The notes below the pieces were generated by a model. That model searched no databases. It was given only the letters and a program-made list of their open reading frames with translations, and was not told the DNA's origin. From NCBI GenBank assembly GCA_027008775.1, contig JALVDV010000003.1, positions 12,340 through 76,339 on the forward strand: a stretch of 64,000 nucleotides of DNA, given 5' to 3'. This stretch comes from Candidatus Moraniibacteriota bacterium (GTDB lineage Bacteria > Patescibacteriota > Minisyncoccia > Moranbacterales > DUUL01). Positions 1 to 64,000 of this stretch are shown here, one piece after another. The position numbers and the translations under genes are program-made. Positions within the stretch are counted from its first letter, which is position 1, and each line of letters opens with the position of its first letter.

Positions 1-1773
1 ATGGCCACTCTCTACCGAAAATATCGCCCCCGGACTTTCAGCGAGATCAGCGGACAAGAATACGTTCTGCAAACCTTGACCAACGCCATCAGAAACAATC
101 GCTTCGGCCACGCCTACTTATTCACCGGCCCCCGCGGAACCGGTAAAACCACCACCGCCAGAATATTTGCTAAAACAATCAACTGTTTAAAACCGCTTAC
201 CAAAACCAAAAAATCCCACATTAAAATAGAACCTTGCAACAAGTGTAAAAATTGCCAGATAGTCAACAAAAACCAAGCTATTGACATCATAGAAATAGAT
301 GCCGCCTCTCACACCGGCGTGGATAACATCCGCCAGCTTAAAGAAGCTATTGATACTCCACCTTCCCATCTGCGCTACAAAGTCTATATTATAGACGAAG
401 TGCACATGCTTTCCCTGGGCGCCTTCAACGCCTTGTTAAAAACACTGGAGGAACCGCCCCAACACACTATTTTCATCTTGGCTACCACCGAACTTCACAA
501 AGTTCCGGAAACAATAATTTCCCGCTGTCAACAGTTCAACATTAAACCCCTCACTAAAGAGGAGATCATTAAAAAACTGTCCTCTATCGCCAAAAAAGAA
601 AAAATTAAATTAGACAAGGAGGCCTTGAATTTAATCGCCACTGAAGCCAATGGCGGAATGCGCGACGCCGAATCACTTTTGGACCAACTCATTTCTTTAC
701 ACAATCGCCAGGAAATTAACGACGAAGATGTTCGCCACATTTTAGGATTATCTTCTCGTCAAAGTATTTTAAAACTAACGGAAAAAATTGCTGAGAAAGA
801 TCTAAAGAAAACTTTGGAAATTATCAATAATCTGGAATTCAGCGGAACCAATTTAAAATCATTCACTCAACAACTACTTAATTTTATGCACGACCTGCTT
901 CTTTTCAAAACTACCGGCGCTCAAAACGAAATTCTGCAAAAACAACTGACAGCCGAAGAAATAAACGACTTGGAAAAACTGGCTAAAAAATTCTCCCTGC
1001 CGGAGCTTCTAAAACTAACTGAGCTTATCCAGCAAAGTTTGGAACAAAGTAATTACAGTGAAATTCCTCAATTATCACTGGAAATGGCCGTTTTAAAATT
1101 TCAGCTAGTGTCAACTTCTTCCAAAAAAGAAGAAAACTCTTCCTCCGAACAAGACTCTAAAAAAAAAGTCCTTTCTCCGCAAAAGAAGAAAAACGAGAAA
1201 ATAACAAAAAACGAAATGGTTGAAGATAACCCGGTTCAACCCAAAAAAACACCCGGACCAAAAAGAAAAAGTTCCCAAGCGTCAACAGAAAAAGAGTCTA
1301 CTCAAACACCAGAAAGCGAATCAGACAAAACAATAAAATCAAATCAGTCAATCAGTATCAACCAGTTTCTGCAACAATGGAATACAATTTTAGATGAAGT
1401 AAACAAAGTCAACAGAAGTTTATTCGCCTTTCTTAGCGTCTCTATTCCTCAAAATATTCAAGATGGTTCTGTTTGGATTAAAACTAAGTTTTCCTTCCAT
1501 CAAGAACAACTTTCCAAACCGGAAAACAAATTGACAATAGAAAAGGTCTTTGCTAGAATACTGCGAGTGCCATTGAGGGTCAGATTTATTGTGGATGAAA
1601 CAAAAACAGAAGAAAAATCGCCAACAACAGAAACTATTCCGGAAACAGAAAAACCCTCAACAACCGAAAAGGAAACCGCGCCAGAAGATGACTCGCTCAA
1701 CAGCCAACAATCAGCAGAAGAAAATTTATTATACGAAGCTCTTCGTCAAGTTGGTGGTAGAATTGTGGAATAA
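1..1773 (+). CDS. dnaX: DNA polymerase III subunit gamma/tau
   Basis: N-terminus MATLYRKYRPRTFSEISGQ...FTGPRGTGKTTTARIFAKTINC is the AAA+ clamp-loader Walker A and sensor; 590 aa with a low-complexity K/E/S-rich linker. Confidence 0.95.
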   Translation: MATLYRKYRPRTFSEISGQEYVLQTLTNAIRNNRFGHAYLFTGPRGTGKTTTARIFAKTINCLKPLTKTKKSHIKIEPCNKCKNCQIVNKNQAIDIIEIDAASHTGVDNIRQLKEAIDTPPSHLRYKVYIIDEVHMLSLGAFNALLKTLEEPPQHTIFILATTELHKVPETIISRCQQFNIKPLTKEEIIKKLSSIAKKEKIKLDKEALNLIATEANGGMRDAESLLDQLISLHNRQEINDEDVRHILGLSSRQSILKLTEKIAEKDLKKTLEIINNLEFSGTNLKSFTQQLLNFMHDLLLFKTTGAQNEILQKQLTAEEINDLEKLAKKFSLPELLKLTELIQQSLEQSNYSEIPQLSLEMAVLKFQLVSTSSKKEENSSSEQDSKKKVLSPQKKKNEKITKNEMVEDNPVQPKKTPGPKRKSSQASTEKESTQTPESESDKTIKSNQSISINQFLQQWNTILDEVNKVNRSLFAFLSVSIPQNIQDGSVWIKTKFSFHQEQLSKPENKLTIEKVFARILRVPLRVRFIVDETKTEEKSPTTETIPETEKPSTTEKETAPEDDSLNSQQSAEENLLYEALRQVGGRIVE

Positions 1774-1789
1774 GAAAACATAAGAATAT

Positions 1790-1861
1790 TGCCCGGTCGC
1801 CAAGTGGTAAGGCACATGGTTTTGGTCCATGCATTCGGGGGTTCGAATCCCTCCCGGGCAA
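1790..1861 (+). tRNA. tRNA-Gln (anticodon TTG)
   Basis: Cloverleaf read by eye: acceptor TGCCCGG/CCGGGCA, D-arm TCGCCAAGTGGTAAGGCA (close to E. coli tRNA-Gln), anticodon stem CATGG/CCATG with loop TTTTGGT, T-arm GGGGGTTCGAATCCCTC. Confidence 0.85.
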
Positions 1862-1935
1862 CAACAGAAAACAAGAGTCGGGAAATCAACCAAAATCAAA
1901 ATTTAATAGAAAACCCGCAAAAAAGCAAAAACAAA

Positions 1936-3102
1936 ATGCATTCAAATCAATTCAACTATCTCAAAATTCCCCACGCTTTTCATATATTCAGAAAAGGGAT
2001 TTATTCTTTGTATATTGCTCACGCTATCAGAGGATTTGTCGCCTCTTTAATAGGCTTTTTCATTCCTATTTATTTTTACAAAATCGGTTTAAACATTCCG
2101 GAAATTCTGCTTTATTATATTATTACTTATTTTTTCATCATCCTCTTCTCCATTGTCGTTGGCGGTATTGGCAATAAAGTTGGCCTCAAACACACTATGA
2201 TTATTAGCCTGCCTCTCTACCTACTCTACCTCGGCGGAATTATGCTCCTAAAAAAATATCCCTCCCCAACCTTCCTCTACAGCCTAGCTATTTTCGGCGC
2301 TTTCATTTCCGCCCTTTATTGGGTTCCTCTACATTGCCTTTTTGTCCGCCTCTCCTCTAACAAAAATCAGGATAAACAAAAACAAGTCGGGCTACTGTTC
2401 TCCGTCCGCAGTCTGGGTAGTATGATTGCGCCTCTCCTCGGCGGTTTAATATCCATTCTCTTTGGCTTTGAAGCTCTTTTCGCCACTGCTATCTTTATCT
2501 TAATTATTCCCATCATCATTCTCTTGAACTCCAAAGATATCCATCCCCATATCAATTTTTCCAGTGCCGATCTTTGGCTCTTTTTCCGTAAACACACTCG
2601 TCTTTTTATCATTATCCTCCTAGACGCTTTCGCCACTTTTGCTGACGATATTATTTGGCCATTGCTGGTCTTTCTCATCCTCCGCGATACAGTCAGTGTC
2701 GGCGTGGTTGGTAGTCTTATCGGCGTTGGCACAATTGTCTTCACTCTGATTATCGGTAAAATCATCGCCAAAAATGATTGGCAAAGAATTATCAAAGTAT
2801 CCGCCTTTATGTTGGCTTTTCTTTGGATTGTTAAAGCCTTTTTTGCCAATGAAAAAATCTCCATTTACACCATTTCCTTGGTGGCAGCCATGTTTGCTTT
2901 AATGTTTTCCGTCCCCCTTTCCAGTAAAACTTATTCTCTGGCAAAACGGAATAAAAACTTGGATGAGTTTATTGTCTTCCGCCAAATGGTCGTCTACCTC
3001 GGTAGACTGATGGCGGTTTTCTTTGCTATAATCTTGGTATCACAACTCAATATCTCTCTCTTACTAAGTGGAGTCGCCTACTTCATCATCAGCCTTTTCT
3101 AG
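1936..3102 (+). CDS. polytopic membrane protein, MFS-type transporter-like
   Basis: ORF 1789..3102 overlaps the tRNA at its 5' end; the first plausible start is internal Met (MHSNQF) at 1936; about 10-12 hydrophobic helices; start uncertain. Confidence 0.6.
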   Translation: MHSNQFNYLKIPHAFHIFRKGIYSLYIAHAIRGFVASLIGFFIPIYFYKIGLNIPEILLYYIITYFFIILFSIVVGGIGNKVGLKHTMIISLPLYLLYLGGIMLLKKYPSPTFLYSLAIFGAFISALYWVPLHCLFVRLSSNKNQDKQKQVGLLFSVRSLGSMIAPLLGGLISILFGFEALFATAIFILIIPIIILLNSKDIHPHINFSSADLWLFFRKHTRLFIIILLDAFATFADDIIWPLLVFLILRDTVSVGVVGSLIGVGTIVFTLIIGKIIAKNDWQRIIKVSAFMLAFLWIVKAFFANEKISIYTISLVAAMFALMFSVPLSSKTYSLAKRNKNLDEFIVFRQMVVYLGRLMAVFFAIILVSQLNISLLLSGVAYFIISLF

Positions 3103-3118
3103 AACAAATTCAACAACA

Positions 3119-4678
3119 ATGAAAAAGACCTCTCCTTCACCACACCGAACTAAAATCGTTTGGACGGGATTTTTTATTAGATTAGCCGTCCTTTTTCTTA
3201 TCGCGGTTCTTTTTTATTTGGGCAATTTCGTTTTCAATCTAAATAAAAATATCGCCCGCATAACCACCAATCAACAAGAATCATCAACCAAAGACCAAGC
3301 TTTCACCGAATTGAAAACATTTCAGGAAATTGTTAAATCATCTTCCGATGAAACCAAATTAAAACAACAAAATAATCGTATAAACATCCTTCTCCTTGGC
3401 GTTGGCGGACAAGGACACAAAGGCGCTTACCTCACCGACACCATCACCCTCCTTTCCATAAACACCCAAACCTATCAAACAGCTATGCTATCCATTCCGC
3501 GAGATCTTTATGTTCAAATTCCCGGCACCAACTATCACACCAAAATAAACGCTCTTTACACCTACGGCCTGAAAAACCAAAACAAATCTCCCGGCGAGGC
3601 CATCTCCCTCATCAAAAAAAGCGTGGAAAAAATCACCGGACAAAAAATAAATTATTACATTGTTCTTGATTTTGAGGGCTTCAAAGAAATAATCAAAACT
3701 CTGGGCGGAATTGACTTGGAAGTCCCCACCGACATTGTTGATAACCGTTACCCCGGACCGAATTATTCTTATGAAACCTTTAAAATATCAAAAGGCTTTC
3801 ACCATCTGGATGCGGAAACGGCTCTCAAATACGCTCGCGTTCGTCACGTGGCTGGCGGAGACTTTGGACGCGCCCAACGTCAACAACAAATAATCGCCAG
3901 TGTCAAGAAAAAAGCGACCTCTCTAAAAATATTGTTTAATCCCTTAAAAATCAATTCCATTCTCAACAGCCTGGGCGAGCACCTGCGCACAAACATTAAA
4001 CCTTCGGAAATAGCGCCCTTTATTAAACTGGCCAAAAACATCAACATCTACCAAACTAACACCAAAGTCCTTGATGCCTGGAGTAAGGATTCCCTACTTA
4101 AATCCGACCACGTTCAACTGGGAGGAGTTTGGGCTTACATTTTGCTCCCCAAAGACAAATCTTACCACTCCATCCAAGCGCTAGCCGAAAATATTTTCAA
4201 TCTTAAAAATTTACAGGAGAAAAAAGAGAATATTCGCCAAGAGCAAGCTAACATAGAAATTCTTACTCCCGACTATAATTCCTACATTCATTTCAAAAAA
4301 ATATTTCAAAACTGGGGCTATCGCATCCAACCTTATCGCCCTCAAAAATACACTCAAATTTGCCCCCTCAACCAAGAAATTCTTCTGGCTCCTCGCCAAA
4401 CCAATAAACTATTTACCATTGACGATTTAGTTGCTAAACTTGATTTAAAGGTAATTTACTACACCGAAGAAGAAAGGAAAGAAAAGAACAAAAATGAAGC
4501 AAGTGAAAAACCATCTTCCACAACCGGAAAAACCGGAGAAAACAATAAAACTGACATCACTATTTGTCTGCTAAAAGACAGCTATCGCTATTTTGAGAAT
4601 CAAAGCCGAAACAAAAACTCAAAAGTTGAAGAAAATTCAATTTTAAATACTCAAGGAGAAGTGCTTATCAATAAATAA
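3119..4678 (+). CDS. LytR-CpsA-Psr (LCP) family cell-envelope phosphotransferase
   Basis: N-terminal TM helix then INILLLGVGGQGHKGAYLTDTITLLSINTQTYQTAMLSIPRDLYVQIPG...TKINALYTYG, the typical LCP catalytic domain; start taken at MKKTSP. Confidence 0.85.
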   Translation: MKKTSPSPHRTKIVWTGFFIRLAVLFLIAVLFYLGNFVFNLNKNIARITTNQQESSTKDQAFTELKTFQEIVKSSSDETKLKQQNNRINILLLGVGGQGHKGAYLTDTITLLSINTQTYQTAMLSIPRDLYVQIPGTNYHTKINALYTYGLKNQNKSPGEAISLIKKSVEKITGQKINYYIVLDFEGFKEIIKTLGGIDLEVPTDIVDNRYPGPNYSYETFKISKGFHHLDAETALKYARVRHVAGGDFGRAQRQQQIIASVKKKATSLKILFNPLKINSILNSLGEHLRTNIKPSEIAPFIKLAKNINIYQTNTKVLDAWSKDSLLKSDHVQLGGVWAYILLPKDKSYHSIQALAENIFNLKNLQEKKENIRQEQANIEILTPDYNSYIHFKKIFQNWGYRIQPYRPQKYTQICPLNQEILLAPRQTNKLFTIDDLVAKLDLKVIYYTEEERKEKNKNEASEKPSSTTGKTGENNKTDITICLLKDSYRYFENQSRNKNSKVEENSILNTQGEVLINK

Positions 4679-4685
4679 ATATTTT

Positions 4686-5324
4686 ATGTCTGAAGAAAAA
4701 AATTATTTGGTCGTCGGTCTGGGAAATCCGGGCCCGGAATACGCTTACACCAGACACAACATTGGCTTCCGGATTCTGGAAAATTGGCTGTTTAACTTGA
4801 ATTTGACCGACAACTCTCCAATTGACAAACTGAAGTTTAATCAGAAACACCAGGCTAAATTAGGCATTATCAAATTGAATAATCGCAAAATCATCGCAGC
4901 TGAACCTCAAACTTTTATGAACAATTCCGGCTCTGCCGTCGCCTCCCTACAAAAATATTATCGGATTCCTCTGGAAAACATTTTGGTCATCCAAGATGAA
5001 TTGGATCTACCCCTGGGACAAGTCAGAATTTCTCGCTCCTCCGGACCGGCCGGCCACAACGGCCTAAAATCAATCATCCAACAATTGGGCAGTAACGATT
5101 TTTCTCGCCTCCGCCTGGGTATTGCCCCAAAGGAAAAACAAAAAATCAAACAAAAAGATTTTGTCCTAAACAAGTTTTCTCCTACCGAAGAAAAAATTAT
5201 TGATCAAATTCTGCCTCTCTCTAATGAAATTATAACCTATTTCATCAAACATGGCTTCTCCGCCACCGCCAATAAATTCAACAATCCCGATAGCCTTGCA
5301 AGAAACAAAAGTCTAGAAAAATAA
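4686..5324 (+). CDS. pth: peptidyl-tRNA hydrolase
   Basis: LVVGLGNPGPEYAYTRHNIGF...GHNGLKS signature motifs. Confidence 0.95.
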   Translation: MSEEKNYLVVGLGNPGPEYAYTRHNIGFRILENWLFNLNLTDNSPIDKLKFNQKHQAKLGIIKLNNRKIIAAEPQTFMNNSGSAVASLQKYYRIPLENILVIQDELDLPLGQVRISRSSGPAGHNGLKSIIQQLGSNDFSRLRLGIAPKEKQKIKQKDFVLNKFSPTEEKIIDQILPLSNEIITYFIKHGFSATANKFNNPDSLARNKSLEK

Positions 5325-5583
5325 AAAGCGCTGTACCACCCATGGCACCTAGCAAGACATAGGAGGGAAAAGTCTTACTAAATAATCCACGGGCAGTACA
5401 GCACTTTCTGGTAATTTTAAAAAACCGCAAGTCATCTGCACAACAACCATCGCTCCAACAATCGGATAAAGCATTATAACAAAATCTCAAAAAAAGTCAA
5501 GAGCAATCAAAGAAAAAAGGGGATGATGCGCTGACCATCCCCCATAAATTTTTGCCACTCTCCCGGGAAACCACCGGGATAAA

Positions 5584-5604
5584 CCGGACCGGACCCTGGT
5601 CCGG
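5584..5604. terminator. weak hairpin between convergent pth and the 5611..6015 gene
   Basis: CCGGACC-N7-GGTCCGG followed by GGATTTTC on + and TTTAT on the minus strand. Confidence 0.35.
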
Positions 5605-5610
5605 GGATTT

Positions 5611-6015
5611 TCAAGGGTTACAACGGCGTCTCAACAACTCTCTTAAGTGATCAGAGAGTTGTACATTCTTTCCCTTAACAATAACGGGGAAAGAACAAAC
5701 CTTGTATTTTTCATCGGGCAACTTGTAAATCACCCAGTTGCCACAATGAAAAAGAAACTCCGAATACACTCCACCCCCCCAATCCAAAAAAGCCGGGGGA
5801 TAAGCCTTTTTAGAAAAAGGTTGGCTTGGAGGGATGTAAATCTTTAAAAAATTTCCCTCCACATCAGCAAAAATCTCCTCCCTGTTATCGTTATTCACCA
5901 TCACTACTTCTCCCTGTTTTCTAAAGCATAAAAACAGGGAATCAATGAACAAGCAAATGAACGGTGACAGTAAGAATAAAAAAATTACCAAAAAACCAAT
6001 CACAAATCTCCTCAT
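5611..6015 (-). CDS. hypothetical membrane-anchored protein
   Basis: 134-aa ORF with N-terminal hydrophobic helix; strong RBS GAGGAGGG 8 nt upstream of ATG on the minus strand. Confidence 0.6.
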   Translation of the reverse strand: MRRFVIGFLVIFLFLLSPFICLFIDSLFLCFRKQGEVVMVNNDNREEIFADVEGNFLKIYIPPSQPFSKKAYPPAFLDWGGGVYSEFLFHCGNWVIYKLPDEKYKVCSFPVIVKGKNVQLSDHLRELLRRRCNP

Positions 6016-6243
6016 TTTTTTACCCTCCTCTTTTTTGGTATATTTTTAATATTTTAATGTACTTTAATACTTTGAAGAACTTACAAATGGTATACCAGCA
6101 AAAACAATTTTAATCAAGAGTCACTTCTGCCGAACTCCGAATGAAAACATTGCTTGCCAATTTTCAGACTAAAACATTATTGATCAAAAACCAATCCGCG
6201 CCACAGAAATCAAGTCCACTAATACACACAATTAATTAACCAA

Positions 6244-6740
6244 ACTCTTACATCAGCAACTCTACTGCGTTTTGCACCGAATAACTCACTTCATATCAAC
6301 AACTTCATTTATTTCACATCAAAAACCCCTTTCCACATCAAGAACTCTGACTTCATCTTGAAAACCATACTTTATACCGGAAACCTTATATTCTAATCAA
6401 AAAATCTCGTGCCAGAAACCATGTTTTACGACAGAGACACCAAAAGGGTTTATACCAAAGACTACATTTATACCGGAAATTTACATCAGAAACTACGTCT
6501 TATAAGAAAGATTGTAACCCACATTAAAAATTACATTTACATCGAAAACCTCACTTTTACATCACCAATTCCGTTACTTTACACATTAGAATATTTGCTT
6601 CACGTCAAAAACTCTATTCTATGTCAGAAACTCTATATTTTTACGCCTGACACTCTGCATTTTACACCAGAAAAATTTTACACCAAAAATCACATTTCAC
6701 ACCAGCAGTCCCACCTCAAAAAGAATCAAAAACCACACCT
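6244..6740. repeat. array of about 25 degenerate 19-20-bp tandem repeats (consensus approx TTTTACAYCAGAAACTCTA)
   Basis: Read directly: units such as tttcacatcaaaaacccct / ttccacatcaagaactctgac / tttataccggaaaccttata / tttacatcgaaaacctcac / ttttacaccagaaaaatt recur head-to-tail; the period is not a multiple of 3. Confidence 0.7.
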
Positions 6741-7010
6741 ACTATCATATAAGGTTGTATGATAGTATTTCACAAATCCGTTTAAAAAAGCCAAAAATCA
6801 AAAGTCAAAAAGCCAAAAAGTCATAATCACTCTTATATAAGGTTGTATGATAGTATTTTGCAAATCCGTTCAAAAAACATCAAAAAACAAAAGAACAAAA
6901 AACCATAACCACTATCATATAAGGTTATATGATAGTGTTTCACAAATCCACTCAAAAAAATAAAAAATAAAAAAGCGCATCTACTATCATATAAGGTTGT
7001 ATGATAGTAC
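6741..7010. repeat. four tandem 72-90-bp units, each with the inverted repeat ACTATCATA-N8-TATGATAGT followed by TTTCACAAATCC and an A-rich linker
   Basis: Palindromes at 6741-6766, 6829-6854 (2 mismatches in left arm), 6911-6936 (1 mismatch), 6983-7008. Confidence 0.8.
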
Positions 7011-7225
7011 TTCATAAAAAACCAATTTATTCAGCTTGTTTGCGGTTTTTTGATCTATTTTACCTATTCCTATCCATTGACCGCGCTGCCTCAATCATAA
7101 TGTAGCTCGCAAATACAAGTAAAAAGTATTATCACTTTCTCTTTTAAGAACAAATTTCAAAAACAAAAATACACTCACCCATCATCATTCAAAATTAGAA
7201 AACAGGAAACAAAAACGATCTATTT

Positions 7226-7260
7226 CAAACAAAAAAACCCGATAACGCCAACATGTTATC
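7226..7260 (-). terminator. rho-independent terminator after the DUF167 gene
   Basis: Minus-strand GATAAC-N8-GTTATC hairpin followed by GGGTTTTTTTGTTTG. Confidence 0.55.
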
Positions 7261-7356
7261 AGATTAACCGGCGCAATTACACGATAAAGGCGAAGAAATA
7301 TTCATCAAGACAGTAATCGGGCGGTGTCTCACCAAAATCGGCAAGAAATACAACTC

Positions 7357-7602
7357 CTAATTTTTATCAACCAACACATCAACAATTTTAATTCTGGCTG
7401 TTTGCCCAACCAGAATTCGCACGTTTGACTTGGAAACTCCGAAATACTCAGCCAAGAGTTTAATCAAGGCCTTGTTTGCCTTTCCCTTTTCTGGCGTCGC
7501 CGTCAACCAAACTTTATACTCATTCTCGGTAATCTTTTTAACCTGATTTTTTCCGGCTTTAGGTGTCACTTTTACATAAATTCTCTTCTGCTCCATTGTC
7601 AT
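7357..7602 (-). CDS. DUF167 (YggU-like) family protein
   Basis: 81 aa; KIYVKVTPKAGKNQV...KGKANKALIKLLAEYFGVSKSNVRILVGQTAR matches the YggU/UPF0235 family. Confidence 0.75.
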   Translation of the reverse strand: MTMEQKRIYVKVTPKAGKNQVKKITENEYKVWLTATPEKGKANKALIKLLAEYFGVSKSNVRILVGQTARIKIVDVLVDKN

Positions 7603-7641
7603 TTTAGCTTAGTTTTCCCGATACGGAAAACTCTTTCAGCT

Positions 7642-8253
7642 CTATTCAAATAATTCCGCCAAAGCGATTTTGCATCTTTTTTCATCCGGTCTATTCAGCC
7701 TACGTCTAACTCTCGTTAATTTATGAGGATGTTTTTTAAGATAATAGCGCAACCTTTCCCTATCTCGCAAATCAAAACGACCCCCAATCAACTTACGGAA
7801 AACATTTTTTCTTTGAGCAAAGTTATAAACAATCTCCGGCAGGTCGCTCAGATCAAAATCATTACCCACTTCAATTCTATTTTTATCTTCATTAAACCGA
7901 GGTTCCATATCCCTTCTATACTTTTTAAGTTTTAATTTGGCCAAACGCTTTTTTAAAATTTCCTGACTAGCCTTCTCTAAATTACCACCCTCCGAATCAC
8001 TTTTCTCTTGCCTATATTGCCCTGCCTTAAACAACGCATCCAGCGGAGCTATCCCTTTCTTGCCTCGCTCTTGTTCCTCCCAGCCCGACATACTCTTTAT
8101 AGCTTCATTTTTTTTGCTGTATTGCCCTGTTCCCAGTAGCGCATCTAGCGGAGCTATCTTTTTTTTAGGTTTTGTGCTGCCACCCCTGTCTTCCAGAACT
8201 CTAGGCCCCTCCCCCTCTTTTTTCTTGCCAAATAAAATTTCAAATAATCCCAT
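7642..8253 (-). CDS. hypothetical basic protein with duplicated IAPLDAL..GQY motif
   Basis: 203 aa; internal repeat KKKIAPLDALLGTGQYSKK / KKGIAPLDALFKAGQYRQE; no recognisable catalytic motif. Confidence 0.55.
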   Translation of the reverse strand: MGLFEILFGKKKEGEGPRVLEDRGGSTKPKKKIAPLDALLGTGQYSKKNEAIKSMSGWEEQERGKKGIAPLDALFKAGQYRQEKSDSEGGNLEKASQEILKKRLAKLKLKKYRRDMEPRFNEDKNRIEVGNDFDLSDLPEIVYNFAQRKNVFRKLIGGRFDLRDRERLRYYLKKHPHKLTRVRRRLNRPDEKRCKIALAELFE

Positions 8254-8371
8254 TTTAGAAAAAATAAATTATTACTTTGCAAACTTACTATAATCCATTT
8301 TAACTCATTTTAAAATAAGCAGATAAGAGCTCCGGAACACGCGAAAGCTCTCAACCCATTGTTTCACTAAA

Positions 8372-9106
8372 TCACTTTCTCCCCAACAACTCTCCAATTG
8401 TTGTTTTCCTCAGACTGCTTTTCTCCCGCGATCTTTTTACCGAACTAGAGTGCAAATCAACATTTGCTTTTCGCAAACGAGTGCCCCCCTGACGAAAGAC
8501 ACTCTTAATTGCCGCTCTTTCTCTGGCTGAGATACTTCTCAGACCCGATTTCTTTCGTCCAACTCGACTACGCTCCATCGCCTTTATAATCTCCTTGGGC
8601 AAATTAAACCTATCCAGCTCAATTCCTTCTCCCAAGAGAAATACATTCTTTCTGCTGTTGTACTTTATTTCATCCGGTTGCAAACGACTACTAACTTTTA
8701 AACCGACATCCCAAAATGCGTCAGGTAAAACAGTCTTTCTTCCCACACTTTTACCGGACAACATTCCTCTGTCAGAGTTTATTTGAGGCTCCTTCCTGCG
8801 TCTATCCCCAACGAAAAGACGGTCAAGCATTTTATCCAGAGCGCCACCCCTTCTCTTTTCAACCTTTTTCTCGCCGGCCTTCTCCGCCCAAGACTTTCTT
8901 TGCCAAAAGTTAGTCCCGGGATCATTCATTGTTCCCCCAACCGAATGATTCCCGCTATCAGACATTCCTTTCGCCTGAGGTGTAAATCTGTTGGCGCGAC
9001 CGGCGCCAAACTTACTTCTCGAAGAAGGAGCAGAAGAGAAAGCGGGTTTAATCACCCTCCTAAAACTACCACCCAATCCGCCACCGGAGAAATTTCTTCG
9101 CAACAT
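8372..9106 (-). CDS. hypothetical Arg/Ser/Gly-rich basic protein
   Basis: 244 aa, low complexity, probably disordered; in an apparent operon with flanking minus-strand genes. Confidence 0.5.
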   Translation of the reverse strand: MLRRNFSGGGLGGSFRRVIKPAFSSAPSSRSKFGAGRANRFTPQAKGMSDSGNHSVGGTMNDPGTNFWQRKSWAEKAGEKKVEKRRGGALDKMLDRLFVGDRRRKEPQINSDRGMLSGKSVGRKTVLPDAFWDVGLKVSSRLQPDEIKYNSRKNVFLLGEGIELDRFNLPKEIIKAMERSRVGRKKSGLRSISARERAAIKSVFRQGGTRLRKANVDLHSSSVKRSREKSSLRKTTIGELLGRK

Positions 9107-9119
9107 AAAAATAATGCTT

Positions 9120-9808
9120 TTAATGAATTAAAACTTCTCTCACTTTGCCGACAAAAAAACTTTTCAATTTTTCTAAATCGATACTCTTACCAGCAATTTC
9201 TTTTCTCAACTTCGGATCTAAAATTTTTCCCTGATCCTGAAAGGCCTGCAAAACATAACGACGAGACCCGGATAACCAATCGGCTATCTCTTTAAATTCC
9301 TCTTCACTGTGCAAACCGGAAACTACCGTTGTCCTAAATTCATAATCGTCAGCCAAATCCCTAATCAGTTCAACGCTTTTTTTAATTTTTTCCAAGTTAG
9401 CTTCTACTCCGCAAACCCGGGCATAATTTTCCGGACTAGCCTTAATATCCATCGCCACATAATCCACCAATCTACTTTTCAACAACTTCCGCAACACTCC
9501 TGGTCGTGTCCCATTGGAATCCAATTTCACCGCAAAACCCAATCCCTTAACTTTTTTAATAAACTCAACCAAATTCGGTTGCAAAGTTGGCTCTCCACCG
9601 GTAATACAAATTCCATCCAACTTTCCTCTTCTCATTTCCAAAAATTCAAAAAATTCATCCATCCGTTTCTCAACTTGCTCATTACCGTGAACAGTGAAGT
9701 GTGAACTGTGAACCAATTCCGGGTTATGACAAAAAGGACAACGAAAGTTGCAACCGGGAGTAAATACGGTTGCCGCCACTTTGCCTGGATAATCTATCAA
9801 AGTCATCT
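9120..9808 (-). CDS. radical SAM glycyl-radical-enzyme activase (NrdG/PflA-like, anaerobic RNR activase type)
   Basis: MTLIDYPGKVAATVFTPGCNFRCPFCHNPELV is the CxxxCxxC radical SAM cluster motif of the NrdG-type family; start set at the internal Met after the ftsK stop; the longer ORF 9120..10052 overlaps ftsK. Confidence 0.8.
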
Positions 9809-9873
9809 TTTGCAAACCGGCTATCAACATAAAAACAAAAACTTTAAGACTAAAATATTTTCCAACTATCGCT

Positions 9874-12456
9874 TCAAAATTCTCTTTTGTCTCTTTCCGC
9901 CTGTATCTCCATATCATCTTCCGGACCGGAAACAACATCGGCCATCTGTTCCGCTTGCACCAGAACCTCTCGAGGCTTAGAGCCATTGGCCGGACCGACA
10001 ACACCATTTTCTTCCAGCATTTCCATAATTCTGGCAGCTCTGTTATAACCAATTCTCAGAGCTCTCTGAATAAAAGAAACTGAGGCTCTACCTGATTGCA
10101 CCACCGCCTCTTTGGCCTGTTCATACAAAACATCATCAGCCGAATTTTCTCCTTCCCGCACATCACCAGAAACAACTGTTTCTTCCAGCTTTTCTTCTAA
10201 GGAATTTTTCAAACTACCATCATGTCTGAAATTCAGTTTTTGGGCTTGCTTCTTTACAAATCTGATTAATTTATTTGTCTCTTGCTCCGAAACAAAAGGA
10301 CCCTGAATTCTCACCGGTTGCGGATAACCGGGACCAATGTACAACATATCCCCATTACCCAATAATTTTTCCGCTCCCGGCGCATCTAAAATTGTCCGAG
10401 AGTCAACATTGCCTCCCACCCGAAAAGCAATTCGTCCGGGAATATTATTTTTAATTGTTCCGGTAATCACGTTGGTATCAGGTCGCTGAGTGGAAAGAAC
10501 CAAGTGTATTCCCACTGCCCGAGCCATTTGAGAAAGACGGGTAATCAAACCTTCCACCTCCTTACCATGAGTGGACATCAAGTCTGCTAACTCATCAATC
10601 ACAATAACAATATAAGGCATTCTTTCCAAAGGCTCCTCGTTTGCTTCTCCCGTTTCTTGATTTACAACTTTTCTAGTCGCGCCTTTGCCAACCTTTTCAT
10701 TGTAAGAAACAATATTTCTGGAACCAACCTCTGCCAACTTCTTATAGCGCTCATCCATTTCAATGGTGGCCCATTTTAAAACATTTACCACTTTATCCAT
10801 ATCTGTTATTACATCAGTCAACAGATGCGGGATACCACCATAAGAAGACAGTTCCACTCTTTTTGGGTCAACCAAGATTAACTGCAAGTCATCGGGAGAA
10901 TTTTTAAAAATCAATGAAGATAGAATAGCATTTACACAAACACTTTTCCCCGTATTAGTGGAACCGGCTACCAACAAATGGGGCATTTTATCCAGAGGAG
11001 CAATAACATAATTCCCGTTGACATCCTCCCCCAGAGCCATTGACAAACCGGGAGAATTCAAAAATTCTTCCCGACCAAAAATGCTACCCAGTCGCACCAT
11101 AGTCGGCTCCTTGTTAGGAACCTCAATTCCAATCAAGGAAGTCCCGGGGATAGGCGCCTCAATTCTAATGGCATAAGCCTTTAGGGCCAAGGCCAGATTG
11201 TGTTGTAAACTAACTATTTTACTGAGCATTACACCCGCCGGCGGAATAAATTGGTATTGGGTAACCGTCGGACCGATATTGTAACCGCTGGGCTCAACCT
11301 TGATGCCAAAATCCTTCAATGTCCGTTGAATCAAAGCAATATTGACTTCCGTGTCTTTGCTCCTTTTCACTCTTTTCGTTTTGGCAAAAATACTCAAGGG
11401 CGGGCGTCGCCATTTTAGCCTCGGGCGTCTTTTTGGAACAGTTGATTTTTTTTGATTTTCAGTTTTTTTCTTATCTGGCAAAGTCACATTTCCCAACATT
11501 ATTTTCTCGTCAGCCCTTTCCTCCTCCAAACCTATACTATCAAAATTATCATCTGTCATTGTGCCTTTATCTTCCAAATCTTTTTCCATTTCATCATCTT
11601 CTTCCACCACCTCCCAAGATTTGATATTGTCATCAACTTCTCTCAACTTCGCTTCTCGTCTGGCCTGTTTACTAAAAAGCCTTTTCCACCAAGGAATATT
11701 TTTATCCTCATTCTCATCCTTTTTGAAATCATTTTGACCGACTTCCTCCCCAGCAAATTCACCGTCGTCAGTCTCATCACTGCTCTTGTTCCCATGCTCA
11801 AGATCACTCTCCAGACTTAATTGCCTGAACTCGTCACCATCGTTAAACGAAGCTTCTTCCCCGCCTTCCCCACTTTCCAAGTTATCCCCTGATCTTTTCT
11901 CCTCAGAAAAAGCGCTTCGCCAAAAATCCTTCCATTTTCCCAAAAAAGTTAAGACGGGAACATTAAAAGCCAACATAAAACCTATCAGAGCAAAAACAAA
12001 AAGAGAAACAACCGTAGCTATCCGGCCGATTAATTTTACTAAAGAAAAAGCCACCGCCAGTCCGACGTAACCTCCCCCCAATCCGATTTTAGCCAACTCT
12101 TTCATTGCCCCTTCTTCATAAAAAGCATCCAGCAAGCCTAGCAAAGAAACAAACAACAAAAAACCGCCCAGTAGAACCAAATTCCTACTGGCCCCTTTTA
12201 TTTTGCGAAAATAAACCGCCCCCCAAAAAATCAAGAGAAAAGGCAAAAAATATCGCCCCCAACCGAATAAAACGGTCAAAGCTTTATCCACCCACCGCCC
12301 TACTGCGCCGGCCTGTCCAAAAAGACTGAGTGAGAAGAATAAAGCAAAAACAAACAACAAAAGTGTTGCAATATGTTTTTTAACGTCCTGCCTTAAAACC
12401 GATTTTTCTTTTCCTTTTGCCTTTTTTCTTAGTTCCCCTTTTTTCTTCTTCATCAA
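9874..12456 (-). CDS. ftsK: DNA translocase FtsK/SpoIIIE
   Basis: N-terminal TM helices, acidic linker, C-terminal motor with LLVAGSTNTGKSVCVNAILSSL Walker A and the RecA-like fold. Confidence 0.95.
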   Translation of the reverse strand: MMKKKKGELRKKAKGKEKSVLRQDVKKHIATLLLFVFALFFSLSLFGQAGAVGRWVDKALTVLFGWGRYFLPFLLIFWGAVYFRKIKGASRNLVLLGGFLLFVSLLGLLDAFYEEGAMKELAKIGLGGGYVGLAVAFSLVKLIGRIATVVSLFVFALIGFMLAFNVPVLTFLGKWKDFWRSAFSEEKRSGDNLESGEGGEEASFNDGDEFRQLSLESDLEHGNKSSDETDDGEFAGEEVGQNDFKKDENEDKNIPWWKRLFSKQARREAKLREVDDNIKSWEVVEEDDEMEKDLEDKGTMTDDNFDSIGLEEERADEKIMLGNVTLPDKKKTENQKKSTVPKRRPRLKWRRPPLSIFAKTKRVKRSKDTEVNIALIQRTLKDFGIKVEPSGYNIGPTVTQYQFIPPAGVMLSKIVSLQHNLALALKAYAIRIEAPIPGTSLIGIEVPNKEPTMVRLGSIFGREEFLNSPGLSMALGEDVNGNYVIAPLDKMPHLLVAGSTNTGKSVCVNAILSSLIFKNSPDDLQLILVDPKRVELSSYGGIPHLLTDVITDMDKVVNVLKWATIEMDERYKKLAEVGSRNIVSYNEKVGKGATRKVVNQETGEANEEPLERMPYIVIVIDELADLMSTHGKEVEGLITRLSQMARAVGIHLVLSTQRPDTNVITGTIKNNIPGRIAFRVGGNVDSRTILDAPGAEKLLGNGDMLYIGPGYPQPVRIQGPFVSEQETNKLIRFVKKQAQKLNFRHDGSLKNSLEEKLEETVVSGDVREGENSADDVLYEQAKEAVVQSGRASVSFIQRALRIGYNRAARIMEMLEENGVVGPANGSKPREVLVQAEQMADVVSGPEDDMEIQAERDKREF

Positions 12457-12534
12457 CTATAGTTAAAAATGAATACCAAAACGAGGCCCTTAAAAAAATA
12501 AACCCACGAAACATTATACCACATTCTCCAACTC

Positions 12535-12563
12535 TTGACTATTTTTTTGAAATATACTACTAT
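12535..12563 (+). promoter_or_regulatory. putative sigma70-type promoter for rplS
   Basis: TTGACT-17-TACTAT. Confidence 0.35.
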
Positions 12564-12624
12564 GGGCAAAGTTGCTAGAAGATTGCCGGGTAATTGGCAA
12601 TTTCTAAAAATTTGTCAAAATCAC

Positions 12625-13233
12625 ATGGACCAGAAATTAATAAAATTTAACCACTCACAAAGAAAAAAGAACTTGCCCGATTTGCGCGTCGGAGATACGG
12701 TAAGAGTTCATCGCAGCATCAAAGAAGGCGACAAAGAAAGAATTCAAGTCTTTGAAGGTCTAGTTATCGCCATTAAAGGAAAGCAGAGTTCGTCTCCCAC
12801 GATTACTGTTCGCAAAGTTTCCAAAAATATCGGCGTGGAAATGATTTTTCCCATTTTTAGTCCGGTTGTCACCAAGATAGAATTGCTAAAACGTAACAAA
12901 GTCAGACGGTCTAAACTATATTATATGCGCCAGAGATTTGGTAAAGCAGCCAAGCTCAAAGTATTGGAAATATTCGGCAAAAAAGAGGATTCGGCGCAAA
13001 CGCCAACTGAAGATAAAAATGACCACAAAACATTAGAAGAGAAAGAAGATTCTTCTACAGCGGAAAAACTTGAGGAAAGCAAAACTAAAAAAGAAGAAAA
13101 ACAGGAAAAAGAAAAACCTGAAAAGAAAGAGCCCGAGAGCGAACAACAAAAGACAGAAGAAAAAAGCGATAAAAAGGAAAAGACTGAAGAAAAGAACAAA
13201 AAAGAAAAAGAAGTAAAAAAAGAAGAGAAGTAA
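12625..13233 (+). CDS. rplS: 50S ribosomal protein L19 with long K/E-rich C-terminal extension
   Basis: LRVGDTVRVH...QVFEGLVIAIKGK...TVRKVS..GVE..FPIFSPVV...AKLYYMRQRFGKAAKL aligns with bL19; about 100-aa KEKEK-rich tail. Confidence 0.9.
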   Translation: MDQKLIKFNHSQRKKNLPDLRVGDTVRVHRSIKEGDKERIQVFEGLVIAIKGKQSSSPTITVRKVSKNIGVEMIFPIFSPVVTKIELLKRNKVRRSKLYYMRQRFGKAAKLKVLEIFGKKEDSAQTPTEDKNDHKTLEEKEDSSTAEKLEESKTKKEEKQEKEKPEKKEPESEQQKTEEKSDKKEKTEEKNKKEKEVKKEEK

Positions 13234-13245
13234 GATTAAAATTCG

Positions 13246-13328
13246 GCCCCGGTGGTGGAATTGGTATACACACACGGTTGAGGGCCGTGGTCCTTTCGGA
13301 CATAAGGGTTCAAGTCCCTTTCGGGGCA
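13246..13328 (+). tRNA. tRNA-Leu (anticodon GAG)
   Basis: Type II tRNA: acceptor GCCCCGG/TCGGGGC, anticodon stem CACGG/CCGTG with loop TTGAGGG, long variable arm, T-arm AAGGGTTCAAGTCCCTT. Confidence 0.85.
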
Positions 13329-13334
13329 CTGTCC

Positions 13335-13422
13335 GGACGCTTAGCTCAGCTGGTTCAGAGCACCTCGTTTACACCGAGGGGGTCGGGGGTTCGAATCCCT
13401 CAGCGTCCACCAAACAAAAAAC
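13335..13422 (+). tRNA. tRNA-Val (anticodon TAC), CCA encoded
   Basis: GGACGCTTAGCTCAGCTGGTTCAGAGCA...CCTCG TTTACAC CGAGG...GGGGGTTCGAATCCCTCAGCGTCCACCA. Confidence 0.9.
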
Positions 13423-13428
13423 AACCGG

Positions 13429-13457
13429 CGAATTAGATCCGTCGGTTGTTTTTTGTT
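13429..13457 (+). terminator. rho-independent terminator after the tRNA-Leu/tRNA-Val pair
   Basis: AACAACCGgCG...CGtCGGTTGTT hairpin followed by TTTTTTG. Confidence 0.6.
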
Positions 13458-13500
13458 GCCCACCACCTATCCCTCTTCATCCTTCGTTTACCAACTTTTG

Positions 13501-13573
13501 TCGGGGCACTGGGATTCGAACCCAGTCTACACGGTCCCAAACCGTGCGTGCTAGCCGTTGACACCATGCCCCG
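13501..13573 (-). tRNA. tRNA-Pro (anticodon TGG)
   Basis: Minus-strand CGGGGCATGGTGTCAACGGCTAGCACG CACGG TTTGGGA CCGTG ... CTGGGTTCGAATCCCAG TGCCCCG A. Confidence 0.85.
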
Positions 13574-13651
13574 CGCAAAAACAGCTCTCACTATTATAAA
13601 GTTTTTCAAGTAAAAGTCAAACAAACTTCAACGATTCATTCTTCGCTCACT

Positions 13652-14358
13652 TCACTGACTTAAAAACTTTTTCACAAATTTTTCCGCCTCAACCAAAGCA
13701 TCCGGTGTACCAACCGGTTGCCAATGAGAAGCCAGAACTACCTTAGTTTTTCTTTGGGGATACATTTTAGCCAAAGTCTGTGGTAAACCAAATTCTTTTT
13801 TTGAAATAGTCACCGGCGAAATATTAAAATAATCTTGACCTAAAACATAGGCCCCCGTGTTCAACAAAATTTCCTTTCTAGAAGAAACCTTTTCTCTAAC
13901 CGCCCGCAAATAACCTTTTTCATCCACCTCTATTACACCGGACTGAAAATTATTTTTGGTCTCAATAGCCAGAACGGCCTGTTTGTATTTCATCAATTTC
14001 TCCAAATCTTTCTGCAAATACAGATCGTCACCCATCAAAACCAAAAACCTTCCTTTCACTAAATCTTTCACCAGAGAAACGGCTCCGGCTGTCCCATTTA
14101 AATCTTTTTGCCAAACATAATATACCTTTCTGCCCTCAAAATAATTCCCAAAAAATTTTTTGATAATCTCTCCCTTGTAAGAGACCACCAAAAAAACTTC
14201 TTTCACTTCTTTCGGCAAAGAACGAAAGCTGTAAACTAATTTTGGTCGGCCAGCTATTTCTAGCATCGGCTTTGGAATTTCCTCGGTTAAACTGCCCATT
14301 CTCGTTCCCCGACCAGCCGCCAAAATAACTGCCTGTTTCACATTACTCTTTTCCATAA
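13652..14358 (-). CDS. sugar-phosphate nucleotidyltransferase (NTP_transferase family)
   Basis: KQAVILAAGRGTRMGSLTEEIPKPML...LMGDDLY is the canonical GlmU/RmlA-type nucleotidyltransferase N-terminus; start chosen at MEKSNV. Confidence 0.8.
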
Positions 14359-14477
14359 AATTATTTAAGAAATTTATTCCTTCTAAAAACTTAACAAACA
14401 AATACAAATAAGCGCATAACTCCACACAAACGAACAATCTTACTTCCTCAAATACAACGCAAACATACAATGATCAA

Positions 14478-14570
14478 ACAATAGAGCAATAAAGCAATGG
14501 AATAATGGAGCAATAGAGCAATGAAACAATAAAACAATACAACAACATAATAATACAATTAACACAACAC
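14478..14570. repeat. degenerate ~9-bp tandem repeat (AGCAATRRA)n
   Basis: caatagagcaataaagcaatggaataatggagcaatagagcaatgaaacaataaaacaatac read directly. Confidence 0.5.
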
Positions 14571-14614
14571 CATCAAGCCAAAAATCATCTGGCAAATCTA
14601 TCCATACTTCCCAA

Positions 14615-14642
14615 TACTACCATATTACGTAATATGGTAGTA
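14615..14642. promoter_or_regulatory. 28-bp perfect palindrome TACTACCATATTACGTAATATGGTAGTA (putative operator, copy A)
   Basis: Self-reverse-complementary; identical to the copy at 46397-46424 and one mismatch from the copy at 45858-45885; lies between divergent genes. Confidence 0.6.
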
Positions 14643-14900
14643 TAAAAACAAATTTGAAGTGTAGAGCGGGTCTGGAGTGTAAAACAAATTTGAACACCCC
14701 ACCTCTGTAAAAAAGAAATAAATATCAAATTGAATAAATCAAATATATAAAATTAAAAAGCCATTTCATTTGATTCCTGTCAAATCTCTCATTTAACTTT
14801 CTTATTCCACGCCATCTTGACCCCCGATTCACACACTCGCCAAACACGAAACTCACAAAACACTATTCCCCCAAAACAAACCGACAAACAGATAAAATCA

Positions 14901-14929
14901 TTGAAACAAAACAATAAATATGTTAGAAT
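14901..14929 (+). promoter_or_regulatory. putative sigma70-type promoter for the MBL-fold gene
   Basis: TTGAAA-17-TAGAAT about 45 nt upstream of ATG 14977. Confidence 0.4.
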
Positions 14930-14976
14930 GAGTCAGTAAAACAGTAAAACTCTCTCTAAAAAATAGTCAAAAAAAT

Positions 14977-15627
14977 ATGCAAATCACTTGGTACGGTCAA
15001 AGATGTTTCAAAATACAAACCAAGCCAAAACGAGGCGAAAAGGCGGTTACCATTATCACCGACCCTTTCATCAATGACATTGGCTTACGCCCTCCGCAAG
15101 GACAGAGTGATATCATCACTTTTTCCACTGTTACCCTGGCCGAAAAACAAAAGAAAAACAAAAAAAATCAAGCCTTTATTATAGATTCTGCCGGAGAATA
15201 CAGTCTAAAAGGAGTTACCATTGAAGGAATAGAATCTTTTCAAGATGAGCAAGAATTGAAAGGCGCCGGTCGCAATAACATTTTTGTCATTAAAAGCGAA
15301 GATATCAGCCTCTGTCACTTGGGACAACTGGGAGAAGATCTTACAGAGAAGCAAATTGAAACTATCGGAGCGGTAGATGTCTTGATGATTCCGGTCGGAC
15401 GACAGTTGTCAATCAAAAAAATAAAAAACATAATCGGTCAATTGGAGCCAGCCATTATTATTCCAATGGATTACAAGATTAAAGGACTTCAAGAAAAAGT
15501 GGAAAGCTGTGATACTTTTTGCCAAGAATTTGGTGGCAACCAAAAGGAAGCTCGTGACAAACTCAGTCTCAAAGCAAATGACCTCAAAGATTTGGAAAAC
15601 AATGTTGTAATCCTAAAGAGAAGCTAA
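14977..15627 (+). CDS. MBL-fold metal-dependent hydrolase (UPF0173-like)
   Basis: MQITWYGQRCFKIQT... matches the conserved N-terminus of the small metallo-beta-lactamase-fold hydrolases. Confidence 0.75.
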   Translation: MQITWYGQRCFKIQTKPKRGEKAVTIITDPFINDIGLRPPQGQSDIITFSTVTLAEKQKKNKKNQAFIIDSAGEYSLKGVTIEGIESFQDEQELKGAGRNNIFVIKSEDISLCHLGQLGEDLTEKQIETIGAVDVLMIPVGRQLSIKKIKNIIGQLEPAIIIPMDYKIKGLQEKVESCDTFCQEFGGNQKEARDKLSLKANDLKDLENNVVILKRS

Positions 15628-15661
15628 AGGACAATAATTTAGTAAACCACCTCAAAAGATT

Positions 15662-15895
15662 ATGTATAAAAAAATATTGGAAAAACCGGAAAGTTATCGT
15701 CGCAAACTGGCTATCATTCTAACCGCCGTTATTGGAATATTGATTTTTGCCATTTGGCTATTCATCACTCAATTCCAACTCCGACAATCAATAGAACGAG
15801 AACCTGTCACCGGCCCCAGCGACTTGGAAGAATTTGAAAAAAGTTTACCTAATATATCAACAAATAATAACTCCGACAAAAAACCGGTCAACTAA
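15662..15895 (+). CDS. small single-pass membrane protein
   Basis: 77 aa; one TM helix (LAIILTAVIGILIFAIWLFI); upstream of gyrA. Confidence 0.45.
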   Translation: MYKKILEKPESYRRKLAIILTAVIGILIFAIWLFITQFQLRQSIEREPVTGPSDLEEFEKSLPNISTNNNSDKKPVN

Positions 15896-15907
15896 ACAAC
15901 AATAGAA

Positions 15908-18385
15908 ATGAAAAGAAAAAATCAACAAATCACCAAGGAGGAAGAACAAAATAATATCGGTCGTTTACAAGACCGTCCCATCGTCCAGGAAATGGAAGAA
16001 TCCTACCTCTCCTACGCTATGAGTGTGATTGTCTCCCGTGCTCTGCCTGATGTTCGCGACGGTCTTAAACCGGTGCAACGCCGTATTCTCTACGCTATGT
16101 GGAAGCTCGGCCTAAAACACAATGTCAAATACCGTAAATCGGCCACTGTTGTCGGTGAAGTGTTGGGAAAATATCACCCTCACGGCGACTCAGCTGTTTA
16201 TGAAGCTATGGTCAGAATGGCTCAAGATTTCTCCCTGCGCTACCCACTCATTGACGGTCAGGGAAATTTTGGTTCTATGGACGGAGACGGTGCCGCCGCC
16301 ATGCGTTACACCGAAGCCAGATTGAGCGCCATCGCCGAAGAAATGTTGTACGATATTGAAAAGGATACGGTTGAGTGGGTTGATAACTATGACGGCACCC
16401 GCAAAGAACCGGTTTTCCTCCCGGCCAAATTACCCCAGCTTTTACTCAATGGCACAATGGGTATTGCTGTTGGTATGGCCACTAACATTCCGCCCCACAA
16501 CTTGGAAGAAGTGGTTGACGGACTGGTTCATCTCATTGAGAAACCCAGCAGTTCCATTGAGGAATTAACTAAATTTATCCAAGGTCCCGACTTCCCCACC
16601 GCCGGTATTATTTATAACAAAAAAGATATTTTGGAAGCCTATCAAACCGGCAAAGGGGGGATCGTAACCCGCGCCAAGGCTGACATCGTGGAAAATTCCA
16701 AAGGAATGTTTTCTATTATCATCAGCGAACTAACCTACCAAACCAACAAAGCCACCCTTATCCAAAAATTGGCCAACTTGGTTAAAGAGGGAAAAATTCA
16801 AGGAATAAAAGACATTCGTGATGAATCGGACCGTGACGGAGTTAGAATAGTCATTGACCTAAAGAAAGAAGCTTTTCCCAAAAAAATCCTCAATATTCTT
16901 TACAAAACCACCGAATTGCAAAAAACTTTCCACCTAAATATGCTGGCTCTCGTTAACGGACTGGAACCGCGCATTCTCAATTTAAAATCAATCTTGGAGG
17001 AGTATTTAAATCATCGCAAAAACGTAGTTACTCGTCGCACTCAATTTGAATTGAACAAAGCCAAGGAAAGAGCTCATATTCTGGAAGGATTGAAAATAGC
17101 CTTGGATAATATCAATGAAGTTATCAAAACAATCAAAAGGTCAAAAACCAAAGAATTGGCTCACCAAAATCTGCGCAAGAAGTTCAAACTCTCCGACCGT
17201 CAAGCCGAAGCCATTTTGGAGATGAAATTGCAAACACTGGCCGGCCTGGAAAGAAAAAAGATTGAGGATGAATTGAAAGAAAAATTGGCTTTGATTAAAA
17301 AATTGGAAGCCATTCTTAAGAGTCCCCGCAAAATACTCAATATCATCAAAAAAGAATTACTGGAACTCAAGAAAAAATATCCCTCCCCCCGTCGTACCAA
17401 AGTTATAAAGGGAGCCGTCGGCGATTTTTCCCAGGAAGACTTAATTGTCAACGAAGAAACAATTATCAGCATGACAGAAGATGGCTACATTAAAAGACTG
17501 CCGGCCAATGTTTTCCGCACCCAAAAAAGAGGTGGCAAAGGAGTAATGGGTGGAAACATCAAAGAGGGTGACGCCGTAGACAAAGTTTTGGGCGCTATGA
17601 CTCACGACACTCTATTCTTTTTTACCGACACCGGTAAAGTTTTCGCGCTCAAAGCCTACGAGATTCCGGTCAGCTCCCGCACCGCCAAGGGACAATCGGT
17701 TGTCAACTTTTTACAAATAGACCCTCAAGAAAAAATTACCTCTCTCTTGGCCATCCCCAAAGACAGTCAAGCGAAATTTATGGTCATGCAAACCACTCAA
17801 GGCAAAATCAAAAAAACCGCTCTAAAAGATTTTGAAAAAGTTCGTCGCAACGGCTTGATCGCCATCAAGCTTTCCAAAGGTGATACTTTGGAATGGGTGC
17901 AAACCACCTCCGGCCAAGACAGTATTATTATCACCACCAAAAACGGTCAAGCCATTCATTTTAACGAAACTCAAGTCAGACCGATGGGCCGAGCGGCCGC
18001 CGGTGTCAAAGCCATTCGTCTCAAAAAAGACGATCAAGTGGTCGGTATGAACATCGTTCGCAAAGAATACAAAAAACCGCAACTTCTGGTCGTTACCGAA
18101 AACGGCTACAGCAAAAGAACACCCATCAGTAAGTACAAAAAACAAACCCGCAGTGGTTCCGGTCTAAAGACTTTAAAAGTTACTCCCAAAGTCGGACACT
18201 TGGTTTCCAGTCGCGTTATTGAAGAAAAAGAAGCAGACACAAAAACTTTAATAGCCAGTTCCAACAAGGGACAAATTATCCGCACCCCCATCAAATCCAT
18301 CTCTGTTTTGGGACGCGCCACCCAAGGTGTCAAAATAATGAATCTCAAAAAAGGTGAAAAAATTTCCGCCGTAGCTGTTCTGTAA
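15908..18385 (+). CDS. gyrA: DNA gyrase subunit A
   Basis: [34 protein letters not shown]...[20 protein letters not shown] with the active-site Tyr region and C-terminal beta-pinwheel repeats. Confidence 0.95.
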
Positions 18386-18471
18386 AAAACTCTCCCACAT
18401 TACTCTGATAATCCCTCAGACCAACAAAAGCCTCATTTAATAAAGCCAACAAATCACTTCTCCAACTAAAA

Positions 18472-18508
18472 AACAGGTTGCAATGTATTAATTGCCAACC
18501 TGTTTTGA
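18472..18508 (+). terminator. rho-independent terminator after gyrA
   Basis: ACAGGTTGCAAT...ATTGCCAACCTGT hairpin followed by TTTTGAT. Confidence 0.6.
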
Positions 18509-18526
18509 TATCCCCTCAATAAGACA

Positions 18527-18853
18527 TCAGGGGCAGTTCAGCACGAAACCTTTCGGTTCCGGTAAACCGGCCATTTTACAGGCCAGTTTGATCCCTCCGG
18601 GGAATAATTTTTTAAATTCATCATCGTCAAGCTCAAAAACTTGTAGGAGAGAAATATATGCAGGAATCATCTGTGTGTTCTGATAGGTGTGCCGTAACCA
18701 ATATATTATATTCCAATGTCGCTCCGTCAAAAATATATCGCAGACAACGGCAATAAATTGGGCCCAGTCTTCCACCCACTGACAATCATCAATAAGGTAC
18801 AATTTTTTATTAGTTTTAAAAACTACCCCACTGATTTTAACCTCAATAACCAT
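18527..18853 (-). CDS. TusE/DsrC-family sulfur-relay protein
   Basis: 108 aa; RHWNIIYWLRHTY...LFPGGIKLACKMAGLPEPKGFVLNCP parallels E. coli TusE HWEVVRFVRDFY...[23 protein letters not shown], including the C-terminal Cys. Confidence 0.7.
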   Translation of the reverse strand: MVIEVKISGVVFKTNKKLYLIDDCQWVEDWAQFIAVVCDIFLTERHWNIIYWLRHTYQNTQMIPAYISLLQVFELDDDEFKKLFPGGIKLACKMAGLPEPKGFVLNCP

Positions 18854-18945
18854 TTCGGTTCCTCCCTTCTTTTTTGTATTTCTGAAGAACTAAATCACCA
18901 ACATTATAAACAAAAACACAAAAAAGTAAAACTAAAACTAGAAAA

Positions 18946-18980
18946 TCACCCAAAAGAAAACCGGCCAGGAGCCGGTTTGT
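18946..18980 (-). terminator. rho-independent terminator after greA
   Basis: Minus strand: AAACCGGCtcctgGCCGGTTT followed by TCTTTTGGG. Confidence 0.55.
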
Positions 18981-19007
18981 AAAAATACAAAATCAACGCT
19001 CAAAAAA

Positions 19008-19469
19008 CTACCGACTGATTTTAATAATTTTATGCGCAACCGTTCGCCCATTCGGCAAAGTCATCTCCACTTCCTCACCCTTTTTCTTTCCTAGCAGGCA
19101 AGCCCCCAAAGGCGATTCATTGGAAATCAAACCGTTAGCCGGATCCGCTTCATTGGCGCCCACAATCGTAAAAACACTCTTGGTTCCATTTGTTTCCACT
19201 TCCACCACGCAACCGATTTTCACCACATTGATTGAATTATCCTCCTCCACCACTTCTGATGTCCTAATGATATTTTCCAATTCCATAATTCGTCCTTCAT
19301 TCTCTCTTTGCTGTCTCTTAGCTTCAATATACTCAGCGTTTTCACTTAAATCGCCTTGTTCTTTGGCTTCTTTTATGGCCTGAGCGATTGCCCTTCGTCT
19401 TGATAATTTGCGCTCGTCCAATTCTTTCTTTAATTTTTCAAATCCTTTTTTAGTTAAATATTTCATCAT
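19008..19469 (-). CDS. greA: transcription elongation factor GreA
   Basis: LTKKGFEKLKKELDE...GDLSENAEYIEAKRQQRENEGRI coiled-coil plus FKBP-like C-domain. Confidence 0.9.
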   Translation of the reverse strand: MMKYLTKKGFEKLKKELDERKLSRRRAIAQAIKEAKEQGDLSENAEYIEAKRQQRENEGRIMELENIIRTSEVVEEDNSINVVKIGCVVEVETNGTKSVFTIVGANEADPANGLISNESPLGACLLGKKKGEEVEMTLPNGRTVAHKIIKISR

Positions 19470-19545
19470 TTTTTGTATTTACAGAGCCTTCAAATTAAGC
19501 AAAAACTTAATTAAAACTCGTCGTTAAAGATTAATTCCGTTTTAT

Positions 19546-19620
19546 TGGTAGCCCGTAGGGGAATCGAACCCCTGTTACCAGGATGAAAACCTGGCGTCCT
19601 AACCACTAGACGAACGGGCC
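19546..19620 (-). tRNA. tRNA-Glu (anticodon TTC), CCA encoded
   Basis: Minus strand GGCCCGTTCGTCTAGTGGTTAGGACG CCAGG TTTTCAT CCTGG ... GGGGTTCGATTCCCC TACGGGCT A CCA. Confidence 0.85.
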
Positions 19621-19777
19621 ATTAATTCATTTTCTCCCTAAAAAACACAAAAAACCATCAAAATAGACAGACTTATACTACCCGAAAAACAAATTTTGTC
19701 AACCACCGACCCAAAGCGGAACTTGAAAAGATTCCAAAGTAAAAACTTAGACACTGTCAAAAGCCAAATAAACAAAT

Positions 19778-22477
19778 CTACAATTCGCTCCAATTTTTAC
19801 CCTGACTAACATCCACCACTAAGGGAACCTTTAATTTATAAACTCCTTCCATTAACCGCTTTATTTTTTGTCCAAATTTCTCTGCCTCTGTTTCCGCCAC
19901 CTCCACAATCAATTCATCATGAATTTGCAGTTCCAACTTGGCTGTCGGAAATTTTGGCAAAAGCTCTTTGCCTATTTTTACCATAGCCATTTTCATAATA
20001 TCGGCCGTCAAACCCTGCATCGGAAAATTTATTGCCGCCCTTTCTTCCGCCGCGCGCAACCTACCATTGTCAGAATTAATATTGGGAAAATAACGTCGGC
20101 GCCCCAATTCTGTTTCCGCATAGCCCTTTTTCTTAACCTCCTCCTTAATTCTCTCCAAAAAATTAACCAATTTTGGAAAATTCTTTTTATATTCTTCCAT
20201 AAAAAATTCCGCCCTCTCCTTACTTACTCCGCTATCTCTCATAAAACCGTAAACTCCCATTCCATAAAGCATGCCAAAATTTAAAGATTTGGCTTCTCGT
20301 CTTTGTTCTTCCGTCACTTCTTCCGGTTTCACTTTGTTCACCCAGGCAGCCGTGGAACGATGAATGTCACCATTTTCACGAAAAACTTTTATCATCCTTT
20401 GATCACCGGACAAATGAGCCGCCACTCGCAAATCAAATTGGGAATAATCAGCCGAAAGTAAGACCTTTCCTTCTTCCGCCACAAAAGCTTTTCTGATTAG
20501 ATGAGCCACTCGCCCGTATTTGGGAATATTCTGTAAATTAGGATTAGTGGAAGAAAGCCGACCGGTAGCCGTTCCCATTTGATTAAAAGTGGTATGAATT
20601 CGACCATCCTTCTGCACCAACCTTGGCAAAGGATCGGCATAAGTGTTTTTTAATTTGGCATATTCTCTAAACCTCTCAATGTATTTAATAATCTTGTGCT
20701 TTCCGCGCAACCTGGCCAACTGTTCGGCATCGGTTGAGTAGCCTTCCTTGGTTCGTTTAATATCGGTCGTTGGCAATTTCAGTTTTTCAAACAACACCTT
20801 CGCCAATTGCGCCGGAGAATTGATATTGAATTCTTCTCCGGCCAATTGATAAATTTTCTTCTCTAAAACAGACAACTTCTTATCCAAAAAAACGGAAAGT
20901 TTATCCAAAACACCTTTATCAACTTTGATACCGTTTAATTCCATTTTCGCCAAAACTTTTGTCAAGGGCTGTTCTATCTTTGAAAAAAGCTTAGCTATTT
21001 TTTTGTACTCTTTTGCTTGTAAACGCTTGCGATAAAGTGATGCCAGCCGACCAACCCAGCCAGCCTTCTCGGCCACCAATTTTTTTTCTTCCAAACTCAA
21101 TTCACCCCACAAATCCGACTGACGTTTCGCCGGTAAATCATTTTGAAAAGTGGCGCCAAACTCCAAAAAAATTAACTTCTCCAGCTTCACCTTGCTTATT
21201 TTTCCCAAAAGAAAAGACACTAAAAAAATGTCAAATTGCTTGCGAGCTGTTTTTTGTAAATCAAAACCAAATTGGTAATCAACTAATTCCAGAAACAACT
21301 TTCCATCAAAAACATATTTTTTTATACCTCCGGATTGAAACAAATCCTTCCCTTGTTTTATCAAATCACTTTTTAGAAAATAAGTTTTCTGACCACCGGC
21401 AAACATGCCCAGTCCCAGTGGTCGTGCCGAATAAAATTTTTCCGTATCCGTAGCCAAAAAATAAGAAAATTCTTTTTTCCGTTTAATCTTTGCCAACAAT
21501 TTCTGCCACTCCATCTCCGAGCTTATTTCCTGAAACTCAAACTTCTTTTTCATTTTTTTCATCGCACCTGTTAAAGAAGAATTTAAATAACCATTTTTGT
21601 CACTAAACAATCTCTTGTACAAACTCTCAAATCCCATTTCTTGAAAAAATTTCCCCAAACCATTCTTGTTTAAATTCTCTACCTTGGCTTTTCCCAAATC
21701 CAAATCGTCAATCGGCACATCGGTTTTAATCTTGGCCAAACTATAACTCAAAAAGGCCTCTTTTTTGTGTTCTAACAATTTCTTTTTAACCGCCGGCTTA
21801 TCTATTTTATCCAAATTTTTGTAAATGTTTTTCAGGGAACCGAATTTCTGTAAAAGAGCCACCGCCGTTTTTTCGCCAATTCCTTTCACCCCCGGAATGT
21901 TGTCGGAGGGATCACCCCGTAAAGCCTTATAGTCAACAATCTGCTCCGGCTTTAGATGAAATTTTTCCTCCACCGCTTTTTCATCGTAAATCGCCGTGTC
22001 TTTTACTCCCCGCCGCAAAGTAAAGATACTGGTATCTTTATCTACCAACTGAGCCAGATCCATATCCCCGGTAACAATCAAAGTGTCCAGCTTTTTCTCA
22101 ATCTCCGGATTCTTGGAAATTGTGCCCAACACATCATCCGCCTCATAACCCTTCTTGGTGTAAATCGGAATTCCGTAAGCTCGCAACATTTTTTGCGCCA
22201 GAGGAATTTGTTCATATAAATCATCGGGCGCTTTTTTACGATTAGCCTTGTATTCTTTAAACTCCTTGTGCCGAAAAGTCGGACCTTTAACGTCAAAAGA
22301 GGCGATAATGTAATCCGGTTTTACCTTTTCCATCATAGAAAATAAAGTCAAAGCAAAACCGTAAACCGCCCCGCTGGGACGACCATCTTTGGTCGTCAAG
22401 AAAGGTAAAGCGTGATAAGCCCGATGCACCAAAGCATTACCATCAATAAGAGCAAGAACTTTTTTCTTTTTATTCAT
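19778..22477 (-). CDS. polA: DNA polymerase I
   Basis: 5' nuclease domain (LALIDGNALVHRAYHA), polymerase motifs A/B/C (DYSQFDLR, RREAKSLNFGMLYG, HDELIVEV); the track ORF extends to a GTG at 22492, the ATG at 22477 is the likelier start. Confidence 0.95.
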   Translation of the reverse strand: MNKKKKVLALIDGNALVHRAYHALPFLTTKDGRPSGAVYGFALTLFSMMEKVKPDYIIASFDVKGPTFRHKEFKEYKANRKKAPDDLYEQIPLAQKMLRAYGIPIYTKKGYEADDVLGTISKNPEIEKKLDTLIVTGDMDLAQLVDKDTSIFTLRRGVKDTAIYDEKAVEEKFHLKPEQIVDYKALRGDPSDNIPGVKGIGEKTAVALLQKFGSLKNIYKNLDKIDKPAVKKKLLEHKKEAFLSYSLAKIKTDVPIDDLDLGKAKVENLNKNGLGKFFQEMGFESLYKRLFSDKNGYLNSSLTGAMKKMKKKFEFQEISSEMEWQKLLAKIKRKKEFSYFLATDTEKFYSARPLGLGMFAGGQKTYFLKSDLIKQGKDLFQSGGIKKYVFDGKLFLELVDYQFGFDLQKTARKQFDIFLVSFLLGKISKVKLEKLIFLEFGATFQNDLPAKRQSDLWGELSLEEKKLVAEKAGWVGRLASLYRKRLQAKEYKKIAKLFSKIEQPLTKVLAKMELNGIKVDKGVLDKLSVFLDKKLSVLEKKIYQLAGEEFNINSPAQLAKVLFEKLKLPTTDIKRTKEGYSTDAEQLARLRGKHKIIKYIERFREYAKLKNTYADPLPRLVQKDGRIHTTFNQMGTATGRLSSTNPNLQNIPKYGRVAHLIRKAFVAEEGKVLLSADYSQFDLRVAAHLSGDQRMIKVFRENGDIHRSTAAWVNKVKPEEVTEEQRREAKSLNFGMLYGMGVYGFMRDSGVSKERAEFFMEEYKKNFPKLVNFLERIKEEVKKKGYAETELGRRRYFPNINSDNGRLRAAEERAAINFPMQGLTADIMKMAMVKIGKELLPKFPTAKLELQIHDELIVEVAETEAEKFGQKIKRLMEGVYKLKVPLVVDVSQGKNWSEL

Positions 22478-22489
22478 TGTTTTTACAAT

Positions 22490-22543
22490 CACGAATCTAC
22501 AAATATTGTATTCGTAAATTCGTGGTTTATTTGTAGATTCGTG
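22490..22543. promoter_or_regulatory. 16-bp inverted repeat CACGAATCTACAAATA...TATTTGTAGATTCGTG just upstream of polA
   Basis: Read directly; an extra ATTCGT copy lies in the spacer. Confidence 0.4.
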
Positions 22544-22761
22544 GTAATAATTACTTCTACTTTTAGATAATATTGTGGATTACAGACTTTCAACATTTTG
22601 CCTTTAGCTCTCTTATACTATCACAAACCACCAAAATCCGCACTAAAATTTAACAGTCCATCCGGAAAAACCTAAAATTAAAACATCAAGACAGAGTTCT
22701 TTTCACAAAAAATTTTTCAACCTCGCCTCGGAAGAGAAAACCGAGGCGGAAAGGAGAAATC

Positions 22762-22917
22762 GGTGAAAAAAAAGAAAATAAAGAAGAAAAGAAAAAACAA
22801 AAAAACAAAAGCCTCCGCTCATTCTTGCAATCTCTGCAACAAGCCACTGCAACCGGGGCAATATTCTCCCTGTCCCAAGTGCAGGAACACCGCCGTATAT
22901 GCCTGCCGCTGGAAATA
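22762..22917 (+). CDS. small basic C4 zinc-ribbon protein (51 aa), unannotated
   Basis: GTG start 7 nt after AAGGAG; translation MKKKKIKKKRKNKKTKASAHSCNLCNKPLQPGQYSPCPKCRNTAVYACRWK has CxxC-N13-CxxC; followed by a terminator; absent from the ORF track only because it is under 60 aa. Confidence 0.55.
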
Positions 22918-22931
22918 AGTTTACAAACAAA

Positions 22932-22965
22932 CCCCGGCCAAAGCATCAAGCTGACCGGGGTTTTC
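22932..22965 (+). terminator. rho-independent terminator after the small zinc-ribbon ORF
   Basis: CCCCGG-N17-CCGGGG followed by TTTTCAC. Confidence 0.5.
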
Positions 22966-23060
22966 ACAAAATGGCAATTATATAGATGCCCCCGCCCTTA
23001 CAGGCGGGGAATTCCCGCTGATTTAAACATCAAATCGCAAACTACACCCCACCCGTCTTC

Positions 23061-23160
23061 TTCGCGCCATCATTATCTCACGACCGTGTCATTATGAACA
23101 GCATACTATATGCGCTATTTTTCTGCGCTTCATCATCTCGCGGTCGTGTTATTATGAACA
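23061..23160. repeat. two ~38-bp imperfect direct repeats ending in ATTATGAACA
   Basis: gcgccatcattatctcacgaccgtgtcattatgaaca vs gcgcttcatcatctcgcggtcgtgttattatgaaca; the internal 10-mer is inverted between copies (CACGACCGTG vs CGCGGTCGTG). Confidence 0.5.
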
Positions 23161-23339
23161 AATTCCAAAAACCCGCATCCATCAAACGCAAACCAATACC
23201 GATTTGACAAACAAGCCCAAAAAGCTTAAAGCTAAATTGATAATTTTTTATTTGGGTTATTTTATTGTTTTCCATTCAAGGTATTCTCGTACTTTTGTTT
23301 TTAAAAAAATTTTTACTTTTGATAAAGAAATGTTTTGCT

Positions 23340-23660
23340 GGTGTTTAAAGATAATTTCTTCTTCAACAACATCAGCAAAATAAGCCAAGCTTTTTAAAGC
23401 CTACTATCTTTTGGTTTAACCCCATAAACCAATAACCAAAGGTTTATGGATTTTTTGCTCCAGTCTGATTTAACAAAATTTTTAATTGCTTCTTTAATTT
23501 CTTTTTTAGAATAATTTTCCCTTAACCAATCAATCGCCTATTCAGTGCCAAAATCAAGAATGTTCTTAATAATAATTTGCTTGTCTTTTTCTTTGTCCAT
23601 CGTTTCTAAATCATAAGACCACAAAAACAGCTCCAAAATACAGGTAGCTTCCTATTTTTT
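23340..23660 (-). pseudogene. possible frame-disrupted gene remnant
   Basis: Minus-strand conceptual translation gives ...MDKEKDKQIIIKNILDFGTE*AIDWLRENYSKKEIKEAIKNFVKSDWSKKSINLWLLVYGVKPKDSRL* with an in-frame TAG; no intact ORF. Confidence 0.25.
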
Positions 23661-23834
23661 CTTACCACTTTGATTGTTTCTTTTGTACTCCAACATACAG
23701 TTATTGTAGTATTTTTCAGACCATTTTCAACTCTTGCCCCAAAAAGTTTGCTAGAGAAAAAAGAATATTTTATACTGAAGAACAATGCTTAAAGGCTTTG
23801 GCAAATTTTAAGTTTCAAATTAAAATTATTTCTT

Positions 23835-26800
23835 ATGTCAAATAAAAAATTCACCCATCTCCATGTTCACACCCACTACAGCTTACTGGACGGATTGGGA
23901 AAAATTGATGATATCTTAGACCGCGTCCAAGAACTGGGCATGAACTCCATTGCCATTACCGACCATGGAGTAATGTACGGTGTTCCCGAATTTTATGATA
24001 AAGCCACTCAAAGAGGCATCAAACCAATCATTGGTTGTGAAATGTACCTGGCGCCCAATGGCTTGGAAAACAAAAGAGCCGGCATTGATGACACCCGCTA
24101 TCACCTTACCCTTTTAGCCAAAGACAACATCGGTTACAAAAACTTGATGAAATTGGTCACCATCGCCCACTTGGAGGGATTCTATTACAAACCTCGTATT
24201 GACATGAAAGTTTTGCGAAAATATTCCCGGGGACTAATAGGTATGAGCGGTTGCCTGCAAGGAGAAATCGCTCAACTGGCCATCAGCGGAAAATACAAAA
24301 GCGCCAAAAAAAAGGCCTTGGAATATCAAGAAATTTTCGGAAAAGACAACTACTATTTGGAACTGCAACACTTGCCCAACCTTCCGGAACAAAAAATAGC
24401 CAATGAACAACTCTTGAAAATATCCAAAGAAACCGGCATTCCGGTGGTAGCCACCGCCGATCTTCACTACATCTACCCGGAAGATGGAGAAATTCAAGAC
24501 ATTTTGGTTTGTATTCAAACCGGTCAGAAACTGAGTGATACTAACAGAATGTCTATGACTGACCATAAACTCCACCTGAAATCTCCGGAAGAAATGTGGC
24601 GGTATTTCAAAGATATTCCGGAGGCCCTGGAAAACACCCAAAAAATCGCCGAGAAATGTAATGTCAATATTGAATTTGGTAAAACCAAATTGCCAACTTT
24701 CAAAGTTCCCAAAGGTTACAGCGCCAGTAGCTATTTACGTGAACTTTGCGAAAAAGGAATTAAAGAGAGATATTTGGACAGAGGTTTGGAATTCACCGAA
24801 AAACATCGTCAACGTTTGGAATATGAACTGGGCATCATCAAAAAAATGGGCTTTGACGCCTACTTTCTTATCGTAGCTGATTTCATCAACTGGGCTAAAA
24901 AACAAAAAATTGCCGTTGGCCCCGGTCGAGGTAGCGCCGCCGGCAGTTTTGTTTCTTACCTAACCAAAATTACAGATATTGATCCCATTAAGTACGATCT
25001 GCTTTTTGAACGTTTTCTTAATCCTGACCGTATTTCCATGCCTGATGTTGATGTTGACTTTTCCGATCATCGTCGCGATGAGGTTTTGGCCTACGTCCGC
25101 AAAAAATATGGCGATGACCACGTTGCCCAAATCATCACTTTCGGAACAATGGCTGCCAAAGCTGCCATCCGAGACGCCGGCCGAGTTCTAGGTGTGGAAT
25201 ATTCTTACTGTGACAAACTTTCCAAAATGGTGCCCGATTTCACTAAACTTGACGAGGCTCTCAAAACCAGCAAAGAACTGGCTCACGAATACGCCAATAA
25301 CCCCGACGCCAAGAAAATCATTGATGCCGCCAAAAAATTGGAAGGAGTGGCTCGTCATGCCTCCGTCCATGCTTGCGGAGTAGTCATCACCGCCAAACCG
25401 GTAGTAGAATACTCCCCTTTGCAATATATGAGTGGCAAAGGCAAAAATGAAAATGCCATCGTCACCCAATACGCCGCCTCTTCCAAAGCTTCTTACGTGG
25501 AAAAAATCGGGCTTCTGAAAATGGACTTTCTCGGCTTGAAAAACTTAACCATCATTGAAAATGCCATTTCTATCATTAAAGCCACCACTGGAGACATTAT
25601 TGAGGTCGACAAAATTCCTCTGGATGATCCCGTAACCTACAAACTTTTCCAACGAGGGGATACTACCGGAATCTTTCAACTGGAATCCGCCGGAATGAAA
25701 AGATATCTCAAACAACTGAGACCGACCACCTTTGAAGATATTATTGCCATGGTCGCCCTTTATCGCCCCGGCCCAATGGAATGGATTCCCGACTTTATCG
25801 CCGGCAAACATGGTAAAAAGCAAATTACCTATCTTCACCCCAACTTGAAACCGATCTTGGAAAAAACCTATGGAGTAGCCGTTTACCAGGAACAAGTAAT
25901 GCAAATGGCCCAAGTTATTGCCGGCTTCAGCGGAGGCGAAGCCGATGTTCTCAGAAAGGCCATGGGTAAAAAAATTCCGGAAATAATTGCCAAGGAAAAA
26001 ATAAAATTTATCGAGGGAGCTCAAAAACAAGGCCTTGATAAAAAGTTGGCCGAAAAAATATTTTCTTTCATTGAACCATTCGCCGGCTACGGTTTCAATC
26101 GTTGTTTAACCGGCGACACCTTGATTACAGACGCAAAAACCGGAGAACAACGAACGATAGAATCTCTTTTTGAAGATTATAAAAACAAGAAAAAACTACC
26201 AAATGTTTTAACTTTAGATGAAAAAACGTCCAAATTAAAAACCGGCAAAATCACAAAGGTTTACAATAACGGAATAAAGAAAGTTTATAAATTGAAAACC
26301 GCTTCAGGAAGAGAAATTGTTGCCACTTCTAATCACCCCTTCTATACTTTCTCCGGTTGGAAGACCTTGAAAAATTTAAAAACCGGAGATTTCATCGCCG
26401 TAGCCAGAAAATTACCAATTAAAAATAAGCAAAAATTTCCAATTAAAAATTTCCAATTGATTGTCCTCGGTTATTTATTGGCTGAAGGAAATTTATGTCA
26501 CCCCCACGGTTTCTATTTCTACTCTACCGACAAATTAGAATTGGAAGATTATACCAACAATTTACTGAAATTTAAAAACACCAAGGCCACTAAAAATACC
26601 AGCAAATCAACTACATCCATTTATGCCGGTAGAATTAATCTAAACAAAGAATCAGAAGCAGTTAAATGGATAACCTCTCTCGGACTTAAAGGACAAAAAG
26701 CAACTAACAAAAAGTTTCCTTCCTTTGTATTTAAGCTAAACAACTCTCAACTATCTTTATTGCTGGCTAAAATGTTTCAAGGAGATGGCTGTATTAATTT

Positions 26801-28781
26801 AAAAAGAAAAGATCCTCAAATTTTCTATGCAACCTCATCAAAAACTTTAGCCCAGCAATTACAACACCTACTGCTACGATTAAACATGATGGCAACAATT
26901 CATAAAAAGAACTTTAAGTATCGCAACACCGTTAAAGTCGGCTACACCCTCACTATCAGTCGTTATGACAATATCAAAAATTTTTGTCAATCCATTGGTC
27001 AATATTTGATTGGAGAAAAAAAGAAAAATATCAAAACAATTTTAAAAAACCATCCTATTATCAATAAAACAATAAAAGAAAATTCCGCCCGAGGCAGTAA
27101 GGATATTATTCCTGCGGAAATACTTCCCCTGATAACTGCTTCTATAAAAAAGAATAACTACACCATTAAAGAATTTGCTAAAAAATACGGCTTTGCGGAA
27201 AGATTATTTTTTTCTGACAAAAAGAAAAAGGGGTACCTGCGCGAAACAGTTAAACTTATCGCTTTAAAATTAAAAGACGCCCAGTTACTTAACATTGCCA
27301 CTTCCGATATTTATTGGGATAAAATTAAATCCATTCGTAAAAAGGGACAACAAAAAACTTATGATTTAACAATTCAAAACACCCATAATTTTGTTGCCAA
27401 TGACATAATAGTTCATAATTCTCACGCCGCCTGTTACGCCCTAATCGGCTACCAAACAGCTTATCTCAAGGCTCACTACCCGGTTCAATTTATGGCCGCC
27501 CTTCTCAACTCCGACAAAGGCGACACTGACCGTATTGCCATTGAAATTGAAGAAGCTCGTAAAATGGGTATTAAAGTACTCCCTCCGGATATAAACGAAA
27601 GTTTCAACAACTTTGCCGTTGTTAAAAATTCTCCCACTCCGGAAAAAGTTTTAAAAGTAAAAAATGGCAAAGTCCTGAAACCGGAGGAAATAAAAGAACA
27701 AGCGGAAAAAATGAAGACTAAACACTCCCAAAAGCAGGATTCAATCGAATTTAACACCATCCGTTTTGGGCTGGAAGCCATTAAAGGCGTGGGCGCGCAT
27801 ATCGTAGATAAAATCATTGAAGAAAGAAAATTAAACGGACCCTTTAAAGATGTAGTTGATTTGGTGGAAAGAGTGCAGGATAAAGACTTAAACAAAAAAT
27901 CCTTGGAAGCTCTAGCCAAATCAGGCGCCTTGGATAGTATCTCCGACGGCAATCGCAATAAAATACTGGAAAACATCCCTCTGCTTCTCAACCACGCCAA
28001 GTCTCACCAAAAAACGATTGCCAGCGGCCAGTCTTCATTGTTTGGCGGAAATGATGACAATCCCGGCCTTGAAGCTCCGCAATTGGTTCTCCAAGAAACA
28101 CCCAATGTTTCCAAGAAACAAAGACTGTCTTGGGAAAAAGAACTTCTTGGCCTATACATTTCCGATCATCCCTTAAAAAACTTTCAAAATTTTTTCCAGA
28201 AAAATGCCACCCCTATCAGAAATCTTGGTCCCCAGCACTTAGATCAACTTGTAACTATTGGCGGAATCATAACAAAAATACAAAAAGTTTACACCAGACG
28301 CAATCAATTGATGTATTTTGCCACTCTGGAAGACGGGCTGGGAAAAATAGAAGTCTTGGTTTTTCCCAAGGTTCTGGAGAGAGACTACGATCTCTGGAAA
28401 GAAGAAAACATTGTTCTGTTAAAAGGACGTTACTCCGAAAAAGATGGCGAACCAAAATTGATTTGCGAAAACGGCTCTCTTATCAATGAAAAAGAATTAA
28501 AAAAGTACGAAAGCCAATCAAATACTCCCTTCTCCAAAAATCAAATATCCTCAACAAGAAAAATGTCTCCGGCAAAAAATCTAATTATTGAAATTTCCCC
28601 AAATACTCTGCAAAAAATAACCGCTTTAATTGCCCAACAAAAAAAAGGAGATAGCCGAATATATCTTACCGTCGCCAACTCCGACAAAAAATTAGAAACA
28701 AGCTATCAAATAGAATATTCCGACTCCCTCTTGCAAAAAATTACAAATATAGTTGGAACAGATAAAGTAAAAGTCATATAA
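23835..28781 (+). CDS. dnaE: DNA polymerase III alpha subunit, intein-containing
   Basis: PHP domain (HLHVHTHYSLLDG), polymerase core, OB fold; the 1648-aa length comes from an intein inserted between ...FAGYGFNR and SHAACYALIGYQTAYLKAHYP. Confidence 0.95.
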   Translation: MSNKKFTHLHVHTHYSLLDGLGKIDDILDRVQELGMNSIAITDHGVMYGVPEFYDKATQRGIKPIIGCEMYLAPNGLENKRAGIDDTRYHLTLLAKDNIGYKNLMKLVTIAHLEGFYYKPRIDMKVLRKYSRGLIGMSGCLQGEIAQLAISGKYKSAKKKALEYQEIFGKDNYYLELQHLPNLPEQKIANEQLLKISKETGIPVVATADLHYIYPEDGEIQDILVCIQTGQKLSDTNRMSMTDHKLHLKSPEEMWRYFKDIPEALENTQKIAEKCNVNIEFGKTKLPTFKVPKGYSASSYLRELCEKGIKERYLDRGLEFTEKHRQRLEYELGIIKKMGFDAYFLIVADFINWAKKQKIAVGPGRGSAAGSFVSYLTKITDIDPIKYDLLFERFLNPDRISMPDVDVDFSDHRRDEVLAYVRKKYGDDHVAQIITFGTMAAKAAIRDAGRVLGVEYSYCDKLSKMVPDFTKLDEALKTSKELAHEYANNPDAKKIIDAAKKLEGVARHASVHACGVVITAKPVVEYSPLQYMSGKGKNENAIVTQYAASSKASYVEKIGLLKMDFLGLKNLTIIENAISIIKATTGDIIEVDKIPLDDPVTYKLFQRGDTTGIFQLESAGMKRYLKQLRPTTFEDIIAMVALYRPGPMEWIPDFIAGKHGKKQITYLHPNLKPILEKTYGVAVYQEQVMQMAQVIAGFSGGEADVLRKAMGKKIPEIIAKEKIKFIEGAQKQGLDKKLAEKIFSFIEPFAGYGFNRCLTGDTLITDAKTGEQRTIESLFEDYKNKKKLPNVLTLDEKTSKLKTGKITKVYNNGIKKVYKLKTASGREIVATSNHPFYTFSGWKTLKNLKTGDFIAVARKLPIKNKQKFPIKNFQLIVLGYLLAEGNLCHPHGFYFYSTDKLELEDYTNNLLKFKNTKATKNTSKSTTSIYAGRINLNKESEAVKWITSLGLKGQKATNKKFPSFVFKLNNSQLSLLLAKMFQGDGCINLKRKDPQIFYATSSKTLAQQLQHLLLRLNMMATIHKKNFKYRNTVKVGYTLTISRYDNIKNFCQSIGQYLIGEKKKNIKTILKNHPIINKTIKENSARGSKDIIPAEILPLITASIKKNNYTIKEFAKKYGFAERLFFSDKKKKGYLRETVKLIALKLKDAQLLNIATSDIYWDKIKSIRKKGQQKTYDLTIQNTHNFVANDIIVHNSHAACYALIGYQTAYLKAHYPVQFMAALLNSDKGDTDRIAIEIEEARKMGIKVLPPDINESFNNFAVVKNSPTPEKVLKVKNGKVLKPEEIKEQAEKMKTKHSQKQDSIEFNTIRFGLEAIKGVGAHIVDKIIEERKLNGPFKDVVDLVERVQDKDLNKKSLEALAKSGALDSISDGNRNKILENIPLLLNHAKSHQKTIASGQSSLFGGNDDNPGLEAPQLVLQETPNVSKKQRLSWEKELLGLYISDHPLKNFQNFFQKNATPIRNLGPQHLDQLVTIGGIITKIQKVYTRRNQLMYFATLEDGLGKIEVLVFPKVLERDYDLWKEENIVLLKGRYSEKDGEPKLICENGSLINEKELKKYESQSNTPFSKNQISSTRKMSPAKNLIIEISPNTLQKITALIAQQKKGDSRIYLTVANSDKKLETSYQIEYSDSLLQKITNIVGTDKVKVI
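26103..27419 (+). mobile_element. intein with LAGLIDADG homing-endonuclease domain inside dnaE (about 439 aa)
   Basis: Starts CLTGDTLI (block A), TSNHPF (block B), two LAGLIDADG motifs (VLGYLLAEGNL; LLAKMFQGDGCIN), ends ...NDIIVHN followed by Ser +1; splice junctions fall in a conserved DnaE motif. Confidence 0.85.
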
Positions 28782-29051
28782 TTACCCTCTACTCCCTGAA
28801 AAATAAACTTCTCAAAAATTTAACTTTACAAATCAAAGATATGTTATATATTTAATGTACAGCGTTGAAGCGGTCTAACCAGCCGTAGAGTTGTCGTTAA
28901 GTCGTTGACGAAACAACACAAAGAGAGCCCATACTTTGGGAAGCTAAGTGGAACCGCCCTATCGGGTCTTAGCGAATTTAATGCTTTTTGTTATTAGATT
29001 TTATTCCACTGGTTTTTAAAGGTATGGGTTTTATTTTAAGACAACAAACTT

Positions 29052-29588
29052 ATGACAAATTGTTATCTAGACAACGAAACTAAAAACATTGCCTTTATTG
29101 ATGGTCAGAATTTGCATATGGGAACAACTCTTGACAAAGAAAATCCCTGGAAAATAAATTTGGCAAAGTTTAGAATTTATCTAAAAGAAAAGTATAAAGT
29201 TAGCACAGCTTATTATTATCTTGGTTATGCTCAAGATAAACATAAGGATCTATACAAACACATTCAAGAATCTGGTTTCATTTTGCAATTTCGCAAACAC
29301 AACACCGCCATGATTAGCAAGAAAAAAGGCAATGTTGACGTTGATATTGTGTTTGACATTATGAGAAAAATGTACAAACAAGAAAAATTTAATAAAATAA
29401 TATTGGTATCTGGCGACGGGGATTACAAGATGTTAGTTGATTTTTTGATAGAGGAAAATAAATTTGAAAAAATATTGTTTCCAAATAAAAAATTTGCCTC
29501 ATCCTTATATAAAGACATTACGGCAAAATACTATGCTTATCTAGATGACATAAGAAATAAGATAGGAGCCAATTCTCACAAACACTAA
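29052..29588 (+). CDS. NYN-domain (LabA-like, PIN-fold) protein
   Basis: IAFIDGQNLH...NVDVDIVFD...[10 protein letters not shown], the conserved acidic residues of NYN/LabA nucleases. Confidence 0.75.
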   Translation: MTNCYLDNETKNIAFIDGQNLHMGTTLDKENPWKINLAKFRIYLKEKYKVSTAYYYLGYAQDKHKDLYKHIQESGFILQFRKHNTAMISKKKGNVDVDIVFDIMRKMYKQEKFNKIILVSGDGDYKMLVDFLIEENKFEKILFPNKKFASSLYKDITAKYYAYLDDIRNKIGANSHKH

Positions 29589-29746
29589 ACCAATGGCAAC
29601 ATTCACAAAAAAACTTTAAAAAAAATGAGAGGGGAACCTTAGGTAGTTAACCGTTCGGTGCCCTTCTCGTCTTCATACCAACATTATAATATTATGATAT
29701 AATATTGTCAAGTCTTTAAATCACCGTAAAAATTGAGTAAAACTTT

Positions 29747-31552
29747 ATGTCAAAAAAAGAAAAAGGGGTAGAAAAAATAAATATTAAACGGCATTCTCTA
29801 GCCCATATTTTGGCCATGGCTGTTTTGGAAATGTTCCCGGAAGCCAAACTGGGAATCGGACCGGCTACCGAAAATGGTTTTTACTACGACTTTGCTTTGC
29901 CCCGCACTCTCATTCCGGAAGATTTGGAAATTTTGGAAGAAAAAATGAAAAAAATCATTTCCAAAAATTACGAATTTCAAATGAAAGAAGTTCCCATCCG
30001 GGAAGCCCGACAGCATTTTCAAGAAGCCAATCAACCTCTGAAAGTGGAACTGATCAATGACTTGGAAAATGAAGGTAAAAAAATGGTTAGCATCTATAAA
30101 TCGGGACCATTGGTTGACCTCTGCAAGGGTCCTCACTTGGAATCAACCGGAGAAATTGGTCCTCAATCATTCAAACTTACTAAAATTTCCGGCGCCTACT
30201 GGAAAAATGATGAAAACAATCAACAACTACAAAGAATCTATGGCGTGGCTTTTAGTGATAAAAAAGAATTAAAAAAATACTTACAACAACTGGAAGAAGC
30301 AAAAAAAAGAGACCATCGCAAACTCGGTAAGGAATTAAATTTATTCACCATCAACCCCAACGTTGGCGCCGGTCTGCCACTCTGGAAACCAAAGGGAGCC
30401 ATCATTCTCAACACTTTGAAACGCTGGTTTGAAGACGAACAATTAAAAAGAGGCTACCTGCCGGTCATCACTCCCCATATTGGCAAAAAAAATCTTTGGG
30501 AAATTTCCGGACACTGGAACTTCTACAATAACTCTATGTTCCCCCCCATGGAACTGGGACAAACACTGGAAGACTGGCAGGATCAAAGAAAGGCGAAAGA
30601 AAGCGAGATTTATTTGCTCAAGCCGATGAATTGCCCTTTCCACGTCACTATTTATCAAGACGACAAACACTCTTATCGCGAACTACCGCTGAAGTATTAT
30701 GAATTTGGCACCGTTTATCGCTACGAAAAAAAAGGAGAACTGGGCGGTTTGACCAGGGTACGTGGTTTTACTCAAGACGATGCCCATATTATTTGCCGTA
30801 AAGAACAACTGGCTGAAGAAATGAAAAAAATCATTGATTTTGCCCAGTTCGTCTTGGAAAAAACTTTTGATTTTAAACTAAAAATCTACGCTTCTTTCCG
30901 GGACAAAAAAAGCAATAAATACTTGGGAAATGATGAGCAATGGGATGTTGCCGAAAAAACAATTCGCGACGTTTTGCAAGAAAAAAAATTGGATTATATT
31001 AAAGAAATTGGCGAAGCCGCTTTTTACGGACCAAAAATTGATTTCAAAGTTCAAGACGCCATCGGACGCTATTGGCAACTGTCAACCATTCAATTTGATT
31101 TCAACTTGCCGGAAAGATTTAAAATGACCTACATAGACAAAAAAGGCGCAGAACAACGACCATTTATTATCCACCGCGCTCTTCTGGGATCTCTGGAAAG
31201 ATTTATGGGCTTACTGATTGAACACTATGCCGGAGCATTTCCTTTTTGGTTAGCGCCGGTACAAATAGCTATTCTACCGGTATCGGAAAAATTTCAAACT
31301 TATTCCGACAAAGTGTTTAAAATTCTTAAAGATGAAGGCTTTCGCGTTGAATTGTATGATCAAGATGAAAGCTTGGGCAAAAGAATCGCCCTGGCCTCCC
31401 GAGAGAAAATTCCTTATCTGATTATCCTGGGAGAAAAAGAAGAAAAAGAAAAAACGGTCACTGTCCGTCAAAGAGGCACGAAAAAACAAGCACGACTGGA
31501 AATTGAAAACTTTTTAGAAAAAATTAAAAAAGAAAACCGAGGAAAAAACTAG
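29747..31552 (+). CDS. thrS: threonyl-tRNA synthetase (no N-terminal TGS domain)
   Basis: Class II motifs, HSLAHILAMAV editing domain, NCPFH zinc site, C-terminal anticodon-binding domain. Confidence 0.95.
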   Translation: MSKKEKGVEKINIKRHSLAHILAMAVLEMFPEAKLGIGPATENGFYYDFALPRTLIPEDLEILEEKMKKIISKNYEFQMKEVPIREARQHFQEANQPLKVELINDLENEGKKMVSIYKSGPLVDLCKGPHLESTGEIGPQSFKLTKISGAYWKNDENNQQLQRIYGVAFSDKKELKKYLQQLEEAKKRDHRKLGKELNLFTINPNVGAGLPLWKPKGAIILNTLKRWFEDEQLKRGYLPVITPHIGKKNLWEISGHWNFYNNSMFPPMELGQTLEDWQDQRKAKESEIYLLKPMNCPFHVTIYQDDKHSYRELPLKYYEFGTVYRYEKKGELGGLTRVRGFTQDDAHIICRKEQLAEEMKKIIDFAQFVLEKTFDFKLKIYASFRDKKSNKYLGNDEQWDVAEKTIRDVLQEKKLDYIKEIGEAAFYGPKIDFKVQDAIGRYWQLSTIQFDFNLPERFKMTYIDKKGAEQRPFIIHRALLGSLERFMGLLIEHYAGAFPFWLAPVQIAILPVSEKFQTYSDKVFKILKDEGFRVELYDQDESLGKRIALASREKIPYLIILGEKEEKEKTVTVRQRGTKKQARLEIENFLEKIKKENRGKN

Positions 31553-32055
31553 TACAAATCAACTCCCTGGTAAAAAAGCCCCGTTTTCATTAATTCCAGA
31601 ACTCTCTTCTTTACCACAAATCGTGGCAATTGTTTCTTTGGTAAAACCACCTTGGCGAGAATAGTTTGTAGAAAGTGTTCCTTGATGGTGTCAAAACCCA
31701 AACCGGACCTAATGGCCGCTTCCTGCACAACAACATCCAGATAATCCTCCGTAAACGAGCCCAAATTTCGTGTGGTAACAGCCAGCTTCTTTTTGGCTTC
31801 GTAAATATTATGATTGGAAAATTTATCCTCATTACTATTGCCGGACAGAACAAACTGAACCTCCAACGGCCGACTGACCAATAGAGCTCCTTCCTCCCCT
31901 CGCTTGGGAATTCGTACCTGACCTCCACTTATTTTAACATCTTTATAATTTATATCAGAGTAGGGATTCTCTCTGTCACTAAATATCATCAAATCACTCC
32001 CTTTAGACAAAGTTAAGCCAGCCAACAAATCCCTGTCTTGTAACAAATCATACAT
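31549..32055 (-). CDS. hypothetical protein
   Basis: 168 aa, no motif recognised; convergent with thrS with a 4-bp overlap; co-oriented with the next gene. Confidence 0.5.
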   Translation of the reverse strand: MYDLLQDRDLLAGLTLSKGSDLMIFSDRENPYSDINYKDVKISGGQVRIPKRGEEGALLVSRPLEVQFVLSGNSNEDKFSNHNIYEAKKKLAVTTRNLGSFTEDYLDVVVQEAAIRSGLGFDTIKEHFLQTILAKVVLPKKQLPRFVVKKRVLELMKTGLFYQGVDLY

Positions 32056-32084
32056 CTCCTGAGAAAATAAGCTGAGATTCTCTT

Positions 32085-33038
32085 TTAAATATTTATCTCT
32101 TCCTCCTTAAACAAACTCGTATTTTTAATCCTAACCGGCGAAGAGGCAAATCGCAAAAACAACTCCCGCAAAACAATTTCCAACAAAAATTTCAACTCCT
32201 CTTTAGAGTTAGCTTCAAATTTTAAACCTAGGCCGTCCTTTATTGCTTCCTCAACCGTCATTTCCGGTTTTAAGAGAAACTTGGTTACAAAACTGTTTCT
32301 GGATTTTCCTCGGTAATAGGAAACTGCTCTTGTCATACCGAGTGACTCCCGACTGGTTAAAAACATTTTCTCCAAAGATACCGCCACAATTTCATCGTAA
32401 CCATCCGGCAATCTCCTAACAAGATGTAAAGTTTGTTCTCCTTCTTCGCCCGGCCTAAAAAGATTTTCATACAAATATCTGGTCTCTTTTAACAAGTGCT
32501 GAAGATCCTTTTGCTCAAACATAAAATTGCCCACCATCGCCTTCAACAACTCACAATAAGCCGGAGCAAAGCCCAAACTGCCTTTTTTACGCAAAGTAGC
32601 CGTCTTCTTGAAAATTTTCAATAAATCATTGGTTCCTTTAATTTGCAACTTCACAATCTCCTTCGGCAATCTCCGCAACAAGTAGTTTTCTATATACTCT
32701 TTTGAAGCCTGCAAAGAACGATCAATTTCTTCAATTCGTTCCCTAACATCATCCACCTCCAAATACGCCGAAACACTTTCCAGAAGCTCTTTATCGGATA
32801 ATCCGCCGGCCATAGAAAAGAAATCAATCGGCGTCACATTAACCCCCTTAATGTTCAAGCCACCCAACTTCAACGCTCGCATAAACTGATGCTTATCCAC
32901 CGCCTGACGATACAATGTTGTTAAAACTTTGGCCCAACGCTGATAAGGCAATGGCTCTATCTTCTGTTTTTGGTCACCAACCCCAATTGTCACATCATTG
33001 TTATTAAAATTTTCTTTCTTCATAAACAAGCTAATCAA
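32085..33038 (-). CDS. hypothetical protein
   Basis: 317 aa, mostly helical, no motif recognised; start ambiguous (MISLFM vs MKKENF). Confidence 0.5.
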   Translation of the reverse strand: MISLFMKKENFNNNDVTIGVGDQKQKIEPLPYQRWAKVLTTLYRQAVDKHQFMRALKLGGLNIKGVNVTPIDFFSMAGGLSDKELLESVSAYLEVDDVRERIEEIDRSLQASKEYIENYLLRRLPKEIVKLQIKGTNDLLKIFKKTATLRKKGSLGFAPAYCELLKAMVGNFMFEQKDLQHLLKETRYLYENLFRPGEEGEQTLHLVRRLPDGYDEIVAVSLEKMFLTSRESLGMTRAVSYYRGKSRNSFVTKFLLKPEMTVEEAIKDGLGLKFEANSKEELKFLLEIVLRELFLRFASSPVRIKNTSLFKEEEINI

Positions 33039-33102
33039 TATTTGACTTTTGTTTCATTATACCATACCCTGGCAAAGAGAATAAAATCTCATCAACAACA
33101 AA

Positions 33103-34254
33103 ATGAAATACGTCATCAAAACTTTTGGATGTCAGATGAACTTTTCCGATAGTGAACGGATTATGACCCTTATGAAAGAAAATGGCTTCAATCCTCTGGA
33201 CAACAGCAACGATTCTAAATTAAAAACTGAAGAAATTATCAAAGCCGATCTGATAATTTTCAACACCTGTGGAGTCCGCGCCAGTTCCGAACATCGTGTC
33301 TTTGGACAAATAAATAACATTATTAAAGCCTCAGAATCCGCAAATATCCCAAAAAACAAACGCCCTAAAATTATTGTTACCGGCTGTTCCGCCCATCGCG
33401 CTGATTTTCAAAAGACTTTACAAGACAAGGTTGATTTATTCACTTCTATCAAAGATTTTCCCCAAGCCCTGCGAAAACTTAATCTCCTACAAACAGAAGA
33501 ACAAGAATACAGGGATTATTTATCAATTCAGCCTCAATACAAATACAGCGACACGGCTTTCGTGCCTATTATGACCGGTTGTAACAATTTTTGTTCCTAC
33601 TGCGTTGTCCCCTACGCCAGAGGGCGAGAATGGTCCAGGCCGGTAGAAGATATTCTAAAAGAAATTAAAAATTTAGCTGACAAAAATTACAAAGAGGTAA
33701 CCCTGCTTGGGCAAAATGTTAATAGTTATCAGTTCACAGTTCACGGTTCACAACCAAAAGAAATTACCTTTCCTATGCTTTTGGATATTTTAGCGAAGCA
33801 ATTTCCGGAAATTACTTTTAAATTTTTGACTTCACATCCCAAAGATTGCTCAATGAACTTGATCAAGGTAATCAAAAATAATAAAAACATTCCCAATGAA
33901 TTACACTTACCAATCCAAGCCGGCAGTGACAAAGTTTTAAAAGATATGAATCGTCCTTACACCCAAGAATACTATCTAAATTTAATCAATAAAATCAGAA
34001 AAGAAATTCCCAAAATAAAAATAACCACCGATGTTATCATCGGCTTCCCCACCGAAACAGATGAAGATTTTCAAGAAACCGTTAAAGTGTTCCGACAGGT
34101 GAAATTCGCCGAAGCTTTTCTGAACAAATACTCTCCCCGTCCCGGGACGGCCGCCTACCACCTGGGCGATCCGGTTCCTTGGTCGGTTAAAAAAAAGAGA
34201 GAAAAGGAACTCTCACAACTACTGCAACAAAATAACCACCAATCTTCTCGCTAA
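33103..34254 (+). CDS. MiaB/RimO-family radical SAM methylthiotransferase
   Basis: MKYVIKTFGCQMNFSDSERI (UPF0004 domain with its 3 Cys), radical SAM CNNFCSYC, short C-terminus. Confidence 0.85.
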   Translation: MKYVIKTFGCQMNFSDSERIMTLMKENGFNPLDNSNDSKLKTEEIIKADLIIFNTCGVRASSEHRVFGQINNIIKASESANIPKNKRPKIIVTGCSAHRADFQKTLQDKVDLFTSIKDFPQALRKLNLLQTEEQEYRDYLSIQPQYKYSDTAFVPIMTGCNNFCSYCVVPYARGREWSRPVEDILKEIKNLADKNYKEVTLLGQNVNSYQFTVHGSQPKEITFPMLLDILAKQFPEITFKFLTSHPKDCSMNLIKVIKNNKNIPNELHLPIQAGSDKVLKDMNRPYTQEYYLNLINKIRKEIPKIKITTDVIIGFPTETDEDFQETVKVFRQVKFAEAFLNKYSPRPGTAAYHLGDPVPWSVKKKREKELSQLLQQNNHQSSR

Positions 34255-34322
34255 AAACAGAAAAACGCAAGAAGCAAAAACGGGGCTACGCCCCGTTTTT
34301 GCTTTAAATTCGCCTTAGAACC

Positions 34323-34778
34323 CTATTTAGACAAAAGTTTGCTAGCTATCTCTTTCACCATTGCTCCATCAGCCGATGCCCCCAACTCCTTCATAGCCAC
34401 ACCCATCACTTTCCCCAAGTCAGCCGGGGATTGCGCTCCAACTTTTTCAATAATCTCTCTCAACTTTTCCTCCACTTCTTCTTCCGACATCTGTTCCGGT
34501 AAATATTTCTCTAACACAGCCAATTCCGCTTCTTCTTGCTCGGCCATTTCCTGATTGCCACCTTCTTTGAATTGTTCAATGGAGTCTCTTCTCTGCTTAA
34601 CCATCTTTTTTATCACCTTTATCACTTCTTCATCTGAAAGACCTTTCTCCCGAGCGCCCGACTCTATCTCCGCATTGGCAATCTCTGATTTTAGCATAGA
34701 CAAAACACTCTTGGCCAAGGCATCTTTGTTTTTAAAAGCCTCTTTAAAATCATTCAAAATTCTTTCCTTTAAACTCAT
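34323..34778 (-). CDS. GatB/YqeY-domain protein
   Basis: 151 aa; LKERI..D.K.A.K..D......L..L.SE...AE pattern and the usual rpsU-yqeY neighbourhood. Confidence 0.8.
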   Translation of the reverse strand: MSLKERILNDFKEAFKNKDALAKSVLSMLKSEIANAEIESGAREKGLSDEEVIKVIKKMVKQRRDSIEQFKEGGNQEMAEQEEAELAVLEKYLPEQMSEEEVEEKLREIIEKVGAQSPADLGKVMGVAMKELGASADGAMVKEIASKLLSK

Positions 34779-34842
34779 TACTATTTTTTAAATTATTAAT
34801 TTTTGTTTTCTCGCCAATTTCTCGCCAAATTGTCTAAACCAA

Positions 34843-35097
34843 CTACAACTTGATATTTTTTTTAATATCTCGCAGTTTTTCCTCGGTAAAAATACCCATT
34901 CGTTTCAAACGATCAGCCTCTTTGCCAACTTTAACCCTGTACAAAGCATTTTGCTTCAAGACTCTTTTACTCTTTTTCTTGGTAAAAAATCTCTGATTTC
35001 TAACTTTTGGCAAAACTTTGCTTTGTTGAATAGCCCTGGTAAACCGCCTGATAAGGCTTTCCGAGGTTTCATTATCTTTTTTTCTTACTTCTACCAT
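34843..35097 (-). CDS. rpsU: 30S ribosomal protein S21
   Basis: MVEVRKKDNETSESLIRRFTRAIQQSKVLPKVR aligns with bS21. Confidence 0.85.
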   Translation of the reverse strand: MVEVRKKDNETSESLIRRFTRAIQQSKVLPKVRNQRFFTKKKSKRVLKQNALYRVKVGKEADRLKRMGIFTEEKLRDIKKNIKL

Positions 35098-35184
35098 AAT
35101 CTACCTCCTTTCTCTAAATTTAAAAACTTAAAATCCATAAACAATTTACCAACCGGAAAATCGTAACACAGTTCAAAGAAAAAA

Positions 35185-35562
35185 TCAAGCTCCCGCCAAA
35201 CCAATTTCCTCTTTTAACTGACCACCTCCTATCAAATGTAAATGAATATGTGGAACCTCCTGTTGCCCGTGCTTATTTACTCTAAATAATAATTTGTATC
35301 CGTCCTCAGCTATTCCTTTTTCCCGAGCTATTTTTTTAGCCACCAAAATCAAGTGTCCGGCCAATCGCTCTCCTTTTTCTCCCTCCAAATCATTTATCGT
35401 TTCTATATGTTCCTTGGGAATAATCAAGATATGAATCGGCGCCAAAGGCTGAATATCGGGAAAAGCCAACACCGACTCATCTTCATAAACAACTTCCGTT
35501 GGAATTTCTCCGGCAACGATCTTGCAAAAAATACAATCAACATTTTTATTTTCGCCAGACAT
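35185..35562 (-). CDS. HIT-family (histidine triad) nucleotide hydrolase
   Basis: CIFCKIVAGEIP...HIHLHLIGG with the HxHxHxx triad. Confidence 0.85.
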   Translation of the reverse strand: MSGENKNVDCIFCKIVAGEIPTEVVYEDESVLAFPDIQPLAPIHILIIPKEHIETINDLEGEKGERLAGHLILVAKKIAREKGIAEDGYKLLFRVNKHGQQEVPHIHLHLIGGGQLKEEIGLAGA

Positions 35563-35582
35563 AGAACATATTCAAATAATTA

Positions 35583-36956
35583 TTACTTCTTTCTCCTCGT
35601 TTTTTTCTCGTGCTTCTTTAGTAACTCCGCGTTTTTCTTCAAGCGTTTTTTTACTTCCTTTATTATTTTATCAGCCGGCAAAACTTCTTGACCGCCACTG
35701 TTCATATCCTTTAAAATTACTGAGCCGTCTAAAGCCTCCCTCTGCCCGATAATTAAAACTATTTCCGCCTTTATCTTATTGGCTTGTCGCAACTGTGTTC
35801 GCAAATTCCCTCGTCCAAAACTTTCCGCCACCATTATTCCCGCTCTTTCCAGTTCCTCAAAAATCTTCAAACTTTTTTTCTTGGCCAAATCTCCCAACTG
35901 CGCCAAATAAATTTTCGGAGACTGCTCCGCTTGAGGCAACAAATTATTTTCCTTCATCAAATTGACAATCCGATCCATTCCACAGGCAAAACCAACCGCC
36001 GGTGTGGCCGGACCACCCAAAACTTCCACCAAATAGTCATAACGACCGCCTCCGCCCAAAGCAGATTGACGACCCTCATCATCCTCCGCAAAAAACTCAA
36101 AAACTGTCTTAGTGTAATAATCCAAACCTCTAACCAACTGCGGTTTCAACAAGTAGGGCACTTCAATTTCATCCAAATATTCTAACAAAGAAGTGAAATG
36201 TTTCTTGCAACTGGAACACAAATGGTCAACTGTCTGCGGAGCCTGCCTAACCACCTGCATACACTTTTCTTCCTTGCAATCCAAAATTCTCAAAGGATTA
36301 GTCTTCAGTCTCCGTTTGCAATCCATACACAAAGATTTTTTTCGGTTTTTCAAATAACTTATTAAAAGTTTATTATAACTCGGACGACATTCTTCACAAC
36401 CAATACTGTTTAGGTGCAAACTAACGTTTTTAATCTTCAGACTTTTAAAAATTCTCATAGCCATTTGAATCATCTGAGCATCCAGAATAGCATCCTTCTC
36501 TCCGATAGCCTCAAAGCCAAACTGAAAAAATTCTCGGTAACGACCTTCCTGCGGACGATCATATCTAAACATTGGCCCCCGGTAAAACAGCTTTACCGGT
36601 TTAGGTTGAGAATTCATTCCGTGTTGCAAGTAAGCCCTGATAACCGAAGGGGTTCCCTCCGGGCGCAAACAAACATTCTCGCCGCCCTTGGTTTTAAATT
36701 TAAACATTTCCTTGTCAACAATATCAGTATCCTTACCTGTTCCTCTTTCAAACAATTCAACGTTTTCCACTATCGGAAATTCCAAACGGTTATAATTGTA
36801 ATCGGCAGCCACCTTATCAACCACCTTTTTTAATTTTTGCCAATAAGGTTGCTCCACCGGTAAAATATCTCGCATCCCCCTAACCGTTTGTAAGCGCTGT
36901 TTTTTTCTTTTCGATTGTCCGCTTGTTTTTTTCAATGGTTTTCTTCCCATAAGCAA
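35583..36956 (-). CDS. hisS: histidyl-tRNA synthetase with Cys-rich insertion
   Basis: RGMRDILP, class II motifs and anticodon-binding domain; insertion has CEEC...CMDC...CKEEKC...CSSC. Confidence 0.9.
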   Translation of the reverse strand: MLMGRKPLKKTSGQSKRKKQRLQTVRGMRDILPVEQPYWQKLKKVVDKVAADYNYNRLEFPIVENVELFERGTGKDTDIVDKEMFKFKTKGGENVCLRPEGTPSVIRAYLQHGMNSQPKPVKLFYRGPMFRYDRPQEGRYREFFQFGFEAIGEKDAILDAQMIQMAMRIFKSLKIKNVSLHLNSIGCEECRPSYNKLLISYLKNRKKSLCMDCKRRLKTNPLRILDCKEEKCMQVVRQAPQTVDHLCSSCKKHFTSLLEYLDEIEVPYLLKPQLVRGLDYYTKTVFEFFAEDDEGRQSALGGGGRYDYLVEVLGGPATPAVGFACGMDRIVNLMKENNLLPQAEQSPKIYLAQLGDLAKKKSLKIFEELERAGIMVAESFGRGNLRTQLRQANKIKAEIVLIIGQREALDGSVILKDMNSGGQEVLPADKIIKEVKKRLKKNAELLKKHEKKTRRKK

Positions 36957-37583
36957 TTATTTAAAAATACTAAAATCCGCCAAAGGCCAAGCTCGTAAAG
37001 CAACTTTCCCGATAATGAGATCCTTTTTCAGAGGTCCCCAGTACCTGGAATCACTACTATTGACTCTATTGTCCCCCAAAACAAAATACTCATCATCTTT
37101 TAAACGCACGTTTCTGCTTGGAACAGTCTTGGTTCCGGGTGGCAAATAAGAACTTTCGTCCAAAATAAAACCCTGGGGAGTTTCCCGGTTGTAAATCATC
37201 ACTCTGCCACCGGAAATAACCACTCTTTCTCCCGGTAAACCGATAATCCTCTTAATAAAAAACTGCTTTTGATTGCGAGGATTTTTGAAAACCACTACCT
37301 CGCCTCTTTTTAATTTTTCAAACGGTTTCACCGTGAATATTTTTTTGGAGCCAGCCGCTATAGCGGTTGTTTTGTAACCCAATTCCTTCACAATCAAATA
37401 ATCGCCGTCATGAAAAGTCGGCTCCATAGAATAACCCTGAACAAAAAAGGGCTGAATTACAAACATTTTTACCGGCAAAACTATCAAGAGAGCCAGGAGA
37501 ATAGTTTTAAAAAGTTCTACAAAAAAATTTATTCCTCTCTCTTGGGGGTCAAATTTTTCATTTTTCTTTTGCGCCCGTACCAT
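36957..37583 (-). CDS. lepB: signal peptidase I
   Basis: GYSMEPTFHDGDYLIVKE (Ser box), GDNRVNSSDSRYWG box E. Confidence 0.9.
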   Translation of the reverse strand: MVRAQKKNEKFDPQERGINFFVELFKTILLALLIVLPVKMFVIQPFFVQGYSMEPTFHDGDYLIVKELGYKTTAIAAGSKKIFTVKPFEKLKRGEVVVFKNPRNQKQFFIKRIIGLPGERVVISGGRVMIYNRETPQGFILDESSYLPPGTKTVPSRNVRLKDDEYFVLGDNRVNSSDSRYWGPLKKDLIIGKVALRAWPLADFSIFK

Positions 37584-37689
37584 AAAAATAAGCCTAAAGA
37601 ATCAAAAACGTTTTTTCAGCTTTAATCAAGTAGTCAATCGCTAAAACCATCCTTAACTAAAAAAATAAAGTAAAACATCATTCCAAATA

Positions 37690-37735
37690 TACCTAAAAAA
37701 GCGCGCTTTGTCAAACAAAGCGCGCTTTCTTTTCC
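37690..37735. terminator. strong bidirectional hairpin, terminator of the ndk operon
   Basis: AAAGCGCGCTTTG-tcaaa-CAAAGCGCGCTTT, perfect 13-bp stem; T-tracts on both strands. Confidence 0.7.
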
Positions 37736-37746
37736 GTTCAAAATCC

Positions 37747-38340
37747 CTATTCCAAAATACCGTCTAGATTAACATCATAAAGTATTTTCTCGTTTACCAA
37801 GGAATACTCAAAAATTTCCTCCGGGTTGAACCAGTGTTTTATTTCCGCCTTCGCCTCCTCCGGACTACCGGAAGCGTGAATTAAATTTCGCACCGAACGC
37901 CCATCTTTGTCAGCCAGTTCGTACGAATCTAGAACATAGTCACCTCTGATTGTTCCCACATCACTGGTCAAAGGCTCTGTTCCACCCACCAATTTCCGCA
38001 CAATGCCCACAGCATTTTCTCCTTCCCAAATCATAGCTATTACCGGACCGCTGGTCATATAACGCTTCAAGTTTTCCAGGATAGTTGCCGAAACTTCCAA
38101 AGGATCTTCCGAAGGTGGCTCCAAACCTTTGGCCTTGTAGCTCTCAATAGTCTTCTTTCCGGTTACTTCTCGCCAGGAAGGATCCAAAGTATAATGTTTT
38201 TCAATGTGATCTTCGTCCACAATCATCATTTTGTTGGCCACCATTTTTAAACCAACATTTTCAAAGCGTCTGGTAATTTCCCCTATCAAAGAACGCTGCA
38301 CACCATCAGGCTTAATAACCACCAATGTTCTTTCTTTCAT
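37747..38340 (-). CDS. ndk: nucleoside diphosphate kinase (extended)
   Basis: ERTLVVIKPDGVQRSLIGEITRRFENVGLKMVA; 197 aa, longer than typical NDK. Confidence 0.85.
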   Translation of the reverse strand: MKERTLVVIKPDGVQRSLIGEITRRFENVGLKMVANKMMIVDEDHIEKHYTLDPSWREVTGKKTIESYKAKGLEPPSEDPLEVSATILENLKRYMTSGPVIAMIWEGENAVGIVRKLVGGTEPLTSDVGTIRGDYVLDSYELADKDGRSVRNLIHASGSPEEAKAEIKHWFNPEEIFEYSLVNEKILYDVNLDGILE

Positions 38341-38421
38341 ATTTTTTTACTTAATAAATTAATTGTTCAACAAGCCAAAACTTCCGTCAAAATAATGAGC
38401 CCTAACTAAATTATAACAAAA

Positions 38422-38778
38422 TCAATTCTTTGTCCAATATTTCCCCAGAGAAATAGAAATAAGAAGTAAGGTAAACAGATAAATCAATGACCAAAAAAGT
38501 GATTTTTCCCCTATCACCAGTAAAAACATCGCCCCAAAAAGAATTACCAGCAACCAAGTCAATCCATTAAAATTTTTGTAATTAATATTCAACCGCCAAT
38601 TAAAAATTAAAAACAAAGACAACAAAAATACCACCAACCAAAACAAAACCTTAACATCAAGATTATTAAGCATCAAACCGGGCAACAAAATCTCCAAGCT
38701 CCAGAAAAAGAGAAAATCAAAAACCAAAACTATAGACAATTTTAGAAAAAAATCCGCCCAACACTTCTTTGCCGTCAT
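38422..38778 (-). CDS. small polytopic membrane protein
   Basis: 118 aa, 3-4 hydrophobic helices. Confidence 0.45.
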   Translation of the reverse strand: MTAKKCWADFFLKLSIVLVFDFLFFWSLEILLPGLMLNNLDVKVLFWLVVFLLSLFLIFNWRLNINYKNFNGLTWLLVILFGAMFLLVIGEKSLFWSLIYLFTLLLISISLGKYWTKN

Positions 38779-38792
38779 CTGAATTTCAAAAC

Positions 38793-39737
38793 TTACTTAT
38801 TAAAATAGTACCCGTAACGCAATAAAAATAGCGTTTTTGCTCTCCGCAAAGTTATTCTTGGCACGCTCCAATCATTCTTTGCGAAAGTGGAAATAACAAT
38901 TTCCAAGTGTTTATTTAAAACTCCCTTGTCAAACTGCAAAATCAAATCTGCCCGCGGAGAAACAAGCTCTTGACGATCCTTAAATATACAAACGAAATCA
39001 CCCGACTCTTGCCGACAATGAAAATCACTCAGTTTTTCCAACATTTTCCTGTCAACCTTTATAACAGAAAAATTGTCAACAACATACTTCCGCAGAATAT
39101 CATTATCTTTATCCAGAGGATATTTAATGTGATTTCCCAACAAATAAATTTGCTCCCCGACTTGCGCAAAAGAATACGGCAAATAAAAAGTGCTTAAGGT
39201 AATATTACTTCCTTTCTTTAATTTGCTTAGAAAATCATTTTTATCCGACCTCACCTTATTCCAGTCAAAACCAAGCTGATCAAAAGTTTCCGCATTGGCA
39301 AAAGCTCTATACTCCCCATCGCCGATAAAATAGACCGCTCTGCCATCACTTAATAAAGTTCCCTTTTCCAGTCCCTCAACCGAATTCAAAGTCAATCTAT
39401 TCTTCAAATCAGACAAAGTTTTTATTTCTTCCCCCTTCTTATAAATAGCCAACTCGTTTTGGTAAATATTTTTCAAAGGCGCGGTCTTTTCTCCGCTTTC
39501 CTTTAAAAACTTCCCTCGTATTTTCACTTTATGAAAAGGATAGCCATATCTCATCTTTATTTTTACAAAATGCTTTCCCTCTATTTCCGCCAGATTTCTC
39601 CGAGTCAATGATTGCCAGGAAACCGTAAAGACAGGATACAAAACCCGATAGGACACAAAAGCAAAAACAGCCAGACCCAACCCTAGAGCTAAACAGAAAT
39701 TTCTCCGCCTCAATTTTTTACTCAAATTATTTTCCAT
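38793..39737 (-). CDS. hypothetical membrane-anchored extracytoplasmic protein
   Basis: 314 aa, N-terminal TM helix, no motif recognised. Confidence 0.5.
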   Translation of the reverse strand: MENNLSKKLRRRNFCLALGLGLAVFAFVSYRVLYPVFTVSWQSLTRRNLAEIEGKHFVKIKMRYGYPFHKVKIRGKFLKESGEKTAPLKNIYQNELAIYKKGEEIKTLSDLKNRLTLNSVEGLEKGTLLSDGRAVYFIGDGEYRAFANAETFDQLGFDWNKVRSDKNDFLSKLKKGSNITLSTFYLPYSFAQVGEQIYLLGNHIKYPLDKDNDILRKYVVDNFSVIKVDRKMLEKLSDFHCRQESGDFVCIFKDRQELVSPRADLILQFDKGVLNKHLEIVISTFAKNDWSVPRITLRRAKTLFLLRYGYYFNK

Positions 39738-40488
39738 CTTTCTCTGTAAATATCCAAAAAGCCCTAAAAATTAACAAACCCAAACCGGCAAAAAGCAACG
39801 GCACCACCAGTAAACCGTAAGATCCGGAAACCAAAACATCAAAAAGAGTGTGAATGCCCACCGGAATAATTACCGCCAAAAATAAATAATAAATCTTTTT
39901 CAGCAAACCATCTGCCAACCAAGCATCCACTAAAAATGATCCCAACAAGCCCGAGTAAATAATATGCGCCGAGGTGGACAATAAAAACCTCAACAAAACT
40001 ATCGGCAACAACTTCAAAAGTCCCACTTGCACAAAATTATTGGCAAAATAAACTCCGTTTTCTGTCACCCCAAAAGCCAAGCCAATCAACACACCGGCTA
40101 GCAATCCGGGATTAATCTTCAAGTTTTTCAAACGAGGTGATTTGGCAAAAGAACGCAAAACTAGCATAATTCCCAAACCTTTGGAAAATTCTTCCACTAA
40201 AGCCACAAACAACATCGGCATTACCAATGTGCTGACCAAATAATTCTTGGAAAAAAACTGAACATTCTGCGCCCAAATAGAAAAATAGTTCAGATTTTGT
40301 TGATAATTTATAATTTGAATAACACTGGCCGGCACTGCTGTTAACACCCCCCAAAAAAAAGCAGTCAAAAGAAGCTTAACACCAATTCCTTTATTTTTTC
40401 TAGACATTTTCAACAGCAACCAAGAAATAACAATCGCCGGCAAAATACCTATGGCCGCCGCTATAACAATGATTCTGTAAGCAATCAT
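39727..40488 (-). CDS. PrsW-like intramembrane metalloprotease
   Basis: Polytopic; LVEEFSKGLG (EExxK motif) and a downstream His-containing helix (SAHIIYSGLLG). Confidence 0.6.
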   Translation of the reverse strand: MIAYRIIVIAAAIGILPAIVISWLLLKMSRKNKGIGVKLLLTAFFWGVLTAVPASVIQIINYQQNLNYFSIWAQNVQFFSKNYLVSTLVMPMLFVALVEEFSKGLGIMLVLRSFAKSPRLKNLKINPGLLAGVLIGLAFGVTENGVYFANNFVQVGLLKLLPIVLLRFLLSTSAHIIYSGLLGSFLVDAWLADGLLKKIYYLFLAVIIPVGIHTLFDVLVSGSYGLLVVPLLFAGLGLLIFRAFWIFTEKDGK

Positions 40489-40646
40489 TTAAAATACAGA
40501 AAAAATTTAAACCAGGTCACTGATTTTTTAAATTCAGCCTGCAAATCTTAATTCAAACACCACCCGGATACTCAACAAGCAATAAAATAAATCGGGATAC
40601 GTCTCCAGCAAAAATTATTATAGCATTGCTGAGAAAACAAAGAAAG

Positions 40647-42281
40647 TCAGAGTTGACTGTTTATGTCCTCGGGAAAATTCTTCTTAACAAAAATTTTTCG
40701 CCAAAGAACCTCCAACAAATCTTTTAATTCCTCAATTTTTAGTAACCAAGCAATCAAAACAAAAACGACCAATCCAGACACGACCGATAACAACAACTGG
40801 GTCAATACTCCCCAGAAAGTGTAACCACTACCAAAAGGCTCGGCTCCCACCAATTGTTTAACCAGTTGCGCCACCGTTAGCATCGCCAAAGTTGCCAAAA
40901 GAAGTTTCCAAGAAAAATCTTTCCAGGAAACCACTCCTCTCACAACCAATTTCGGCTTCAACCAAGCAAACAACAAAATAGCATTTAAAACACTGGCCAG
41001 AGAAAAAGCCCAAACCAAACCTAAAACTCCAAGCGTTTTTGCTAGCCAAACAGCCACAACAACATTAAAAACTCCGGCTAAAAGTCCGGCCAAAAAAGGA
41101 ATCCTGGTATTGTGCATCGCATAAAAAGCTCTGGCCAAAAGCGGAATAAGACCCTGCGCCCAAAGTGACAGAGCAAAAATTCCCAAAGCGGTGAAAGTCA
41201 AATAAGTATCCTGCCAATCAAATTTACCGGCCCCCAAAACCACTCGGACAATTTGCGCCCGAACCACAAAGACCAATGCTGACGCCGGAATTATAAAAAA
41301 CAGAATTTTACGCATCGTTAATAATAGCCTCCGACCAAACTCCTCCCTCCTTCCTTCTCCCCACAATCCCGCTAAGACAGGAAAAGAGGCAATAGAAAAA
41401 GAAATACCGAACAAACTCAAAGGCACGCTCTCCAAGTTATTGGCCAAATTGAAAATAGCCAGACTACCGGAAGTTAAAGTTGAAGCAATGGTGACAATAA
41501 TCAACAAATTTAACTGAGCAGTGGCAATTCCCAATGTCCTGGGAATCATTAGAGCTAATATTTTCCTTAAATTTTTATTGCGCCAATCAAGATTAAACCT
41601 AAATTTTAAACCACAACGCACCACTTCCGGAAGTTGAACAAATAAATGTAAAAACGCCCCCAGAACAACTCCCCAAGCCAGACCCAAGACACCCATTTTA
41701 TCAACTAAAACTGTTGCGCCCAGAATAATTCCCAAATTATAAAAAATCGGCGCCAAAGAATAGAAGAAGAATTTCTTGTAGGAATTCAGAATTCCGCCCA
41801 GAATTCCGGAAATCCCCAACAAAAAAGGACTCAGCAACATCACCCTGGTCATTCCTACAGCCAACTGTTTCTTTTCTTCATTATAGCCAAAAACAACCAA
41901 GCCGACCAACTGATCGGCAAAAACAAAAAACAAGAACGATAAGAAAAGAACCATCAAGGAACCGATTGAAATAATAGCATTTACCAAATCCCAAGCCTCT
42001 TTTTCTTTTTTTCTAGCCAACAAAGAAGAAAAAACGGGAATAAAAGCCGCCGATAAGGCGCCCAAAATAAACAAATTGTAAATCAAATCGGGAATCTTAA
42101 AAGAAGCGTAATAAATGTCCAAGACATCTCCGGCTCCAAATTTGGCCGCTAAAATTCTGTCCCTCAACAATCCAAGAATCTTGCTGGTCAAACCCATCAC
42201 GGCAATCAAGATTGCCGACTTGGTGATAGAATTGGAAACTTTTTCTCCTTTAAAAAAATTGTACGCCAGCTTCTTTATCAT
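40647..42281 (-). CDS. murJ: lipid II flippase MurJ
   Basis: SKILGLLRDRILAAKFGAGDVLDIYYASFKIPDLIYNLF conserved MurJ/MviN N-terminus; 14-TM topology. Confidence 0.9.
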   Translation of the reverse strand: MIKKLAYNFFKGEKVSNSITKSAILIAVMGLTSKILGLLRDRILAAKFGAGDVLDIYYASFKIPDLIYNLFILGALSAAFIPVFSSLLARKKEKEAWDLVNAIISIGSLMVLFLSFLFFVFADQLVGLVVFGYNEEKKQLAVGMTRVMLLSPFLLGISGILGGILNSYKKFFFYSLAPIFYNLGIILGATVLVDKMGVLGLAWGVVLGAFLHLFVQLPEVVRCGLKFRFNLDWRNKNLRKILALMIPRTLGIATAQLNLLIIVTIASTLTSGSLAIFNLANNLESVPLSLFGISFSIASFPVLAGLWGEGRREEFGRRLLLTMRKILFFIIPASALVFVVRAQIVRVVLGAGKFDWQDTYLTFTALGIFALSLWAQGLIPLLARAFYAMHNTRIPFLAGLLAGVFNVVVAVWLAKTLGVLGLVWAFSLASVLNAILLFAWLKPKLVVRGVVSWKDFSWKLLLATLAMLTVAQLVKQLVGAEPFGSGYTFWGVLTQLLLSVVSGLVVFVLIAWLLKIEELKDLLEVLWRKIFVKKNFPEDINSQL

Positions 42282-42306
42282 AACCCCCTAAGCAAAATTA
42301 CTTGTT

Positions 42307-42594
42307 TTATTTCTTTTTATTTTCTAAGTCTTGTTCCTTAGCTTCTTCGCCACCTTTTTCAAGCGCCGCGCCTTTAGCCAAACTATCATTTAAGACTTTC
42401 AAAAATTCCTCTCCATCAACTCCAAACTCATTGATGATGTCACCCAGGCTTTCATAACTGGCCGCTATGCAACCGGCGCAAGGCAAACCATACTCGGCAA
42501 AAATCTCCACCGCCCCCGGAACAGTTTGGACCACTTCCATAATATTTGATTCTAAAGTAATCCGGTTATTTTTATCTTTTTTCATTTTGTTCAT
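42307..42594 (-). CDS. DUF1858-type small redox (hybrid-cluster-associated) domain protein
   Basis: 95 aa; VPGAVEIFAEYGLPCAGCIAASYESLGD CxxC motif typical of the family. Confidence 0.6.
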   Translation of the reverse strand: MNKMKKDKNNRITLESNIMEVVQTVPGAVEIFAEYGLPCAGCIAASYESLGDIINEFGVDGEEFLKVLNDSLAKGAALEKGGEEAKEQDLENKKK

Positions 42595-42678
42595 TTCCTA
42601 ATCAATTTAAAAATTTAAGAAGGATTCAACCCTGATAAAATAATATAATTTTCAAAACAAAGCAACCGCGCAATAATA

Positions 42679-43236
42679 TCATTTTCCACTAATTTTGGCC
42701 ATCATTTCATTAATCTGCCGATAAGTCTCCTCTAACTCACCACCATTGTCAATCACAAAATCGGCGTATTGTTTCAACAAAGGCACATCTTTGTCCGCCG
42801 GTCGCTGATGATCTTTTTTAAATTCTGCAAAAGTCTTGGAATTGTCATCTGTTTTTTCTCCCCGCTTAATCAATCTCTCATAAGATACCTCCAATGGCGC
42901 TTCCACAAACACAAAAATAAAATCATCTATTTTATTTTTAAAATAATCCAATTCCGCCTTTTTTCTAATACCATCAAAAACAACCAATTCCGCTTCTTTT
43001 TTTTGAATGTCTTGCTCCAAAACTCTGGACAAAATATCCTTACCGAAAGCATTACGCAAAGCCTCAGCTAATCCGGCTAAATTTTGCCGCTCATTAGGCA
43101 AATAAAGCCTGTCTAAAACATCCTTTAAAATATTAGTATAAGCCACCGCTTCCGCCCCGTATTTCTCAATCAAATATCTTGTGATTGTTCCTTTGCCGGC
43201 GCCAATATTTCCGGCGATTCCAATTACTTTTTTCAT
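42679..43236 (-). CDS. P-loop nucleotide kinase, phage-T4-type dNMP-kinase-like (paralogue 1)
   Basis: GIAGNIGAGKGT Walker A; C-terminal ADFVIDNGGELEETYRQI resembles the T4 gp1 C-terminus (ITNDGSLEEL); paralogous to 49758..50351. Confidence 0.55.
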   Translation of the reverse strand: MKKVIGIAGNIGAGKGTITRYLIEKYGAEAVAYTNILKDVLDRLYLPNERQNLAGLAEALRNAFGKDILSRVLEQDIQKKEAELVVFDGIRKKAELDYFKNKIDDFIFVFVEAPLEVSYERLIKRGEKTDDNSKTFAEFKKDHQRPADKDVPLLKQYADFVIDNGGELEETYRQINEMMAKISGK

Positions 43237-43592
43237 TGTTTTAATTTTAGCTATCTAGTTATTAACCAAACGAAAGAAAATTAAAAATCAATTTTTATCC
43301 TTTTCTCGCGACATCCACCTTTTTGCCACTTCTACTACACCCTAACAATAGTTTTCTCTCTGTCAACTTTTGCCCTGCTCTCCCGACAACTTATTTTATT
43401 ATTTTCATTGAAAAAGCACAAACATACACTCTCCTCTGTTTATTGATTCGCCAGACAGTAAAAAAACCAGCTTTCACAGTCTTACAAAATTAAATCCTTG
43501 CCAACAATATAAACATGCAACAAATGCTAATTACAATACGTTGTCAGCTCCTACAAAAACATCAATCCCTCAAATTAACTTATCTTTTAAAG

Positions 43593-44261
43593 CTATTCCT
43601 CACCGGCAATCTCCTTTTCCAATCGCTCTAAAAATTCTTTAAAAAACGCTAGCCTTTTTCTGGCCATTTCCCTGGCTTTCTCAGTATACAATCTATCAAC
43701 CACAAATTTCAATTTTGTTTCAAACTCTATTTGCGGACTGTGTTTTGTTTTATCCTTGATTCTTCCCTTGAGCTTCCCTCCCAAATTTTCCTCAGCATAC
43801 TTTTCAATGTCAACGTCACTGTAAATTTTGGCCTTATTTTTCCCCACCCAAACAAAACTTCTCGCCACTCCTATCGCCCCCAGGGCATCCAGTTTGTCCG
43901 CATCAAATAAAATTTGCGCTTCCCTGCTCTTTGCTCTGCAACCTGTCCTGTACCGATGAGAAACTATACATTCTTGAACATGCCTTACCTGCTTTTCTGA
44001 AAAATCCAATTTCCGCAAAATGGGTCCCGCCATTTTCGCTCCCAAGACCGCATGATCGGTTTTTCCGGAAGAATCTTTATCCTCTTTAACTCTGGCAATA
44101 TCGTGCAGTAAAGCCGCCGCCCGCAACACGTCTTTATCAATATCGTCGCCTTTCGCCAATCGCAAAGCCAAATTATAAACTCGCAACACGTGCTCCATAT
44201 CGTGCGCTGAACAGGAAAGCTCTTTGGCCACAATTTCTTTGATTTTTTGAAACCTAGACAT
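43593..44261 (-). CDS. HD-domain phosphohydrolase
   Basis: H...HD motif (LLHDIARVKE) and downstream His/Asp residues. Confidence 0.8.
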   Translation of the reverse strand: MSRFQKIKEIVAKELSCSAHDMEHVLRVYNLALRLAKGDDIDKDVLRAAALLHDIARVKEDKDSSGKTDHAVLGAKMAGPILRKLDFSEKQVRHVQECIVSHRYRTGCRAKSREAQILFDADKLDALGAIGVARSFVWVGKNKAKIYSDVDIEKYAEENLGGKLKGRIKDKTKHSPQIEFETKLKFVVDRLYTEKAREMARKRLAFFKEFLERLEKEIAGEE

Positions 44262-45237
44262 TCAAATTCTTTTTAATTATCGTATCCAAAAAATCGCTCA
44301 ATTTCCACCCGGCCGCTCGCAACTCTTGCGGATATAAAGATGTCTCCGTCATACCGGGCAAAGTATTTACTTCCAGCACGTATAAACCCTTTTCCTCGTT
44401 AAAGATAAAATCTGTCCGGGAATAATCAGCCAAACCCAATACCTTGTGAACTCGCGCAGCTGTCCGTTGAATTTCCTTGGCCAAGTTTTCATCCTCAATC
44501 ACCGCCGGACAAATCTCCTCCACCGCATTTTCATACTTGGCTTCAAAGTCAAAAAATTCCTTTTGAGGAATAATCTCCACAATCGGCAACGGCTCAATTT
44601 GACCGGCTTTTTGTTCCAAAACACCACAAGTGAATTCCTTTCCCTCAATATACTCTTCCACCAAAGCCTCATTGCCAATCTCAAAAATCTCTCGCAAAGC
44701 TTGAGCCAATTCCTCAGCCGAGTCGCAAATAAAAACACCAAAGGAAGATCCGGACTCACTAGCTTTGGCCACCACTTTTTTCCCCTGAAATTTTTCCACA
44801 ATATTCACCGCTTCCTCATTCAAATTTCCAATCTTAGACCTTTCCAAAGACAAAAACGGTGGCGTTTTAATACCGCTTTTTTCAAACACCCATTTGCTGG
44901 CAATCTTAGAAAAAGATAATTGCGAAGATTTTGCCGAAGAGCCAACAAAATTAATCCTCTCTTTTTCTAAGACACTTTGCACCTGACCATCCTCTCCGTA
45001 AGAACCATGCAAAACCGAAAAAACTATGTCAACCCTGCCCTTTAAATCCCGCGGAATAATTTCTTTTCCTTCCAAAAACCACCGACCATCCTTGGCAACA
45101 AAAATGTCCACAATTTCATACTTACCCGAGTCCAAATTATTCTTGATTGTCTTGCCGGAATTCAAAGAAACATCATGTTCCAAAGAAACACCTCCACTCA
45201 ACACCCCCACTCTTATTTTCTTTGATTCATTTGCCAT
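44254..45237 (-). CDS. ddl: D-alanine--D-alanine ligase
   Basis: KIRVGVLSGGVSLEHDVSLNSGK, ATP-grasp fold, C-terminal LEVNTLPGMTETSLYP. Confidence 0.9.
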   Translation of the reverse strand: MANESKKIRVGVLSGGVSLEHDVSLNSGKTIKNNLDSGKYEIVDIFVAKDGRWFLEGKEIIPRDLKGRVDIVFSVLHGSYGEDGQVQSVLEKERINFVGSSAKSSQLSFSKIASKWVFEKSGIKTPPFLSLERSKIGNLNEEAVNIVEKFQGKKVVAKASESGSSFGVFICDSAEELAQALREIFEIGNEALVEEYIEGKEFTCGVLEQKAGQIEPLPIVEIIPQKEFFDFEAKYENAVEEICPAVIEDENLAKEIQRTAARVHKVLGLADYSRTDFIFNEEKGLYVLEVNTLPGMTETSLYPQELRAAGWKLSDFLDTIIKKNLNV

Positions 45238-45292
45238 ACTTCTGAATTTATCGCAAAATTAAAACTCTCAACGCCTCTTCTAAAGAAAACAA

Positions 45293-45622
45293 TTATCGAT
45301 CATCTCCATCTCCATTAATAACCCCTCTTTCTAAACGACTGTATAATTTTTCAATATTTTTTTGTGCTATTTCATCCAAATTTAAGCCAAGTTCCGTAGC
45401 TAACTGAGAAAGATACCACAGCACATCACCCAATTCTTTCTGCACACTCTCCCTAAAACCATCGTCAATAATTCCATCTTTATCTCTAATTAGTTTTTTA
45501 ATTTTTTCCGCTACCTCACCCGCCTCTCCAACTAAACCCAGAGTCGGATAAATAAAATTATTGTCTTTATTCGGATACAGGGCTGTCTTCCTTGACTTTT
45601 CTTGATACTCTTGAAAATTCAT
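45293..45622 (-). CDS. MazG-like nucleoside triphosphate pyrophosphohydrolase
   Basis: LGLVGEAGEVAEKIKK...ELGDVLWYLSQLA, the EExxE/D metal-binding helix pair; start at MNFQEY (the ORF extends upstream to 45769). Confidence 0.7.
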   Translation of the reverse strand: MNFQEYQEKSRKTALYPNKDNNFIYPTLGLVGEAGEVAEKIKKLIRDKDGIIDDGFRESVQKELGDVLWYLSQLATELGLNLDEIAQKNIEKLYSRLERGVINGDGDDR

Positions 45623-45857
45623 AAACAAATTTTTAATTCTTAATCTATAAAACACAATAGAAGGCATAACAATAAGAAGAATATCAGGCAAACCAACATT
45701 TTGTATCAAGCTTCTTTCAAAACTCCAAATCTGGTAGAAACAATAATTTTCCTCAATAATTCTCCTCAATATCAGCTTTCACACAAACACAAAATCCCAC
45801 CAAACTAAACCTCCACATCAACATCACCAAACATTTTCCCAACTCCCAACCATCACT

Positions 45858-45885
45858 TACTACCATATTACGTAATATAGTAGTA
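45858..45885. promoter_or_regulatory. 28-bp palindrome TACTACCATATTACGTAATATAGTAGTA (copy B, one mismatch)
   Basis: Between the TrpR-like gene (downstream side) and the MazG-like gene (upstream side). Confidence 0.6.
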
Positions 45886-45945
45886 AAAACAACGGCAGGG
45901 AAAACAACGACAGTGGCGCTGGTCAATTATCACAATAACAACATA

Positions 45946-46383
45946 CTACAACGATAATAAATCTTTCAAAAATCTGTATTGAGGATAACGATCTAACAAA
46001 CCTTCATTGTATCTGACACTGCTTCCTTTTCGGCCACCTTTCTCCTTCGGCCATCTTTTTATCATTACTTTTTTATAAGCTTCATCTCTTTCGTGTAACC
46101 ATCTATCCACTTTTGAAATAGTTCCGAATCCAACACCAATTTTCTGTCTGATATCATCAAAAGTATCTCCATCAATGATACACTTGGCTATTTGCAGTCT
46201 TCTCGCCAACATAAGTGATTCGCTGGGAGTCAGGAGACCGACAAATAAATCAATTATTTCCTGTTTGGTTCTCAAATTGGAAATTAAACCAAAGAAATCA
46301 CCGATAATTTTACGTCTTTTTTCTATGGGTATATTTTTTGGTTTTACCTTAGCCATATATTTTTGATACTTTTTATGTTCCAA
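45946..46383 (-). CDS. TrpR-like DNA-binding protein, YerC/YecD family
   Basis: LLTPSESLMLARRLQIAKCIIDGDTFDDIRQKIGVGFGTISKVDRWL parallels B. subtilis YerC SLAQRLQVAKMIKQGYTYATIEQESGASTATISRVKRSL (helix-turn-helix of the Trp repressor fold). Confidence 0.8.
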   Translation of the reverse strand: MEHKKYQKYMAKVKPKNIPIEKRRKIIGDFFGLISNLRTKQEIIDLFVGLLTPSESLMLARRLQIAKCIIDGDTFDDIRQKIGVGFGTISKVDRWLHERDEAYKKVMIKRWPKEKGGRKGSSVRYNEGLLDRYPQYRFLKDLLSL

Positions 46384-46396
46384 ATTACTCCTATAA

Positions 46397-46424
46397 TACT
46401 ACCATATTACGTAATATGGTAGTA
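46397..46424. promoter_or_regulatory. 28-bp perfect palindrome TACTACCATATTACGTAATATGGTAGTA (copy C) 14 bp upstream of the TrpR-like start codon
   Basis: Overlaps a TATAAT hexamer (46392-46397); position fits an autoregulatory operator. Confidence 0.65.
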
Positions 46425-46460
46425 TTTAGATTTTGATTACATGTAAATATACTGGATGGA

Positions 46461-46535
46461 AATTTCTGAAAACTTTTGAAAATTTCTAAAAACTTTTGAG
46501 AACTTTTGAAAACTTTTTAAAACTTTTTAAATAAT
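46461..46535. repeat. ~13-bp tandem repeat (GAAAACTTTTGAA)n
   Basis: tctgaaaacttttgaaaatttctaaaaacttttgagaacttttgaaaactttttaaaactttttaaa read directly. Confidence 0.5.
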
Positions 46536-46601
46536 TTCAAATAGTAATCCATAGCAATAACAGAAAATGGCAATCAGCGACATCACGATACGCACAGCGC
46601 C

Positions 46602-47288
46602 CTATTTTATCACTTCTCCAACTTTTTCCCAAACCATCTCCGCAATTTTTTCCCGACTGAGCAACTTCCCGTTGCGAGCACATCTAATATCAATCCAATT
46701 ATTTTGCTCTTTCACTAAATTCAAAGCGCTTCGTTTGGCATTTAATAAATGTTGCGGGTCACTTTCATGAGCATCTTTTTTCCCATCCAAATAGGCCTTT
46801 CGTTTTTTGGCATCTCCATTTTCCAACAATTGCAGACTCAATTTCAAAGGCACATTCAAAAAAACAATGGCATCCGGTTGCGGTATTTTAAAAATATCAA
46901 ACTCCATCACTTGCAACCATTTCAAAAATTCTCGCCTCTTTCGAGCGTCTTGAATTTTTCCTCCTTGATGAACTTGATTGGCGCTGGCATAACGGTCAGC
47001 AATAACCACAAAGCCATCTTCCAGCCATTTTTTAATTCTCTTACTGGATTCAAAACGATCAGCAGCGTACAAAACGGAAGCAATTTTCGGGTCCAATCCA
47101 ACAAAATCACCATGCTTTCCCGCCAAACACTCTCCGATAAACTTTCCAAAAAAATTATTATCATACTGTGGAAAGTCAATTGTTCTCACTCTAAATCCCT
47201 CTCGTCGCAATCGCTTGATCAACAAATCCGTTTGTGTTTTCTTGCCACTCCCATCTATTCCTTCTATCACAATTAATTTACCTTGCAT
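46602..47288 (-). CDS. tmk: thymidylate kinase
   Basis: GKLIVIEGIDGSGKKTQ P-loop, DRY motif (VIADRYASANQV), LID region; a basic N-terminal extension to 47354 is possible. Confidence 0.85.
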   Translation of the reverse strand: MQGKLIVIEGIDGSGKKTQTDLLIKRLRREGFRVRTIDFPQYDNNFFGKFIGECLAGKHGDFVGLDPKIASVLYAADRFESSKRIKKWLEDGFVVIADRYASANQVHQGGKIQDARKRREFLKWLQVMEFDIFKIPQPDAIVFLNVPLKLSLQLLENGDAKKRKAYLDGKKDAHESDPQHLLNAKRSALNLVKEQNNWIDIRCARNGKLLSREKIAEMVWEKVGEVIK

Positions 47289-47388
47289 CCTAGTATCTCT
47301 CTTCATCCTCCTCTGCGATTTCAATCTATTTTTCATTCGTCTTTTTTCTTTCATTTTTTACCCAAAACCGTGAAATTTTAAATTCAAC

Positions 47389-48735
47389 TTACTTTTTTTC
47401 CACAATATCCTGCTCTCCCCTCCGAACATCAAATCTATTTGACTCGTCGTCAATGTGAAGAACTAGACCATATTTACCAAACAGTTTTTTTAAACTGGTG
47501 ACCATTTTTAACATCTGTTCCACTAAAGTCGGATGCACAAACCTGGTGGAACGAAGCTCCACCAAATAAGTTAACGCCTTCAAATCTCCCACTACTCGAC
47601 AAGGAACTTGATAACCCATCGGGATGTAATATTGTTTAACAAATTTATCGGCCTTCAATTTTCCAATCAATTTCTTCTGTTCTCCTAAAAATTTCTCTGC
47701 CTCCTTTTTTAATTCTTCCGGCATCTGTTCCAAATACCATTTATGAAAACCATGTCGCATCGTCAATAAAGGCATTCGTTGAGCCACTGCTCGATGTCTT
47801 TGTAAATCCCGAAAAGAACCAAAGTCAAGCAAGAAATCATAACCGACCACTCCGGCAGTGGCAACGGAATTTGGCAATTCCGTTTTGGCCGGTCGTCTTT
47901 TTAGCTCCTGCTTGAATTCCGCCAAAACATCTTTATCCACCCCGTTAAATAGCAATTTAAACCCCTTCAATTTACTATTCTCAAAATAATATTTTTTCTG
48001 CATCAAATATTCATTATATTTCTCCGTCTTTTCATATCTTTTATGCCCAAAAGACTGGGGATACATTTTTCGCAACGCTTTTTCGGTTTTCTCAGCAATA
48101 TCCCGTACCTCCGCCAAAGGATGATGTCTCAACAACATTAACTCATCGGCAAATTGCCTAAAATTCATTCGCCATGCCACATTAGTCGTTGCTCCCGCCG
48201 GCAACCAACAACGAGTACTGTCAAAAGCTCGAGCGATAATCGCCTTTTCATAAATTTTTTCATTTTCACCTTCTTGACGAGGATGTTTTCTTCTAAGATG
48301 CTCTCGCATCGGCTCTTGAAGATGTAAATAAAAATCCCGCCAATTTTCCAATATCCTCTCGCCTGTCTTGGTCTTGGTGGGATTTAAAAAAATTTGTTTG
48401 GAAAAATCAACGTAACGAGTGGAGGCTTCCTGTCCGGAATACAGTCGCCAATCTTGAATGGCCTTTGCCGCCAACATTGAAACTCCTTCCACAAAAACCG
48501 TCGCGCTTCCACAATCACCAATTGATTTATGCCCGTAACCGACATAAAATTGCTCCATAAAATTCTCCGCCCCTTTTTCTTTTAAAACTTTTAAGTGATG
48601 TTTTATACCTCCGGTGGAACGAGAATGAAGGGCTTGCAACATTGCTTCCGCCTGCCCATCAATTTCCGCCCCATTATTCAAAACCAAAACAAAGCTCCCA
48701 TTTTGTTTTAATTTTTCCACACTATGTCCTTTCAT
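47389..48735 (-). CDS. thyX: flavin-dependent thymidylate synthase-like protein (long, divergent ThyX)
   Basis: GHKSIGDCGSATVFVEGVS...RLYSGQEASTRYV parallels the ThyX core (HxS..EH..FTF..GVSR...Q.SQRY); a second region has QRHRAVAQRMP with RHR but no conserved Ser; 448 aa, about twice a typical ThyX. Confidence 0.7.
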   Translation of the reverse strand: MKGHSVEKLKQNGSFVLVLNNGAEIDGQAEAMLQALHSRSTGGIKHHLKVLKEKGAENFMEQFYVGYGHKSIGDCGSATVFVEGVSMLAAKAIQDWRLYSGQEASTRYVDFSKQIFLNPTKTKTGERILENWRDFYLHLQEPMREHLRRKHPRQEGENEKIYEKAIIARAFDSTRCWLPAGATTNVAWRMNFRQFADELMLLRHHPLAEVRDIAEKTEKALRKMYPQSFGHKRYEKTEKYNEYLMQKKYYFENSKLKGFKLLFNGVDKDVLAEFKQELKRRPAKTELPNSVATAGVVGYDFLLDFGSFRDLQRHRAVAQRMPLLTMRHGFHKWYLEQMPEELKKEAEKFLGEQKKLIGKLKADKFVKQYYIPMGYQVPCRVVGDLKALTYLVELRSTRFVHPTLVEQMLKMVTSLKKLFGKYGLVLHIDDESNRFDVRRGEQDIVEKK

Positions 48736-48765
48736 TGTTTTATTTTTTAGTGCTTTTTATTTTGT

Positions 48766-48797
48766 AACAAAAAACTAGCTTTATAAACAAAAAGCTA
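48766..48797 (-). terminator. rho-independent terminator after dcd
   Basis: Minus strand TAGCTTT-N8-AAAGCTA then GTTTTTTGTT. Confidence 0.55.
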
Positions 48798-48908
48798 TCC
48801 CCCGGATAACTTTCATTCTACAACGTCCTTTCATAATCACACTCTAACACATCAATTTAAATTTTCCAAACACAAAGCTCTCCATTGTCATAAACAAAAA
48901 TTAAAAAA

Positions 48909-49469
48909 CTAAAAATTTTTATGCATACTCGACGGTTTCACCGTCTTATCACCATAGTACTTACTATTCAAACTTTTATCGCCATACGGACGCAAACAAG
49001 GCGATGACAATTTTTCAAAAGCCATCTGGGCAATAGGCATTTTATAATATAACTTAATTGGTAAAGAACCGGCATTAAAAAGTTCCAAAGTCATTTTTAA
49101 AGAATTGCCGGGATCCAAAAAGCCGGCCGTTGTATGCACAATCAACCCCAATCGCCCTAGAGAACTTTTACCCTCTAGACGAGCCACAAATTTCTCTGAC
49201 ACTCCGGTTTCTTCATAAACAAGAGCCAGAGCAAAGCTTCCCGGATGCAAAATAAATGATTTTTTATTATTGATGATTATTTTGGTCATCAAACCCTCGG
49301 CCGGCTTTTTAACGTCAATTACATGATTGTCAACCATATTAAAAACCATAAACTCTTTATCCAAACGCAAATCAACACTAGCCGGTTGAACCATTTTTTT
49401 ATTAAAGGGTTTAATAATAATTTCCCCCTTCCTCACCTCTTTGATGATATCTCTGTCTGAAAGTATCAT
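48909..49469 (-). CDS. dcd: dCTP deaminase
   Basis: MILSDRDI start, dUTPase-like fold with PASVDLRL and GSFALALVYE motifs. Confidence 0.9.
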   Translation of the reverse strand: MILSDRDIIKEVRKGEIIIKPFNKKMVQPASVDLRLDKEFMVFNMVDNHVIDVKKPAEGLMTKIIINNKKSFILHPGSFALALVYEETGVSEKFVARLEGKSSLGRLGLIVHTTAGFLDPGNSLKMTLELFNAGSLPIKLYYKMPIAQMAFEKLSSPCLRPYGDKSLNSKYYGDKTVKPSSMHKNF

Positions 49470-49757
49470 TTGTTTATTTTTATTTCATTTTAACCCTTTA
49501 TCAACATTCTATAAAATTATTTGCTTCCTCTTTGAAAGTAATAAACTGATTTTAAATTTTAAGCTTTAAATTTTAAATGAGTTTTAAATGATTGATTTTT
49601 AATGTTGAATGTATGATAACAATCTTTATCAAAAAAACTAAGGCTCAAAATCAAACATTTACTTAAAACTTAAAATTAACTCCACAGACTCTTGATCAGC
49701 GAATACCCACTCAGTCCATAGATTACTTCACAGACTTTAGGGACTTTATAAATTCCC

Positions 49758-50351
49758 CTAACACTCCCCCTCCAGCGTGTCTAACTCCTGCTTCTTTTTC
49801 AAAATTATTTTCATCACATCGTCCACTTGCCACAACAATTCATCCATTGAACCGTTGTTGGTGATTTTAAAGTCGGCCTTGGCGCCTATTAAAGGAATAT
49901 CTTTCTCCGTTTCCGCCGTTGCCTCAAATTTTTTAAATTCTTCCAAAGTTTGCTTGTCATCGGATTTTTCCCCGCGACCAACCACTCTTTTCCATCTCAC
50001 TTCTTGATCAGCCGTCACATAAATAACATAATTATTCTTGAAGGAACGAATAAATTCCAAATCTTTCATCATCCTCATTCCATTCACGCACATTATTCCA
50101 TCGTGTTGTTCCACATAACGTCGCACTCCTTGGTGTAAAACATCTTCCCCAAAACGCTCCTTAAAAACCGAATACAGCCAAGACTGATCCTTTTTGGACG
50201 ACTTAGCAAAAAACAAATCCAAAGTTTTTTTCAAAGGCTGGCTGAAACGCAAAAGTTGCACATCATATCGCCTTTTCAAATAATGCGCCACCGTATCCTT
50301 ACCGCTTCCCGTTTCTCCCACCAGACCGATAACAATTTTTGACATTTTCAA
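49758..50351 (-). CDS. P-loop nucleotide kinase, phage-T4-type dNMP-kinase-like (paralogue 2)
   Basis: IGLVGETGSGKDTVAHYL vs T4 gp1 LSGVKRSGKDTTADFI; C-terminal ADFKITNNGSMDELLWQV vs GDLVITNDGSLEELFSKI. Confidence 0.6.
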   Translation of the reverse strand: MKMSKIVIGLVGETGSGKDTVAHYLKRRYDVQLLRFSQPLKKTLDLFFAKSSKKDQSWLYSVFKERFGEDVLHQGVRRYVEQHDGIMCVNGMRMMKDLEFIRSFKNNYVIYVTADQEVRWKRVVGRGEKSDDKQTLEEFKKFEATAETEKDIPLIGAKADFKITNNGSMDELLWQVDDVMKIILKKKQELDTLEGEC

Positions 50352-50641
50352 AAAATTATTTAGTTAACCAAAACAACAACATTATATAGTCAATAAAAAA
50401 ATAGTCAACAGCTCTCATCACTTCCTACATATCATCATCACCATCTCCAATTGCCATCCCAACCTGCCCACCATCCAAAACAAACAAAATTCAAGCAAAA
50501 AACTTCCGTCAACTGCCGGCGTAAGCAACAAAACAAAAACTTTATTTAATTCAATTTAATGTTATAATAAAAACAAGGTAGAAACTTCTTTTAAAGGACC
50601 GAGACAAACAACAAAAAATAATCACCTTAACCAAAGACATT

Positions 50642-51148
50642 ATGAACAACGAATCTAGTTTTAAACAGTATCTCGGGGGAATTTCCGTCAGTCTGGCAGT
50701 TCTATTGCTTCTTATCGGTGTCAGCAGTCACCAAGAGATATTCACCAATACTCCGGCCGAAATAGCCCAAAGTTTTCAAAAAATAAGCACGGCGCTCATC
50801 CATCGCAATCAATCCCCTCAAGAAACAAACAAGGCTCAGCAAAACATTTATCCCTTCAATGTTCAGCGTCCGGGCGATCTCATTGAAACGGAAAACAACA
50901 ATGGTTCAATAGTTTTAAAACATTACCGCGCCCTTTATGTGCCCGCTCTTGTCAATGACTTTGAGGCTCTACCCAAGTTAGAAGTGGAGGTTTTAAACAA
51001 AGGTAAAAAAGACTGGATTGAAATTCCTATCTACAAAACCGACCGTCAAAATGGTTTGGTGTACTTTCTCTTAAAAACAGAGGAAAACGGAAATAGCGAA
51101 TATGCTCAGGTTTTCACCGGCCGAGCCAGAGTACAGTTGATTAGATAA
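50642..51148 (+). CDS. hypothetical secreted/membrane-anchored protein
   Basis: 168 aa, N-terminal hydrophobic segment, no motif recognised. Confidence 0.5.
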   Translation: MNNESSFKQYLGGISVSLAVLLLLIGVSSHQEIFTNTPAEIAQSFQKISTALIHRNQSPQETNKAQQNIYPFNVQRPGDLIETENNNGSIVLKHYRALYVPALVNDFEALPKLEVEVLNKGKKDWIEIPIYKTDRQNGLVYFLLKTEENGNSEYAQVFTGRARVQLIR

Positions 51149-51229
51149 AAAATTAACAAAAAAACAAAATCAACTAGCAAAAACTCCCATCAGCAAAACG
51201 GGAGTTTTTAAACGGCCAAATCAACTTTC

Positions 51230-51793
51230 TCAACGTCTTAAATCTTCCCTCTTTTGCAACTCAACAATCAACTTTCTAATTTTATCCGGATGAGGCACGT
51301 TTTTAAAAATGAACCTTCCTTTTTTTCCGGCCGTTTGAATATAAACATAACCGAAATTCAAGAGAGTCGGCAAGAAACCGTGGATTTCAGTGGTCACATC
51401 CTGCACTTTACTATGTTCCAACTCACTGACATTTCTGTTAAACAAACCCAATTGCTCAATATCAACCACCCTGTGAGTTGTTACAATCCAAACATCAAAA
51501 TAAAAGTCAACCCAAGAAATAAAAAACAAAACCCACAAAACTATTCCCACCACCAATTCCAGAAAGATAGCCAAATCGCTGTTAAAAGCGGGAAAAAAGA
51601 CAAAACCGTATTCCTGTAAAACAAAATGAACAACAACCAAAAAAATCAAGGCTATAATATAGGGCAAAAATTCGTAAAGAAACACCAACCAGTGTTGTCT
51701 AACCACCAAAATAATGTCCTCATCCGCCTTTTTGTTTTTGAAATCATAATTTTTGTAGCGCCTTTTGTACTGTAAAATTTCTTCTTTTGTCAT
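51230..51793 (-). CDS. bacterial PH-domain (bPH_2/YdbT-like) membrane protein
   Basis: Two TM helices then the DVWIVTTHRVVDIE...VQDVTTEIHGFLPTLLNFGYVYIQTAG pattern of DUF304. Confidence 0.65.
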   Translation of the reverse strand: MTKEEILQYKRRYKNYDFKNKKADEDIILVVRQHWLVFLYEFLPYIIALIFLVVVHFVLQEYGFVFFPAFNSDLAIFLELVVGIVLWVLFFISWVDFYFDVWIVTTHRVVDIEQLGLFNRNVSELEHSKVQDVTTEIHGFLPTLLNFGYVYIQTAGKKGRFIFKNVPHPDKIRKLIVELQKREDLRR

Positions 51794-51817
51794 TTTAAAA
51801 AAATAAAATTTATAATT

Positions 51818-52039
51818 CTATAACAAAAACTCCGCCAACAAAACCTCCCAGTCTATACGGTAAAAATAATAGACGTTCAACAATAAAAGGATTATCGCTC
51901 CGGACCACATCAAAGTTATCATAAAGCGAGCCAAGGAAGGATTCAGGCGAAAACTCAACAAATGATAGGTAATCATTACCAAGGCTCCCAAAACAGCAAC
52001 AATAAATCCCAAATAAAGTAACAACAAAATTTCCACCAT
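51818..52039 (-). CDS. small two-helix membrane protein
   Basis: 73 aa, hydrophobic. Confidence 0.4.
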   Translation of the reverse strand: MVEILLLLYLGFIVAVLGALVMITYHLLSFRLNPSLARFMITLMWSGAIILLLLNVYYFYRIDWEVLLAEFLL

Positions 52040-52057
52040 AAAATTGATCGTGAAAAA

Positions 52058-53068
52058 TTAATCAAAAATTTTATCTGTCTCCGGATAATCCAAATTCAAA
52101 TGTTCATAAGCTCGCCTGGTCACCATTCTTCCCCGCGGAGTTCTCTCCAAAAATCCCTTCTTCATCAAAAACGGCTCATAAACCTCTTCAATTGTCTGTG
52201 GTTCTTCCGAAAAAGCGGCCGCCAAAGTTTGCACGCCCACCGGACCGCCGGCAAATTTTTTAATCATTATGGACAACAATTCCCGATCCGCCGGCTCCAA
52301 TCCCAACTCATCAATCTCCAACATATCCAAAGCTTCCCGCGCAATCTTCCTGTCAATCACCTTTTGCTCTCTAATCTGAGCCAAATCTCTCACTCTTTTC
52401 AGCAGGCGATTGGCTATTCGGGGAGTATGCCGAGAACGCCGCGCTATCTCCCGACAACCACCCTCATCAATTTCAGCCTTTAAAATCCGACTGGATCTTT
52501 TTACAATCTGCGCAATCTCATCTTCCGAATAAAATTCCAAACGATAAATTACACCAAAACGATTTCGCAAAGGCGCCGACAACATTCCCAACCTGGTAGT
52601 CGCTCCAATTAAAGTAAATTTGGGTAACTCCAGCTGAATGGTCCGCGCCGAAGGACCCTTCCCCACAATAATATCCAAAACGCCATCCTCCATCGCCGGA
52701 TACAAAACCTCCTCCACCACCTTGCTCAAACGATGGATTTCATCCACAAACAAAATATCACCATCATTTAAATTAGTGATAATGGAACCCAAATCAGCCA
52801 CCCTTTCAATCGCCGGTCCGGAAGTGGATTTTATGCCTGCGCCCATTTCCCGCGCAATAATATGCGACAAGGTTGTTTTTCCCAACCCGGGAGAACCAAA
52901 CAATAAAACATGCTCTATCGTCTCCCCTCTTTTCTTGGCCGCCTCAATCAAAATCTTTAAATTATTTTTCACTTTCTCCTGCCCAACATATTCGGCAAAA
53001 TTCAAAGGCCGCAGAGTGGTTTCCAACTGCTCTTCCTCCTGATCAACTCGCTTGTTTGAAGTTAACAT
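52058..53068 (-). CDS. ruvB: Holliday junction branch-migration helicase RuvB
   Basis: [16 protein letters not shown]...[23 protein letters not shown]+ fold and winged-helix C-terminus. Confidence 0.95.
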
Positions 53069-53086
53069 TTTCTTAAATCAAAAAGC

Positions 53087-53115
53087 TTGACAAATTTAAA
53101 CAATATTGCTATAAT
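53087..53115 (+). promoter_or_regulatory. consensus sigma70 promoter (TTGACA-17-TATAAT) with no downstream CDS
   Basis: Exact hexamers with 17-nt spacer; points into a 270-nt gap between two minus-strand genes. Confidence 0.55.
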
Positions 53116-53382
53116 GACACGTCTTGTTGTTAACGCTCATCTTAAGAAGCCGCAATTAGACAAGACATACCGGTTCTCAATATCATTTTCAGTATACAAC
53201 AGAAAAGCTCTTTTCACAAAGCATTATTGGCATCCGCCTGTAGACAAGGGGAAAATATATCTGGTCCCGAGGGATTAATTCCTAGTCTAGATCAACCCAG
53301 TTTCGGCTTGGTTGTTTCTCAGAATTAATCCTGATTCGTATATACCATATACGAACATTGTCTACAGACTGATGAACAGTAA

Positions 53383-53886
53383 TCATTTTTTCCTCACAAA
53401 CTTAACATCATTTTTCTCCGAATCATAAACGGCAAAACTAACCAAAGAATTCGGATACAAAGCCAATTTTCCCGGATTAACTGTCAGAGTATCTCCCCGA
53501 TACTCTTTTTTTTGTTCGTGCGTGTGTCCGTAAAAAACCGCCCGATACTTACCGGACAAAGCGGCATTTTCCGCCAACAAAGGATAGTGGGTGATAAAAT
53601 ACCTTTCTCCCGCCAATTCCACTTCGGCAAAAACTCCTTTTTTAAAATGAATGGAATTGTTCTTGTCAGCCAAAACCGCTTTAAACATGGCCACTTTATC
53701 TCCGTCATTATTTCCCCAAACGGCTGTCACCGGCACCCCGACCAAACCCAACCTCTCCACTATATAAGGACTACAGTAATCACCCAAAGCAAAAACATGT
53801 TCCACTTGTTCCCGACGCATTTCCTCCAAAGCCCACTGCAAATTGGCCACTTGGTCATGAATATCGGAAATAATTGCAATTTTCAT
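53383..53886 (-). CDS. metallophosphoesterase (YfcE/MJ0936-like)
   Basis: MKIAIISDIHDQ...ALGDY...GNND...GHTHEQ motifs. Confidence 0.85.
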   Translation of the reverse strand: MKIAIISDIHDQVANLQWALEEMRREQVEHVFALGDYCSPYIVERLGLVGVPVTAVWGNNDGDKVAMFKAVLADKNNSIHFKKGVFAEVELAGERYFITHYPLLAENAALSGKYRAVFYGHTHEQKKEYRGDTLTVNPGKLALYPNSLVSFAVYDSEKNDVKFVRKK

Positions 53887-53979
53887 AATAAAGTAATTTA
53901 AATTTGTTAATACTTTTTATCAAATTTTATATATCTTTACATATTCCAACCGGGCAAACAATCAAAATCTACAAATCGG

Positions 53980-54933
53980 CTACTTTATCTCCTCAATTTT
54001 TACTTCAATCACTCCCGCGCCCAGAGGCGCCAGCTTTCGGAAAGCCTCCTTGTCCAAATCCAAAATTTTTCCGCTACTGGGGTCGGGACCGTAATCGTTA
54101 ACCTGCACAAAAATTTGTTTGCCACTGTTCACCGCCGTCACTCGTAACCAAGTCCCCTTGGGAAAAGTGGTAGAAGCGGCCGCCATTTTACCGGTATAGG
54201 CATACCAGCTGGCCAATCCCCTCTGCACCCGTCCAATCTTAATCTTGGTCCCCACCACCACAATTTCATCCACCGGCTTTTTCAAAATTCGCGTAGCCAA
54301 TTTCTTTCTCGCCACCTCCTTGCCGTTATGATAAACAACCAGATATTTCACTTCCCTTTTTCCCTTTTCACCGGCGCGTTTCACTTTTCTCACTCCCCAT
54401 TTCAACTTCTTGTCCTTTTTCTCAATGGTCTTAAAATCAATTTCTTTGATTTCGGTAACCTCCTTGCGTTCCACCCGAGTCACTGTAACTTTCACATTTT
54501 CAAAAATAAAGCTATCCAAAGATGGTTCCACCTTATCAAAAGGACCCAAAGTTAAGCCGACTTCCCTCAAAACATTTTCCACTCGGCGAGACAAAACTCT
54601 AACTTTTCTCTCCTTTCCATCCGCTTCTATCACCACCGGAACAGACCGCCGTAAAAAAATTCTTTCCCCTCCTCGCAGACTAGCCGATAAACCAGGATAA
54701 ACTTCATCCTTTTCATCAAGTTGCCAACCGATTTCCGCCAAAACATTTTTAACCGTTTTCTTATCGGTTCTCCAACTAAGCAATTGAAAACCATCCACTA
54801 CCACAACCACTTCTTTGTTTTGAGGAAAATAATTTCCTACGCTTCTTTTCCAACAAAAAGAGCTTTCTCGCCAACAAAACAAAAACACCCCCGCCAAAAT
54901 AACTGACCACAACACCACTTTTTTCATCAGCAA
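53980..54933 (-). CDS. DUF348/G5-domain protein with C-terminal RlpA-like DPBB domain
   Basis: Signal/TM anchor, G5-like middle region, C-terminal GLASWYAYTGKMAAASTTFPKGTWLRVTAVNSGKQIFVQVNDYGP. Confidence 0.7.
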   Translation of the reverse strand: MLMKKVVLWSVILAGVFLFCWRESSFCWKRSVGNYFPQNKEVVVVVDGFQLLSWRTDKKTVKNVLAEIGWQLDEKDEVYPGLSASLRGGERIFLRRSVPVVIEADGKERKVRVLSRRVENVLREVGLTLGPFDKVEPSLDSFIFENVKVTVTRVERKEVTEIKEIDFKTIEKKDKKLKWGVRKVKRAGEKGKREVKYLVVYHNGKEVARKKLATRILKKPVDEIVVVGTKIKIGRVQRGLASWYAYTGKMAAASTTFPKGTWLRVTAVNSGKQIFVQVNDYGPDPSSGKILDLDKEAFRKLAPLGAGVIEVKIEEIK

Positions 54934-55056
54934 AACTTAGTAAAATTAACAATTCAAGACTCTCACAATCCTAACCCCCTTATATTTCTAATATTTCCCA
55001 CCAATCTAACACCTCTCGTAACCGCAAACATTCACCTCCATCCCCCCTCAAGACAA

Positions 55057-57369
55057 CTAAACCTTTTTCAATTCAACTACCGCTTTGGCCAACTTTTTTA
55101 CACCCACTCCCGCAAAAGCCACCGTTACAAGCTCTTCATCCACTGAAACCACAATTCCTTCGCCAAAATATTTGTGCTTCACTTTATCGCCATCTCGCCA
55201 GGCATCATTTATTTTTCTTTTCTTTTCCGCCTGTCGTTGTTCTTTTTTCTTTTGCGCTAAACCGGATTCTCGCCAAAAAATCGGCTTCCTTTTGAAAGAA
55301 TTCTCCTCTTCTTTTTCATAAATAAATTCGGAGTCCTCCTCATCTTCTTCCGTCAGTCTCTCTTCCAACAATTCCTTATCAATTTCCTCAATAAACCGAG
55401 AAACCAAGCTTGTTTGTCTGGAGCCGTAAATAGCTCTTTCTCGCGTGTAAAGCAAATACAATTTCTCCTTAGCGCGCGTAATGGCCACATAACACAGACG
55501 ACGCTCCTCTTCCATTTCTTTTTCCTCAAAGCCGGCCTGGGAGTGGGGAAATAAACCTTCTTCCATCCCCACCACAAAAACCACTTTAAATTCCAATCCT
55601 TTGGCGCTATGGATAGTCATTAAAGGCACCACCGACTTGGCATTTAAATCACGATCGGTCTGAGAAATTAAAGTCACATCTTCCAAAAATTTCCTCAAGA
55701 CTGCTCGTCGCCGTTCCGCTTCATCAACTTTCACCGACCGACTGCTTGGCAAATCCAAATCATCCAATTCCAGGTTGTCATAACTCTCCGCCACCGTCAA
55801 TAATTCCAAAATATTTTCCTGTCGCCCCAGACCCTCGTCACCCATATTCGCTAAAGAAGCCTCATATCCACTCTCCCGATAAAGATCCTCAACCAGACTT
55901 TTCAAAGATTTTTGGCCGGCCCTCTTTTTTAAATTTAAAATCAATTCGGCAAACTGTCGTAAAACCACCAATTTGCTTGCCGGCAAATTCAACTTCCCTT
56001 CCAGCGACAACCGCTCTAAATTTTGCAGAACCTGCAAAACATCACCGCCATACTCTTCCGCCGCCAACAAAATTTTTTCCACTGTCTTAACACCCAGCCC
56101 GCGCTTCGGTTCATTGATAATCCGCAATAAGCTAACTTTATCTTTGGGATTTTCCAAAAAGTAAAGATAGGCAACAATATCCTTGATTTCCTTGCGTTGA
56201 TAAAAACGCAAACCACCCACAATCTTGTAAGGTAAACCAAATTTCATAAAGTACTCTTCCAAAACACGAGACTGGGCATTCGTTCTGTATAAAACCGCCA
56301 TTTCTTCAAAGCCGATTCCCTCTTCTTTGTTTAATTTTTCTATCTCCTCCACCACCAGTCGCGCTTCATCCTCCTCATCGTCGGCGCAATGCAAAACAAT
56401 TTTTTCTCCTTCCTTTTTCTCCGTCCACAATTTTTTTCGCTTTTGCCATTTATTGTTTCTAATCACCGAATCGGCCGCATCCAAAATGATTTGTGTACTG
56501 CGATAATTCTGCTCCAATAAAATTACTTTGGCCTCCGGATAATCTCTTTCAAAATTTAGGATATTTTCAATGTCCGCTCCGCGCCAGCGATAAACCGATT
56601 GATAATCATCTCCCACCACGCAAAGATTACGATATTTTTCCGCCAACAACTTCAGTAATCTGTACTGCGCCCTATTCGTATCCTGATACTCATCCACCAT
56701 CAAATAGCGGAAAATTTCCTGATATTTTTCCAAAACCTTGGGAAAAGTTTCAAAAAGCTCAACTGTTTTCATTATCAAATCATCAAAATCCAAAGCGTCG
56801 GCTTTTTTCAATTCCGCTTGATATTTTTTAAAAATCTTAGCCAACAACTCCTCCTTGTAATTTTCCACCGTCCGTCCGTAATCTGCCGGCGTCCACAATT
56901 TATTCTTGGCGGAAGAAATCACCGCCGTTGCCAAGCCAACCTTTACCTCCTTGTCTGAAATAGACAACTCTTTCATCACTCTCTTTAGCAGAGCTTTTTG
57001 GTCTTGGTCGTCATAAATCACAAAATTTTTCTTGTAACCCAAATATTCAATCTCTTTCCGCAAAATCCTGACACAAACGGAGTGAAACGTTCCCAAAACC
57101 GGCAACAGAGAAGAATAAAACCCCGCTTCCTCGGCAACACCTAATAATCGCCTCACCCTCTCCGCCATTTCTCCGGCCGCTTTGTTGGTAAAAGTGACCG
57201 CCAAAATATTTTGCGGATTCACTTTTTTTTCTTTAATCAGATAAGCAATTCTATGGGTCAGCGTTCTGGTTTTGCCGGAACCGGCGCCGGCCAAAATCAA
57301 AACCGGCCCTTCGGTTTGCAAAACCGCCTCTCGTTGTTTATCATTCAATTCCCGCAACAAATCACTCAT
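55057..57369 (-). CDS. ATP-dependent DNA helicase UvrD/PcrA
   Basis: LNDKQREAVLQTEGPVLILAGAGSGKTRTLTHRIAYL, helicase motifs I-VI and a C-terminal Tudor-like domain. Confidence 0.9.
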   Translation of the reverse strand: MSDLLRELNDKQREAVLQTEGPVLILAGAGSGKTRTLTHRIAYLIKEKKVNPQNILAVTFTNKAAGEMAERVRRLLGVAEEAGFYSSLLPVLGTFHSVCVRILRKEIEYLGYKKNFVIYDDQDQKALLKRVMKELSISDKEVKVGLATAVISSAKNKLWTPADYGRTVENYKEELLAKIFKKYQAELKKADALDFDDLIMKTVELFETFPKVLEKYQEIFRYLMVDEYQDTNRAQYRLLKLLAEKYRNLCVVGDDYQSVYRWRGADIENILNFERDYPEAKVILLEQNYRSTQIILDAADSVIRNNKWQKRKKLWTEKKEGEKIVLHCADDEEDEARLVVEEIEKLNKEEGIGFEEMAVLYRTNAQSRVLEEYFMKFGLPYKIVGGLRFYQRKEIKDIVAYLYFLENPKDKVSLLRIINEPKRGLGVKTVEKILLAAEEYGGDVLQVLQNLERLSLEGKLNLPASKLVVLRQFAELILNLKKRAGQKSLKSLVEDLYRESGYEASLANMGDEGLGRQENILELLTVAESYDNLELDDLDLPSSRSVKVDEAERRRAVLRKFLEDVTLISQTDRDLNAKSVVPLMTIHSAKGLEFKVVFVVGMEEGLFPHSQAGFEEKEMEEERRLCYVAITRAKEKLYLLYTRERAIYGSRQTSLVSRFIEEIDKELLEERLTEEDEEDSEFIYEKEEENSFKRKPIFWRESGLAQKKKEQRQAEKKRKINDAWRDGDKVKHKYFGEGIVVSVDEELVTVAFAGVGVKKLAKAVVELKKV

Positions 57370-57510
57370 TTTAATAGCTAAGATAAAGACTAAGCAAACT
57401 CCATTTTAGCACAACTCCTCTCGCCCACCAACCGTTGCCATTTCCACAAAATTGTGCTTAACTAACAGTAAACAAGTTCTTTTCAATTAAAAAACAAGGG
57501 GGACAAGAAA

Positions 57511-57738
57511 ATGGAGCAGTTTATAACAGAAAATCTTACCAAAATTTCTTTTGGCCTAACTATTTGGCTTTTCAGTTTTTTTTCTATTTATTTATTTCTG
57601 AATAAAAAAGAGATTATTACAATTCCCAACTATCAATACCCTATCGCAATAAGTTATACGCTCCTGGCAAGATTTATTATAGCGCTGACAGCAGGAGCAA
57701 TCCTTGCCACATTTTTTATCTTCCTATTTATCAAATAA
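57511..57738 (+). CDS. small two-helix membrane protein
   Basis: 75 aa, followed by a clear terminator. Confidence 0.4.
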   Translation: MEQFITENLTKISFGLTIWLFSFFSIYLFLNKKEIITIPNYQYPIAISYTLLARFIIALTAGAILATFFIFLFIK

Positions 57739-57760
57739 ATTGGATAATTTGTAGCTTTCA

Positions 57761-57787
57761 GTGGAGCCTCAAGGCTCCACTTTTTTA
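57761..57787 (+). terminator. rho-independent terminator
   Basis: GTGGAGCC-tcaa-GGCTCCAC followed by TTTTTTAT. Confidence 0.65.
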
Positions 57788-57881
57788 TAAATCAAGACCC
57801 GACATTCACAAAATCGCAAAGGTCTGCTCTTTATCATCCGGCCAAATTTGTGTAACAAGTTGGCAAAAAGCAAATATCTGA

Positions 57882-57910
57882 TTGACAAAAATTACCATTT
57901 GATTTACACT
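57882..57910 (+). promoter_or_regulatory. putative promoter of the DMT/FabZ-like pair
   Basis: TTGACA-17-TACACT. Confidence 0.4.
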
Positions 57911-57917
57911 CAGTCGT

Positions 57918-57959
57918 TAATCAAGCGCTGTTTTTTAACAAGAAACAAACGCTTGATTA
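57918..57959. promoter_or_regulatory. 10-bp inverted repeat TAATCAAGCG-N22-CGCTTGATTA in the leader of the DMT-like gene
   Basis: Read directly; lies between the putative promoter and the RBS. Confidence 0.4.
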
Positions 57960-58003
57960 CAGCACATTGAACAAAAAAAACCTAAAAAAGGAGGAAACAA
58001 AAA

Positions 58004-58405
58004 ATGGCCTGGATTTACACCTTTTTGACCGCCCTTGGCTTCGGCGGTTGGCCACTAGTGGTCAGGGAGTCGTCAGCTCCCCCGTTGACAACCTCAATTT
58101 TTGTTTTAATCGGCACCTTGGTGCCGCTGATTGCTCTGACATTTTCGGGTATGGAGATTTCCATTAGTGCCCGGTCGCTCATCCGGCCTTTGCTGGCCGG
58201 AATGCTTAATGGAGCAGGATTTATCGCTTATGTCCTGCTCTGTGTGAAGAAGGAATGGGCGCCAACTTTTGTGCCCATTTCCCTAGTCTTAATGGTTCTC
58301 GTCGTAACCATCGGCGGAACCATTTTCTACGGAGACAAATTAAATACCGGTAAAATTTCCGGTATTATTCTATCTCTGGCAGCCGTTTGGCTACTGGCAA
58401 AATAA
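58004..58405 (+). CDS. small 4-TM membrane protein (DMT/EamA-like half transporter)
   Basis: 133 aa, four hydrophobic helices, strong RBS AAGGAGG. Confidence 0.55.
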   Translation: MAWIYTFLTALGFGGWPLVVRESSAPPLTTSIFVLIGTLVPLIALTFSGMEISISARSLIRPLLAGMLNGAGFIAYVLLCVKKEWAPTFVPISLVLMVLVVTIGGTIFYGDKLNTGKISGIILSLAAVWLLAK

Positions 58406-58418
58406 AAAAGGAGGGATT

Positions 58419-58904
58419 ATGGACGAAAAAAATCTTGTAGCTGAAAAATTTATTTTAGAAAGGGAGGAAATACTGGACATCCTCCCTTTTGCCCCGGAAT
58501 GGGTTATCCCGAATCGGATATCCAAAAGATATAAATATCCAGTTACCGGGGAAGTAATAGGGCTGTCCGCCGAGCAAAGGGTGGACGGCTCCGCCTGGTG
58601 GACCAAAATGCATTTCCCCGGGAACCCGGTTTTTCCCGGGGTGTTAATGCTGGAAGGCCTCAATCAGGTGGCCGGCATCCTTCTCTTTTTAACATCACAA
58701 GAGAGAAGGAAAGGAATACCGCCGGTCTTCTTCACCGGTTTCGGGAACGGCTTAATCAAAAAACAGGCCGTTCCCGGAGACACGGTGAAATATACCGTTT
58801 GGAAATTGCGCCAGCGTTTCCGAACGGTAAAGTTTGTTGGACAAGTAAAAATAGAAGGAAAAAAGGCAATGGAAACAAGCATTAGTTTAACCATCGCCGA
58901 ATAA
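58419..58904 (+). CDS. FabZ/FabA-like hotdog-fold dehydratase
   Basis: HFPGNPVFPGVLMLEGLNQVAGIL parallels the FabZ active-site motif HFPGNPVMPGVL..E..AQ; strong RBS AAGGAGGG. Confidence 0.7.
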   Translation: MDEKNLVAEKFILEREEILDILPFAPEWVIPNRISKRYKYPVTGEVIGLSAEQRVDGSAWWTKMHFPGNPVFPGVLMLEGLNQVAGILLFLTSQERRKGIPPVFFTGFGNGLIKKQAVPGDTVKYTVWKLRQRFRTVKFVGQVKIEGKKAMETSISLTIAE

Positions 58905-58982
58905 AAACAAAGCGACTCATTGCCAACCGGCGATAAGTCGCTTTTAAAATTTGACAAAACAATTTTTTATCAGAAACAACTT

Positions 58983-59065
58983 TGGTGGGGATGGTGGGAC
59001 TCGAACCCACACGCCGAAGCACTAGTTCCTAAGACTAGCGTGTCTACCAATTTCACCACATCCCC
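58983..59065 (-). tRNA. tRNA-Leu (anticodon TAG), CCA encoded
   Basis: Minus strand GGGGATG...CTAGT CTTAGGA ACTAG, long variable arm, GTGGGTTCGAGTCCCAC, CATCCCC A CCA. Confidence 0.85.
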
Positions 59066-59081
59066 AAAAAACATTTCATCT

Positions 59082-59169
59082 TGGCGGAGAGACTGGGATT
59101 CGAACCCAGGGAGGCTTACGCCTCAACGGTTTTCAAGACCGTCGCATTCGACCACTCTGCCATCTCTCC
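59082..59169 (-). tRNA. tRNA-Ser (anticodon TGA), CCA encoded
   Basis: Minus strand GGAGAGATGGCAGAGTGGTCGAATGC G ACGGT CTTGAAA ACCGT, long variable arm, CTGGGTTCGAATCCCAG, TCTCTCC G CCA. Confidence 0.85.
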
Positions 59170-59299
59170 TTCAATTTCTAGAATCAACCGGGCTATCCCA
59201 GGTTTTTCCGCCCTAGGCGGACCAGCCTCGGGCTGGCAAGACCGCAAAACAACAAACTCCAAACTGCGTCCTAAATTGTCAAATTGCTACCCAACCGAT

Positions 59300-59800
59300 T
59301 TAATCTCTGAGTAAAAATTTACGATTTTCGCTTAAATTGGTAAAATCATCGGCCACCTCCAACAAAAGACGAGAGGAACTTTCCTTAAAAGCCATAACCT
59401 CCACTCTGGTTCCCCTGTTATATTGCAAATAACGCACCAACGGAACGTAGTCTCCATCACCGCTAACCAAAACAATTACATCCAGATTACTGGCCAACTT
59501 GACGGCATCAATAGTAATACCCACGTCCCAATCACCCTTTTTCATTCCTCCGCGAAAAACTTGCAAATCTTTAGTCTTCACTTCATAGCCGGCTTTAACC
59601 AAGGACTCAAAAAATTTCTCTTCCAAGCCCTCCTCCGTTCTGATACCATAGGCAATTGCCCTGATCAATTTCCGGTTGCCAACAGCTTGCTTCAAAATTT
59701 CTTTAAAATTGGTCTTTCTTTTGTAAAGAACCTTGGAACTATAATACATATTTTGGATGTCAACCAAAACACCTACCCGTTGCTCCGGAAATTTAGCCAT
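59300..59800 (-). CDS. NYN-domain (LabA-like) protein, second paralogue
   Basis: [10 protein letters not shown]...DWDVGITID...[14 protein letters not shown]. Confidence 0.75.
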
Positions 59801-59810
59801 AAATCAAATT

Positions 59811-60080
59811 TTATTTTTTAAGCCCGGTTTCCTTCAAAACCTTTTTGTAAAGTTTTTCGTTCGTATTTTTCAGATAAGCCAACAATTTTCTTCGCTTGGA
59901 AATCATTCCCAACAAACCTTTGCGGGAATGTTTGTCCTTGGCGTTTTTTTTCAAATGCTTAACCAACTCGTTTATTCGTCTGGTTAAAATAGCTATTTGC
60001 ACCTCAGCCGAACCGGTATCGTTCTGGTGTCGCTGAAGTTTCTTCATTGTATTCTTTTTCTGTCTAGCTGTTAGAGCCAT
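59811..60080 (-). CDS. rpsO: 30S ribosomal protein S15
   Basis: NDTGSAEVQIAILTRRINELVKHLKKNAKDKHSRKGLLGMISKRRKLLAYLK aligns with bS15. Confidence 0.9.
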   Translation of the reverse strand: MALTARQKKNTMKKLQRHQNDTGSAEVQIAILTRRINELVKHLKKNAKDKHSRKGLLGMISKRRKLLAYLKNTNEKLYKKVLKETGLKK

Positions 60081-60275
60081 AAACTTACTCACCGCTTTGC
60101 CGTAAAAATTACGAACAAACCAGCTTCATTAACTTCTTATAATTTCACTTCACCGATACTAACACAAAAACTTCAACAATGCAACCTTCATTGACGCCAA
60201 CGCAAAGCTCGGTTACCATAACAACAAACATTTCTCTCAAAATCAAAGAATTAAACAACTCACCTCCGTCAATCA

Positions 60276-61307
60276 ATGACTCAAAAGACTTTCGCAAAAA
60301 TAATTTACAATCAATCGCAACCGCAAAGATTGGATAAATTTCTGTCGGAAAAATTTCCCGAGTTTTCCCGTCGCTTTTTTCAGAAGAACATCAAGAATAA
60401 ATTGATCCTCGTTAATCAAAAACCACGGACACCCAAATTCCAACTAAAATTCCGGGATGTTATTGAAATCAAATTAAAACTGCAAAAACCGTCTCAACCA
60501 ACTTCACTGCCGGCCAACCCGGCAGTGAAAATAAAAGTGGTGACCAAATACCCCGACTTTTTTATCATTTACAAACCGGCCGGTTTATCCGTTCACCCCA
60601 GTCTTTTTGATGTGGAAAATAATTCCCTTCCGCCCACTCTGGCTGGTGGTCTGTTAAATTTTTCACCAGATTTAAAAAATGTTGGCGAAGACTTCACCAG
60701 GCCGGCCATCGTTCACCGTCTAGACAAAGACACCTCCGGCCTGATGATTATTCCCCGCCACCAAGAAGCTTTTCGTAAATTTAAAAAAATGTTCCAGCAA
60801 CACAAAATTGAGAAGACCTATTGGGCCCTTTCCTATAATTTACATAAAAAGAAAGGCCTACCAGCGAACTCGGACAAAAAAAATCCTTTCCGCCGAATTA
60901 AAAACTACATCGGTAAATCCAAGCGAGACCATACCAAACAAGCCACTTCTCATAACCCGGAAAAACTGATAAACCCTAAAGAGGCTGAGACTTTTTACCG
61001 CCAACTCCGACAAAGTCAATTACCTTGTCCTCACCGCTTCAACGGTCGCAAAAAACAAAGCATCACTATCAGTTTACTGGAGGCTCGCCCAACCACCGGA
61101 CGCAAACACCAAATCCGCGTCCACCTAAGCTCAGTAGGGTTACCCTTGGTCGGCGACCAAAAATACGGCCGTCGTTTTCTAAAAAACTGCAACCGCAACT
61201 ATCCCGGCCACTTCTTACAAGCGCAAAGCCTAAAGTTTAACTATCAAGGAAAAAACTACTCCTTTCAAGCTCCCGAACCGGAATGGCTAAAACTGGTTAA
61301 GAGGTAA
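60276..61307 (+). CDS. RluA-family pseudouridine synthase (RluD-like, with S4 domain)
   Basis: RLDKFLS S4-like N-terminus; catalytic HRLDKDTSGLMII motif. Confidence 0.85.
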   Translation: MTQKTFAKIIYNQSQPQRLDKFLSEKFPEFSRRFFQKNIKNKLILVNQKPRTPKFQLKFRDVIEIKLKLQKPSQPTSLPANPAVKIKVVTKYPDFFIIYKPAGLSVHPSLFDVENNSLPPTLAGGLLNFSPDLKNVGEDFTRPAIVHRLDKDTSGLMIIPRHQEAFRKFKKMFQQHKIEKTYWALSYNLHKKKGLPANSDKKNPFRRIKNYIGKSKRDHTKQATSHNPEKLINPKEAETFYRQLRQSQLPCPHRFNGRKKQSITISLLEARPTTGRKHQIRVHLSSVGLPLVGDQKYGRRFLKNCNRNYPGHFLQAQSLKFNYQGKNYSFQAPEPEWLKLVKR

Positions 61308-61325
61308 CCTGAAAATTTCACTCGG

Positions 61326-61820
61326 CTAGTTCTCTTTTTTTCGCAACAAAGCGATTGCCAACAAAGGCAACACTCCCCAAATCAACTTGGCTACCTTGGT
61401 GGTAAACAATTTTAAAGTAAAAGGAGAAAGCAACTTAACAACCTCTTTGGTTGGCAACCAGTCCAAAATAACTGTTGTCATTAAACCAACAACCGTCAAA
61501 GCGATTATTATTCTTTTCAACCAACGCAAGAGATTTCCCCTACCCAACTTTACCGATACCAACGGAGCCAATAGGGCATAATGGATTAAAAACGCCAAGA
61601 ATAAAAAGACTGTTATCTTACCAATATAAGTTGCAGTGAGTTCAAAATAACTCAAACGCGTTAAAAAATAGGCCACGTAAACAGAGAAAGCAAAAGCAAC
61701 CACTTTGTTTTTTTTGACCAGAAATATTAAAACCAAACTGCAAACCAGCATCATTAGAAATAAATTCAAATCCCCGGCTTGCGTCTTAGACAATCCGAGA
61801 CCAACAAAAAAGTCAATCAT
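61326..61820 (-). CDS. polytopic membrane protein
   Basis: 164 aa, 4-5 hydrophobic helices. Confidence 0.45.
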   Translation of the reverse strand: MIDFFVGLGLSKTQAGDLNLFLMMLVCSLVLIFLVKKNKVVAFAFSVYVAYFLTRLSYFELTATYIGKITVFLFLAFLIHYALLAPLVSVKLGRGNLLRWLKRIIIALTVVGLMTTVILDWLPTKEVVKLLSPFTLKLFTTKVAKLIWGVLPLLAIALLRKKEN

Positions 61821-61961
61821 CTTTTTTTATTTTATTTTTTATAAAATGAAATAATTTTAACCACGAAAATTTATCCTCTTCAATTATACATTTTTTTAGA
61901 CAAAACAAAAGCCGGAAAATCCGACTTTTGTTTATCTAAAATATTTTTCCTTGATTTGAGA

Positions 61962-62579
61962 TTACTCTTGTCCCAAGGAAGGCATATTTTGTTGTAAATT
62001 TTTCAGTTTTGACATTGAATCTTTCAAAGCTTGACATTGGTCAACAAACTCCACATTCTTGGGAACACTGAAATCAACTCCCGACAAAACCGGCGTACAC
62101 TTTATTTCTCCCTTTTCCACTTTAACATCCATTTCATCCACATCGTACTCTTTGGGACTAATTTGTTCATCGCCACCTGGCAACGAAGAAGCCAGGTCTT
62201 CCATACAATCTTGTTTCATTTTATTTCCCTTCTTAGCGCCTTCTTGCCAATAATACATCACTCCATCTTTCACCAAAACATTCATTGTCCCATCACCAAT
62301 CTTGTGTTGGGTTTTAATATCTTTACTCTTAATATAAATTACCGATGCATCTTCACCCATTTTACTTTCACACTTCATCACCTTCCCACTGCTAAGAGCC
62401 TTTTTTAAATTTTTCACCACTCCTTCCCCTTTCTCTACCGCCTGATTATTCTTAATGGAACTCATCAAGTCTCCGCTCGCTTTCTCTTGTTCTGCCTGTT
62501 TACCACAACCAGCCAAAACAATTGCCATCATTACCACCAGAGCCATCAACCCAATTTTCGGTATAGTTTTTCCTCTCAT
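61962..62579 (-). CDS. putative lipoprotein
   Basis: Signal peptide with lipobox VLAGCG; start chosen at MRGKTIP. Confidence 0.55.
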   Translation of the reverse strand: MRGKTIPKIGLMALVVMMAIVLAGCGKQAEQEKASGDLMSSIKNNQAVEKGEGVVKNLKKALSSGKVMKCESKMGEDASVIYIKSKDIKTQHKIGDGTMNVLVKDGVMYYWQEGAKKGNKMKQDCMEDLASSLPGGDEQISPKEYDVDEMDVKVEKGEIKCTPVLSGVDFSVPKNVEFVDQCQALKDSMSKLKNLQQNMPSLGQE

Positions 62580-62640
62580 TTGTTTGTTTTTAATGATTAT
62601 TTTATACTTGAAATATAACATAATTTTTCAATTAAACCAA

Positions 62641-63486
62641 ATGCTCCCTTTTTGGGCAGACTTGCCTCTTCATCTCAATCCGGTCATTTTCCAAATCGGC
62701 GGCCTTTCTCTCCGTTGGTATTCTCTCTCCTATCTTTTGGCTTTATTGACAATTTATCTGCTCTTAAAAAATCGCCTGTCAAACAATAGAAACATTCCTG
62801 CGAATCTCAACCTTGGCAATTTGGAAATTATTTTATTCTCCGCTTTTCTGGGCGCCATCATCGGCGGTAAAATCGGCTACCTCATTTTTTACGATTTTTC
62901 CAACTTGGTCCATCACCCTCTTTCAACGCTTTCTCCCTTTGATTCCCAAAACAAATTCATCGGCTTTTACGGACTCTCTTTTCACGGCGGATTAGTGGGA
63001 GCTCTCCTGTCTTCCTGGTGGACCAGCCGGAAATACAAAATAGATTTCTACTCTTTACTAAATTTTGCCACGCCGGCTTTTCCTCTCGGCTATTTCTGGG
63101 GACGCTTGGGCAATTTTTTTAACCGTGAACTTTACGGACGCCTCACCGACAGTCCCCTGGGAATGTACTTCAGCCCCACCGAGAAAAGAGCGGGTCTCCT
63201 CCGCCATCCTTCCCAATTGTACGAAGCTTTGGGAGAAGGTCTGGTATTGTTTTTAATTCTCCAATACTGCCAACGCTTCCCCACTTGCCAAAATAAACTT
63301 TTCCCCTTATTTTTAATTCTCTACGGAATAATTCGTTTTCTGATTGAGTTTTTTCGTCAGCCGGATCCTCAACTTGGTTTCATTGCTCTCGGTTGGCTGA
63401 CTATGGGACAATTACTTTGTCTGTTGATGATTTTTATCGGTATAACCGTTTTACTATTCTACAGAAAAACCGCTTCTAAAATTTAA
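62641..63486 (+). CDS. lgt: prolipoprotein diacylglyceryl transferase
   Basis: IGGLSLRWYSLSYLLA...GAIIGGKIGYLIF...HGGLVGALL...GNFFNRELYG signature; ATG 62641 (track ORF starts earlier, in frame). Confidence 0.9.
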   Translation: MLPFWADLPLHLNPVIFQIGGLSLRWYSLSYLLALLTIYLLLKNRLSNNRNIPANLNLGNLEIILFSAFLGAIIGGKIGYLIFYDFSNLVHHPLSTLSPFDSQNKFIGFYGLSFHGGLVGALLSSWWTSRKYKIDFYSLLNFATPAFPLGYFWGRLGNFFNRELYGRLTDSPLGMYFSPTEKRAGLLRHPSQLYEALGEGLVLFLILQYCQRFPTCQNKLFPLFLILYGIIRFLIEFFRQPDPQLGFIALGWLTMGQLLCLLMIFIGITVLLFYRKTASKI

Positions 63487-63584
63487 TCATTATTGACTCT
63501 CATTTCGGTTTCCCAATCTCCTCTCAATCACTTAATTCGCAAATCTGCGACTCCTTAACTTCTTAAATAATCATTTCAACCATT

Positions 63585-64000
63585 ATGCTAATTCTTTCTC
63601 TGGAAACATCTTGCGACGAAACAGCGGTGGCCATCGTTCAAGCGCAAAAAAACAAATCTAAAACCCTTGCCAATGTGGTAAGCTCCCAAGTAAAATTGCA
63701 CGCTGAATGGGGTGGTGTAGTTCCTAACCTGGCCGCCCGCGAACACCTGAAAAATATAACTCCCGTCCTCAATGAAGCTTTAGAAATAGCCAAGCTTAAA
63801 CTCTCCGACATTGATTTATTCGCCGTCACCAACGGACCCGGACTGATTCCCGCTCTTCTTCTCGGTGTCAACAGCGCCAAAGCTCTATCTTACTTTCAAC
63901 AAAAACCTTTGGTGGGTGTTCACCATATCGCCGGTCATATCTTATCCGCTTTCTTTGACGAGCAACTAAACTTTCAAATTTCCCCGGAACAATTTCCCCT
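63585..64000 (+). CDS. tsaD: tRNA N6-adenosine threonylcarbamoyltransferase TsaD (5' part, runs off window)
   Basis: MLILSLETSCDETAVAIV...GVHHIAGH Kae1/TsaD N-terminus; no stop before the window end. Confidence 0.85.
   Translation, partial: MLILSLETSCDETAVAIVQAQKNKSKTLANVVSSQVKLHAEWGGVVPNLAAREHLKNITPVLNEALEIAKLKLSDIDLFAVTNGPGLIPALLLGVNSAKALSYFQQKPLVGVHHIAGHILSAFFDEQLNFQISPEQFP

Follow-up and report, generated by a model that had tools for sequence, protein, structure and literature searches.

Two copies of a 28-bp palindrome flank the gene for a small TrpR-like protein, and the question is what reads them and whether the reader is the protein encoded between them. The locus lies in a 64,000-nt stretch from the genome of an ultra-small bacterium, a Candidatus Moraniibacteriota (hereafter the window, with positions counted from its first nucleotide), which has a GC content of 39% and a cellular, Patescibacteria-like gene set (gyrA, ftsK, ddl, murJ, scattered tRNAs) with nearest relatives labelled Moranbacteria. 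Transcription factors are scarce in Patescibacteria (CPR), for which, to our knowledge, almost no regulator–operator pairs have been defined; the protein, which we call YerC-long, together with its palindrome would provide this group with a predicted and testable pair. With a probability of roughly 0.8, we consider the palindromes to be operators of YerC-long, a dimeric helix-turn-helix regulator of the TrpR/HisR fold. As a prediction from sequence comparison, this assignment is well supported by the bracketing of the gene, by covariation, site geometry, footprints and the predicted protein fold, and by the low copy number of the sites.

Palindromic sites and regulator gene in the window

The 28-bp sequence TACTACCATATTACGTAATATGGTAGTA is exactly self-complementary. 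The initial annotation had placed it at 46397, at 14615 and, with one G-to-A change, at 45858, and all three copies were found again (Table 1), against 0.00 matches expected from 100 dinucleotide-preserving shuffles of the window. Four sites with the same arms, at 6740, 6828, 6910 and 6982, had been overlooked. They read TACTATCATAT-AAGGTT-GTATGATAGTA, with the arms of the 28-mer around a different, non-palindromic centre, and form an array inside a 1.3-kb ORF-free stretch; Rfam gave no match over 5900–7500 at E ≤ 1, and only tRNAs over the entire window at gathering thresholds. Parallels to this array, with three to seven sites, occur in three other loci (L060, L044 and L047). In total, a mismatch-tolerant scan of the 64-kb window yielded seven sites at ≤4 mismatches over the 22 arm positions (0.02 expected) and no weaker or degenerate copies. 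The site at 14615 is located in a divergent intergenic region of 500 bp.

Table 1 Features of the window that bear on the palindromic sites
Feature	Position	Strand	Remarks
Four-site array, tandem units of ~82 bp	6740–6767, 6828–6855, 6910–6937, 6982–7009		From repeat search
Sugar-1-phosphate nucleotidyltransferase gene (generic)	13652–14356	-	Left flank of the 14615 site
Third perfect palindrome copy	14615–14642	.	0 mismatches (window search)
Metallo-hydrolase gene	14977–15627	+	Right flank of the 14615 site
MazG-type NTP pyrophosphohydrolase gene	45293–45667	-	Pfam PF03819; downstream of the 3' operator
3' operator (predicted), one arm mismatch (G to A)	45858–45885	.	Begins 60 nt past the stop codon
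YerC-long regulator gene, 136 aa	45946–46356, including stop codon	-	Pfam PF01371; ATG chosen by homologue N-terminus
Candidate -10 hexamer TATTAT	46398–46393	-	Begins at palindrome position 27; read from sequence
5' operator (predicted), perfect 28-bp palindrome	46397–46424	.	40 nt before the ATG of the YerC-long gene

The ORF between the two flanking copies (45946–46383, minus strand) matches the Pfam Trp_repressor family over residues 30–107 with 54.3 bits (cutoff 27). It marginally passes the YerC/YecD model TIGR02531 (42.7 bits; cutoff 42.2) and scores below the TrpR equivalog TIGR01321 (24.8 bits; cutoff 67.25). An N-terminal MAK conserved among homologues places the start codon at ATG 46356 and not at TTG 46383, which shortens the protein from the 145 aa originally given to 136 aa and widens the gap between the 5' palindrome and the start codon from 14 nt to 40 nt. 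The best PDB matches were 3frw, 3kor and 3g1c (E 1e-8 to 1e-10), and identity to solved HisR-type structures is ~30–34%. An AlphaFold model with a core pLDDT of 82–89 gave target-normalised TM scores of 0.75–0.80 to 3kor, 3g1c, 3frw, 1tro and 1trr in Foldseek, so that the predicted structure belongs to the all-helical TrpR fold with a helix-turn-helix.

The TrpR core contains the helix-turn-helix at residues 66–87, with the recognition helix at 77–86, and is followed by ~40 extra C-terminal residues, namely a basic, disordered linker rich in Lys and Arg (102–119) and a C-terminal helix (120–134) that bears a conserved LDRYPxHRxL motif. The family is widespread and comprises 729 clusters at 50% identity (E ≤ 1e-3); the best 150 of the 729 cluster representatives are mostly 130–190 aa long, and the LDRYPxHRxL tail is common to the homologues. 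Judged by these features, YerC-long appears to be a distinct, longer subfamily of the TrpR/HisR family centred on Patescibacteria. A search of open-access full text found no paper on this subfamily or its operator motif.

Recurrence of the sites and covariation of their arms with the protein

A search of GTDB with a single genome for each species (596 Gb; the source genome lies outside this set) for the pattern TACTAYCATAT-N6-RTATGRTAGTA yielded 31 loci, with 1–6 strict matches per representative genome and a single one on one 1.3-Mb contig. Most are in MAGs of Moranbacteria/Moraniibacteriota and Saccharibacteria, together with MAGs labelled Bdellovibrionales; counted per genome or window, the palindrome has roughly one to seven copies. 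Matches in Clostridia (L009, upstream of codY, and L014; 29% GC) were set aside as their number is within chance expectation. The exact 28-mer also occurs on a contig of 57.5% GC labelled Fimivivens. While the 11-nt arms of the 31 loci are fixed by the search pattern, the centre was unconstrained, and its six bases are free (TACGTA, AATATT, AACGTT, ATTAAT, TCTAGT and others). To describe the palindrome as having no internal spacer is thus misleading, as conservation is confined to the arms, with the central 6 nt differing freely from genome to genome. In Saccharibacteria, the AT-rich palindrome is kept in loci of 55–62% GC. Seven of the 31 palindrome-selected loci have a YerC-long gene at a distance of ≤1.1 kb, and these seven span Moranbacteria, Saccharibacteria and the MAGs labelled Bdellovibrionales; in one of the palindrome-selected loci (L024), the site–gene–site layout recurs.

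These counts bear on the idea that the palindromes belong to a selfish or structural repeat family scattered through the genome (REP/BIME- or MITE-like), or that site, gene and site travel as a mobile cassette. The presence of seven copies in 64 kb, four of them arrayed in tandem, would be in keeping with a repeat, and either form of the idea could draw on neighbours of YerC-long that vary between lineages. The initial annotation had named dozens to hundreds of copies as the mark of a dispersed repeat, a number that neither the representative genomes nor the window approach; in addition, degenerate copies are absent from the window, and the arms are conserved across Patescibacteria classes, unlike those of REP families. 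As for a cassette, close relatives keep the gene order, Pfam and NCBIfam profiles detect no transposase or recombinase domain in YerC-long, and no long-form homologue was found in 50,697 phage and 72,556 plasmid records, on which ground the mobile-element idea was rejected. We regard a repeat or cassette as highly improbable.

To describe the association from the side of the protein, 80 metagenome loci were picked solely by protein homology, with an alignment of six long homologues as the query, and were searched within 150 nt of the gene for any palindrome of 11-6-11 layout in which no more than one of the 11 arm pairs was broken, irrespective of its sequence. Such a palindrome is present upstream in 42 of 72 evaluable loci (binomial p ~1e-50), downstream in 52 of 72 (p ~6e-70) and at both flanks in 34 of 64 evaluable loci, compared to a background of 0.021 palindromes per 150 nt at more than 500 nt from the gene. 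The suggestion that related genomes keep the palindrome beside yerC-like genes is thereby borne out, with ~30–40% of homologous loci showing no detectable site under the fixed 11-6-11 criterion. The flanking sites are spaced by a median of 536 bp with no helical phasing of the distance (Rayleigh p > 0.1), and the 3' site starts a median of 25 nt past the stop codon. It is kept in 34 of 49 loci with a co-directional downstream neighbour and in 12 of 15 with a convergent one, and the latter indicates that the module of the regulator itself, as opposed to the promoter of the next gene, is where it belongs. Across lineages, the neighbours of YerC-long are mixed (WecG/TagA, a serine hydrolase, LigT, TatD, MetRS, DUF3467). 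By comparative sequence analysis, site, gene and site thus appear to form a conserved and unusual module. In many lineages, additional sites are found near the YerC-long gene: seven surround it in L060, and in L044 four genes in a row are each separated from the next by a site. Sites bracket greA in one Saccharibacteria genome (L016).

The half-site consensus is TAYTWCMATAT with a near-invariant ATAT core, and its variants differ by lineage (TATTACCATAT, TACTACAATAT, TACATCAATAT, TACTTTCATAT, TACTATGATAT and TGTGTCCATAT among them). Both arms vary jointly, as in the symmetric change CCACAT...ATGTGG of L035, and all copies in one genome carry one variant. In orthologous alignments, the 5' palindrome stands out as a conserved island amid diverged upstream DNA, and relatives at 74–94% protein identity retain the one mismatch of the 3' copy.

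We then related arm sequence to protein sequence in 35 dereplicated proteins, taking all 135 alignment columns jointly as the null for shared phylogeny. The columns best associated with the arms are F77, D84 and S81, with G74 and G78 also among the top six; all of the top three fall inside the 10 columns of the recognition helix, which has a chance probability of ~3e-4. Phe, Tyr or His at residue 77 accompanies TACTAC or TACTAT arms, Val or Ala TACATC, Thr or Ser TACT[TC]TC, and Ile or Leu TATTACC, and these pairings repeat in divergent clades. Such a correspondence of residue and arm by lineage provides falsifiable predictions of specificity. In the mechanism we propose, the recognition helix of each monomer would read one 11-nt arm, and the central 6 nt would be a spacer that is not contacted.

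Could the palindromes instead work as RNA or cruciform hairpins, i.e., as terminators, mRNA-stabilising stem-loops or processing sites? Each copy is able to fold into 12–14 bp (-12 to -19 kcal/mol, z-score -4 to -6), the 3' copies sit close behind stop codons and are kept between convergent genes, and a simple scan marks 46395–46426 (+) as terminator-like. Against this, the stems are AT-rich and a U-tract is absent in the direction of the gene. Arm mismatches show no bias towards G-U pairs on the sense strand (10 sense, 11 antisense, 8 other), and conservation across classes extends to the arm sequence itself and not to pairing alone, with one arm type per genome. Moreover, a purely RNA role does not predict that arm changes follow the recognition helix of the adjacent protein. 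We therefore rate a hairpin function as quite improbable.

About as improbable, in our estimate, is that another protein binds the palindromes and that, among the targets of this protein, the YerC-long gene just happens to be the best conserved. Many sites do lie away from this gene (14615 and the array in the window; greA, thyX and PGM in relatives), and binding by YerC-long itself is what we infer. The covariation, however, peaks in the recognition helix of YerC-long and not elsewhere in the protein, and the site geometry fits the TrpR/HisR family, in which autoregulation through such sites is usual for TrpR and is seen for roughly half of the hisR genes (Ashniev et al., PMC9413887). The initial annotation had also called the TrpR-like protein the only DNA-binding regulator of the window, and no second recognisable sequence-specific DNA-binding protein was detected among the ~50 annotated ORFs, several small ORFs having no Pfam match.

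Site placement, predicted regulation and candidate targets

YerC-long as the reader of these sites raises the question of how binding might act on transcription. The TATAAT described as overlapping the 5' copy exists at 46392–46397; it is on the plus strand and faces away from the gene, whose own strand reads TATTAT. The corresponding hexamer in L035 is TATAAT, and the element is kept in L035, L113 and L114. With TATTAT as the -10, the operator would extend from about -39 to -12. A different candidate, in which the arm TGGTAGTAT itself served as an extended -10 (TGnTATAAT of this organism), was rejected: the final T of such a hexamer would be the first base beyond the palindrome, a position that shows no conservation between loci.

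The predicted 5' operator would thereby span the core promoter of the YerC-long gene, and binding would repress transcription and result in negative autoregulation, which makes repression through this site plausible in the window's clade. Placement relative to the promoter differs between clades: sites are found at -39 to -12 (the window's clade), centred at ~-42 upstream of an extended -10 promoter (one clade), or over the -10 or the leader (others). This non-uniform position leaves the sign of regulation uncertain, and the ~-42 placement is, by its position, also compatible with activation.

A rival reading is that YerC-long does bind the sites, but chiefly to activate transcription or to serve as an architectural, boundary or roadblock factor, instead of as a metabolite-responsive autorepressor. 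A centre at ~-42 is the classic class-II activator position, and sites past stop codons, between convergent or consecutive genes (L044) or around greA (L016), and in arrays of three to seven, are what a boundary or roadblock factor could leave. The sites between convergent genes or around greA are indeed not explained by simple promoter occlusion. On the other side, the characterised relatives TrpR and HisR are corepressor-dependent repressors (PMC9413887), and the site in the window's clade overlaps the -35 to -10 region. We consider a mainly activating or architectural role unlikely, with an appreciable chance of being correct. Somewhat more doubtful is the broader proposal that YerC-long delimits transcription units throughout Patescibacteria, as a boundary protein with its palindromes at their ends. 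If this were true, bound dimers, possibly bridged by the C-terminal helix, would be roadblocks or insulators that replace intrinsic terminators past stop codons, between convergent genes, around the regulator's own gene and greA, and in arrays.

With YerC-long as an autorepressor, the predicted 3' operator would most likely work together with the 5' site. The two might be joined in a loop of ~540 bp, the 3' site might be a roadblock that shields the gene from read-through, or both might apply. The few further sites per genome would correspond to a small regulon, here the 14615 site and the four-site array. The initial annotation had proposed an autoregulated repressor with a regulon of adjacent dNTP-metabolism genes. 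Its first part, an operator of the TrpR-like protein and autoregulation, agrees with the bracketing, covariation, geometry and footprints; the adjacent regulon fares poorly, given the retention of the 3' site at convergent neighbours and the heterogeneous neighbours across lineages.

MazG was correctly named as the next gene beyond the 45858 copy and is a possible regulatory target. The surrounding cluster is one of dTTP synthesis (dCTP deaminase, ThyX, Tmk, the regulator, MazG, Ddl, HD phosphohydrolase, dNK-like kinase), and the order yerC–MazG–Ddl–HD is stable in the close relatives L113–L115. Genes adjacent to sites elsewhere encode RmlD (247.6 bits; cutoff 224), RmlA-like and GalU-like proteins, PGM/PMM, ThyX and Ham1, and in one Moranbacteria locus (L006) a site lies beside nucleotidyltransferase genes; TsaE, GreA, a MurC-like ligase and hydrolases also adjoin sites. 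No statistically defensible regulon theme emerged among the site-adjacent genes, and no histidine biosynthesis or transport genes were present among the ~45 that were annotated. We put forward a tie to nucleotide or nucleotide-sugar metabolism as a hypothesis.

Relation to known systems

NrdR, a Zn-ribbon plus ATP-cone protein, binds paired 16-bp boxes (acaCwAtATaTwGtgt). Its AT-rich palindromic boxes near nucleotide-metabolism genes, the niche that the initial annotation had put forward for the TrpR-like protein, resemble the present sites by functional analogy only, since YerC-long is TrpR-like and both the layout and the sequence of its sites are unlike NrdR boxes. REP/BIME elements and intrinsic terminators likewise include perfect intergenic palindromes, some of them just past stop codons. 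The YerC-long sites differ from both in being low-copy, conserved across classes and linked to one regulator gene, and from intrinsic terminators in their AT-rich stems with three G-C pairs and the missing U-tract in the sense of the gene.

YerC-long shares with TrpR the intertwined-dimer helix-turn-helix fold (1tro, 1trr), and TrpR is also autoregulated. In an alignment made by eye, F77 of YerC-long corresponds to TrpR Ile79, a DNA-contact residue (PMC9413887), and T43 and R53 to T44 and R54 of the Trp pocket. Identity is only ~21%, and TrpR has TGTACTAGTTAACTAGTACA as its operator, in which the half-sites are spaced by 8 bp. In the YerC-long site, the distance between arm centres is 17 bp, and the total length exceeds that of the TrpR or HisR operators by 8 bp; two dimers per site, or contacts by the basic C-terminal linker, could possibly account for the additional length.

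The closest comparison is HisR. The initial annotation had called the YerC/YecD family essentially uncharacterised, a premise that is outdated: B. subtilis YerC is the histidine-dependent repressor HisR, a TrpR-family protein of <100 aa with a defined regulon and 20-bp operator (cacTTTA-N6-TAAAgtg), for which binding was validated in vitro in R. gnavus (Ashniev et al. 2022, PMC9413887). YerC-long has the Pfam family, the fold and the best PDB matches in common with HisR. The operator, predicted in the case of YerC-long, is palindromic for both, with a 7+6+7 core and a variable 6-nt centre, and a site often precedes the regulator's own gene. Within the YerC-long palindrome, the 7+6+7 form is that of the inner 20 bp (ACCATAT-N6-ATATGGT), which four more conserved bp on each side extend to 28 bp. 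YerC-long differs in length (136 aa with the basic linker and the LDRYPxHRxL helix, beyond the range of the short HisR proteins) and in its predicted operator, TAYTWCMATAT-N6-ATATKGWARTA over 28 bp, which does not match the HisR consensus cacTTTAnnnnnnTAAAgtg. When compared by eye, YerC-long lacks the majority of the acidic residues in helix 2 to which attention is drawn for HisR, and the conserved second site past the stop codon finds no mention in the part of PMC9413887 drawn on here. The comparison indicates that the YerC/YecD annotation takes in no fewer than two groups of different function, namely HisR and the long form, the latter in organisms that are not expected to make histidine. 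The family and the fold were already known; what the comparison adds is a probable long branch of TrpR/HisR with a predicted 28-bp operator of its own and a site–gene–site module.

The regulator's gene neighbourhood and gene starts

The cluster around the YerC-long regulator gene (see table) comprises genes for dCTP deaminase, an unusually long ThyX (448 aa), Tmk, the regulator itself, MazG, Ddl, an HD phosphohydrolase and a dNK-like kinase. In public gene calls, a homologue of the regulator with 94% identity (P0001) is given as a protein of 145 aa, starting from a TTG equivalent to window position 46383. Conservation of the MAK N-terminus across the family indicates that the true start is the ATG at 46356 (136 aa). 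Elsewhere in the window, a tRNA-Gln (1790-1862) occupies the start of an ORF listed as 1789-3102; the real start of this ORF must therefore lie further downstream, at ATG 1816 or later.

Coordinates of features in the window and in related loci (L numbers)
Feature	Position	Remarks
Compact dTTP-pathway cluster	window 42679-49469	minus strand
Second dNMP-kinase-like gene	window 49758-50345	
10-bp-period repeat of GAAAACTTTT	window 46461-46531	6.5 copies, period exact
Stretch without convincing ORF	window 6016-7356	1.3 kb; contains four-site palindrome array
Terminator-like hairpin	window 7236-7265	for minus-strand genes
Short AGCAATA/ACAATA-type repeats	window 14469-14560	directly left of 14615 palindrome
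Second, short Trp_repressor-family gene	L099:2301-2624	103-107 aa; also in L092, L100, L101
GC-rich palindrome CCCTTCTCCGAC-ATAT-GTCGGAGAAGGG	L088:1248, 2458, 8747	three copies elsewhere in locus
Two palindromes bracketing greA, not the regulator gene	L016:5709-6253	Saccharibacteria MAG
Exact window 28-mer	L027:4054-4081	contig labelled Fimivivens (Firmicutes), 57.5% GC

DNA surrounding the palindromes of the window

Upstream of the 5' operator, at a distance of 40-110 nt, lies the GAAAACTTTT repeat; A/T tracts phased in this way usually produce intrinsically bent DNA. The relatives L113 and L114 (94% protein identity) lack this repeat. In the 1.3-kb stretch, short repeats resembling TTTACA(C/T)C crowd the left part (about 6420-6720) and the four-site array forms the right part; a search of the stretch against Rfam gave nothing, even with the threshold relaxed to E ≤ 1. 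The AGCAATA/ACAATA-type repeats fall inside a 500-bp divergent intergenic region.

Paralogues and palindromes in related loci

In four loci (L099, L092, L100 and L101), the long gene is followed, 150-260 nt further downstream, by the short Trp_repressor-family gene, so that the two form a tandem long and short paralogue pair. No AT-rich palindrome flanks the YerC-like gene of L088; the GC-rich palindrome of this locus may represent an operator that has diverged strongly but retains the ATAT centre, or may be unrelated. In the Saccharibacteria locus, a Ham1 NTP pyrophosphatase gene lies just downstream of the palindrome-bracketed greA; the greA of the window (19008-19469) is without a palindrome site. 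The exact 28-mer on the Fimivivens-labelled contig, which has a glycosyltransferase gene on one side and an unannotated ORF on the other, is too improbable a match for chance, and may therefore reflect either mis-binning or a wider host range.
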